From: Lama glama
Taxonomy: Eukaryota
Direction of reading: 5' to 3'
Assembly (NCBI GenBank): GCA_028534125.1
Contig: CM052816.1
Coordinates: 38,628,001-38,692,000, forward strand
Length of the DNA: 64,000 nucleotides
The translations under genes were made by a program, and so were the position numbers. The notes beneath the pieces were generated by a model. It was not told where the DNA came from. It saw only the letters and a list, made by a program, of their open reading frames with translations, and searched no databases. Shown piece after piece: positions 1 to 64,000 of this stretch (its first letter is position 1; each line of letters opens with the position of its first letter).

Positions 1-3000
1 AAATGCACTTATTGGGGTAATGTACTGAAAACATCTCCCAAAAGTGAGTTTTGACAAGAGATTTGGGAAAGAACAGGGGGCCTTCTTGCCAGATTGCAGG
101 TGCAAGGAAGAAGGGCCAAAGTTAGGTCAGAGTCAGGGGAAGTAGGAGGCAGGTGTGAGAGACAGGACAGCAGCAAAAAGCTCACTAGGAGGAAAGGGAT
201 AGACATGGAAACAAAGAGAGGAAGCAGGTGTCAAGAGAGCGTCGTCAGTAAGAGTGAGTGCCTGCTGGGAGACATCTGCAGAAAACATCTGCAGATACTT
301 CTCCATGACTGCCAGGAAGGAAGATCCCTGCCACAGAGACACACAAAAGGCTTAACGACCTGTGGTATGTGGTTGAAGGGTATGCACAATGCTCAGTGCA
401 CCAGCCTCCAGTTACTCTGTGACAACACCAGTTCCACATCCCCACCACTTCCCTCCCTCGTGGAAAACATTTGTTAAAGCATTTAGTATTGATCAAAACA
501 TAAGGAAATTCTTTGATTCATCTCCTTCGCCAAAACAAGCCGGCCTTATTTCACCATCAGTTGTCTCAGAAAAAAAGAAAAAAAGATTCCTTCCAGAGGG
601 AGACAGAAAATAGCTCTGATCCATTTATCAAGTAACTGTTTTGCTTTGCTTTTATACCCGAGGTTAGAAAAATTCTGCCAACGCTGCCCTGTCAGACTGG
701 CATTGAATCCAACAGTAGGTATGACAAAGGTACTAGTGGCTGGAATGGTTCACTGTCTAAAGTGCTACTACCGATGATGGCACCAGCCACCTGGAAGACT
801 GAACAAGTCATTAGAAGATCAACTGTGGAAAGGACACCCCGCCCTGCTTTGTTCCCCTTGAACATCTGATCCTTCCCGTGTTCCACATTACCCCACTTAC
901 AGCTCATTCAGGGCTAATGTAGCAGAGAAGAAATGTGGGGAAGTCAGAGACAGAGAGAGAAATCTTTCAAAAAAACATTCTCTATCCTGATAAGTGGAGT
1001 TCATAGTTTTGAAAAAGAAAAACATGACACAGATTTCTGTGTACATATGACTACCCTTGGCCTATTCAAGTCATTCAGTCAAATACAAATCGCTCCTCAG
1101 GGACTGAGTGCTTTTGGTGGGTCAATCACAGGTACGTCTGTGTGGATGGGCTGCTATATAGAGCCAGGGTCTCCGGGTCATTGATGAGCCAGATGCTGCC
1201 AATGGTGCCACTACCGGGCTACCGCTTCTGAGAGCTGGTGTTTTTGAAGTGAATACAGCTGAAAGAAGCATGCAACCACAGAAAACATAATGGAGCCCAT
1301 AAGAGGCCTGGGCAAAAAAATGTGCGCATACAATTTGTCTGATTGTTAGGCTTTCCAACCAGTTTCAGAAGTCTGCATTGTCTTGATAGTGACTTGCTGG
1401 GCAGTGCTGGAAAGTCACCAGACTTTCGGTGCTACTTAGTTTTTCAATCTATAAAACAAGCTAATAAAAGCAATTTGATAAAGAATAGTGTTCCATATAA
1501 GCAGGTGTCCTTGAAACCATTCACTTTATTTAAGAGATCAAATAGATTAGCTTCCTATTGACAGCTTCACATGCCATCACAGGAAGTATCTATGAAGGAC
1601 AACAGTCAAATACCTCGGGCATTCATAAAACCAAAATTTAGAGTTAGTTGGAATTTGAGGAAGCCTCTTCTCTTTGCCCTTGGTTAGGCCCTCAAAATAC
1701 AGAAAATCAAGTATTCTAAGCCCTTAGACAAACAAAAGAATCAAATTCCCCTTTCTACACACAGGCAAAACTAGTCACAAAAAAGGTGAATTCAACTGTA
1801 ACTAAGAATTGAGTCAAAAATTGAGGTCAATAGAAAAGAAAACCTCAAATGCTGACCCATAAGTAATTCAACCAAATACACCTTCCACTCAAACCACTTT
1901 GGACTCAATGTATAAGTATCTGGGAAATACAAGAAAAGAAGAAAGTTTTTTTTCTTAAAAAAAAAAATAAAAGAAAGAAAGACGAAACAAGACCAAGAAG
2001 AAAGGGTAGAAAAGGGAATGAAGAGCAGTTTATGGAACACAAACATTCAGTCCCCCAATCCCAGTACCCCAGTCATATCTATAACCCCAAACGACTACAC
2101 TCATAAGGACAGAAACCACTATTATTTCTTATAAACAACCCCCCATCCAAATTACCACCTACTCACTCCTACACAGCTTTTATGAAGTACCATGCAGACA
2201 CTGTAGATGGTTCATAAATGTAATGTGAATGTAAGTCCAAACATCTAAATGCAGTGATTACTTTAGGAAACAAAGATCACTTTTCCATACTTTAATTTTA
2301 CATAATTTGGCAGAAGAACAGAATGAGAGAAGTATAGCGCTTGGAACATACAGAAGCAGAGCAATTTACACCTGCATTTTTGTCTATCCATGCATGAGAT
2401 TTTTAAAAAGTCTTTTTCAAAATTTGTTTCATACTTTTATACAAACAATTTTATAGGGTGAAATTTCATTTGCACATAGATTTATAAAACTGATGTAAGT
2501 TCTGTCGCCTTTATCACTAGGTAAATTTCTTCAGACACTTATTTTACCTCCAAGTCCCAATAAATGCTGATTGATTAAGAGATTTCAGAGCCAGTCTGTT
2601 AAAGTAGATCATCTCTTGCCATTGTTGATTTTACAGTCATTTTTAGTCTTCTGTTTATTTGCTTTTGTTAATATGAACCATCTGTGCCTCTCATCCTGTG
2701 TTTTTAAATAAGCTGCCTAACTGTAGGATTTAAAATTTTTATATTTCACCCTCAAGCCTGCTGTTGATCATTTTTGTCAAAACTAAATGCCTGCCCTTTA
2801 AAAGGTCATTTCTGAAGTTTAAACCTGTTGGTTTATGTTATTACAGCAAATCTCACCCCAGAATGCTTGGTGTTGTATAATAACAACCCGTCCACTGCTG
2901 TGTGGAATGAATAACTAAATCAAAAGCCACTATTTCCTCTTAGTTCTAAAGATCAGCTTTCAAACATATACACATTTGTGGTTTGCTTTTTCACGTTTTT

Positions 3001-4084
3001 CAAGCATCTAGCAAGTCATATTCCAAAGAAAGTTTGCCAAGGTATCACTTTTAGGCAACTTTCAGAAAAGTGGTATTGCTACACATAAGACAATGATAAA
3101 TTTCACTAATACACTCAATAAATTATTTCCCCAGTTATAATCTTCCTTGGATTCATAGGTTCAACAACTAAGTTATTTTTTTATTTTTATTTTTCCCAAG
3201 ATAGTTTTATATTATTCAATAGAAAGAGAATATACATGCTTTCTAAAGAGAACTGGAGTCTAAATTATAAGCATATTACCAAAAAAATGTACATGAACAA
3301 CAAAAAGAGATTTTAAAAGAGAAATAAAAAAAATTTAAAGACGAAAAAGCATTTACCAGGAATAGGGATTAGTTACAAGAAATGCGTACTAAATTTGACC
3401 CTAGGTTTCCAGAAACAAGTCGTAAAGGGCTGTCAAGGGAATGAATGTGTTTTCCAATTCCCACTTTATCACTTATGAAACACATAGCATCATCTTTTTC
3501 TTGATAACTGCAGAGTTAACAGGGGTCCCCGAAATGAATGCTGGAATTGTCTTCTGATGTTGATACCCATGACCTAATGGGATCAGTGCTTTAGCATTCA
3601 AGAAATGAAGGAGTCCAGTAGCCTTCAAAATTATTTATGGGTCAAAAAAAGTCTCCAATTTTGGAAACTAGTAGTGATATTAATACTAATAATATTAGAA
3701 ATAACAAGTAACTAGTATATTGGTCTATATATTGTAAGAATATTAAATGCACAATTAAGGATCCTGAAAGACAACCATCTCAAGATGACAGTCAGGTACT
3801 TCAGTCACTGTAACTTCTTTTAGTACATAATCTAAAGAGTCCAACTAAAAAATAATTGAACTATTTGTTCCATTCTAGAATTTGTAATTCTGCAAATTAC
3901 AAATATAAAATGTATTGTTTTTCTCTTTAAATTGGTTATCTTGCACCACTTAAAATGTAGATAGTGCCCCAAATATTAACATAGGGATTACCTTTAGAAC
4001 CAGTTTACAAGAACACTGGCCTTACATTTTACAGAATGCAAGGTATTCCACAGTCATCTTTCTCATTCTCATTAAAGAGGTAAG

Positions 4085-4300
4085 TGGCAGCAGAATGAAT
4101 TGAGAAGCCAGACTTCAGTCTGGGTTGGAAGCCTAAGTCCACGGCACATCGCCTGACCCAGGTTACCTTTCTTGAAGCTCTGGCACCTCTGTTTCACAGT
4201 CTGCACAACAAAAGTAATAACACAGACCTTGAAGACTTTTGTGAGGGTAAAGTTACGCATGAAGCGCTGTTCTCAGTCTCTTGCATGGTTGCTGCCTACG
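4085..4300 (+). mobile_element. MIR SINE (diverged)
   Basis: Resembles the MIR body and core: ctgggttggaagcct...ctctggcacctctgtttcacagtctgcacaac...gtaataac...ttgtgagggtaaag. Confidence 0.65.
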
Positions 4301-5373
4301 AAAGACCTGTCCATCAGCAGCCTCCCCACCATTACATACAACACAGCAGCAGAATCACCTCTGAGTGTAATTCTGAAGATTGTTACTAATATTGCTGGTG
4401 ATAAAGGCAGTACCAGCGGCAAGAGGAGGTTTTATTTTTTATCACCACTATCAATGAAATTCTATTACATCTTATAATCTCCTTGGTTCCTCTCTACATT
4501 TAGCTTCTTCCAATTACACAGAATCGCCATCTTTTTGCCATAACACAAGTATTAATGAGGGGGAGGTGGAAAGGAAAGTAAATGAATGCATCTCTTTGTA
4601 TTAACAAAAGTACACACTCCTAAAGGAAAATCCAGCTACAAGTTAAACCAAACATTTTCAGCAAATCAGCATATTTTGAAGCTGTAGCATTTGATGATAC
4701 CTCAAAAATTAGCCCTTTAACTTTTTAATCATATTACTAAATGACTTCCAACAAACATGATAATCATAACCTTTGCCTTCAAAGACATGGTAAAAGTTAA
4801 AAATGAAGTGGCTGTAAGAAATATCTTTATGTAATTTATTCAGTTTTAAATCGGTGAAAACATACAGCTCCCTTTCCAAAACTGAGAGAAAATTATTTAA
4901 CCTGTTTCAATTTTTTCATGGGAAAAAAAACAGTTCCTATTAACGTAAAATAAGTTAACATGATAAGCACTTGAAACAGAGCCAGACACATAATAAATAC
5001 AATCTGTGTTTCTATTTTATTATCTCCCTTATAAAATTCTTTATAATATTCATACTTTGTGCTATGCTTACTTTTTTAAAGCAGCATCAAAATCTTTTAG
5101 AAAGAGAAAGAAAAAACAGTATGTAGCCTTTACAGTGATTAAATGTTCATTTTTCTTTGGGTGTAGGGAAAAACCATCCTAAGGGAAAAGAGAGAAGACA
5201 TAGGATATGAAGTAGCTGTCTTTACAGAGCAAAGGGAGCATGTTCGTATGGGAAGGAGATGTGGGCAATTTGATGTAGAAAAAAAAAAAAAAAACACCCA
5301 TGGCTCCCAAAGATAAATGACAGTTTCAGGACCAAACAGCAGAGAAACTAAAGAAGATTTCTTGTTATATTTA

Positions 5374-5944
5374 TGCATTAGTTATCTACTGTTGCAAGAC
5401 AATAATACCACAAATTTAGTGCTTTTAACAAGACACATCTTTCTCAATTTCAGTGGGTCAGGAGTCCAGGAACCACTTGGCTGGCTCTCCTGTTTCAGGG
5501 TTTCACAGAGTTTCCACACAGGTGTCAGCCAAGGCTGCAGTCTTATCTGAGGCTCAAATGGGAAATGATCCACTCATGTGCTTGCTGGCAGCATTCAATT
5601 CTTCGTGCTGCCAGACTCAGGGGCGTAATTTCCCACTGGCAGTTTGCTGGAGGTGACTTCCCCCGGTCACTGGCTTTCTCCATATGGCAGCTCACAGTAT
5701 AGCATCTGCTTCTTCAAAGTCAGCAAGGGAGAGAATCTGAGAGTCCGTCCTTAAATGGGTGGTATAATCTTATGTAATATAATCACTCACTCACTCGTAA
5801 TCACATCTGACCTGTCACCCTTGCCGCGCTCTTATTAGTTAGAAGTCATGGGCTCCCACCATGTTCAAAGGGAAGAGTCTGCACTAGGACACAAATACCA
5901 GGAGGCAGGAATCCTGGGCGCCACCACAGAGCCTGCCTGCCTTA
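5374..5944 (-). mobile_element. MaLR solo LTR, MLT1F/E-like
   Basis: The reverse complement starts ggcaggctctgtggtggcgcccaggattcctgcctcctggtattt, like the MLT1F 5' end; the other end reads tgcattagttatctactgttgc on +, like the MLT1 3' end. Confidence 0.8.
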
Positions 5945-8900
5945 AGTTACTAATAGTCTTTCTTCTTTCCAATAATTCTAATTACTTAACAATCATATTG
6001 CTCTTTCTTTTTGGCCACCAGGAGTTCCAAAGCTGAAATTTTGACTTCTCTTTCATAACTGTGTAAGGCCAAAAAGTCTGTGTATTGGGAGCATAAATAT
6101 TATCTCCCTTATACTGACCTTCCCTAAGAATAGATGTTTACTGTTGCCATTAATTTAAACTCCTTTCATTCATTAATTTTTTTAATATGTTCCTATAATT
6201 TCTGCAAATCCTCTGTAGAATGAGACATGGAATCAACAGTTATACCATAAGGATATTGTTAAAAAGAGTAACTCAGCTCTGAAAAGTGGTGAAGTCACAA
6301 GGCTACATCAGCTTCTCTAGCTTCCTTCGCTGGTACTGCAGACATCCCACAGGTGAAGACACGGTTTAGCTCTCACTTTGATGACACTACTGATACCTCT
6401 AACTGGAGGGTAAGTCATTCAACTCAGTTGCTATGCTTTGTGCAACTCTCACTTAACTAACAGAAATTCCTTTCCCATTTGACTTGTGCAAACTCTCTCC
6501 TAAAATCTACACTAAGAAAAATAACACAAGAAGGATAATCATATCAGGGGTTAGAATTAGTAGGAAAAGTGTTTGAATTTATAATACCCATTCTATAAAT
6601 ACATGCACAATTTAAAGCAGTGGAGGAGAAATGACACTGTTTTAGAAAAGCATGACTTTGAATTGACTTCCATGATATATGACATTTTAGAAGAATTTAA
6701 CTTAATTTTGATTAATATTAGTACACGATTTTTAAAAGCATTTTTGTGTTAACTTTCTCAAGTATATTTTTATCTCATGTTTTCCATGTTTTTATTTGAA
6801 ATGATAAGACTAAGATATAAGAATAATTAATAACTTTGACGTCAACTATTCTTTACGTCAGCTCCATTCAGCAGTTTTTGTTTCTTGATGAATAATAATT
6901 CCATGCAATGATAAGATTAGAAATCTTAAATCTTCTTTCATCTTGTATTTTTCTCATTTTCCACAAAAATAAGGGCACTGATGCTTTTCTGGTTATAACT
7001 ACTCACTCATAGACTTAAATGATACTGTTCAGATTAAGTCATCACTGTATTTGATAATGGTGATCACAATCTTCTCTGAGGAGATTAAATTATTCAGTTA
7101 TATGAGTTGTTTCACCTCACTGTACAGAGAGGCAGGTTAAAAGGATTTAAATCTTCTCCTTTTTGGTAAACTATAGTTTCTTAATCGTCAATAGCCACGC
7201 TCCTATTGTCGCAGCTTCCCCGTGTGATGTAACAAGCACCCTGAGTTTTAATAGGCTTAAGTCTGACCAACACTCAGTAAAAATCCATGGAATGTTCTTT
7301 AGAGTGTCCCTGTGATTTTTTAAGAGGTAAGAGTTATGTGCATGCTAAATCTAGATGTCTTTTAAAGAGGAAAACAGGACACTGCAAAGCTGCCTCAGAT
7401 GGCCAGGGCAGTGTGGAGGGAAAGAAGGGTGGTCCACTATAAACTCAGACATGCCTGCTTTGGAAAGTTAATCTCGCTGCCTGCGCTTCACATGGGACTA
7501 TTTGTCAGCAGATTGCTTTCTGTTCATTATAACTCTCATATTCAGGAAGAAGGAGAATTGGCCAAACCAGTAATATAAATGCATTGTATGCTCTACCCTC
7601 CCTCTTTATGATTAATTCTACCAGTGGTACAAATTTGCATGAATGAATGTCAGTGTGTTTTCTGCCCTGAACATTTCCTGCTGGCTTCAGTTCAGCCCTG
7701 CTGACATTTATTACAAATAATAGCTAAATATTCCTGATTTAATAGCGGCAGTGGCCCCACATCTGAAGGTGATGTCTGTAATAAAAACAGACAAGACGAG
7801 CTTATAACAAATACTAATCAGATTGTGTTTGCACACATAATGGATAAGCCTCACAGATACTCACAAAATGTAATGGTTGTTTTTTTAAATGCAGCTGCTA
7901 GAAGTCACAGTTGAAGAACATATTGGTCTCTTTATTTCTTTTTCATTTCCCTTCTTCCTCCATCTCCTTAAAGTACCAAAGGCCTCCGTGCACAATCAAG
8001 ATTGAATATAATCCCCTTTTTTATCTGGAAAAATGGGACACTAAGCACAGAAGACTGGCTATGTCCTTCTATTCATCTTTTGTTGCTCCTTCTAAACAAA
8101 GGGCATTGTCCCCTGATAAATTCCATTTTCTGCCTCTTATTCAAAGGTAGTTTACACACTATCTACGATGATTCTCACACAATGCAGTGACTGGCAAAGA
8201 TACAAGTAACTTTCAAAGTTCTTTCAACCTGTTGACCCAGGTGTCCCTTCTGAAAGATATAAACTAGCCTTCCACACCTCTCACAATTGATAAAGGAGAC
8301 TATAAAACCTGAGATTACAAAGAGAAGACGCACAGTGCCTACTAAAGGCAGCTTTAAAAAGCCTTTGGGAATAAAAGGTGCTTTTCTCTTTATTCTACCC
8401 AAACTTCACAAGCCTCCATATGAAAATTGAAGGAGGTCAAGTTAGCAGTGTCTTTTACTTAACATTTAAATGCTTAGGAATTTAACTCACTTGGCAGTAA
8501 TTGTGAATAATTTTCTAAAAATAAACCTTTTTTCTATTTTTGCAGTATTTTTTTCCAGAGTGACTTTGCAGAAAATTGTAATGAAAGGTGATTACAGCCA
8601 CCAGAATTTTTTTAAATATTCAATTGAAATATTTTACTTGATTGGCAAATATTCCTTTCAGTGCATAAACTGTGTGACACGTGGGAACCAAAGTCTTAAT
8701 CACACATTGTAAGATCACCAAAAATATACTACTTGAAGCCTAAGCATCACGGACTCAGGAATAAGCTTGGGGTGGAACGTTTTTGTTGAAGGCTCAACAT
8801 CATGTCGAGTCCTGTTCTACAGAGCCACCTTCAGATGTGCCCTGGCATAGCTTCTAACTCCCACCCTCCTCTGATTCCTCCAGCAGTCCAGTGGTCAAAA

Positions 8901-9164
8901 AGGCAGTGAACACGACCTTGGGCTCAAACTCTACACCTCTACCACTAATGCCTGAGTGTCCAATAATCGTTCCATGTGCATCAAGATGCGGAATGTAGAT
9001 TCAACAAAATTCTTACTATTTTGATATTCAAAAAAAAAAAAAACTTTAAATTTCCACCTCACCATATTGGTTGGCACAGTCTCCCAACTGAAATGTTTGT
9101 TCACTGTGATCTTCAAAAGAACTAGAAAATTAGGCAAAATGTAATCACATTGGCCAGGAACAGG

Positions 9165-9305
9165 GACTGTCCTCATATTGCGATGGGGACACTTAAGCTC
9201 AGAAAGTTGCAGTGACTTGCCAAGTCACAGAGTGAATTAGGGCAGAATTTGTATTGTGGTCCCTGTCGTAAGTCCTGGGTCAGTGCTTCCTTCATTGCAC
9301 TAGTC
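9165..9305 (-). mobile_element. MIR SINE fragment
   Basis: Reverse MIR core: gatggggacacttaagctcagaaagttgcagtgacttgccaagtcacag. Confidence 0.7.
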
Positions 9306-9849
9306 TCCACTCACCATTATCTTACTTGCTCTCTTCTAGTTAATGAGATCCAACCACATTGTTTCATCGGTCCTGAGATGCAAAGTTTGATCAGTGGGTT
9401 TTCTGGATTCTGAATTTATTAGACCCATTCAGCCAAATGTATGACCTATGCATTATTTTGCCTGTGAGCTAGTTGGCTGCGCATCACTTGATGGTGCCAC
9501 TGATTTCTAACACATATATCCTTTTTCCATCTGGATAAGAAAGGTAGCTTACACCAACAAAGACTTCATAAACATTCCTTAGTTGCTAAGTGTGACCTTT
9601 TCAAGGCCAGCATTTCATTGTCAGGCATTAAGGCACGAAGTTACTGAACTTTGTGTCCTTTCTCCCTACAGCAGTATTTTTCTCCCATTTTTGTCACTAA
9701 CAATTATGCTCTTTCTAGAAATCCACTTCATATGCTTGACACATTGTGCTCAGATTCCTCTGTCTCCCACCATTTGCCTTCACATATATTCAGCTTCACC
9801 TAAATGTCCATTATGGTTATGGGTACATCCTACATAAATCTGTTTTAGC

Positions 9850-10120
9850 ATCTGTGCCCTTGCTATGTCCTGGCTGGGAGAACCATTTCCCTATCCCATT
9901 TAGGTTCTATTCAGATACTGCCACTTCTTTGAGCCTTTTCCTAAATATTAGCCAGATGTGATTTCTTTCTACTTTGAGCACCTAATGCCCTTCCTGTCAC
10001 TTCTATTTTCAGAGCCCTTATACACTGGCCTACCTGTGTTACAGTTACATGTGCTAGATGCTCTAAACCATGTATTTTATAACTCATCCTTACACTGCAG
10101 AGCACATAGCACAGGACCTC
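9850..10120 (+). mobile_element. L2 LINE 3' fragment
   Basis: Degenerate L2 3' motifs: tgcccttgctatgtcctggctggga...gagccttttcct...gcacatagcacagg. Confidence 0.5.
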
Positions 10121-10429
10121 ACCTTTCATTGGAAAAAAATTACAAATATCTATATTATAGTTACTGTCTAAAAGTCATAGCCATTTATTTTAATCCTTAA
10201 CAAAAAAGTCTCCTCTAGCATAAAAACAATACATCTTTGCAACATTATGTCAAAACTAAAATGAAGCATATGCTACTTCAGTGTTCTAAGAGCTATACAG
10301 AAACTAAAGAGAAAGCAAAATGAATTTTGTACTCTAGCATCCTGTATCAAGCAGAACTGTATGCCTGAGATCTGAAGTAGGAATTACAGGTAAACAAAAA
10401 ATTTATCCACCTAGGGCAGGAGGGATGAG

Positions 10430-10720
10430 GGTGATTCGAGTAGCATAAAATCCAGTCTGAATCCAAAGGCCCAGGAACCAGGAGCCGACGTGCAAAGTCC
10501 AAGGTTAGGAGAGGGTGGACTAGGAAGCTGATCCACCCTCCCTCTGCCTTTTTATTCTGTTGGGGCCCTCAACATATTGGATGATGCTCCCCCACACTGG
10601 GGAGGGCCACCTGCTTTACTCAGTACTCAGATTCAAAGCGAATCTCTTTCAGAAATGCCCACAGGCACACCCAGGAATATTTTACCAGCTATCTGGGCAA
10701 TCCTTAGTCCAGTTGAGCTG
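10430..10720 (-). mobile_element. ERVL LTR, MLT2B/C/D-like (partial)
   Basis: Reverse complement tcagctcaactggactaaggattgcccagatagctggtaaaatattcctgggtgtgcctgtggg...catcatccaatatgttgagggcccc matches the MLT2 5' end. Confidence 0.85.
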
Positions 10721-11149
10721 AGTATCTATAGCTAGGGTCAAAACTCTAGGAAAAATTCTGAAGTGTTGAGAATATTCCAACAAAGGAATTTAAAAAAAAT
10801 CCACAGAGGTGATTTCTAAAGTCCAGCAAAGAAAACTAACCTGGAACAAGAGATCAAATTTTGAAAGGCAAATGGCAAAGAAAGAAACGAACACTGCCAT
10901 TAGGCAAAGAGAAAAGTTGTATCAACAAGGGCCTAGATGAAAGTATTGGATGTGGCCTCTGGCTGGACTCTCAATGAGTATTTATGTCTCTTACTTGCTA
11001 CATTGTGAGCAGTCAGCTCTAGAACAACCTATGCAGAGTCAGTTACTATCCTCACATTTAGTGAAGGAAACACTACTGATCTGGGCCTAAAAAAATATGA
11101 ACATGATTTTTAAGAGGTAACCCACCTTACTAGGACAATCACCCAAAGT

Positions 11150-11305
11150 CCTGTTCTTGAACTTTATGTACATGTAAATCATCTGGGGATCTCATTAAAT
11201 TGCAGATTCTGATTCAGTAGGTCAGGGATGGGCCTGAATTTCTGCATTTCTAACAAGCGCCCACACTGCATACTGGTTCCTAGGTCAAACTTTTGAGTAG
11301 AGAAG
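11150..11305. mobile_element. MER5A (hAT-Charlie DNA transposon)
   Basis: Diagnostic sequence aatcatctggggatctcattaaattgcagattctgattcagtaggtcagggatgggcctga...ctgcatttctaacaagc. Confidence 0.85.
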
Positions 11306-13956
11306 ACCTACACAACAGCCAAACCAGTGCCCCAAATATAGAACAGGTATATTTTAAAATTGCAACCTAGTGCTTAAATTAAGTAATTACTATCTAAGTA
11401 TAGGTACAAATGGTATAAAATTTGTTAATTATCTGTAAAAACATGTTATTTCAGATTGCAGAATAAATGTTGTTACATTCCTTTGCCAACATAGAACAAA
11501 AAATGTGAAGCACTTGTTTTCCATATTTATCTCTTGCCTCTGTCTGCTTATATTCTTTTTAATAGGTTCCAAATGAGAAATGTTCACTTCACAGATTTTA
11601 ATTACCTGAAATCCTTTTTTCCTTATTGATTACCAAGAGCAAAGTAGCTTTTTGCGTTAACCTTTCAAAATGTCCAATTTAATTTATGAATACAATATTT
11701 TTTCAGCTCAGCGTGTATAGATGATGCATACCATTTCATACTGCTGTTATAAAAAGACCATTTTAATTACCCACGGAAATGTGCCTGGGATGGAGAATTG
11801 TGAGAGTTCATGAACAGAACCGCCCAACAATTTATTGGAAGAGCACCCGGCATCAACAAGGCAACTGTATCTGCGGTAGATAAAGCATTCTCTCAGCTAC
11901 TGGGAAAATTTGTTTTGACATCACATTAGGATTAAATCAGTTATGCAATATTCCATAATGGCTGCCTTTATTTTGTATTTTCGAAAACAAAAGCCTGATT
12001 TTCTGGATTCCTGCTAACGGACTAAACATTGGCGTAAAGCCTGGAGACATATCAGTAGGAGGAAGGGGGCTGCTGGTGATGAGGTCATCCTGAGGCATTT
12101 GAATCCAGGGCTTCCATTATTCCAAATGTGGTAGCTATTCTGGGAAGCTTCAAGGTCACAAAACCCACACTGCTTGATTGCAGTCACTTCTCTGATGCCT
12201 TCAGCAAGTGGTTGCTTCTTTTTTACATTTTCTGAGCTTTGAAATTCACACAGCAACTTTATCCCCCCTCAACCCAATCAGAAAGCTTTCATGCAAGCCA
12301 TTCTGCAAAACACAAAATCAGGGGGAAAAGAAGCTAAATCAAACTCAAATAAAAAAGAAGTGATAGACGCTTCAACAGAGTCCACACAGGGAATCAAACC
12401 TTCTTTTAAACAAAAATATTGACATAGCAATTTAAAATAAATACCAGCTTCATATGCCGAACACTTTATTATTGGCTCACAGGACTGCAAATGTAAGGAA
12501 CCTATTCTTCTCTGAAACATTGCCAAAGGCAAACCTCTTAAAAAACCAAACATTGTGACATGTTCTTAAGTAGCTTGCCATCATGTCGATTGTCGCATTT
12601 GGTATAACATAACGCCTGCATGTTCATTAGGCCCACACATTGCAATTAAGGTACATATGTTTTGCTTCTCCAAATGTCTGAAAGCCAGGTGGAATGAGTC
12701 AATCGCTCTGATGACATTGAGCATTTCTACAACAATGCTGAATTCCAGCTCAGTATTTTGCATAGTATGCCTATTACATGGAAAACGGAATTGCCAATAT
12801 GTCCTTTTGTGTAAAGCTGTAAAAGCTCAGAAGATCTTAGCAAATACTGGTATGTTGCTGCTAAGGTACATGAAGCAGATGTCTACAGTTATCCTGTTAA
12901 AAAGTTTCATTGTAAAAGACCCTTCAAATAAAGCACTGCTGCCAGTAATTGCACATTAATTGGCTTCATTCTTCTCTGAAGGTCTAGCAGAGTGCGGACA
13001 GCCCTCTGATTTGCTGCCTTCCAAAGCACAGTGCATGCTAAAAATATTGAGGGGTTCTTGTTCTTTCATTGCCTTTTAATCTCTAAGTGACGTGCCTGTA
13101 GAAATAAGTCCAGTGATTCTGTCCTAGCATTCAATATTTCTTCAAATTTTAAAAAAGCAAAATAAAAATGGGTTTTATTATGACTTGGGACTGGTAATAC
13201 CTAAAGATAAGAGGCAGAAACAGAGGGAAGAGGTTGACTTAAAGTTAAAATGGCAAGCTTCAGTTCACTGGAACCTTGAAATTGTGAGCACTTGGGCATC
13301 TGACATGTTAGGTGTCAAGCAGCGAAACAAAATATGGTTTTTACAAATAAATCCCAGCAAGGCTACAGTTGTGTGACCTCCCCCAATCTACCTCTCCAGG
13401 TAGAGCAGTGCATAGCTCTCATTGAGATGTCAGGGAGAGCTCATTAGCTGAAAGCTACATCTGGGGTGAAAGGGCAATGGGAAGACAAACCAAGGATTGC
13501 TTCAAAATTGCTCTCACCGTGTGTCTACTAGAGAAGGGTTTGGGAAGATTGCTTAAAGTGCAAAAGCTCTTTCTGATTTTCTGACAGTTAAAGTACCGTA
13601 AAGTGGAATGCAAGAAAAAGGAAGAAAATAATTGCTGGGGAGTGTTGATGGTTATGAGATGGCTAGTCTTTGCTGTAAAAACCCATGCAACTTGGTGAAG
13701 TTTTTCTTAAAACTGCAAATATTAGAGAACCATGACGTATAAAATCTTCCATGTTTAACCACTCAGTATTCCCCCCTTACCCAGTCTCCCAAACACAGCT
13801 CAGCAGCATCTTCTACTGTTTCTTTTTTCACTGTTTCATGAAAAGGTTTACAGAGACCTGGTCATTGGTGATTTCCTCTAGATAGAAGAAAGGGCAGGAA
13901 CAGAGATTGAGAGAGAAGTGTGAATATCTGGGGATCTTATGACTTACCTCCCAGGA

Positions 13957-14110
13957 GAGTGGAGTTGAAAGAGCACTGGAAAAGGAGTCAGGATCCTTCA
14001 GTCAATAACAAGTATGCATCCTGAACAACTCACTTAGTATTTCTTTGATTGTGTTTCTGTACATGTAAAATGAAGAGACAGGTCTACATCTGGTTTTGAA
14101 TCCCTGTGGT
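13957..14110 (+). mobile_element. MIR/MIR3 fragment
   Basis: gaaagagcactggaaaaggagtcagga...caactcactt...tgtttctgtacatgtaaaatgaag. Confidence 0.6.
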
Positions 14111-15620
14111 GCTACATGATTCCCACTACTGGATTTCCTTCAACGTTCTTAAACACCGTAATTCTCATCTTTCCTCTGTAGTGGTTCATTATTGACAAGA
14201 GGAGACTTAATTACATACATCTCCTCAGGTACCCTTTATTCAGAAATTTTTATCTATATGCTTATGAATAATATTCAATGAAAAAATAACTTTGGAGTTT
14301 CAATAAATCTAGAAAATGAAAAGGAAATGAATAGGGTACTAGTAACTGTTGAAAGCATCTCAGATTTCAGAATAAGATCCCATAACGTGTCTTCAAAGAC
14401 AAAGGAAGACTTGAAAGAGCTGAGAACATCAAAGTGATTCAATTAAGATTCCAGAGGAATTCATATCAGAACCACAATTACTGTAAACCTTTTAATATTC
14501 ATCTCAAGTAAAAGAATACATAGAGATTCAAAAAACAAATACTGAGAGCCTATTGGGTAGAAAGCACCATCCAAGATGCTAAAAAAAAAAAAAAATTAAA
14601 CACAATATGGATCCTGTCATCAGGAGAAAACTGCTTTGTAAAAAATAGCAAAACACAAAAAGCAAACCAAAAACAAACCCCAAAAACAAAAAACAAAATC
14701 TCCAGCCCTTGAGTTGCTTGCACAGCATGCATACCTTGAGGCAATTAGTGAGAGATTACTGCAATGCAGGCAAAATAAACTCAGTTGATCAAATCAGCTT
14801 GCTAAAAGGACTAAATCAGATAGTCTGAGTGGAAAACCATCAACCCAGTCCAGACTAAAATCAGACAATTTGGTCAGGGTGTGAAAGCATACCATTGTTC
14901 CCTTAATTTAACAGACATTTCACTTTGAACCAGGTGTTTGGCTGACACTAAGCTTCTTCTAGAAAGTGGGATCTGGCTTATTTCATTGTATTGGTTCTAA
15001 AATAATAAGAGCAAGACAAGGCAGATGGGGAAACAAAAGTAAAACCAAATGACCAAAATGATCATAGAAATCACATAAAATATAAAGTTAAAGAAAGGAG
15101 AGGAAAGGAAAGTAAGAGGATTGAATTAGATGATTTCTAAATGCCCTTTTCAGTTCTTAAAAAGAAAAAAAGTCCCTTGATCATATATCAAAGATTAGAA
15201 ATTAGAGAAAATGAGTTCAGATCATCCAAACACCGCAAATAACTTCAGGATGATATATAAAATAATGTATTTCCAAGTACATTTATCCAAAGTTCTATTT
15301 AAATTATTTCCATTCAAAAATTGTAAGGACTTAACTGCCAAATTCAGTGCCAAGTCTGAAGATGAATGAGACACATTTAATAGTTACATGAAGAACATAC
15401 GCTTACTTTGACAAACTGACATTTCCTTCTTGTGATCACTTAGGTTACTGCACGAAAAATACTCCAAACATAATGGTACTTTTCAGTCAGTAACATAATT
15501 GTATCATATTTTAATACTTTCTTGAAAAATATATGAAATTATATCAGATACATATACTTCACCTACATGGGGGGCAGGGAAGAACTACTCTGAGAAATAC
15601 AAATTGAAGTAGACCATGTT

Positions 15621-16363
15621 TGTAACTGAGCAGGACTCTTATTATCATCATTAGTGACCATCTGATATCTGTAATGGTGTTTGTAACTGCTTAACTATAA
15701 TGGTTTAAAGGGTTTTTCTCATGCTTGCTGAGCAGGTTTGGGCTGGAAAGGGGGTAGGCTTGGGTGGTCTGCCCAACCCGCATGTGGCGTTGCATGCAGG
15801 GATCATGCTTTTGCCTGTAGTTCCCTGCTCCTGACCCCAATGTCCTCCACTTGACCCCTTGTGGTTTCCTTGTATCCTGTTGTTCCAGATGCAAGCCTCA
15901 GCCTACAGCAGGAGGTCTCAGGCCTCAGCCTGCTTAAAAGGCTAAAAGCATTTATCAATCTGTCTTTAAACTGCACAAGTCTTTCTCTAGAGCTCTTTTC
16001 CACGGAGCCCCTTTCTATGCATCCTTTGTTCTAGGTACAAGACTATTAAGAGAGTCCCAAAGCCAGAGGTGAACTTCACACCCAGCAGAGGGAAGGGTTC
16101 TCTGCATCTGCAAAAACAAGAATAGCTTTTGTTACCCTGTATGTGATCTCTATGGAAACTAGCTCCACCCCTTGAGGTCTTGAACTTTTACTATAAAATC
16201 CCCTGCTTTCTCTCCCCAGCAGACTCACAGTCTTAGGGGCATTAGCCTACTGTGACCTCCTCTGCCTGGCAGAGAAATAAAGCTTCTTTTTCTACTTCAT
16301 CCAAAACCCTGTCCTTGAGTCTCAATTCAGTAAGCAGGGTATGGAGGCTATGTTTTGGCAACA
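15621..16363 (+). mobile_element. ERV1-class solo LTR (743 bp)
   Basis: TG...CA termini (tgtaac...ggcaaca); 4-bp TSD tgtt/tgct; TATAAAA at 16192-16198; AATAAA at 16276-16281; GC-richer than its flanks. Confidence 0.85.
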
Positions 16364-16898
16364 TGCTTGCATCATAATTAAGATTCCATGTTTAAAGTTG
16401 AATTATCTCTAAATATCTCTAGATATTCTCTCTTACTTCTCACCATTATATTTCTTTTAACTTAGACAGCGTCACTCAATTCTAGAAGTTTCTATATTAA
16501 TTCAGAAAGATTGCAGATGAAATGCTTCATTTCCTGGATGCCAAAGTAGTACCTTCTATGGGCTTATCATGAGGCAACACCAGACTAGTGGGTAAAAATG
16601 CAACATTGTTTTAAATTAAACTAAAACCTGCTTTAGGTTAATTACATTAATTGATGTTCACTTGAGTTTTTTATGGCAAAATATCACTTGTGTACATTTT
16701 GTATACATTTACCATGTTGCACTCATCACACCACGCAGAAATATTCTGAGTAACATAAAAATCCCAGAACCTTTAGAAGAAATTGTTATGAAAGATATTC
16801 AGATCTAAATACACTAAAAAGAATGTTCTATTATCTTACATATAAAATCTTATCATTGCCTTATTGCAAAGACTATACATAACATACTAGGCATTCCC

Positions 16899-17230
16899 AA
16901 TCATAAAATTTTAGAACTGAAATATATCTTAGAGACTGTGTAGTCCAGGATAGCAAAGACACAACACACACATGCTGCGATTCATCTTTTCTAAACCCAA
17001 GGCAGACAGCACCAATCAATTTCAGGTTTCTTTTTTGCTGAGCCTAGGTATGGTCTCCAGTGCTTATCCACACAGCATTCTAGGCTGGCCTTAGCCCACA
17101 GATCACAGCTGGCCCAGAAGATGAACTGTATTTGCTAACTCTAGTCCAGTCCAGCATCTTCAATATACAAACAAAGAAACTGAAGAAATTCCCCATTTTG
17201 CTGTTCTGTTAGTTTTGCAGTAGAGCTAAG
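16899..17230 (-). mobile_element. MIR fragment split by a MER112 insertion
   Basis: aatcataaaattttagaactg...cttagagactgtgtagtc resumes after the insert as cagcatcttcaatatacaaacaaagaaactgaag. Confidence 0.6.
16946..17143. mobile_element. MER112-like hAT-Charlie DNA transposon
   Basis: Ends caggatagcaaa / tatttgctaactcta are degenerate TIRs; internal ggcagacagcaccaatcaat...gctgagcc; degenerate 8-bp TSD gtgtagtc/gtccagtc. Confidence 0.75.
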
Positions 17231-17919
17231 ATCAAAACAGATTTTGAGCTTTTAAAGCTATATCTTGTAGTCTTGGAGAACTTTTTTAATAGTAAGAGTC
17301 AGGAGGTTTGAAATTAGAATATTTTTAATTTTAAAATCTCATTGCCTTATTTTCATTGCATTGTGGCTGCTGATTTTCATATACATAATGTGCTGTTATT
17401 TTTTCTGCTACCTCTCCCCATAAGCCAAAAACACTTCTTAAGAAAAAAAAATTAGTCCTCATCTTAAAAAATATATATTATTGAAGGAGTTACAGTTTTG
17501 TGACAAACAAACTTCAGGAATTCATGGGGCCAGTTAGTCCTGGAGATTTTTTCTCCTGGAAGTAGTTCCTCCTATGTAGCACATCTCAGGTTTGCTTTAC
17601 TGCTGACCCCCCAAAATTCTGGGGTTGTCCAACTCTACATGAGCATCTCCTAATTGGTTACTTTGATGTCTTACAAAGTCTATCATCCATCTTTAAACTA
17701 TATGAACCACTTCCTCATCATTTAGACAGAACTAGAATTCCCTTCCAAGGATTTTATTTAGTTTGGTGCTGAACAGCTGACATTTGGGTTCTGGCCCCCA
17801 TTCTCTTCCCCACACAGACATCCTTCTCTCTCTTCCCATCATGACCCAAACATGACACAAATCCAGCCCTTAGAACTTTTTAACAAATTAGAAGTGCTTG
17901 TTTCCCTTACTATCCAGTT

Positions 17920-19120
17920 TTAGCCATTTAATAAATACTTACTCAGCACCTACGATGTGACAGGTGCTGTTCTAGGTGCTAGGGCTCAGCAGCACACAGA
18001 GCAGAAAGCCTGACTCGGCGAGTTTACATTCTCATTTAAATTTTAACCAATAAATACACAGCATGCTAGTTGTTGATTACAGCTGAGGAACAAAGCAAAG
18101 GTAGGAGGCTTGGGAGTGGTGGGGGAGGCTCTTCTATACAGGCTAGTCAAGAAAGAGTCTATTGAAAACCCGATATCTGATCAGAGAACTCAAGACAGTA
18201 AAAACAAAACAAAACAAAAACAAAAATCAAGACAAAACAACACCAAAAAAAAAAAAAAACAATCTGTTTATCTACACGGGAAAAGAGCTTTTAGGCAAAG
18301 CAGTGCTTGGTTAGAGAGAGTATTTCAAGCCCCACAAATGAAAGAAACAATAGGAAATTGCACTCCAAACTTTTAAGGTCAAGGCAATGAGGGGGGACTA
18401 AGGAGGAACCTCTAGCAATGTATAAGAACAAGGTAAGATGGCATCTGAGATTTCACCTAAAGAACGTGTTTCAGGAATAATGAAATGGTTAACTGCATAC
18501 AATGACGCAGAGAGGCTGGGTAAGACAAGGAGAACTGATCATTCCATTTAGCCACATAAAAGTATCCTTTATGAGAGCGACTTCATGGTCATCAGGTGGG
18601 CTCAAAGACAAATGGGGACAAAGGACATACAGTATGTATAGAACAGCCCTTTCTAGGAGTTTTTCTCTGAAGAAGAGCAAATAAATTGAGTAAAGGGAAT
18701 TTTCAGAGTTTTGCTATTATAATTTGCTTTTAAGATAGGAGAAAGCTTATGTGTTTGTTCAACGAAATTATCTGTTAAAAAGCAAAAAATAATGAAGCAA
18801 GAGAGAAAAGAAGACTTGCTAGAGCAGTGTCCTTGATTAGGACACAGAGAGTAGGGTCTTAAGAGTAAATGGCGGGGGTGTGGTAAGGGAGAGGAGAAAT
18901 GGAGGGTGTTGCCATAGCTAGAAATACATTTCATCCATTGTGAAGAATGAAAGGTAGAATTTATGTGTATAGATGCAGGGGATTAAATAATGTGAGGCTA
19001 GGAAGATAGGGAAATTCTCTTCTGATTACGTCTATGAAATAATACTTCTGTGAAATAAAAAACAAAGTTACAGCTTAAAATGAGAAGTAAGGAAGAAGTG
19101 TTGAAGGTTTGAGGAGAAAG
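17920..19120 (-). mobile_element. L2 LINE (3' end plus body, interrupted by an A-rich tract)
   Basis: catttaataaatacttactcagcacctacgatgtgacaggtgctgttctaggtgctaggg is the reverse of the L2 3' terminus; purine-rich L2-like body continues to ~19120. Confidence 0.75.
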
Positions 19121-20879
19121 GAGACTCTTTCTCCTCTATCTAGTAAACAATCTGAACCAACCACCCCTTGCCCACAATAATGGAAAAGTGTAGGGAACGC
19201 TCCACTCTTTGCTGATTATTCACATCACTGCCCCCTTACATAATCAAGAGTTGATTGTACGTTCCAGAAAGATGGGCAAAGGGTTGGCTTATTATTTTCA
19301 CCTTGAAGATAATTGTCAAAAATCACTTAGCTCACAAATACGTTATATACTCTCTCCCTCCCAATCCCCAGTCATTTCCTAATTATAATCACATCATTTC
19401 AGTGTTCTCTCTGACTTCACTCAGGACATATGCATGTTTCTAAAACAAAGTTCCTCACAAATGCATTCACTTGGGAATCAAAACAGTAAAATTATTCACT
19501 GTCTTTTAGTCTTTCCAAGTAATTTTCTGTAAACCTCATCTTTATCTCTTTGGTCCCTTAATCTTTACTTATTTTAACTTGCAGTCTGATTACTATGCCA
19601 TTGTACTTTAAAGACTGGAGATACATTAGAAAATGTAAATGATAGCATAACATAAAATCTGCTGTAGTGAAATGAGTAACTGCTTCTTTCATGGTATCAT
19701 ATTGAGACATAAATGTAAAGCAGTTCACATCCATGATTGTTTTTAACATGCAGGCTAAGCATGCTTCTGTTTACATGGGAAAGAGGAGTGAAAGAACAAG
19801 GAGGATCGAGGGAGCTGTACTGGGATGCTTCTGGAACCTCTAAACGTACCTTTTCCAACAGGTGAAATATTTGACCTGGGACAGAAATCTGTTGTATTAG
19901 CAAGTCACACTTTGCTTAGGGCAAGACAGTCTTCTCACAGGGAAGAACAAAACAATAATTCTGCTGACTTCAGCTGCAGACTGAAAGCTAGGGCTGGAAG
20001 ATCTTAGAGAATCACAGGGCTCTCTCTCCCTAACCTTTCTTAGAGAGAGTCTCACATATCTTTGATTTATTTGACATTCATTACTGTGAATGACTCAACC
20101 TGATTGCCTAAAATCTAGCTATTACTCAAAGGGTGGAAGAAGGCATTCAGAGGATGGCAGAGCGGAAAGCAGAGGGCATCACAGGGCAGAGTTGTAGAGG
20201 GTGTAATCTCTGGTGGCAGGATTTGAGGAAACACAGAAGTACAAAGAGAAGAATTCAATGCAATTAGAAACAAAGAAAAGGGATAAAGGAAGCTACAAGA
20301 ATGAAAAATGATAAAAGTAAAAAAAGGAAGATGGTATTGCAATAACAGGAAAAAAAAGCTAAGATCATCCCCTCATATTAAATGATAAAATACCTAATTA
20401 TTAGATAATTAAATGCCCCAAAACTTGGAAAAAATAATAGATTTGTAGTATCTCTATAGGGCATCACATTTTAAACATAAACAGATTATTTTAAAAATCA
20501 CCAAAAAAGAATAACCATAAAGAAAATGAAAAATTTTAATATCAGAAAACAGCATAAAATAAAAGGGCAAATAGTTTCTTTTCTGTATCCTTCTCCCCTT
20601 CCCTTCCTTGCCTGCATGATTCAGTCCAAAACTAACAGGTAGGGCCAAGCCAGGCAGGTGGGAGAACGGGAAGTAGGTGCTCTGCTGAGCCAGTGAGAAG
20701 CTAGAGCATTTGTGGGCGAGAAGGGCCTTCTCTAGGAAGTAGGAGGGGAAGAGGAGCAAGGCTCTGAGGTCAAAGGGGAAGAGGAGGTGGTGTCTACGCG
20801 AGGGAGCAGCCTGGCGCACGGTGGTGAAGGCTGAGTAGAGTTAGGAAGACACCCAGAGGGGTGGGAGAAGAAGGTGGTG

Positions 20880-21210
20880 AGGCGGGAGGCTGGTTACAGA
20901 GAATTGATCAAATAAGTAAATACAGAGAGGATAAAGGGAGCCAGGTTTCTCACTGTGAACAAAGGGCTAACAAATACAGAGAAAAGGACAAGTGGAATGA
21001 AGCCTTTGATGTGGGATTGGAATTAAATACATCAGTGTGAACCTATTGATTTCATACTATACAGATACTTGTAAAAACAAATGTAGATGTAATTGTGTGT
21101 GCCCGTGTGTGTATGTTACCTACCTCTCTGTCTACTAAGGACTTCTGAGAGCAGTAACACTGCCAACAACCATGCGTACCCCAAGCAGCCAGCTCTTGTT
21201 TTCTGAAGTG
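20880..21210 (+). mobile_element. Old L1 (L1MC-type) 3' UTR fragment
   Basis: gggagccaggtttctcactgt...gattggaattaaatacatcagtgtgaac...agcagtaacactgccaacaaccatg...cagctcttgttttctgaa resembles the L1MC3/4 3' end. Confidence 0.65.
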
Positions 21211-21384
21211 AGTAGAAGATGCAAGCTAAGATATTTATTGTGACCATTTAGGATATTAAAATGACAGACAGTTTTTTTGCTTGTTCCTCTATTTCAAATA
21301 TTCTTAGAAGCCTCTAATATTTTTATAATGATAACAAATAGCTCAAGGAAATATTTAAGAGAAAAGAGAGGGAGATGAAGGTTC

Positions 21385-21847
21385 TGCAGCCAGTCTATGG
21401 ATGGTGTCCCTAGCCCTCCCTAGTGCTACAGATAGAAAGCCAAAAAGAAGTCACATTTTCCAGCTTGCTCTGGAGACAGGTATGGCCATACGTCAGAGTT
21501 CAGGCTGTAAGAAATAGGCAGAAGTCCTTGGAGATTTTCAACATGAATTCAAAGCCTATTAGGGACTGGCCTACTTAGTTCTTTTGTTCTCTTCTTCCTG
21601 CCGAGAAGACATACCCTCTCCCAGGAGGTTCAGCAGCCATCTTGTAACCCTGAGTCAATAAGCATGAGGACAAAGGCCTACACACTTCAGAGAACACAGA
21701 GTGGGAAGATGGAAAGCAACCAGGCCGCTGATGACCTTGAGCTTCTCTACCAGCTCTAGACTCCTATGAATTTGTTGCTCTATAAAACCAATAAGCCTTA
21801 TGTGTTTAAATTTCTATTTATAGAAGAATGCATTCTTAACTGATACA
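21385..21847 (+). mobile_element. MaLR solo LTR, MLT1J/K-like
   Basis: cagcagccatcttgtaaccctgag...ggaagatggaaagcaaccagg...gcattcttaactgataca terminus. Confidence 0.75.
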
Positions 21848-22449
21848 TGTATTTAAGTAAAGAGTGAAGGAGAGTAACAGAAAGAGAAAGGTGCTTACAC
21901 TGTGTACAAATAGAAGGCATGGGCCAAGGTACACATGACCTTCATGGCTAGGCTCAGCATTACAATAGTGATGTTGTCATTCCAGGATTGCAAACATGCC
22001 ATGTGCCTACAAACAAAAAGGGAAGTGTTTTCCAAAAACCACTTCTTCCTTTGAGTGAGAATTACCTGGCCTCCTAAAATGTGGCATTTAATTCAGTTAC
22101 ACATGTGGTTCACTTCTTACAAATGCAAATAAATTTTCTGATGTCTATTAAATGTAACTCTTTATTCCAAATTTTGCACTATTCCTGAGACTATGAAGTA
22201 CACTGGCAAATATTATGGATCTAGCCTTGCTCATTGCTTCTTGCATCTTCCTGGTTTTAACTTCAAGAATAGGGCACTTGAGATCAGAACAGGGCTGGGG
22301 AATATGGCACCTGTATCCTTAGGTGGCAGTAAAGCAAATACATAAATAAACTGTCATCTTTTGATGGAGAATAACCCAAAGTGACCTCTTGTGAGAAAAA
22401 TTTCATTCAAGTCTTACACTTATTAAGTATTAGCTAAAAAAAAAAAAAA

Positions 22450-23340
22450 GCTGTAAGAGAAGATATTTGCAATACAGATATTTGACAAAGGGTTAGTATC
22501 TGGAACATATAATAAACCTCTACAAATCACTAAGGAAAAATCCCCAGAAAAACCCATTAAAAAGGTAGGCAAAAAAATGAATCCATAACCAAAGTACCTA
22601 AATGAAAAATATTTAAAATTATGAAAATATTTCATTGGAGAAGTGCGAATTAAAAATTACAGTCAAGTATCACTGCATACTCACTGGAATGACGAAAATT
22701 AAAAAGATGGAAAATTCTCCAGGTTCTCCTGGAGAAACTAAAACTCTAATACACTGTTAGTATGAGTATAAATTGTGTAACCACTGTGGAAAACTATGTC
22801 TTTCAAAGCTAAACATACACAAACCTGTAACTCAGCAATTTGGCGCTTAGAAATGCATATAAATGTTCATGAAAAGACCAAGTTTTACGTCATATCACAG
22901 CAATTTGTAATAGTCAAAATCTGTAAACTGCCTGAATGACCGTCAAGAGCGAAATGCATAAACACAATCTAGTGTATTCACACAATGAACACGATACAAC
23001 AAGAATGAACAATCTACAACTATACACAGAAAATACGGCTGACTCTCCCAAACACAGTGTTGAGTGAAAAAAGCCAGACACAGAAGAGTACTACTCTGTG
23101 GTTCTGTGTCTAAAAAGTTCGGAAACGGGTGGAACTCTTTTGTGCTGTCAGGAGCGTGCTTACTCTTCGTGGAAGGAAGAAGAGACTGGAAAGCTGCACG
23201 GTGGGGAGTGGGGGTGCTGCTAATGTTCTATTTCTTGACAGATTATAAGTTGTCATCAGCGAAAATTTACCATCTCTACACTTACGTTCAATTGTTTCTA
23301 TGGACAGTAGATTTCAATAAATAGATACAAAAGTAAAAAA
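22450..23340 (+). mobile_element. Old L1 (L1ME/L1MB) ORF2 3' end and 3' UTR
   Basis: gagaagatatttgcaatacagatatttgacaaagggttagtatc (EKIFAIQIFDKGLVS); tgttgagtgaaaaaagccagacacagaagagta; ends aataaa plus an A-rich tail. Confidence 0.85.
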
Positions 23341-24194
23341 TGCATATAAACTTTGCATGCTTCTTTGTAATTTATCCATGTTTAGTATTCTTAAATTTCG
23401 GGCTTTTTTTCCCTCTGGGTAGTCAAGAAAAAGTTGACATTATAGAGAGGACAGGTTTATATATCAGCTTCTGTATCACTCTGAAATAACTACATGTTCC
23501 CTAAGATATCTTTTCTCCAGCCTGAAGAACATGAAAAGAAGTTCACATACCTTGCCATGAGGTCAAAAGTCATGTGGCAGAGCCCACGTTCTATTCTCTT
23601 CAGCCTTATTTTCAGATACACTTATAGTTAATATTCTATCCACATCAAATATTTGCTATTTGCTATATATGTCCCATTGTCTCATTCCAAATCTTTACTT
23701 ATCTCCATTATCTGGAGACTGACATAGTGAATACTCAATAATATTTATTAAAATAATAAAAAAATTGGCATTCAAGTTAATTTTCAGCATTGACAGCTAC
23801 TCTGTATAATGATCTCTCACTCATCAAAGAAGTTTCTGGTGGCCACTCCCTTTGGGGATCTGGCATACCACAAACTCCAGGCATTTTTCTGCAACAATCA
23901 GAAAGTATGAACCATGCCCTATGGGATCATGTGCTCAAATGTCAGCAGTTAGTGTGACACTTCAATAAACTAAGACAAACGTAGTTTAGTGTGTTGCTCC
24001 CAGCCATTAGCCACACATTCTGCACACCCTCAACCTTCACTCTCCCACCACACACCCCCCAAATGTACTGATGTTACGTTAAAACAAAAAAGTGACTCAG
24101 CAGCTATGAAATGACAAAACAGCCTACTTTTAAAGTGTTCACTTCGAGAGGTCAGATGAATCTGAGACTACTTACTGATTCTGCCTTTCTACAC

Positions 24195-24312
24195 CCAGAA
24201 TATAAGTTCTTTGAGCTCAGCAATTTTTATCTTCTGATTTCACTGCTGTTTCCAGCACCTAGGCTAGGTTATGGCACATGACTGGCACTTAATGATTATT
24301 TGTTGAGTAAAT
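24195..24312 (+). mobile_element. L2 3' terminus
   Basis: ccagaatataagttctttgag...ttcactgctgtttccagcacctagg...ggcacatgactggcacttaatgattatttgttgagtaaat. Confidence 0.7.
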
Positions 24313-24699
24313 ACATCAGATTGGCAGCATCAAAACTGACAGTCATGCTTCTCTTCCATGCACAGAGCACCTGACATCCCCAGACCAGTGATACTGAAGT
24401 TGCTATGCAATTCTAACTCCTTATGAAGAGAGAACATGTGAAAAAATATACATAGCTCTGTGTCACCAACAAAATCAAATGCAAATAATAATCACAAACT
24501 TCTATACTGTACAACTTCCAGATTTAAAAAATGAAGAACTATGCAATAAATTATACAATCCAGTTTTCAGAATAACGATTCCAAATTTACTAAAACTAAA
24601 AACAACAAGGATTACATTTTTCTTCACCAGAAGCCTTCTCACTTGGAGAGAATAACAAAGTGAAACTAATTAAAATATTTATCTAATATAATTTAGCAC

Positions 24700-24935
24700 A
24701 TACAGAGAGGTGACAAGAGCGTTGGGCTTGGAGTCAGATGGGACTGAATTTTAATCCAGCTCTAGCACTTATGCACTTATTAATAGTATGAATGACCATG
24801 GAAAAGTTTCACATGCAAAAAGAAGATAATTATATACTTCATGTGGTTTTTATGAAGAGTAAAAGAGACAATGCATTAAAATTTTAGTACATAGGCTGGC
24901 ACAGATCAAGTTCGTAATAGATGTTAGATCTTGTT
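24700..24935 (+). mobile_element. MIR SINE
   Basis: aagagcgttgggcttggagtcagatgg...ttttaatccagctctagcactta...gtggtttttatgaagagtaaaagagacaatgca. Confidence 0.7.
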
Positions 24936-25862
24936 ATTTGAGTGTCTTCTTGATAAATATTATGTTGGAGTTTTGACTGGTTTTAATTTTTTAATATTTT
25001 TAGAAAAAATTCAGCAACATTCATACTTCGGGGGGTTTCTGAATCTGCTGATATAAAAAAAAATCAGAAGCTTATTTCACTCATGGGGTCAAAGTTGCAT
25101 ATGAGATCATCATCTAATCTTCCTCTATTATGGAGAGCAAAATTATTCTCCCAAAGTGATCCACCTTTAATCCAGTCACAAAGAGTTGCCATTTCCAATT
25201 TTAATTGACAAATCTAATTACTGTGATGAGTTTATTTATAGTCACTACTCAATATCTATTGATAGTTTCTTGACCTTGAAGAATATCATCCAATTAACAT
25301 GGCAATATGTGTTAATGGATTTTTAAATTACTTCACACTGGATAAAAGGTAAAAGGAAAAAAGGAAATTCATTTCCAGAAAGATGAATGACAATTTTTGA
25401 AAACAAGTCTTATGTATGGTACTGAATATGGAACACTAAGGGTTTCCTTTGCATTCATTTGGTATTATGGTATCTGGGGGAATTTATTTTATTGATCAAT
25501 GGTACATGTTATGGGAATTCTTTCAGGGACTCAGTCCCTAAACTTAGGGAACCAAGTATCTGGTCAACACAAAGCGGAGTCTTTTTATTTTTAAAATTTG
25601 TTAAATTTTACTTCTTTCTTTCAGAATGTAAAAAGTTGATAGGTGACTGATTAATAAAAATCTCCAACTCCCTGAAACAATGGGAGACAAGGAATCTTTC
25701 TCAGAAAATTGAAGGGGAATAACTGTAGGCTTGCCAGTGACCCCTGGAGAAGGAGCAGCCACCATTCAGGTGCTACTTTCCCCACTGCCTCGTCATGCTC
25801 CCTTCTCATTCTCCATATTTATTTTACCCTGAATTTAAGGCCTACTTCTCAACACGGAGTTG

Positions 25863-25975
25863 GAATCATAGAGTATCATAGCTGGAAGGAACCCTAGAAG
25901 TTATTTACCCCATCTACCATTTAGAGAAAACATGGCGAGAAATTGAGAGTTGAAGTGGCATGTCCTTGGTCAAAG
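25863..25975 (-). mobile_element. MIR fragment
   Basis: gaatcatagagtatcatagctggaaggaaccctagaagtt...ttgaagtggcatgtccttggtca. Confidence 0.55.
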
Positions 25976-26056
25976 TGATGAATACTTTTGCTTCCTTCTC
26001 AGCCTCCTTCTATTATACCATTTTCCTCTCCAAAGCAGGGATCTTGCATTAGGATG

Positions 26057-26438
26057 TGACATGGACTGGATCTGTTCCTCACCCAAACTCATATGTTGAA
26101 GTCCTAACCCCCAGTCCCTTAGGATATGAGTGCACTGGGAGACAGAACCTTTAAGAGGTAATTAGGATTAAATGAGGCTATAAGTTTGGGGCTCTAATCA
26201 AATATGAGTGCTGTCCATGTAGGAAGAGGAAGGACACCAGGAATGAACGCCTACAGAGGAAATACCAAGTGAGGACGCAGCAAAACGACAGCCAAGGAGA
26301 AAGGATTCAGCAGAAGCCAAACCGGCCAACACCTTAATCTTGGACTCGAACCCCCAGAACTATGAGAAAATCAGTTTTTGTCATTAAAACCACCCCATCT
26401 GTGGCATTTTGTTATGACAGCCCCGGCAGACTAACACA
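26057..26438 (+). mobile_element. MaLR solo LTR, MLT1B/A-like, inserted in an L2 3' end
   Basis: atggactggatctgttcctcacccaaactcatatgttgaagtcctaacccccag ... tgtggcattttgttatgacagccccggcagactaacaca; an L2 terminus (ggcacagagtaggtgttcaa...gaatgaa) follows. Confidence 0.9.
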
Positions 26439-27654
26439 GGGAGTTCGTGTTCTACTACCTTCTACCACCTGGCACACTAACGGGCACAGAGTAGGTGTTC
26501 AACTTACAAAGAAAGGAAGGGATGAATGAAGCAAGGAAGAAAAGAGAGAGGAAGGAAACAATGAAGGGAGACTTTGCAGGAGAAAAGTAGTGTCTTCAGG
26601 ACCGAAACCCAAAATGCCCAGGCCCTTCCCACTGCAGCGAATGCTGTGACCCTTCTCAGTTCTAAAGCCTGGTAGGCGCTTGGTTTTCTGTGTGCCTTGC
26701 AGATCACTTTTAGCCTTTCATGTTTATTTATCACTATGCACCTGGAGGACAGCAATTTTATCCCTCATGGGTCCCAAATCTACATGTTTGAAATCAGTAG
26801 TTATATCTGAAGAGAGAAAAATAGACTTAACACCTGTGAAATTCCTATTTTCCTTCAAGCAGTTTATTAAGAAATACTTCACGTATTGAGCAGAAGTAGG
26901 TTAGCCAGGCTACATCTTAAGAATCTGCACAGTTACCACAAACTATTTTGCCCTGATATCTAATCTGTTAAAGATAGGGCTGGGGAAGAGTGAGAGGAGA
27001 TTTAAATATTTGCTCGTCGTTTGGAAGGGATATTTTCTTTCAAGACAGACACCTAAGAAAGGAAATTGTGCCTCTAGAGTTTAGGAAGTACTCATTTTCC
27101 TGGCATAAGATAAATTGGAATGGACTATTGCATTGAGAACTATCTCTAGTACACTGAAGTGTAGCAAACTGATGCTCAGGGAGGCTCATTGTACATGAAG
27201 ATGTTTCAGTCAAATGCACTCAAGCACAGTTTTGAAACTGTGCTTCAGTATTCTGAAAGAATCCAGGTAATAACCTATTTAAAATCATAGCCTTTAATAT
27301 TTTGTTTTTTCCACCTGCAACAAGGGCTGGGGGAGGCTTCACTAGTGGAGATAAGATGACAACAGAAGACCTTGCCAGATAAGTAGGAAATCCATCCAGA
27401 CCTTGACTGGCTGGCAACTGCATGGACACACAGTCACCTTTCAATTCTCTCTATAAGGTATCCATGGTTCATGGCTTACAGATTCTGTGACCCTCTGGAT
27501 TCCGTAAGTGTCTGCCAGAAGGAAAATAATATCTTTAATGTGACCTGAATCTTTTGATACAATTACGGCCTAGTAATTCATTTACTTTGGCAGTTGTATC
27601 AACATTACGTGTCATCTGTCATCCAAAGCCACTGAACAATACAGAGGAAAAAAT

Positions 27655-27758
27655 CGTGTGTCTACACGTGCATGTGTATCTATGAATGTGTGCATGCATA
27701 CTTGTATGTTTGTGTGCGCATATGCATGTAACTGAGTATATATGTGTGCGTGTATGTC
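27655..27758. repeat. Degenerate (TG/TA/CA)n alternating purine-pyrimidine tract
   Basis: cgtgtg...tgtgtgcatgcatac...gtgtgcgcatatgcatg...atatgtgtgcgtgtatg. Confidence 0.75.
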
Positions 27759-28116
27759 TGTCAGTCTTAGAAACAAGGGGCCATGAGAAAGAGAAAACAT
27801 GGTTGGTCCTTCCATTAAAACATTCTCAGATGTGTTTATGCAATCCAGTCATTTCAACCTGAGAAGCCCCCAAAACCATCACAAGTCACCCTAGTGAAGA
27901 TCTGGGTAACATTTGCTTTGCTATTGAATCTACTTTCTATACAAATTACAGTTTTATTTTTATCCATTTAAACTTTCTATCTCCTTTAACATACTCTGAC
28001 CCACCTACAAAAATCCTATCCACTCTCCAAGACCTAAATAATTTCCTTCTTTAATTTTTATCAGAGTTTTTCTATCCAAAGGAGCCTTATGTTATCATCT
28101 ATGTAATTTACAATCT

Positions 28117-28585
28117 CAGGTTTACAAACTTGCCAGGTAGCATGAGTGAGTGAGTAAGTGTAAATGCTTGGTATCTACATATGTTTCTCATTTTGCTCAT
28201 ACTACCATACTACAGACGTGAGTACAAGAAATAATTTTTCCTTCCAGAAGAAAAAAAAGCTATGGAAGCAAGACAGTATATGACAGTTGACATACAACAT
28301 TCATGTGGGGGTACTAAAGGGAGTGGTGGGGACTGTGGTGATGCCAGTTCTAAAGTGAACAGCAGCTACTCAGCTGCAGACAATGCTTCCTCATAAGAAT
28401 GTGGGCAGAGTATATCCAAATCTTCTGAATTATCAGAAGTCAAAATCTAAATATTTATATAAATCTCTCAGTTTTTAAGTACTGGCAATTCATTAAAAAA
28501 TTTTTTTTAAATACACAGAAACTTTTCTAAACAACATGCAGGCAAAGGAGTGAAGGGTAGGTTTAGCCCAAGCTACCATCTCTGG
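28117..28585. mobile_element. MER102-like hAT-Charlie DNA transposon (interrupted)
   Basis: agggagtggtggggactgtgg...gcagctactcagctgcagac...gaatgtgggc...ccaaatcttctga...aaatctctcagtttttaagtactggcaa. Confidence 0.75.
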
Positions 28586-28639
28586 AATACACATTCATTA
28601 ACACATACTACCTTAGTTCATCTCTTATTGCTGCCTAAA

Positions 28640-28878
28640 ACAGTAGCATTATGCAGTAAACATGCTCTGCAGCCAAGCTGTCTGGGTTTGAATTCTGTTT
28701 CACCAATTCACCTGCTGTGTGGCCTTGGGCAAATTACCCAACCTCTCTGTGCCTCAGTTTCCTTATTTGTAAAATGCAGCTAATTATGGGATATTTATGA
28801 AGTTTAATTGAAATCTTATTGGTACAGCAATTAGTTTAAGCCACAGGGTAATTACTCACTATAAGATGGTTGCTATTA
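28640..28878 (+). mobile_element. MIR SINE
   Basis: Clear core: ctgtgtggccttgggcaaattacccaacctctctgtgcctcagtttccttatttgtaaaatg. Confidence 0.9.
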
Positions 28879-30151
28879 AATCTTACTTTGAATTATACTT
28901 TGCTATATTTCTTTGACACCTTCTCCCCCAGTAAACTGTAAATGCCTTGAAGGTATCCTTTTATACAATGTGATGCTTAGCATAGTTTCTTTTTAGAGAA
29001 GAATCTCAGTATTTTTAAGCAGCAGAAAATGCAGTAGAAATCTTAAAAAGATATTTAAAGAAATCGAGTGGAAATCAAGGTCATGCTACGCTTGTCCTTG
29101 CCGTTGTTCCACATATTTAAATCTACTGTGAGGCCAGCACATTGCACTTAGTCCATGTCCATTTGTTCTATGATCAGTTATAATGAATGTTTTCCAAGCC
29201 CCAGACATATAATTTCCTCTTTGATATATCCTATCCAGTCTGCAGTACAACAGACAGGAACTATTCATGTCCTTTTCTTTTCTGCTTTTGAAAAGACTAG
29301 GAGAGAGTTAGGGTTAGATAGAACAGTAGGGACATGTAGGGCAGCCTTGTGTGGCTAGAGCCCCTGGGTCTTTCTCACCTGCCTTTACTTAAATTGACAG
29401 AGGTTACATCACAAAAACCTGACAGGGGGCTTGTAAAAATGGAGCCATTATTATCCTCATTCTTTTCTTCCACTATAATCCTTGTTCTCTTTGAAAATAA
29501 AGAGTAGGTTCTAGAAAGGGAGTGTTACAAAATGGAACCCCCATACTTCACAGCATGAAATTCAGAATTCTGAGGCAGATGACACAAACAGAGTTTTACA
29601 CCATAGACCAGGATAATGACTGCACCTCAGAACTTTAGGAGGTAAGCTCTAAGCATATAAAGTGAAAGGCATGTCTAAGTCCAATCTAAACTTCTCTCTT
29701 CCCCAAATTATATTTTAAAATGTTGAACACAACCAACACAAATCATGTGCCACTAAGCAACCAAAAACCTTCTCCTAAGTCTTAATGAATTGAAAGTGAC
29801 CACAAGGGAATGGGGTCAGAGAGGTGAAAATACAGGTAGTTTAAAATGTGCTGTGGTTAATACGAAGGTTTTTCAGAGGAGATTTTTAATGTTAGAACAA
29901 TAGCCATGAAACCCGGGCCCCCTTGTTGTGTAGGGCATACAGGTTAATGTGGGCGTATGTGGAGGGGATAGGTGGAGGGAGAGAATGTGGAAAGGATGGA
30001 GTTAAGAAGGAACTGGGGGTTTTGGAAGAGGCCAAATAAATCACGAAAGCATAATGAAGAACTACATAAATCATATAGAGAAACCTTTCTTGAAAATTTG
30101 ACTCAAGCAAAGGTGAATTCTGAGGGAAATTAACCATATCAGAATTTACAT

Positions 30152-30255
30152 GACTCATCAGTTTCTTCAAATAAATATTCACTGATTGCCGACTCTGTTC
30201 CAAGTACTGGGCTTGATCTCAGGAAGAAAAACGCAAATGAGACATGGCGTCTGCT
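30152..30255 (-). mobile_element. L2 3' terminus
   Basis: ttcaaataaatattcactgattgccgactctgttccaagtactgggct. Confidence 0.6.
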
Positions 30256-30759
30256 AATCCGTGTGAACATATGTGTTGGAAGTGAATTTACAAAAAAAGA
30301 AAAAGGAAGGAGGAGTTGGAGGCAAAAGAGAGAGAGAGAAAATAAAGTAATAAGTAAGAATGTAAAAGTAGAGTCAAAGCAGAGATCGGTCAGTTAGGAA
30401 AGGAGAGAGAAAGAGTAGAAAGGCTTCAGGCTTCATGTGACAACTGTTAAACTGAGCAGATGGCAATGAAGGGTGTCACATCACAAAATTAATCTCTTGA
30501 AATGCTTATTTTGCTTCTCTTCATAAGTTCCAAAGCTCACGCCTGTTAAGTTACGGGCAAACTCGTGTATGTTCTTGCACACTGCTAGGTACGTTCCAGA
30601 TTCTTTACATCTTAAAAATTACACTAAGTTTGCTAGGAAACAATGGACAGTACTTTTGCACAACATATCCAAAATTAATACTACCCAGTTCTCTGACAAA
30701 CTCTGTAAACCCCAAGCCCAGAAAACTGAAACCAAGCACAGAAGAAAACAGGCCTAAAA

Positions 30760-31320
30760 TGACTCAGAAGGCTGTAGGTTGGAACCTGCTGGAAAAGAAA
30801 CCAACTGTGGCTGATTTAAACAGGAAAAGATTTATTAAAAGAATATTAGACTGATCTTAGACTCCTTGGAAAAGTTGAGGAAGCAGGGACATGGCTATGC
30901 AGTCAAGAATAATGGTCAAAATTACCCCACTAACTTAATGGATCGGAACACCATGGCTGTTATCTCACGGTAATGAACTTTGCAGCCTGTGCTCCTGTCA
31001 TTGCTTGTCCTCAACCCTGGACACAGGCCCAGATAGCACTACTCTGGGTACCACTGAGATTCAACCCAGCGATGCAACCTCCACTGCTGACAAGAGAGAA
31101 TTCCTCAAAGTGCCCCCCATTCTGGGATGGGCACAGCTGACTCTGTGTCCCTCGGTCACATGTCCTTTCCCTAGCTGCGGGGAGGGCTAGGAAAGTATCT
31201 AATATTTTCACTTTCTATAATGGAAGATGGATGTTCCTCTTCTGAGACTCAATGAAAAGGCAACTCTCACATTTAGGAACAGGATTCAAATGCTAGCCAA
31301 TCAAGAGAGATGGCAAGGTA
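30760..31320 (-). mobile_element. Old MaLR LTR (MLT1L/N/O-like)
   Basis: agaaaccaactgtggctgatttaaacaggaaaagatttattaaaag...ggtcacatgtcctttccctagctgcggggagggctaggaaagtatcta. Confidence 0.65.
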
Positions 31321-31659
31321 AGAAGTAGTTTTCTTTAGCAGAAAGAATACAAAAGTTGAAGGTAGCCACATTTCTGATTTATGGGAAGGAAAACACACAT
31401 ACACACACACATATATAGTTTGGAATTGACTAGCCTAGACTTTTTCTCTCTTAGTACCTTTTACAATAGGAGACAGATTGCATTTACCATGAAATATTTA
31501 TGTGCTGTTTTGCTGAATTAAAGAGAAAGAATAAAAACAACCTGCAAAACTCTTACCACTGAAGAGTCATGTAAGGATGTGAAGTAGAGGAGTCCTTATG
31601 CTAATTATCTAGCCTTAGGAGTTTCCAATGAAACCCAAAATCTTCCAATTAAAAAAAAA

Positions 31660-32485
31660 ATCCTAGTTGGAGAATAGAAGTGGCATCCACCATGGAGAGA
31701 GAAACAGAAGGGGTATTTGCAGCGTGCTTGCTCCTTCTCCTTTCCCTTCTCTCCTTTGTGTGAGTAGGTAGACATCTCACAGACAGCTCAATATACCGTT
31801 ATACAGCAGACTGTCTGCTGAGTACTAGGACCTGAAAACAACCAGGAATGGCAATCGGGCAAAGACGGCTTCCTTCAATTTCTCCCTGAGCTCGAGAAGG
31901 CTGAAGACATGATCTCAGGCAAGGCTAGGTGGTCACTACAGGAACCCACAAAGAGGACTATCCACTACGGGTTTTGAGATAGAAGAGGTGACACTGTCTC
32001 CATAGAATTTTTGGAGTTAAGAGGCTTCACAGAGAATGTCCCTCCTAGGCACCAAAGCCCATCTCAAGTGTCACACCAGAGCCAGCATTTAGAGACGAGC
32101 TGCACCAAATGTTAGTAGGCATCCAGTGTTAGATGGACAAGAGGCAATGGCCAATCATAGAGGTGCCCAAAATTCTTCACAAAAAGTATTCAGTCCTTCA
32201 CATAAGCAATAGGTCTTTATCCATACCCCAGGCTTCAGTAAGAACAGATGGAAGAGAATGCAGGCCACTACCCCTCCACTGAAAGTAGACACTGACCATA
32301 ATAAATACTGAATGTGACCTCCCCAAAATTATCTGAATGTATTGAGATATTTCTACTGTAAAGATCAAGCTCCTCTACTCCCCAGACTTATTAGTGGGTA
32401 GAACAGAAAATAAGGTTAACAAGATATTAGAAAAAACTGAACACAATATGTTTGCATGTTGCTGAGTTGAGACTGTTCAATGCAC
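31660..32485 (+). mobile_element. Ancient LTR-like element (possibly MamGypsy LTR)
   Basis: GC-richer block ending gaaaataaggtt...tgtttgcatgttgctgagttgagactg, reminiscent of the 3' end of MamGypLTR; family uncertain. Confidence 0.3.
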
Positions 32486-32649
32486 TGCTTTTATAATTAT
32501 TTCATAGTTGTATATGAAGGAGCCTAGAAGGAGAGAGGGTGTACGAAGGGAACAGAAAAAAAAACTAAAGCCTGTCAGTCATCACTGAATTGAGTAAATT
32601 TCATGTAACAGAACAGACTTTTTTCTGGTGCCTGAGTACCTTCCAATTC

Positions 32650-32673
32650 CAACAACAACAACAACAACAACAA
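32650..32673 (+). repeat. (CAA)8 microsatellite
   Basis: caacaacaacaacaacaacaacaa; it produces the spurious polyQ in ORF 32590..32784. Confidence 0.95.
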
Positions 32674-34889
32674 AAATCTAAGAAAATGTTGCCACGGATC
32701 CTAAACAAAACTATTACTAAATGCCTCTTAGAGGAAAAAAAATTATTATACCTGTATCTATACCTGTATCTAAAAATTTATTGAACCTTGTATCTATTCC
32801 AGTAGAAACTTCATAACATGTAAGCAGAGCTATGTTGGTCTTTAGCTGAGAGCTACTCAGATCTTGACTAATAGTGTTGCTTATTCCAATGCACGGCTAA
32901 CAATAATCATTACATTAACAACAGCAATAATTTCCAGTACACAATGTGTCTTTCCGTTGAGAAACTCTAAACAACTTCACATTGACTATGTCACTTGTTC
33001 ACAGGCACCCCTGTAAGACTGGAAGAGAACAGAAACTGTATTGATTGTGCTATACAGAAAAAGACCCATTGAGGGTATGTATTAGACCAAGGTCACAGAG
33101 CTAATCTGGGGCAGACCCATGATGTATTGCTAAAGGTAACTACATGAACCAGAGTTGAGCTAAATCCAGTTGTAGCAGATTTGATTAAGACCCACATCCC
33201 TGCAAGAGAGAGACTGGACCTCCTCACCAGAGTCATGAAGTCTTTGCCCAGGGTGGACCTCAATCTCTCTTTTTAAAGGAATCTTAAATCAGCCTATCAG
33301 CCCCTATGTCATTTTTCTTCCCTCAAGTAGTCAGGCTTGTAGTGCCTCCTGGTCAGCATCAGCTACATGTTTTGGCCAAGACAATTAGCAATTTTCTTCC
33401 CCAGAAGTTGCCTGACAATGAAGTATTTCTTCAATTGAAGGAAAAAGACTTTTTATCGCAACACATCACAACATTTTGAAGATCACAAAATTCTCCTAAT
33501 GTACGATCACTGTAAAGTTATGTTAATAGTATCGTAATAAAAAGATACTATCAAGGTGACATCTAACTGGCTAATGTTTTTGCCAATTTTATTTGACCCT
33601 ACTTGCCCTCATATCTCTGTGCCCCTTCCGACAGTTGCCTTAGGCTGGTATTTTTGGTGACTTGATGCTGTTACCAAGACTAACTTCAGTATGTCTTTGC
33701 TTCCAGTTTTGCCCTTTATTTACCAAAATTTACACTTTCAACTCAATCATTTTCCCACTAGCCTCATTCCTATGTCTATAATGGAATATGGACAACTCTG
33801 GCCAAGACTTAAATTTTCTAAAACACAGTCGACTTTTTAATACAAATTTTAGCAAGAATTTCAGTACATCTGCAAGCTAGTGGAATGGATTTTTCTCCAA
33901 GTTACAATGGGTTCTAAAAAAAAATTACCTCAGCTTTATTTTCTAAAAGAACTCTTTGAAATCCTTGCCAAGACACTCAATATGTTTCCTCTATTAAAAA
34001 TATGAAGGAGTTTCACAAGTTTTCCTGAGAGTTTATAAAGCCACTCTACTAACAACTGTCCTCCCTCCACGGTGAATCAGTGTAGATGAAGGGGAGAACT
34101 GAACTCCATGAAGCACCCCCATCTCACGCTGCCACAAAAGTAGGGGTCTGCAGAAAAGCCATATGCCACACTATGAGCTGCGATAATCAGGGATTTCATT
34201 GTCTGCAGTGAGGTTACCAACCAAGTCATATTTGGTAATGTTAAGCAGTCCAGGGACAGTGTCACATTCTAGCTTACCCTGCGGGGAGCTGATTTTATCT
34301 CCTTATATATTATTCCCTATGAAATTTCCTCAACCTATTCTTCTGAATTGTTGGTAGAGAAGCAGCATGTAGGGAAGACTACAGAGTTCCATGTTCTAGT
34401 TCTGCTTCATCCATCACTCACTGAGAATCAGTTTCCTTATCCATACAATGAAGGCAATAATACCCACCCTATCTCTCTTGGAAAGCTATAAAAATAAAAG
34501 AAAACAATACAAAAGTGCTTGGTATTCAATAAATAAGCACTCAAACAATTCACACACATAGCATTGATTTTTTTTTAACACACTAGATTTACTTTTTTTT
34601 TTTTTAAGGAATGAACAGCACTTTTCAAACCCTAATAAATGTCAAGGTTATAAAGGTACAGTATCATTTGTAAAGTTCAGCTTAAAGGTAAACAGGGTAG
34701 CTTATTAGCATCCACAAGAACTGCAAGTTAATTTTAACCTAATAAATATCCTGAAAATACACACAAGAAGACAGTCCATCATGCCAAAGAAACGTATCCT
34801 TTAAATTAACGTCATACTCTACTGGTTTCTCAGGCATGCTGCTAGTTCACCCTTTTTGCAAAGTTTTATGACGCCACTACCTTCAGCGA

Positions 34890-35150
34890 TACAGCCTATC
34901 TGGTACACAAGGGAGCTTTGAAGTCAGAGGGCTTAGATTTAAATCCCTTCTCCCCACATATTTGTGCTATGACTTTGGGCAAAGTACATCACCTCTCTAT
35001 GCCTCAATTTCTTTAACTGTAAGATAGAGAAAAAGATAATGCCTGCCTCATAGGAGTGTCAATACATATTAAACCAAAAAATGAACATGAAACACTTAGC
35101 ACAGAATCTGATATATAGCAACATGACACAAATGCTAGCTATTAATATTG
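34890..35150 (+). mobile_element. MIR SINE
   Basis: gctttgaagtcagagggcttagatttaaatccc...ctatgactttgggcaaagtacatcacctctctatgcctcaatttctttaactgtaagat...acacttagcacagaatctg. Confidence 0.85.
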
Positions 35151-35959
35151 TTAAAAATGATGATGCTGATGGCCAGTAATTATTATATATTAGAAATATT
35201 TGTACATTAGGAATCTTCATAATCACCTTAACATTGAATGACCTAATATGTAAGCATCAGCTGTTTCAGAAGGGAACAAGATGTTTCAGGGCAGGGAAAC
35301 ATAAACAGGACAATTTCTCATCACCAGTTTGCGTTGAATAGGCACAAGGTAGTTATAATCATTTCCTAAGTGTCTTTTTTTCCCTCAGTTGTCAACTAAA
35401 TTGTCCACTGTGGCAGAATTCTCAGAAACCTCCATGCTTTAAAGCAGGATTTTGAGGTACGCTACATAAACAAGAAATAAGCTATATAAAATAAAGTTTA
35501 AGAGAGCCAGGAGTTGGAAATATGTTAACAATCATATATGACCAGTCACACAAGGCTTTTGAAAACAGTGTCTTCATTCCAAGTTAGAAGTGACACAATC
35601 ACAATGCAGACAAAAGAAGGCATCCATTTCCTATCATTTGTCAATTTATGTGAAAACACGTTATCTCCTCCTGGGGGCAATACACTCACACGCATAAACA
35701 GACATTGGGTGGAGATAATAAACAAAAAAACCAATATGTTGGAGATTAGTATCCTGCCCCTTCTTCAGAAAACAAAAAGGAACAGAAGTTGTTTCCTAAA
35801 TGTCTAGGTCTAGACAAAGCACTCATTTGCTAAAAAAAAAAAAAAGTGTGCCCTGAGAAAAATAACCTTGTATGCTTACCACTGAAATAGCTACAGGAAA
35901 GTTTGTAGGAGGCATATATCAGCAATTCTGAACTTCTGTCAGTCCCTGAGAAATCATTT

Positions 35960-36345
35960 CTTCTTTTAATTTGGAACCATTCCACTTGCTGTTCCCTCTA
36001 TCTGCAACACTTGTCCATCCTCGTCCAGCTGCTATTTTCACTGGGTCAGCTTGTCTTCATCCTTGACTTCTTAGCTTAAATGTCACTTCTACTGGCAAAA
36101 CTTCTCAGATAACCCATGTCTAGATGTGATGCCCTCGCTAAGTACTCATATGCCTTGTATCTCACCCAGTATGCTCATTTTCACACTCTATCTTACTTAC
36201 CCATTTACTTATCTACAGCCCCCACTAGACAGTAAGCACAATGAAGGCAGGAGTCACGTCCATACTGTTATCACTGCATCCTAAGTACTCAACACGTGGC
36301 TGATACTTTGTTGGTTCTTATTTAATATTTGTTGAAAAAATGTTT
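35960..36345 (+). mobile_element. L2 LINE 3' end
   Basis: cacttgctgttccctctatctgcaacact...cttagcttaaatgtcacttc...ccccactagacagtaagcacaatgaaggcagg...ttaatatttgttgaa. Confidence 0.8.
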
Positions 36346-37223
36346 AAATGCTCCCAAATTTTAACATCACTTCCAAAGTGCATTTCAGAGAATACACTTA
36401 TGACGTGCTTTGTAAATAATTCCACTGTTTCCTTTTTCAAATAAATATATAATATGCCATGTTGTGCGGTATAGTTCTCATTACGGTTTTACAATTTCAA
36501 TGCAGAAAACCAAGAATCCATTTAGTAAATACTTAAAAATTACCAATCAGAATTAGCTTCATTTTTCCCTTTGCCAGGGAAGTAAGCTCTAAGGATTTCC
36601 AAGAGCACCTCAGCCTTTTTTGCATGCTCAGATACTGAGTGAGCCACTTATTCTGGGTTTTAGTCAGAAAATGCATGATGTAAAGGAAGAGTCAATGGAC
36701 CAAGAGGCAGACAAAGGTCCTGACCTGGCTTTCTGGTCTTAGCACACTATGTAAACAGAAAGTCACTTAACTTCTCCAATCGCCTCGTGTGTAGAATGTT
36801 AAGATTGAGTCAGGTAATTTCTAAGAGGGAAATGTTTGTATGCCATTAAAACAGAAAAATTATAGTCAAATACTCAAAAAGTTTCTCAGGAACCTGGTTA
36901 TTGGAATCTAGATAAAAACAGGGAAGCTGAGGACACAAAAAAAGTACTGATGAGGAAAGAAGTCTAATCAGTGAGATCTCAAGTCTAACAGGACATGGAG
37001 GTTCAGTTTGGTCCTCACCAGAGCGATGCAGTGACTGATGGCCAGGAGACCCCAACGGTGAGGGGTGCCTAAGGGGATGCTTACCACCCAGGGTGGTCAT
37101 TCTCATGCCCTATTCATTTGATAAGTTCTCTTCCATTCACTTGGGCTGAGTATTATAAAAGATTATGTTTGATTTGTTAAATTTAATCAAAGTTTGATAA
37201 ATAATTAAACACACACTAATTAA

Positions 37224-37269
37224 TAAGTTAGTTAACTGTACTACTGTAAGTTAGTTAACTGCACTATTG
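37224..37269. repeat. 23-bp tandem duplication
   Basis: taagttagttaactgtactactg / taagttagttaactgcactattg. Confidence 0.85.
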
Positions 37270-38187
37270 TTTAACAGGATGTAATAACCGCTTCAGGCCC
37301 CTAGGGTTCTCTAGGGTTCTCCTGGACCAATTATTTCTTTTAGTGCACAAAGCTGAATTCTGCATAAAACCAGTAATTCTCAGTTTACAATGCTATTATG
37401 CCAAGATTCTCTCCTTCACTGTAGTTTGACTTTTTTTTTTTTGATGGGTTATTACAATGCAAAACAAAAAGGAACATAAAGAGCAGATCATTCCTGGTGA
37501 CTGCTTTGGCCTGGCTTTCCTAGCAACCATCACCACTGATCTTTTCCTGTTCAGTGATATTCCATGATAAATGTGAGGATTCTCATGTGTAGATGCGGGT
37601 AGTGAAGTGAGTTAGGAGCATCTGGTGCTCTCCTCAGAGAGCCATCAGCTATCGTGGAGTACCCTTGGAGCCCAAAACAATTTACTTATTTGGAAGCAAT
37701 TTTGGAAGGATTGAAACTATAGGAAGTTAGGAGATGTGATTTGGGAGGACACCTGAAAAATACCCCCTCATCAAAAACCTGATCTGCAAGCCTGCGACAG
37801 GGACTAAAATCCCACCGTAATAGAGTTAGATTTTTTTAGTTCAAGGACTCAATTCCTAGTGAAATTTCATAGTATTAAATTTAAATATTAGTGGAACATA
37901 TTTTAGTCATTTCTGGCCATTAATATAATAAATTAGTAGATCAGGTAAGAGTCATTCATTTAGCAAGACTCTATTGATCAGGGTATAAGAGGGAGATAGA
38001 AAAAGGGGAAAAAAGAAAAAGAGTTCCAGGATATAGTTGCCTACCGAGAACAGAAAATCAAGGTAGGAGTATCTGAGAAGGGGAATAAGAACTAAAGCAG
38101 ACAATAAGTACTGAAAAGGAGAAACATCTACTTTCTAATTCTGGTAATGTTTGAAGAAACAGTCCTGGCATTAAAGTTGCATTCAGC

Positions 38188-38425
38188 GCATTCATTCATT
38201 TAACAATTTATTAAGTACCTAATATGTGCCAGGCACTGTTTTAGGAACTTAGAAAACCATCACTCACAAGAACTCTTAATAGGGAGACAGTGTACAACTG
38301 CGGGAACAGAAGCACGTGCAAAATACTACGGTAGCTCAGAGGAGATCATGGCCAAATCTATTTGGAGCTTGAGCGAGGTGGCTGGGAAAGACTCTGTGAA
38401 AGAAGTGACATCTGATCTGAATAAT
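38188..38425 (-). mobile_element. L2 3' end
   Basis: cattcattcatttaacaatttattaagtacctaatatgtgccaggcactgttttagg. Confidence 0.8.
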
Positions 38426-38427
38426 CA

Positions 38428-38467
38428 GAAACAAAACAAAACAAAACAAAACAAAACCAAACCAAAC
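38428..38467 (+). repeat. (AAAAC)n microsatellite
   Basis: aaacaaaacaaaacaaaacaaaacaaaaccaaaccaaac. Confidence 0.9.
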
Positions 38468-39209
38468 CCATGTATAAGAGCTCCTCAGAACTTTCTCTCA
38501 ATGAAGACTGGACTGGAATCGATCTTCTACTGACCTCCACGTGTGTTCCAGAAAACTACTGCCCACAGAGGCGAGAGTGAGTGTGTAAGGGCAGGAAAGA
38601 CACTAGAATCTTGAAAGGATATGAGATCTCTGAATAAATTAAAATAAATTAAAATAAATTAAAAACAAAATCCAATGAATTTATATGATCCCAAAGTTAT
38701 TCAGTTGGAGCCTCATGTTATAATTGAGTATGGTATTCTTTTGTTTCATGGGCTTTCAGTTGTATAAAGATTGAGCAAAATTATGTTCTGAAATGTCTAA
38801 CTTAATAAGAATAAAGAGATATATAATCGGGTGATAAGGAAGAAAGCTCTTCTTTAGAGTATTCGGGTGTTCCCTGAAAAATGTACCTTTGAGTCCAGGT
38901 TCTCCAAACATCTACCTCTTCGTCTTTGTTTCAAGATAATCTCCTCTAAATTAGTTGACGGCTATAGACCCTAATTTATAAATGAGATAAAGCAACATTT
39001 CAATAGTACAGTTGCCTGAATTTAGGCACAAATGCTTTTCATTGTTTATTATAGTATGATTTGGTTAGTGATGCGATTTGAGATGATTAGTTTCTATTTT
39101 TTGAAAACAAATCTCCTGGCCCTTGAATTCCAGTCCTCTTCCAAAAAGAGATCTAATTATGCCCAGTTAGAATCACAAAATGATACCTGCTTTGGTCCTC
39201 TCTCCAGGG

Positions 39210-39753
39210 CAGCATGAGAACAAAACATGGACTCTTTCTGTTTCACGGCTATAGTTCCTGGTAAAACCTGCTGATGGGATTGCTTCCTTCCCAAGAGCTG
39301 AGGAGGACCACACTGCTCTTCCACAGGGCAATGGCTCCTTTCTGCTTTCTTGTTTTCTGTTTAGAAGTGGCAGAGAGAATACTGAGATAATGTGGGGGGC
39401 ACAGTGTTCCCCACAGCATTCTCACCACCTGCAAGCTGGCTTCAGGGTTTTGTGGGGAAGGCAAGAGTTCTTCACCCCAGTAGCAGATGGTGTATCGCTG
39501 TCAGCAGTCACGTCCTTCTGCCTGAGGTCGTAATCTCAGCCTTACAGAGGTCTTCCTCTAAATTCCTAAATTCCTTGCTGATTCACTTACCCTATAATCA
39601 TAAGGATGGTAGCTATCTTTTGCAGTTGCTACCTCTGTTACACCTTCAAATTTCCTTTTATCCCTTTTACCTATTTAATAATCATTATGTTATATCTTCC
39701 CTATTCAGAGTATTAGTGTGGTTTCTGTCTTCTGACTGGACCTTGACTAATAT
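39210..39753 (+). mobile_element. ERVL LTR, LTR33-like
   Basis: 3' end cttccctattcagagtattagtgtggtttctgtcttctgactggaccttgactaata matches the LTR33-type terminus; 5' boundary approximate. Confidence 0.65.
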
Positions 39754-41657
39754 GAAGTCACACGTATAGTAAGAGTCCCAGTTTCCTAGAAACTTTTCTC
39801 CATCTATCAATTCACAATGTTCAATTCCTACCAAGTCCAACACCATCACAACCAGGTACTTCTGAGATCCAACAAAGCATCTTACACAGATTTATGAAAA
39901 AAAATGGCATCTCTTTGGCATCAACAGATGAAGAGAGTATCAAGCCACAAGGAACCACATTTCCCCAGGGGCCACCACTTGACCTTCATATAATCAAAGC
40001 TTTAGGCACTTCTACAGCAAAGCTCAGTAGGAGTTCTATTTTGTCCATTCAGGGAAAAGATTCACAATTTTCTACATAGATTTCAGGGAACGTGTACTTT
40101 ATGATTTCTTTTTTTTTTGCATTGCTCTCTTATTCAGTCTCCATTGGATTCAGACATGTGCCCAACAGGAAGCTAAACAAGTGATGGGCAACATGTTAAA
40201 CTCAAGGTTGACTCTGTCCTTCTGTGGCCAAGGTTCATGTTTCACAACATACTCACCCTTTTTCTTCCCCTCGACAAGTTCTCCTAAAATTCCTCTCAAT
40301 GCATAGTAAAAGTACCCACCCCATCAGATTTCCAGACAAATTACGTTATGCTTGCATCTCACTTAGAACCCCTCCAAACTTGCAAAAATGTACAGAGACA
40401 TAGAATACTATGTCTTAATAATTTAGTATAATGGAATATAAAATGATGGAGGCTGGAGAAGGGAAGAAGTAACAGGAGATGGAGTCATTTAACTAAAAAG
40501 TGTTTGTTTATGAATTATACAGCTCACACTTACATTGAGGACAGTGAGAAGCAATTTATATTTTTTATAAACTAGATTTTAATTCTATTTCAAGAGAACA
40601 GATTGGGATGGGGCAAAAGAAGAGATTAATCTAAAAGAGGAGAACCTCTTATCTCCTACCTGTCTTTATAAAGGACAGAGACTACCAACAGATTCTGGGC
40701 CCATGTTGATAAAATACATTAAATTTCTCTTAGAAAAAAATGTCCTCTAACACAAAACAAGATAGGGAAAGCAGTCCTTTTCACTTAATCTGATTTTTTA
40801 AATATAACATTGAACATAGTCTCTATTCTGGCAACGAAAAATGAGTCTGATTTTCAATGGATACAATTCATGACTTCCTCACCAATTTTTAAGAAAAATG
40901 GCTATACCCTCCAAAGATGATATATGAGAATTCAATATACAGAAACAACAAAATAGGAAGCTATTGTTAAATATAAATGGTTGAATTACTTTCTGGGATG
41001 AAATTGAAATAATCTTTCTATATATGTTAGCTCAGTATATTTCCTAACATGCATTTAAATGACTGACATCTTTTTTCTAGCAGTCATATCACTTCAATTG
41101 TTAAGTTAGATCACTGTCCCTATTTAGTGAAAAGAATTTGTTTACCTATTCATTTATGAATATTTACATCTTACTTATATTTACATTAAAACATTTTTCA
41201 ACTAAAGAAGTAAAAACATACTTAGTTTAGTAAACTTAACAGTGTAAAAGAAAAAAAAAAACCTCATATACTCAGGTAAGCTGTAGTACTAATAGATCGT
41301 ACCTAGGACAAAAAGAAAATTCACAATCTCCTGTTGTAATGAAATACTTTTGAGCCTGTATGTAAGAAAAAGAAAGATTTTAGGTGACTGTTCATATGGC
41401 AAAAACATAGTCTGCCTTCTTGTGGAGCTGAAAAGTTTCAAAAGATTTGTAACTGCCTTTTCTTAACTTCTTCTATGCCTTTGGTCCTGTAATTGCAATA
41501 GTGATTCATGTCTGTTTTCTAATTCACAACAAAAGGGTTAATAAACTCTATTCCTTAACCAACCCTCCATATGGATAGAAAAAAATAAATGGCAATATCA
41601 GAAAGAATGCAACAGGAAGAGGAAAAAACATGGCCTGAATTGTCTGTTTCATGAATA

Positions 41658-41954
41658 CAATCCGCCTTCCGAATCCTTGGGTTCCATATCCTTGGATTCA
41701 AACAATTGTGGATTCAATCAAATTTTTTCAGAAAGTTCCAAAGCAAAACTTGAATTTGCTACATGTCCCACAACTATTTACATAGTATTTACATTGCACT
41801 AAATAATCTAGACGTGACTTAAAGTATAGGGGAAGATAAGCATAGGAGGTATGTAAATACTACAACACTTTATATAAGGAAAGTGAGCACCTGCAGATTT
41901 TGGTATACACGGAGGTCCTAGAACCAATTCCCCTTGAAAACTGAGGGCCACCTC
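41658..41954 (-). mobile_element. MER2/MER2B (TcMar-Tigger DNA transposon)
   Basis: Preceded by TA; caatccgccttccgaatccttgggttccatatccttggattcaaacaa...aaagttccaaagcaaaacttgaatttgc...gcagattttggtat...ggtcctagaaccaattcccc...ctgaggg. Confidence 0.9.
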
Positions 41955-42104
41955 CATAAATTTCTGATTCTGCTCTGTCTTCAAAACTTTTTTTCTGTTT
42001 CTCTCTCTCAGCCCCACCTTTACCTAATTTCTGGTCATTGTTTTCACTACAATAAAATGTGCATTGCTAATAACATTAGAAAATGTATGTGACAAAATGA
42101 GAGG

Positions 42105-42583
42105 TGTGTTAGTTTTCTGTGGTGTGGCTGCCGTAAGAAATGACTACAAACTGGGTGACTTTAAAACGAGAGAAGTTTACTCTCTCAGAGTTCTGTGGAC
42201 TAGAAGTCCAGAACCGAAGTGCTAGTATGGCCACTGTTTTTCTGAAGGCTCTAGGGGACACTGCATCCCTTGCCTCTTCCAACTTTTGGTGGCTACTGGC
42301 ATTCCTTAGCTTGTGCACCTATCACCCCTCTTCCATGGTCTGCATCTGCAGTCTGCCTTCCCAGTCACATTGCCTTCTCCTCTTCTGTCTGTCTTCTCTG
42401 TGTGTCTCTTGTCATTGGATTTAGGACCTACCTGGAAAATTGAGGATTAACTTCTAACCTCAAGGTCCTCAATTTAATTACAGTTGCAAAAAAACATTTT
42501 CCAAATACAATTTGGAAATTTTACAAATTTCACGAATTAGGATGTGGATTTATCTTTTTGGGGCCATCATTCAACCCTATAAA
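42105..42583 (-). mobile_element. MaLR solo LTR, MLT1C-like
   Basis: tgtgttagttttc...ggctgccgtaagaaatgactacaaactgggtgactttaaaac...tctgaaggctctagggga...ggggccatcattcaacc. Confidence 0.9.
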
Positions 42584-42737
42584 TGGCAGGGTACATAAGT
42601 GAAAAACAGTTGACAGAAACTGTATTTTTATGTGGCAAATATTAGTAGATAAAGTTATCATTACTCATATATCCAATGGAAATTTAATGGATCCAGAGGA
42701 GAATAAAATAAATACGGACTAAACAGCTACCATGTAC

Positions 42738-43683
42738 CAGGCGGGGGGGGGGGGGGGAATCCAGGTTTTGTACAGCCTGGAGACCTAATTTTTAGAAAAT
42801 AATATAAAGCTATGAATACAAAAGTAGATGTGAAAGTGAGTACATATTTAGAATAAGAAAAGGATTCATAACAAATTATAAAATTACAAAAAGTTGACAA
42901 ATACTATGACAATAATAAAATCCAGAAAAATAACATAGCACTTTTATTATTATTAGTTACCACTTCTATGATACCTCTAACAATTTTTCCCTACATTTTT
43001 TGATTCATTCTGATTGCTTCATTATGCAATGATTTGAATATCATTTTGAATAAAAAGATAACCTAGTCTTTCCTCTAGCATGATTGATGAAAATTCATTT
43101 TGTGTTATTGATAGCTTAGAAGGGTGTTTTTCAAAGCTTCAGCATAGGGAGATTTATGGGGGTTTTTTTATGATGTTTTACAATTAATATACTGCTTTAT
43201 GTTTATTATAAAACCATGTTTTATGGTGTTTTATGCTCGCTGTGGGCAAGCTCTTGAGGAATCTTAGCGCTCTGATCTCAAAAGATCTGCCTCATCCCAT
43301 GGATTTGGCTAGATTCTCCCTTCTCATTGTGAGCTGGTCCTGGTTGGGGGAGGGAACAACTGGCCACAAATCAAGACTTTTAGAGCCCTCCCATCCAGCA
43401 AGGAGAGAGTATTGTTTGCTCACATTTTCTCCTTGGGAGTCAAAGACAGGGTCCGAATGAACAATAAGAACACCAGGGTGAGGTTTCTCACCAGGGAAGT
43501 GAGTAGACTTGGAGACGCTGGTGACCCAGACCCAACCACAGTCCCAGGAGGACCTCCAACTAAAACATGATCTGTGCTCCTTCCCACATTCTGAGAGGAG
43601 AAAACACTAAGACTGAAAGTGCCCTACACAACTAGGGGCTCTCACATTTAAGTTTTATGTGTTCCATCTTAAACTCACTTCTA
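42738..43683. mobile_element. Zaphod/MER115-like hAT-Tip100 DNA transposon, internally deleted
   Basis: End cagg(G)n aatccaggttttgt...atttagaataagaaaag...aaaatccagaaaaataacatag; minus-strand remnant of the hAT dimerisation domain at 43022-43132. Confidence 0.8.
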
Positions 43684-46600
43684 GAATTAGGTATTTTATA
43701 TATATATGTGTGTGTGTATTTTAGAGAATTACTTTAAAAGTTTAAAATGGTTTTTAAGTAGTTTGAGATATAGGACTATAAACTTCAATAAGCTATTATA
43801 AATATTACTTCCAAGTTATAGCTTCATAAAATTTGAATCACATGTCTTGCTGAGTCTAAGAGGATATGATTAGATTTGGCATTAACCTATGAAATCTACC
43901 AGAGAAATAATTAACATAATTTCCTTTACCAATAAATAATCAAGGGCAATGTTCATATCTCAATATACATGTATGTGCATATGTGCTTTAAATATAGTGC
44001 TAGTTTTATATAACTCTGAATAAATATCAATCAGAACGCCTAAGTAGCAACTAGGAAAACACCCATTTTCATATAATCTTTTCCCTATTACCAAAAAAAA
44101 AAAAAAAAAACTACCTAACCTATGTACCATAAATCTGATCACACTGTAAGGAAAAAAAAAAGTACTGAGAATAACAAAATACCATTTAAAGTTCTGTCTC
44201 ATAATAGTTCACTTAAGCATGTAATGTATACAATGCAGTTCCTAAGAATAAACTCAGAGTAGTCTGCTTTATGTTTTTAAAAAAGAAAATGGCATTCTAA
44301 GATACAGCTGCATAGACTATATGATGAATATTCAACATATGAGAAACTGACAAATTTATCTTTATTCCATCATTAAGTATTTTTGTGACAAGTTGAGTAT
44401 TCATCCCATTAGGGGTCTTTTTTGGGTGTATTCTTTTTGTTTAATGCTTGCTCATGCCCTTTTCTGACATCCTGCAAGACTAGTCTTTTCTTTTCCAAAT
44501 TTCTGATTATTCATACTATTAGAAACTCATACTCAAGAGAACTCTTTTCAATGACAGGAGGACAAAACCTTGATCAAAACTCTCATTCCATCACCAAAAG
44601 TTTAATCTAACAGTTTTTCCCTCAGCCAACCTAAAAAAAAAAAAAGATCAGAAACAAATGTAAGTTTTTCACTGGCAAATATATATTCTTAATTAGTTTT
44701 GCTCACTAGAATTTCACTTCCTTTATAGTTTCAGGTTACTCCTAATTCAAAGAAAGATGACTCCTTATTTTATACCAGAGCTGCCACTTCAAAGATTTCA
44801 ACTTCTCAAAGTAAATTACTATATTCATGCATCTTTTATTGCTGTATACAAGACAGAGCATTTGCCTGGGGGAGAGGGGGTGTTCATCCAGTTTCAGATC
44901 ACTCACTGAAATGACACTCATCTAGTAGTTCATTGAAATCAATGTCCAGAGTGGATTCCTGGTGCTAAGCTGGGAAATAACACAGGTAACAGGACTAAAC
45001 TTTGATCTCCAGAATCCCTAGTGCACCACACTCACTGAAAAGCTTGCTTTGAGATTTTTCTGTGAACTGTTAAGTTTGACAAAGCTGTGTACTAGAAGAT
45101 TTCACAGTTCCTTTCCAAAAATTTGACAAGAAAGAATACTGTCCATGTAAAAATAAAATCTATATGAAAGCATATCATCAATATAACATCAGAGTTGTGG
45201 CTCCTTCATTTATCATGTATTCAATGCCTCCTTTATTTATTTCACTACCACTGAGTTCATGACAGAACAATACACGTTAACACATTTCCAATATTTATAA
45301 GCTAAGAGTTTAGATCCTAGTGTTATCAACAATGGTTCTGCTACTCCTTCATTCATACTCCACAGCATCTCAGTTACACTACCTACCAAGATGTATCCTT
45401 AGGAATCTTTGCAGGGTAACAGTTTTTTAAAAATCTAACTTGTCTGTTTTAGGTTTAGGATTGCCAAAGGTTTTACTCCCTTGAAATACCTACTCTAGAA
45501 AGGATTTTGTTTGACACACAACAGAATGTGTAAACAGGTGGCTGAGCTCGAAATTACACTCACATAGTGTTCACACCAAAGTTAAATAGGAAACTGCATT
45601 GCCCACTAATATAAATAGCAGTGACTGGTAAATGAGATAGATAAATGTCAGAAATGCATATTTGTCTAAACAAAGGTGAGTGAGACATGGCACATATTTA
45701 CCATAAATACCCACCAACAAAATTCAGCCTGTTTCACTGAATACCAAATAGAATCTACTTACTTTGTTAAAACAATTGTGATGATCTAAGTAAAATGGCT
45801 TTTCAAATGACATTGATTTCCCATTAATAAAGCACTGTATGAAAAAAGACTAATATAAAAATCTTTCTACTTATATAGAAAATGCATATCAAACACATTT
45901 TTGTCAGTATGTCTAATCACAATTTGATTTGTAAGACTGTAAAGGATGCACACAGGCCTAATGCCCTGAAGAAATAAAAATTTCTCCCTTAAAATTACTG
46001 TTACAATAAAATGTCAATTAACACTCTACCAGAAATAGAAGGATAAACCCTGGCTACCTAAGAGTTTCCCAAAAAGCATTTTTAAAAAAGGGACCTGTTA
46101 TCAAGCAATCTTTAAAAAAAAAAAAGTAGGCTATCTTATTTTATTATTATACAATAGAAATCATTTTACTATTGAAATCTATCTGATTTATATTCCTAAT
46201 GTATTGACTTCTGATTAATTAAGGTTTTACTGACTGAAGTCTAAAAGGGACACTTAAATCCTAGTGTGTGTTTATTCCCAAATTGGAGGGATTACTCCAG
46301 TTTGAAAGTGCTGTTTTAATTATTCAATAATAAGACATTGCTATGATGACAGGTTATCATGAGCAAGCATCTGCCAAATAAATTTTTCTTAGTGTTCTAG
46401 AAATTCAACTGAATACTGGAATCAGAAGAATCACAGCTCCAATTGGATGTTTTTATGCTCTATTTCACTTTATATTCATCCACATACATACATCCCAGTA
46501 CGTCTTCCAAACTAAATATATTCTCCAAATAAAAGAAAGGTAGGGAATCTCCTAAATAAAACAAAGATGAAGGTGAGAATTCTGTTTGTCTGACAACAGC

Positions 46601-46702
46601 ACTGAAAAACGTGATTCAGATTAGTGAAATGTGCTAGAAATGGGTACTAACCAAGTTTTAAGCTACCTCTTTTGGTCAATTCTTTCCTAGAAGATGATCT
46701 CC

Positions 46703-46750
46703 CTGTCTCTCTCTCTTGCTCTCTCGCTCTCATGGTCTCTCTGTCTGACA

Positions 46751-46783
<33 letters not shown>

Positions 46784-46797
46784 ATACACACACATAC
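46703..46797 (+). repeat. Compound (CT)n/(CA)n microsatellite
   Basis: Perfect (CT)n run at ~46753-46781 inside a CT-rich tract, followed by CA repeats. Confidence 0.9.
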
Positions 46798-47204
46798 AAT
46801 GTGACTATTCATGTAACAAATGCTTAAATATAGGATACATTCAATCCTCATAATATTTTGATAGTTGAATTAACATGGGCATTGCTTAGAAATAGTCAAA
46901 TATTTCAACATCACATTTGCCCAACAACTTCAAATCTCTGTAATCCCAGTGAGAATCAGGAAATAAAATGATTTATGAAAGAGCTCAAGGCAGCAAAAAT
47001 AGAGGTTAAAAGTGGTGTACAAAATTTGTGTTTTTAAGTATCACCTAGTGACTACTTATTCCAACTTCAGATGGAATTCTGTTAAGTATAGATATGATTT
47101 TTCTAGTCCACAGTAGATTAAAAGTGGAAAATTAGAGAAAAGGGAAAAGTACATGTTTAAGACACAGAAAAGTCAGCTGATTAAAATGTAACATCAAAAA
47201 TTAC

Positions 47205-47272
47205 TATGTATATGCTGTACACCAGAAATTAGCACAACATTATAAGTCAACTATACTCCAACCAAAAAAAAC
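47205..47272 (+). mobile_element. Very short L1 3' terminus (L1MA9/L1_Art-like) with A-tail
   Basis: tgctgtacaccagaaattagcacaacattataagtcaactatactccaa followed by an A-run. Confidence 0.7.
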
Positions 47273-50029
47273 AAAACCATATATATATTCTAAATGTAAG
47301 AATCTCAGCGGTCATTTAGCCTAAGGAGATATTGACCCAATGATCCTAAAACTCTTAACAGTACCTCTTACACACTACATGCTAATAATATTCTATCACC
47401 CACAAGTGATTTAATTTAGTTTATTTTACCTGTTGTAGATAGAGAAATGAACGATTTTTAGAGAAAAATTTCTGTAGAAAATGGTTTAAAAATATACTCT
47501 GATAATAAAGTCAAATTTTTATTATAAAATTTATGAAAAACACTATATTCACTGATAAGTACTCATTAATTATCATATCAACTTAATGTTTTTTATATCA
47601 CACACTTTAATACACGGGTATATAATCTCGTGTACACACTTTGCATCATGGACTATTCTCTGAAAACCAAGACAACAAAAGGATATAAGAAAACCTTTGG
47701 GCCTATCTAGAATAACAGGAAAGGAATTCACGTCAAGCAAATAATCAGTCTGATTAATGAGCCCCAAACCAGTGAATCTGGGTTGTTTCTGAAGTAAAAG
47801 ACAGAGTATAAAGGAAAAACAAATGAAAAAAGAAGAAAAAAAGGATAGAATAATTTGCCTCAAAGTGTGGCAGAAAATGGCAATAATATCTTAAAGAAAA
47901 AAAAAATCCGTAGTACATGAAATTCATATTACATAAAAGGTAACAGAAGGAAAGATGGGCAGGAGGGAGTAAGGTCCAATATCTTAGGATGGAAGGAAAC
48001 AATCCAGAATCAGGACCGTCTTAAACGGAAAGATGCAGGGCTCCAGGAAATCTGACCTACGAAGAAAGGACTGTTATCACTGTGACTTAAAGGTCGACCT
48101 TCAGATCTCCTCTGAGAAACAGAAAATTACTACCAATGAACTCTAGCCAAAAAACTAAAACTTTCCACATTTCTGTTGCAAAGTACATAAGCATAAGTCT
48201 TACCACTCTGCTTTAGGAACAATCAAAAAAAAAATCAACTATTGTGAAATGATGGATCCATAAATAACCTTGTCTTAAGTATCAGAAATTGGCCTGTAAA
48301 ACTGGAAAATGATTATTTCCCTTAATCTTTCTCTCAGCCCTAATAATTTCTTTCCTTTCCTTTTGCCCTTTGTATGGAGGACAAAGCCTGTCAAGATTCA
48401 TGCCTGCAACACAAACACAACCATCTTTCTTCCAGGTCCCAAACCAACTGTAAATCCATCATTTCAAATGACAATTCCATAGGAAATCAATATCTTGAAA
48501 GGAAGATTGCTTCAACTACTGCAGCACTGACTGTGGGTACAGTCGGTGAATTCAAGAAAGCAGACCCATTTGTAGCTGCTGCTCATTCGAGGAGGATTGA
48601 TTGCAGGTAACTTCCTCAGAGAGGAGGTGCAGGAGCTATCCACTTCTTCTCTTTTCAACTTGTTCCTCGATTCTGGATCTAATAACAAGTCCTAAATTAC
48701 AAACAGCAGCTGGAGATGAACAAACACTCTGGCCCACTCAAAATGCTAAATAATAACTCCACCTATTGTTTAAAGGTTGATGTCCTTTCCATTCAACATC
48801 TTATGCTTTTATATTGCACATTACTAACAGTGGCCGTAGGCACCATTGCTACATCCCAGGATACCCCATTCTGAGAAACTGTGCTAATGCCTCAACTCAT
48901 GAAGCTTCTTTGAACAATATAGTCAAACGCAGACTAAAAACCTTAAAAGCTTAAAACCTGAGATTTTTTTCCTGCTTCCAACATTTTTAATTGATAATAC
49001 ATATTTGTAAAATATTTCTTGTAAATTACTCATTTTTTACTTTTTCTGAGTATTTGTAACGCATGATAATTGAAGAAAAAATTAAGATGCAGATGGGAAA
49101 AAGAAAAATGGAGGGATATTAACTCCATCTCCCAGAGACAATCATTATTCTATCTTATTTCTTCCTTTCTAATCTTTTTCTATATAATTGTTTTTATACA
49201 GTTAATCTCATACTGAGGATGCGATTTTACATGTCCTTTATAAAACCTTTTAAAATGCAAACATTACCCATCATCACAGACACATCATCAATATCACATT
49301 TCAGAGTTGCATACGAAGTCACTTTGCAAATAATACATTTTGTACAATCATTTTTATTTAAAATGGATTTATAACTATAACCTACTTAATCATCTTACTA
49401 ACTGCTGATATTTAAGTTGTATCCAATATAGAATTTTGTTATTGGACATAACTCTGAGATAACCCTTGGGATGTATTTCAAAGATCTTTGACATATTGAT
49501 AAATCACTTTCTAAAAGGGTTGTTGGTGTGCTTTTTTAAGATACATATTTTAAAAGTAAACCTCTTTTGGCTGATTCCTGATGTAGATAATCAGAACTGT
49601 CTAGATATCTTTATGTCAGTGTATGAAATATGTTTTCTCTAAAAAGAGTTGAAATGGAAGACAGTTCTACATTACTGAGTAAATCAGCCAAAGAGCAAGT
49701 GAGGATCAGTTTAATCCCCACAAGGTTGTCTTAGGGCACATGAGCTACCAGCCTCCCTAATAACAAGGCTGAATAGTGACACTATGAAGTGTAGGCAGTA
49801 TTCTCTGCTCTTCCCCCAAGCACCTTAAGTATGAAGGAAAAAAATTAGAATATAGAAAATTAGGAAATGCATCAGACACAGTGAATACTTCAAGCTCAGA
49901 CTCATGATGGTCAGGAAGAGAAAAAAGGAGCTAGCAGTTATTAAGTATCTAGTGAGAATGAGTTTCTACTCCATGTTATACTTTATATGTACTTTCACTG
50001 GACCAACTTTATAATTTTAAGAAAAGACT

Positions 50030-50220
50030 GAAGAGTGGTAAGTGGAAAGAATGGTGACATAACAGCCAAGAGCAAAAGGTTCAAGCTTTGGCTCTAACAA
50101 GTTCTGTGACCTTGGACAAGACAAATGATGCCCCTGAATATCAGTGTCTTCATGAACAGTTTGGTTGGAAAAATTAATGTTTCTAAGTTTCTGTGGCATT
50201 TTAAAATTCTGTGATTCTCT
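50030..50220 (+). mobile_element. MIR/MIR3 fragment
   Basis: ggttcaagctttggctctaacaagttctgtgaccttggacaagacaaat...ttaaaattctgtgatt. Confidence 0.65.
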
Positions 50221-50518
50221 CTTCTGATTTATATGTATCAGGATAAAATCTGTAAATTCTTCCCCTCATTTGTCTTACTGTTCTCTGGCCATATACCCAC
50301 AGATATTCATTGTCAAAGGTGAAGAGTGAGATATAGATCAAAACAAATAATTCAAATGGATTTTTTAAACACACAGCATAGATATTGGTCTGAAGGTCAA
50401 AACCCTTTCCATTTGTAAGACCCAGCCATTCCAAAAGGGAAGATATCTACTAGAATTCTAAAAGTCTGGCTTGGATTTGCTTATCAGCAGTAAGGAGTGA
50501 CTCAGAGCTAAGGTTTAC

Positions 50519-50741
50519 AGCAATGCTTTTCAAACTGTTGGTCAAGGCTCACAGATAGGTCAAGAAATCAATTTCCTGAGTCTAGACTAGCATTAGTTTT
50601 TTTTTTTTCCTTCCCCTTAATGAAGTAGAATAGAATGCACTGCAATTTGTAAGAATAAAGTAAGTGTATGATAGCTGGTGATGATAAAAAAATGTATTTC
50701 TCACAAAGAGCTTCTATCAGAAAATTTTGAAAATTACCAGT
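50519..50741. mobile_element. MER103C-like hAT-Charlie DNA transposon
   Basis: ttttcaaactgttggtc...aaatcaattt...aatgaagtagaatagaat...aaaatgtatttctcac...aaaattttgaaaattacca. Confidence 0.7.
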
Positions 50742-53700
50742 TTAGATTATAAGCCACATTAGAGTGGAAGGAGCAATACGTTTACATATTGTCAAGAATC
50801 TTTCTATGTGCATGTATGGGATGGGAAACAGCCTGGAGAGAATGCGGGTGGGGTGGGGGGGTAGCTACATGCTACCTGTTGAACTGCTTTCCTGGCTCTT
50901 CCTTTTCTCACTGGAGGCCTGAAGTCAGAGAAGTGGAGCCTATAGAGAACATCAAACTATTATGAGAATATGAAGGCAGAAAAAGCTCCACTTCTTGTCC
51001 AGATTTTGGAGAGAGGCAGCCTACCAGTGTGATGCTTAACAAAGAGCCACTGATTTTAAGTATAAATTACAGCAGGGCAGGTCCAGACAGAGAAACATCT
51101 TGAAATTCATGACCACTCCACTACTCTTTCTTGAATCCCGAAAGACAGGGAGAGAATACAAAAAGACTTTTCTGCCCAAATGAGGTACAGAAGGAAGGTG
51201 AAAATTAAGATATGACATCCCTAAAGGTTAAGGGGATGAGGAATGGGGGAGACACACAGCACAGAATAAATAAACTTTCCAAAATAATTACTGCACTTCA
51301 CGGATACTGAGAAAACAGATGGCAAGTTATTACAGCAGTGAACACAACAGACAGGGACCTCAGACAGTATTCTCTCCCTCCAGTGTCAGGAAGACATGGG
51401 AGCACCCCAAACCTAGATCATCCCAGGAAAGAGCAGTGGGAAAAGAACGTTGAAGTTGCCTGAACTGATCTAAAAGATACAATTTAAACTGTAAGCTACC
51501 TTGATTTGGCAAGACTGTTTTCCATTCATAGAGGAAATAAGGCCTTGGAATACATGTTAAGTTCATTTAAACAGAAACAACAAATTTGAGTTTGTAACAT
51601 ATTATTCATTACATATCTCTTTTATGTTAGATTTTAAACACTTTAAAAAGCATAAAATATCTTGTTGTTTGTTTTAAAAACCCTTTATTTCTTAGGCCAA
51701 TATCTTCCACATAATTGCTGCTCAATAAATGCTGCTTTCAGGGCTTTGCAACCTTTTTTGGCATAGCATATATAAAAATTGATATTTATATTGTGTGCTG
51801 GGTAAAGTGGAAGAGGTTGAACTGCCCAGAGTCTGAGGCCATCATATGTTTTACTGATGTATCTAAATATCGAGGGAATCAATCAATAACTGCACAATCA
51901 TGTCAAAGCATGTGGTCTATTGCCCTTTCTAAATACAATCTGCATAGTGGATTAAACCTGTTTGTGTGATACTTAACATAGTACCATATATAAATACCAC
52001 ATTTATTAAAGCATGTACAACTACTGTTAGTAAGTGTGGTTACTTATTTATTAAGGCAATGAAATCTTTCAACATCTTCAAAACATTTAGAAAACTTCTG
52101 TTCACAAGTTTCTACAGTGATCCCTGTGAATCAGCACATCAGGCTGATAATGCTGTGTAGCATGCAGGTACTCAAGAGATTAATTTAGAATTTATGCCAC
52201 ATATGAATCATTATTCCTTAAATGTTTAATAAATAATCAGCAACACTTCCCTGCTTAGCAATGGCTCTATGAACAAGCCACTCAGTACACAGAAATGTCA
52301 GAGGTCCTGTTGTAATCAATTATAAATAGGTTATATATTATTTTTTATATTGCTTCTAAATGCCATGATGATTTTTCCTGTTTTGAAGTGTACTTCTATT
52401 GCACTCAGCATTGTTTTATTACTCTAAAAAGCCATTTGAGTCATTTTTAAATCTAAAAGTATATTTTACTGAGTGACCACATTGATTCTTCTGATCTCTG
52501 GTGAATAAATAATGTTCATTTTTTAATAATCTATTATTTTTCCAGGAGTTCATGAAAATTTTAAAATAACTCTCTTGCTGGAACTCAAAAAATCAACTAC
52601 AAATAAAGATGTGATGTAAAATTTTGGCTAAGTGTAATAAAAACATTCCATCGTGAGTTAGATAATAGAATAATTTTCATCTAGAAGTTGCCTTCTCCAA
52701 GTAAAATGGCAGGAAATAGAATCAAAAAGGGCATGATTTTCTTTTAATAATTAGTCACGAATCCAGTCATATGGATTTACTGATTTCAACTATATGTTCA
52801 AAATACTATGTAATACTAAAAACACTAAATACTAAAAATACAAAATACTAAAATAAATTTACTTTTTTAAAGGTGAATCTTTTACCTGAAAACTAGTCCA
52901 GTACATTACAAGCATATTAATTTTATAAAGGTATTCCTATTAGTGTCAGTGGACTCTTAACACAAATAACTTATATGGCACCATTCTAGTACCACCTTTT
53001 CCACAAAGCCTTCTCTTATCCTCCAGCTCAGAAATTGACCTCTCTCTCCCTCTTTTCAACTCCAGCAGCACACAGCAACTGGAACATTCATATAGTACCT
53101 ATGATATGTGTTCTTACAAAACAAGTCAAGATAAGAGAGCATTAATCCCAAAGTGGAATGAATAACAAAATATCTTATATTAGTCAACAAAGGTCATGGC
53201 CATTTATAGGGGTCATTTATACCATTTGTATTTTAAAAATCTGTTCCAAAGGAAACCAGAAAGCTGAATATTGTTAGAACTAATGAAAATAGCAAAGTGC
53301 TTTTGCCATCATGGTGTTAAATCTCTCATGTTAAGGCCTCAGTTCATGAATATTTTATTTATTAATATATACAACCAAAGAAGTAATCTACATATGCATG
53401 TGTGAATTCACAGCAATTTGACTTGTTCTTTTGTGCAAAGTAGAGTTGCACTTTACCTGTCAACATTAAAATGCCTGTACTAAGCAATAAAGTCATTTGT
53501 AATAAAATGTGTATTTCCCAAAAACAAGAAATGCATTGGCAATGCTTGACAGTATGTTTATAACCTTTTAGTAAATACATTAGTTCCACATAAGGTTATT
53601 TATTTTCATTTTTCCTTCTCTCTTTTCCATAACAATAAGTTAAATTTTCATTGCAACCAATGTACCAGAATGGATAATCCCAGAGCACAAATTATAAAAT

Positions 53701-54024
53701 GCATGTTAAGGATTTAGCACAGTGGCTAGCTCTCTCCAAGGGCTCAATAAAAGGCTGCTCTAATGTAAGTCTTTGGTTGTACGTGTCAGAGATCTACATG
53801 GAACTGCCTAAAGGGACAAAAGCAGATTTTCCAAAGGACATTAGTTTGTTTTACAAAACTCAAAGAATAACGGGACAAACAAGTTATGGGAAAAACAAAG
53901 AAGTATCTGGATCTTAGGGAAAAAATGAGATCAAGAACTTAACACCATTGGATTACTCAGCTCTTCCTCTCGCCTCACATCAGTTTCATTCCTTCCAGCT
54001 GCAGATGCCTTTCTCAACATACAC

Positions 54025-54640
54025 TCACCATATCGACCAGCAATTCTACTCCTACATATTTACTCAAGTAAAATAAAAAAAACTTGATTTACACAAAAAC
54101 CTCATACATACATTATTATAGCAGCTTTATACATAGTTACCTAAAACTAGAAATAATCTAAACATCTCTCATCTGAAGAATGAAGAAGCAAACTATGGTA
54201 CTGGTACTACACATGCTGGAACATTACTCAGCAATTAGCAATAAAATGCTGGCACATTACTCAGCAATTAGCAATAAAAGAAAAACCTATAATAAGTGCA
54301 ACAGCATGTATGCATTTTAAATGTATTTCATTCAGTGAAAGAACTCAGATTTAGAAGACTACATACTATACGATTCCATTTGTATGACATCCTTGTAAAT
54401 GCAAAACTATAGAGACAGGAAATAAATCAGTGGTTGCCAGGGATTGGTGTGGGAGAAAATTTCAGCTACAAAGGAGTACAGTGGAATTTGCGGAATGTGA
54501 ATGTGAGAACTGTTTCCATATCTTGATTGTGGTGACATTTATAAAATTTATGCATTTCTTAAAATCCAGGGGACTGTACACTAAAATGGGTAAATTTTAC
54601 TTTATGTAAATTGTGCCTTAGAAATTTTTGAAAAGGAAAA
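54025..54640 (+). mobile_element. Old L1 (L1ME/L1MB) 3' end with an internal 33-bp tandem duplication (54213-54278)
   Basis: ccatatcgaccagcaattctactcct...atcagtggttgccaggg...ctgtacactaaaatgggtaaattttactttatgtaaatt. Confidence 0.85.
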
Positions 54641-55903
54641 AAGAGAAATGGTTTAGAAGAAAGGAAGGGACAAATATTGAACAGATAAAATACTGAAGAT
54701 GTTGTCTTTGAAACATACAGATCACAACATACAGATCACAGGAGTTCCTGAAATAAAACACCAAGGCAAGAGAACAAAACAAATACTAAAACTTAATATT
54801 TAAGAAAACTTCCTTGAATTACAGATTCAAAGCTACATGTTAAAGCACGCATGTACCTGACAATTTAGACTCAGAACTACTATCGTTAAAGTACACTCCA
54901 GTAAAATTACTGGACTTCAAAAGAAATAATATTTGGGCACTTTAAAAAAAATTTTAATTTTACAAGAAAAATTAAATTAAATTATCAACAGACTTTGACA
55001 GCAGTACTTTATTCAAGAAAAAAATGGAACAATATATTTGAGAATCTTAATGAAAGATTGTGTGTCAAGGGTTTCACATCCAGAAAACTGACTTTCAAAT
55101 ATAAAGAGCATAAGATAAACTATTATCAACATTCAAGAATTCAGGAATGTTCTCATGAGCACTTCCTTAGGAATTTACTAGGGAAAAAAATTCTGACAAC
55201 CAAAATAACTAGAGAAATACCACCATAGGCAATTAATGGTGAGCATTATGTTTACAATTACATTTAAAACTAAAAGTAGATGAATATATTCAAAAGGAAA
55301 AAAATACAGTTTGTAACTGCTATATACTCAGACCTTACAGATATAGTTCAACCTCCCCAAAAAATGGGCAAGGAAAGAGGATAGCATATTCAAAAATCAC
55401 AGATAACTGTGTTCCATAACCATATTGATAGTAGTCATATTAGCATTGTTATTCTGAGGCCGTTGTATGTATAATTCAGCATAAAGAAAATAAGATATTA
55501 TAGCATAATTCTAGTTCTAACATTCCCTATGTCCTTGAGGAGAGGCTAAACAAAAACCCTGTAGTACTTAAATTGATTTGAAAATATCAATACAAACTCA
55601 TGAAGTATGTTATCTTTGGATATGTATATATTTAAAGACATATAGTTCTGTGTACTTCTCACCTCTGCCTACATAATTAAATTTATTTAAATGCCTAGAA
55701 AAATGACCAGCCCAAGATAAATAATCATCCCTAACACCCAGATTTTAATCTTGAAATTTAACTTTCCACTAAAGAATCCAGTTTGATCTCCTGGGGAAAA
55801 GTTTGATTGTAGGACTGAGACAGGAAGTATGTAAGATAAGCCCAGAAAATCTTGTCAAACTAGATAGTAAGGTAGAAAGTAAGCGAGCAAAAACTAATAG
55901 AGT

Positions 55904-57146
55904 CTGACTATAAACCTCCTAGAAGAAAACACAGGCAAAACACTCTCTGACACAAATCTTAGCAATGTTCCCCTAGGACAGTCTACTCAGGAAATAGAAA
56001 TAAAAGCAAAAATAAACAAATGGGACCTAATTAAACTCATAAGCTTTTAAACAGCAAAGGAAACCATAAGCAAAACAAAACCATCTATGGAATGGGAGAA
56101 AATATTTGCAAATGATGCTACTGACAAAGGTTTAATTTCCAGAATATATAAACAACTCATACAACTTAGTAACAAAAAAATAAACAACCCAATCCAAAAA
56201 TGGGCAGAAGACCTAAATAAGCAATTCTCCAATGAAGACATACAAATGGTCAATGGGCACGTGAAAAAATGCTCAGTATCACTAATTATCAGAGAAATGC
56301 AAATCAAAACTACAATGAAGTATCACCTCACACCAGTCAGAATGGCCACCATTCAGAAGTCCATACACAATAAATGCTGGAGAGGGTGTGGAGACAAAGG
56401 AACTCTCCTACACTGCTGGTGGGAATGTAGTTTGGTGCAGCCATTATGGAAAACAGTATGGAGATTCCTCAAAAAACTAAAAATAGACTTACACCCAGCA
56501 ATCCCACTCCTGGGTCTGTATCTATAGGGAACTCTAATTCGAAAAGATATATGCATCCCAATGTTCATAGTAGCACTATATACAATAGCTAAGACATGGA
56601 AGCAACTTAAATGTCCATCTACAGATGATGAGATAAAGAAGGTGTGGTATATTTATATAATGGAATACCACTCAGCCATAAAAAAGAATAAAATAATCCC
56701 ATTTGCAGCAACATGGATGGGCCTGGATATCATCACTCTAAGCAAAGTAAGCCAGAAAGAGAAAGAAAAATACCATATGATATCACGCATATGTGGAATT
56801 AAAAAAAAAAAAGAGAAAAAAGAATACCAATGAACTCATCTAAAAAACAGAAACAGACTCACATAGTAAACAATCTTATAGTTACTGGAGGAAAGAGGGT
56901 GGGAAGGGATAAATTTAAGAGTTTGAGATTTGGAAATGTTAATCACTATATGTAAAAATAGATTAAAAAACAAATTTATTCTGTATAGCACTGGTAACTA
57001 CATTCAATATTTTGTAATAACCTTTAATGAAAAAATTATGAAAATGAATTTATGTATATATATATAGCATGACTGGGACATTATTCTGTACATCAGAAAT
57101 TAACACACTGTAACTGACTATGCTTCAGTAAAAAAATTAAGAAATG
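55904..57146 (+). mobile_element. Younger 5'-truncated LINE-1 (ORF2 C-terminus, 3' UTR and A-tail)
   Basis: [22 protein letters not shown]...[18 protein letters not shown] (ORF2p cysteine-rich domain), frameshifted; TSD aaaaactaatagagt (55889-55903) / aaaagctaatagagt (57147-57161). Confidence 0.95.
56087..56833 (+). pseudogene. Disrupted L1 ORF2p C-terminal coding remnant (ORFs 56087..56527 and 56561..56833)
   Basis: The two ORF-track peptides are consecutive parts of the L1 ORF2p C-terminus, separated by a stop codon after a local frameshift. Confidence 0.9.
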
Positions 57147-57279
57147 AAAAGCTAATAGAGTTTGTCAAAACACTCGTGAGCCAAATAGAAGAGGCTCTCA
57201 CTAGCTAAAAATGAGACAAACAAGCTTCAATAAGGTAATAATGCCAACAGACTGAAACAGATTAAAACACATTTAAATC

Positions 57280-57610
57280 AGCACAGACAGTTCCACACAG
57301 GTCAACGCAAAGAGGAACACACCAAGGCACACAGTAATCAAATTGACAAAAATTAAGGATAAGGAGAAAACATTAAAATTAGCAAGAGAAAACCAACAAA
57401 TAACATACAAGGGAATTCCCATAAGGTTACTTAGCTGAGTATACAGCAGAACTCTATAGGCCAGAAGGGACGGTATAGCCCAAGTGGCAGAGTGCATGCT
57501 TAGCATGCACAAGGTCTGGGGTTCAATCCCCAGTACCTCTACCCAGCAAGGCTCTTTCAGATTTGATGGAGAAATCGAAAGCTTAGTTTACAACAAATGT
57601 TAAAGGAACT
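57280..57610 (+). pseudogene. L1 ORF1p fragment, interrupted by a SINE head
   Basis: Translates NAKRNTPRHTVIKLTKIKDKEKTLKLARENQQITYKGIPIRL, then resumes after the SINE head as YPARL..FRFDGEIES. Confidence 0.85.
57467..57540 (+). mobile_element. tRNA-Ala-derived SINE head (camelid vic-1-like), no tail
   Basis: gggacggtatagcccaagtggcagagtgcatgcttagcatgcacaaggtctggggttcaatccccagtacctc, with an A-box, an AGC anticodon-like loop and the B-box GGTTCAATCCC. Confidence 0.85.
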
Positions 57611-57696
57611 AATGAATTGGGTTTTTTCTCTTCCCACTTCTTAGTGGGATTAGACTATCATGAAGTCATTTATAATGGAAAACTTTTATTATCTGA

Positions 57697-57767
57697 TTTT
57701 TTAATTTTTGTTTTGAGGGGGGAGGTACTTAGGTTCATTCATTCATTTATTTTTAGAGGAGGTACTG
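57697..57767 (-). mobile_element. vic-1-like SINE 3' tail
   Basis: Reverse complement cagtacctcctctaaaaataaatgaatgaatgaacctaagtacctcccccctcaaaacaaaaattaaaaaa. Confidence 0.75.
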
Positions 57768-58018
57768 TTTGTTCTAGTTCTGTGAAGAGTATCTTTGGTA
57801 TTTTGACAGGGGTTGCACTGGATCTGTAAATTGCTTTGGGTAGTACAGCCATTTTGATAATGTTGATTCTTCCAATCCAAGACCACAAGATATCTTTCCA
57901 TTTCTTTGTATCATCTTCAATTTCCCTTATCAATGTTTTACAGTTTTTGTAGTGTAGTTAACACCCTTGGTTAAGCTTATTTCTAGGTATTTTGTTGTTT
58001 TTGATGCAATGGAAATGT
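57768..58018 (-). pseudogene. L1 ORF2p fragment (post-RT region)
   Basis: IREIEDDTKKWKDILWSWIGRINIIKMAVLPKAIYR...ILFTELEQ and KYLEISLTKGV. Confidence 0.9.
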
Positions 58019-58080
58019 TTATGCCAGTTATAAAATTCTGGTTTTTGAAGTGAAAAAAAAAAAAAGAATGAAGGCCCACA

Positions 58081-58245
58081 AATGGCAAAATATCCTTCTT
58101 TCTTATGGGTGAGTTGTATTCCATTACATATATATGCTGCATCTTCTTCATCCATTCATCTATTGATGTGCACTTAGGATGTTTCCATATCTTGGTATTT
58201 ATAAATAATGCTGCTGTTAATAGTGGTGTGTATGTATTTTTTTAA
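58081..58245 (-). pseudogene. L1 ORF2p extreme C-terminal fragment
   Basis: MKKMQHIYVMEYNSPIRKKDILPF resembles L1 IKKMWYIYTMEYYSAIKKNEILPF. Confidence 0.8.
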
Positions 58246-59369
58246 TTAATTCTTATTTTGTGGTTGGCTTTATTCCTTTGATAACTATGTAAGTTTAAAA
58301 AGCTAAAGGTCTAAATGCTCTTAGAAACAATAAACAGTACATATATGTAAATTTTAAAAAATATGTGCAGTATATTCTGTATATGTATTTATATGCAGTA
58401 TATTGTATATGTGCAGTCAAACTGTAACAATTCTACCTAATAAAACTGAAAAATGAAAAAAAAACATTTAAATCTATGAGTCTATAATGATAGAGGAAAA
58501 AAGCCAATGGGTCTCCAGAAGATGACTGGGAAATCAATTCAATATCCTGGAAGCTGGTAAATTAAGAAAAATAATTACTATTTTTTATCTATACTGTCTT
58601 CCTTATATGAATTGTACCACTGGGTACTGACATAACAGATAAGAAACAGCATCTCTTCACAAAATTTTTCACCTGATAAATAAACATAAAATACTAAATT
58701 CAGAAAATCACCATTTCACAAGGTATTAGGATGAATGGCTGCTAGTATTGTAACAGAAGAGATACAGAAAGGGAGAAAGTGTGAGTAAGAGAGAGAGAGA
58801 AGTTGAAGGGGGTTGGAACTGAGAGAAAATCAGACATTATTTGTTCCTGATGAAAAACCAACAACTGGTTTGCAAAGAGATCTAATCCATCAAGCATTTG
58901 GAACTAGCTGCCAATTTGCAGTAAGTCAGAGGTCAGAGGAATATGCTGAAAAGCAACAGCAATAAGCATGAAATTACCAACCCAGACTGGGAAATTCTAC
59001 AGGTTAAATGATCTAATTCTTCAAAAAATGAATTCCAAATTAAAAATAGATACAGAGAGAAACTCTATACTAAAAGACATAAAAGGTAGGCCAATATGCA
59101 AACAAGGTGCAAGACAGTTCAGGGATGCACACTTGGGTGATAAATTGATAAAGAAAATCAAAGGAGTGACTAGTATAAAAATCAAGGTAGTGGTTACTAT
59201 GGGGCCAATTAGGATTGGAACAGGGCACACGAATGAACTGTATAGGCAAAATTCTGTTTCCTAACTCAGGTAGTGGCTAGAAAAGTATTCATATTACATT
59301 AATTCATTAAGGTACATACATGGTTTTATATATGTGTGTTTTATTTTACACAAAAGGCATAATTCATAT

Positions 59370-60200
59370 AGAAACCTGAAAAATAGATTCAGAAGTTTTT
59401 CTAGAGAGAGCAAATATAGAAGAATAGCAATGATAAGTTTGGAAAAGAATAACAGAGGACCACTTTCTCCACCGGTTATAAATATAAACCATTGGTAAAT
59501 AAAATAGTCTGGTACCAGGAGAGAAATAAAGACATCAGTGGAACTAAATAGATAATTCACATCTTCATACTCATATACATATGCACACACGTGTCTAATA
59601 TGAGAAAAGAACTGATTATATGGTTATATGGTAACCAAACGGAAATTTCAAATTGATTTAAGGTAGAAAACTGAAAATGAAAGCAATAAGGAGTTAAATA
59701 AAATACCAGTTGGGGGGTTAGGCAAAGGGAATACTTCCTAAGATAGTCGTAAGATCCAGAAAACAAAAAAGAAAATATTAATATTTTGAATAAATGGGGG
59801 AAAAAATCTTCTCAAAGACAAAATATTTTATAACTAATTTTTAATGGCAGACTAAGATAATATATTTGAAGCTCACAAAACTGGCAAAGGATTATTACCC
59901 CTTACATACAAAGAAGGCTTATATATCAAAAGAAAAAGCAATAATTTAATAGGAAAAAACAGTCAAAGGTCATGAATACATATTGGGAAAAAAATATGTA
60001 TATATGTATTATCTACTCTATATAGAATGACACTCGACCTTACTAGTTGTCTTATAAACGCGAATTAAATACCATTCACAATTTTCAACCAATTCAATTG
60101 ACTAAAAACTTTTAATTAATAATAAATAATGTTTGAGAATATTCAGGTATAAAAGTACTGTCATAGAACGTTTTCTCCTCTTGGAAATCTTTTAAATGGA
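59370..60200 (+). mobile_element. Highly diverged old L1 ORF2 fragments
   Basis: agaatagcaatgataagtttggaaaagaataacagaggac...aataaagacatcagtggaac...ctggcaaaggattattaccc. Confidence 0.55.
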
Positions 60201-60999
60201 TATAGCAATTTTTAAACCTGCATGAATCCTTTCATGCTATTTATCTTTTTATCTTTTCCTCTGAATCCTAGGTGAACACCTTTGTTCAATCTTCTTAATG
60301 TCTAACTAAATCTTCATCTGTGATTATTCTATTATTCAGCCTACTTACTGAGCTTTTTTCATTTTGATGATCTCTAATTGGTTAATTTGTTTTTCTCCAA
60401 CAGACTGTCATTATTTCATGGTTGCATTAGCTTATTTTATTTCTTTAAGGATATCAATTATACTTCCTTAAAAATCTTATTTATTATTTAATTCTATTTT
60501 TTTCTGCTATTATCCATGAAATTTCATGGATTTGGTTATCATTAAATGTTTGGTAACATTCGGTTGCTTGTTCATCTCCTGTTTTAGCTGTGCTGTGGTC
60601 TGAGGCTTCTTCTACCCAATCACCTCCTTTCCTTCTCTTCTTTTGCAGTAACAAATAGTGCTGGAATAAACACCCTTATACAATGCTATCCTCTGATACT
60701 TTCCCTCTGGTAGGATGGAGTCACAGAAGTGGGTGAAATATCTGCATTTTCAATTTAATAGACAAAGTCAGATTATGTTACTTGCAAGATGGAATAATTC
60801 ACATACTCACCAGTAATCATTTAGCTAGCCTCATTTCCCCACATCCTCACCACATTTGCTTATTTTTTTTCAAGCCAGACTTTGGATTTCTTTAAGTACT
60901 GCTGCCACAGTATGAATTAGATATTACCCTGTTTATAGTTGTACTTAATAAATATTCATTAATTAGTTGAATGAATAAGTTGAGCCTCTGGATCCCTGT

Positions 61000-61218
61000 T
61001 ACTCTGCTCTACTTTCTTCCCTATAGTAATTTTCACCTTCTAGCACACTACATAATATACTCATTTATTATATTTATTGTTTAATGTCTGTCTTCCCCTG
61101 CTAACACAAGATCCTCAGAAGCTGGAATCTCTGTTTTGTTCACTGATATTCCCTAGTGTCTAGGGTACTTCACTTCATAGGCACTCAATACATAATTATG
61201 AAATGAATGAATGAATGA
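61000..61218 (+). mobile_element. L2a 3' terminus
   Basis: tttattgtttaatgtctgtcttcccctgcta...tgttttgttcactgatattccctagtgtctag...cataggcactcaata...gaatgaatgaatga. Confidence 0.85.
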
Positions 61219-61719
61219 CCACATGAACTGTTCATTGAATATACTAGTTAGAACTGTAAAATATTTTTCCTCAACAAATCTTTTGCAAAGTACTTATTAT
61301 AAAGATGTATATGTTTCCTTTAACAGATATTATTAATTCCTTCAATTATGTATACATTCCAAGCTGACTAAACCATGGCCTGCTACAAAGAGGAAATCAA
61401 CATAACAAGATTCTTTTCTTGAAATCCATTCAGGAAGCATAAGATCAGCAGAAGCAGAGAACATGTGCTCATCTGTAACTGACTTTTGAGTGTGGACCTG
61501 AGGACACTATCTTAAAGAAAGGTTCCAACTTAGTCATAAACAATTTATCAGGCATATTAGTTGTTCTGGAAGCAATAACAACACAATAACATTAATTTGG
61601 ATAAATTAAATATTGTTGTCATTTTAACACACCAAACATCAAATACTATCATTTTCAATGAACCTGGTTTAATACATACCAACAAGATAGTCCCTTCTTT
61701 TTATGGTGATCTTAAAAAG

Positions 61720-62010
61720 CCCCATATAGCACTTTTCCAGTTTTCATTGGAGCCTCATTACAACCCTAAAAGCTAGGCAGAATAAATATTACACTCATTT
61801 CAAGGGATCAGGAAACTGAATCTTAAAAAAGTTAAGTGACTAATAGTACTTGAATACATGTTTTTGGATTCATTTCTTTCTGAAGAAGCAAGATATTAAA
61901 CAAAAAGCAAATATTTGGAGTCAGAAGTAGATTTCTATTCTGACCTTGTAATTAATAGCTGTGGAAACATTAACCACTGAATTATCTACTCTAAGCCTCG
62001 ATTCAACATC
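61720..62010. mobile_element. Two MIR fragments (minus, then plus)
   Basis: cctcattacaaccct...ggaaactgaatcttaaaaaagttaagtgact on -; ttggagtcagaag...attaatagctgtgg...ctctaagcctc on +. Confidence 0.6.
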
Positions 62011-62549
62011 ATTTTATTTGTCATTATGCAGAAAAGGATAAGAAAACAGCCATGCATCAAAGGATATCTATTATCTAATCATCTCTATATTGAAAATATA
62101 CTGAAGTTTGTTATTTACACTGTTGATTCAAGAGGTTTCTCTGGACATGACACTGTTCTCTTATTTTCCTTCTGTTATTAAGGTGCCTCTAGATCTAAGA
62201 ATTCAGTTGTATAATTTATCCCTCTGCTACCACCCAGTAGGAAAAAACCTGGGCCAGCCACTTAGCACTGTGCTGGGAAACTGCCTAGAAAGTAAGGCTC
62301 TGCTGCTCTACCTCTGTTATCTTTCTTCTCTTCAAATGCATCTGTGGCCAAAGGTAGAACTTTCATGTCAATCCTATTCCACCAGTATGCCTAACCTCCA
62401 GTGCCCAAGCCCTCAATTTTTGGCTTTGTATAAAGATTAATCTTGGTAAAGAATTAACTAGGTCACAAAGTTCCTTTCTTCCTATTTCTACTCTCTTCTG
62501 CCTTATTTGGTTACCTTAACATTGCGTCTTTCCCTGAGGAACATTGGCT

Positions 62550-64000
62550 ATGATCAGTTTTGCAAACATTTACTGAGTGCCTTCTCTGTTGGCAATATTA
62601 AGGTGCTAAGAAAGAAAGATACATAGAACACAACCTCTGTCCTTAAGGAGATTGTAGCTTATTAAGGGAGAGAGATAAAGGGATCATATTGCTATAATTC
62701 CATACCTCCAATAGTTAAAGGTAAGTTTTAGGTTTTATGGAAACAGAGAGGGGGAATAATTAACCACGGTAAGGGTAGGAATCACATTAATAAAGGTTAC
62801 AGGGGAACTGAGATCTGCTCTCACAGTGTAAGTAGGAATTAGCAGGCAAAGAAGAGTGCTACAGGTGGGAAAATAACATGAGTAACTGCATAGAAGCATG
62901 ATGCCAAAGGTTTTGTTCAGGTTACAAGCAGTTGGGTATTTATGAAGCATAAAATGTGCTTGAGTTTTGGACATTTGCAGTCAAGGTATCTGTGGGACAA
63001 CTCAGTACAAATATTTAACAGGAAGTTTACAAGAAAAGTCAAGACTAAATATTTGGTAGCCATCAATGCAGCTTAGCAAGATGACAATAAGCACAATGGA
63101 TAAAAATCAAATAAGGTAAGGAGGAGAGAGAGCATTGTTGTTTTATATAACATGGTCAAGAAGTGTTTCACTTTTTAGGTGACTTCGGAGCAGAGATCTA
63201 AAGTAAGAAGGTGAGTTATAATGAATAGATCAGGATAGAGCTTTACAGGAAGAAGAAATAGCACATGCGAAGGCCTTGAGTTAAGAGTGTGTTTGAATTC
63301 TTTGAGGAACAGGGATCAGATCAGGTAATCTTAAGGGTCATCATACAGACTTCACTATATGGACTTTTACTCTGAATAATATGAAAATCCAGTAGCAGTT
63401 TAGACTGAAAAGTGATATGATTTATGTTTTAATAAACTTACTCTGGCTGTTGTCTATGGAATCTACTATGGCACAAGGGGAAAAAGCAGAGGTCGTGTTT
63501 TTCCCTTTTTAGGAGGCCATACCATTAATTCATGAGAGAATAATGGTAGTTTAGAGTGGTAATAAAGAATGGTAGGATTTTAGCTACTTTTTGAAAGTAG
63601 AGTTCCCAAGATCTTCTGAGTCTGAGTATATGAGAAAGGTAAAAGTTCAAAACATAAGAAGAAGTCTAGAATAAGAAGGACCAGGCGGTGAGAAAGGAAA
63701 ACGAGGTAAGAATGATGACACAGAGCAAAGGAAGTGTACTTGTTTAAAGAAAATTTGGAGAAGGAGAATGTAGCAGTATTGCCTGAAACAATAGAGTAAA
63801 AAAAAGGATAAAAATATCTGCTGGACTTAACAATTCTGAAGTTGTTATCCTTTGCCAAAGCAGTCTCATTGAAGTGGCAAGGTGGAAATCAGATTGCAAT
63901 GGGTTGGAGCATGAATGAGGCCTAAAGAATGAGAGATAGCATTAAGTGTTATCATTTGAAAACTTGACAGAGTGGATATAAGAGGGTTATAGTTGTTGGG
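62550..64000 (-). mobile_element. L2 LINE fragments
   Basis: gcaaacatttactgagtgccttctctgt...ctgtccttaaggagattgtag; gcacatgcgaaggccttgag...ggacttttactctgaataatatg...gcagtctcattgaagtgg...agattgcaatgggttg. Confidence 0.75.

Follow-up and report, generated by a model that had tools for sequence, protein, structure and literature searches.

The window, which is the whole 64,000-nt stretch of Lama glama DNA that was analysed, contains a block of L1 and SINE pieces near its right end, enclosed by a single target-site duplication (TSD). The block comprises a left sense part, an inverted middle part and an AT-rich sense end, with the following features:

57264 to 57279, plus strand: left TSD, with TT directly before it (TT/AAAA L1 endonuclease motif)
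57280 to 57471, plus strand: piece A, the RRM/C-terminal part of L1 ORF1 (Pfam PF02994, E 9e-11; ORF1p in the PDB; 120 homologues)
57469 to 57541, plus strand: piece B, a complete tRNA-like SINE head (Rfam tRNA model positions 1-71 of 71)
57537 to 57584, plus strand: piece C1, ORF1 again and in register (LYPAR-FRFDGEI-S), with a 1-nt frameshift, from the homologue alignment
57585 to 57611, plus strand: piece C2, the final ORF1 codons (LQQMLKEL), before which ~15 codons are deleted, from the homologue alignment
57612 to 57696, no strand assigned: piece D, beside the SINE A-tail
57697 to 57767, minus strand: piece E, an inverted SINE 3´ half with an A-rich tail, which has a 9-nt word in common with B
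57766 to 58017, minus strand: piece F, the middle of L1 ORF2 (aa 786-843; PDB, E 7e-20), with DNA similarity that reaches ~58017
58018 to 58078, no strand assigned: piece G, with TATAAA at 58029 and A13 at 58053-58065
58079 to 58250, minus strand: piece H, the L1 ORF2 C-terminus (aa 1193-1245; PDB, E 2e-10; 72.6% to the upstream L1)
58251 to 58458, plus strand: pieces I/J, an AT-rich 3´ end (25% GC) with a tandem stutter, AATAAA at 58439 and a short, interrupted A-tail
58459 to 58474, plus strand: right TSD, with a single C-to-A difference within an A-run

The borders of the block are formed by a 16-bp direct repeat, AAAACACATTTAAATC at the left and AAAAAACATTTAAATC at the right, which is identical at 15 of 16 positions, as an earlier sequence-only reading of this DNA had described. 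On both strands of the whole 64 kb, only these two 16-mers fall within three mismatches of the TSD word. A comparable repeat was observed in none of the 12,751 null windows compared with the real right junction and in none of the 4,440 null pairs anchored at other A-runs; the TSD is real and not due to chance. The left TSD edge reads GATT and then AAAAC, which is the TT/AAAA motif given for the L1 endonuclease site (10.1101/2025.02.02.635956), and the length of 16 bp lies within the ~12-18 bp expected of an insertion made by L1 ORF2p through target-primed reverse transcription (TPRT). At the right end, the claimed AATAAA is present, and only AAAAATGAAA stands between it and the A-rich right TSD. 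The tail (at most 10 nt, interrupted) is therefore weak; a short A-rich stretch precedes the TSD as proposed, but the A-tail is less substantial than had been claimed. Together with the L1 endonuclease site and the poly(A) signal, the 16-bp TSD supports a single integration of the outer ends by L1.

The left sense part primarily derives from ORF1. The ORF1 similarity starts exactly at the TSD edge, and piece A is decayed, with two stops and small frameshifts; the Pfam and PDB matches confirm that it is a plus-strand ORF1 piece. Compared with the best 120 homologues, of 564/594 candidate proteins, A, C1 and C2 follow one another in order along a single ORF1 C-terminus. Piece B occupies the place of 17 ORF1 codons (51 nt) and overlaps A by ~2-4 nt and C1 by 5 nt, as inferred from codons and not from a DNA consensus. 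It has no tail. The claimed SINE head is supported by the match to the whole tRNA model, though the score of 23.6 bits lies under the gathering score of 29. The second ORF1 piece, also predicted from the sequence, resumes at 57537 and contains the expected internal jump at 57584/57585, where ~15 codons (45 nt) are gone. Because the three ORF1 pieces are colinear, the templates number ~5-7, and the 8-10 pieces counted previously stand as segments but not as templates. The SINE family of the block is presumably Vic-1. Vic-1 is listed as a camel SINE in the available part of PMC3531059. A SNORD64 match in the block (E 0.8) was dismissed as chance. Elsewhere, an ORF1p fragment (P0001) was observed in which the segment at the RRM end and the CTD start is tandemly duplicated.

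The middle part is inverted and is composed of SINE and ORF2 pieces. The 9-nt word CAGTACCTC begins E (57759-57767) and also ends B (57531-57539); this word, with a weak match of E to another SINE-like tail (23/26, E 0.002), supports the inverted SINE tail of the sequence-only reading. An inverted 9-mer was shared, at any place, by random stretches of such sizes in 679 of 20,000 draws, and here it lies at both junctions. Two random breakpoints in a SINE of 130-150 nt land at most 10 nt apart 13-16% of the time. Piece F overlaps E by 2 nt, contains a small internal deletion and is not continued beyond the SINE tail. Pieces F and H lie ~350 codons apart on ORF2, and for both the PDB and DNA matches bear out the minus-strand ORF2 middle and ORF2 end that had been recognised previously.

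Pieces D, G and I/J have no match beyond chance in the 64-kb window or the fetched loci. Piece D either flanked the SINE on its 3´ side or is a primer fragment that was captured. Piece G may be a second poly(A) end, with TATAAA 18 nt before A13, and a fold-back better accounts for some of this piece: its 11-nt arm (58064-58074) is a fold-back copy of 58094-58104 with one mismatch. These G|H arms are the sole local inverted repeat of the block. Such an arm lies near 2.4% of random points, from which a fold-back arm over eight junctions is expected ~18% of the time by chance. A stop-free frame of 102 codons on the minus strand (57936-58241) passes through all of the pieces from H to F, so that two ORF2 parts that lie far apart remain in one reading frame. 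This frame was rejected as evidence for a family. Two of three candidate proteins matched it at 86-92% coverage, and in both, which are ordinary ORF2p C-termini, the extension past the ORF2p end is a gapped, spurious alignment. Because the matching proteins are ordinary ORF2p ends only, the frame is probably due to chance. In the I/J end, the stutter noted earlier consists of a 24-nt unit at 83%, and the TRF rows agree. The L1-like piece and L1 3´ end that had been placed at 58251-58458 are unconfirmed, because I/J has no significant match to the L1 ends of the window or to the fetched loci. The last 60 nt of the block presumably resemble old L1M ends.

The block lies in a host element that we take to be L1MC-type, as in the sequence-only reading, and that may rejoin if the block is taken out. 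The segments 54700-55900, 57162-57263 and 58475-59400 presumably belong to one old L1M/HAL1-like host, apparently split by both this block and a neighbouring L1. That neighbour (55889-57161), whose right end lies ~100 bp before the block, presumably interrupts the same host and is a separate 5´-truncated L1 with the ORF2 end and 3´ UTR, ~76-78% identical to outside mammalian L1 contigs; its own TSD of 15 bp is identical at 14 of 15 positions (55889-55903 / 57147-57161). Further upstream, an old repeat contains a direct duplication of ~35 nt (54200-54277). A motif scan for relatives of the host gave three matches in bacterial records, with the similarity confined to the motif, and a single AT-rich match (E 0.004) in five genomes with mammalian-type contigs was taken as chance.

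Both the block and its pieces appear aged. Piece H differs at 14 of 80 columns that are invariant in five outside L1 copies, the neighbouring L1 differs at 12 of 80, and piece A differs at 9 of 41 well-conserved residues, partly via a local frameshift; these counts overstate decay because lineage changes are included. The 15/16 TSD has a P of 0.02-0.28, depending on the assumed decay. The block is old and dead, and that its pieces were already decayed at the time of capture is not established.

Established for this locus are the site, the TSD, and which L1 and SINE pieces it contains and in which orientation (+ - +). Within each orientation block the L1 and SINE pieces are co-oriented, and the ORF1, SINE and ORF2 pieces abut directly, without spacer, inside one TSD. 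Approximately 830 of the 1,179 nt of the block are L1 or SINE, compared with ~8% LINE1 in camelid assemblies according to the accessible text of PMC8605555, which points to a pool of retroelement RNA or cDNA. The reading that we prefer, and hold to be about evenly balanced between right and wrong, is a single L1-endonuclease insertion that grew from two cDNA ends through repeated template switching. L1 ORF2p would have integrated it in the germ line at the TT/AAAA nick, leaving a copy now long dead and without function. The poly(A)-primed cDNA would have copied only the 208-nt I/J end, and the other 970 nt would derive from reverse transcriptase (RT) switching among L1 RNA, SINE RNA and one or two further transcripts. 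If the RNA templates are assumed to be sense, two cDNA tracks of opposite polarity would diverge from C2|D. The left track would copy the ORF1 end (C2), skip 45 nt, copy C1 and cross over to SINE RNA where the tRNA fold ends, and would then run past the SINE 5´ end to land again on ORF1 (A). The right track would pass through D, the SINE tail, the ORF2 middle via the 2-nt overlap, G and the ORF2 end. The ends would be closed by short-homology joining with the TSD retained.

RT template switching is compatible with the short overlaps at several junctions and with a SINE head that was copied as far as the 5´ end of the element; the head stops at model position 1, as expected with a SINE RNA template. 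Template jumping and 5-nt priming by ORF2p have been shown in vitro (PMC10830420), and TSD-flanked multi-source insertions with poly(A) and captured extra cDNA have been shown in cells (PMC11702581), as far as the available parts of these reports describe. The near-common breakpoint of B and E seems to recall the halves of a twin-primed insertion. Among twin-primed inverted pieces, deletions of 1-10 bp were reported in 22 of 32 and duplications in 10 of 32 (PMC11702581, in the part compared). For the one integration event with many template jumps that had been proposed, the TSD, the nick site and the poly(A) signal sustain the outer ends, whereas we infer that all inner junctions come from the same event. 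Against a single event stand the at least eight junctions, the short A-tail and the + - + order, which is unlike plain twin priming, and pieces that look older (H, 14/80) than the 15/16 TSD suggests. The neighbouring L1 repeats this pattern of old pieces and a young TSD (12/80 and 14/15). A simple inversion of the middle block was rejected, because undoing it fails to give the L1 order. In a more specific version, a short duplex at C2|D would be extended outward both ways by L1 RT and the cassette captured at a separate TPRT nick, a sequence of steps that is unlikely in these particulars. One SINE RNA would then be split between the tracks, tail on one and head on the other, with at least six template switches in a single germ-line event.

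A serial history, in which later break-repair events added or rearranged the inner pieces of a simpler TSD-flanked insertion, is rather unlikely. These inner events could be endonuclease-independent L1 or SINE capture, templated insertions and deletions, such as the exchange of 51 nt of ORF1 for the SINE head. Endonuclease-independent L1 insertions are 3´-truncated, with target DNA deleted in 18 of 21 and non-L1 filler in 15 of 21 (PMC1920257, in the part compared); piece B with its 17-codon deletion resembles them, and the age of the locus allows later events. However, this class comprises 21 loci in a whole-genome scan (same source), and several independent events within 1.2 kb, as a serial history needs, are therefore unlikely. 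In such a history, B and E would have the breakpoint word in common by coincidence alone. Serial nesting in which each piece has its own TSD had been named beforehand as the pattern opposed to one event, and among 17 repeat families of at least 12 nt no inner direct repeat brackets any piece.

The block could also be the retrocopy of a mosaic that pre-existed at another locus and was transcribed to the AATAAA, which we consider unlikely. The single TSD, the single poly(A) signal and the single tail are the traces of a plain retrocopy, but the origin of the junctions is merely shifted to the other locus, and no second copy was found in the 64-kb window, by the junction motif in metagenome contigs or by junction peptides, all of which are weak tests. 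The junction-motif null is uninformative because the SINE-motif control failed: the control likewise found no mammalian contig, with 0 genome contigs, 0 viral contigs and 1 metagenome contig, which carries a GC-rich bacterial-type gene. No candidate protein contains the ORF1-SINE-ORF1 junction peptide, in a test that is weak for mammalian DNA. A blastn comparison of the block with plasmids and phages gave no match, the ORF1 locus search gave 326 candidates and 0 confirmed, and the viral ORF2 search gave 0 loci. The undescribed composite family suggested by the sequence-only reading thus receives no support from the window, the junction motif or the junction peptides, each a weak test for mammalian DNA, and a retrocopy whose source spread further as a small composite family is hardly to be expected at all. 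The block is most likely a rare dead product of RT moving between RNAs and not a new repeat family. In bacterial genome records, 16 contigs (L001-L016) with mammalian-type L1 ORF2 sequence were observed, which are most likely host or reagent contamination; one of them (L007) is itself a 5´-inverted L1, and in another (L013), an L1 piece is fused to coding sequence of bacterial type.

DNA-level capture, by which fragments or single-stranded copies from a donor region rich in L1 and SINEs would be joined at a TPRT break through microhomology-mediated repair, is very unlikely. RT would then be needed for the I/J end only, B and E could come from a single genomic SINE that broke in two and was flanked by D, and the fold-back arm and the stutter fit repair synthesis. 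Templated DNA insertions at L1 sites have been reported (PMC11702581; 10.1101/2024.08.27.596794), with the templated pieces typically at most 15 bp from the insertion site (10.1101/2024.08.27.596794), in the parts of these reports compared. In contrast to such nearby sources, the 64-kb window contains no match to D, G or I/J; moreover, the SINE head does not run beyond the 5´ terminus of the element, and L1 and SINE share one direction within each orientation block.

The block was also compared with sequence runs. From 57150-59300, 217 words were sampled, and a share of 0.63-0.69 of them is present in 20 of 23 listed runs, which belong to 7 studies and 6 organism labels; two small runs with a share of 0.04 (X21, X22) and one that is not indexed (X23) are no evidence. 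Because flank-only words make up just 43%, the runs contain words from inside the block (P < 2e-9, even sampling). Junction-spanning words make up 15%, and flank with repeat-derived words 74%; therefore, the word shares do not establish the junctions. An assembly or library chimera of real repeat reads is most improbable: no run exceeds 0.69 of the words and the 15% junction words cannot separate a chimera from a real block, but an assembler would not put a 15/16 duplication at a TT/AAAA site beside a poly(A) signal, assembly overlaps are much longer than the 2-9 nt by which these junctions overlap, and words from inside the block recur in so many runs and studies.

If the block is one event, L1 ORF2p can chain many template switches in the germ line, and cDNA tracks of opposite polarity can be joined while a clean TSD stays. 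If the two-ended extension of a duplex is true, the block would be a fossil of multi-template cDNA assembly, well past the two to four parts of the published chimeras that were compared. Such blocks may be under-counted because repeat annotation would break them into unrelated fragments. Further examples could be sought as TSDs that enclose directly adjoining fragments without tails, among them the two halves of a single SINE in opposing orientations. The block itself is one old, non-functional locus that may stem from a single event.

Several classes of known insertions resemble the block. The multi-source L1 insertions of PMC11702581, in the part compared, have in common with it a TSD, poly(A), several RNAs, extra cDNA capture and short overlaps, together with same-orientation switches and opposite-orientation joins. 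In these cases one mRNA contributes three pieces, two transcripts are joined, or a pair of inverted pieces is accompanied by two additional RT sequences, and they are fresh somatic insertions. The block, by contrast, is an old genomic copy with eight or more junctions, in which the pieces fall into three blocks by orientation and one switch leads out and back again. Bipartite and tripartite chimeric retrogenes (PMC2104539; 10.1101/2025.02.02.635956) likewise hold copies of LINE and SINE or other RNAs in one TSD, and are ascribed to template switching or RNA ligation. As described in the available portions of these sources, they have two or three parts and usually a recognisable LINE 3´ end. 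Most pieces of the block, by contrast, are cut at both ends, and its 3´ end has no LINE match in the window or the fetched loci. Different RNA copies lie inside one TSD, as in a template-switch chimera, but their orientation is + - + and not single.

Twin priming with 5´ or 3´ switching (10.1101/2024.08.27.596794, in the part compared) also produces inverted L1 pieces and an extra internal switch. There, one L1 RNA and converging tracks are involved, whereas the block calls for several templates and for two inner tracks that would diverge from one junction. Compared with a plain twin-primed 5´-inverted L1, the 5´-most part of the block is sense and its ORF2 pieces lie far apart. Non-classical endonuclease-independent L1 insertions (PMC1920257) similarly contain internal fragments cut at both ends, filler and short overlaps. 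This class is marked, in the text available, by the absence of a TSD and a divergent endonuclease motif, whereas the block has both a TSD and the motif. SVA and LAVA composites, as far as their descriptions were compared, are also L1-mobilised mosaics of repeat fragments that end in a poly(A) signal; these are multi-copy with a fixed architecture, whereas weak tests found no second copy of the block. Ordinary nesting also differs: B is tail-less and stands where 17 codons are removed, and beyond the SINE tail there is no continuation of F.

In the titles and abstract starts of a mostly open-access literature, no insertion with so many parts and no camelid composite element was found, and the terms 'composite' and 'chimeric' have 0 occurrences in the available text of PMC8605555. 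The most complex published cases comprise three or four pieces in the parts of the reports compared (including PMC2831318, PMC2912911, PMC11702581 and PMC1920257). The block is more complex than the published cases compared, yet it is explained by known chemistry. It works like a template-switch or twin-priming chimera, with the TSD and the endonuclease motif of an L1-made insertion.
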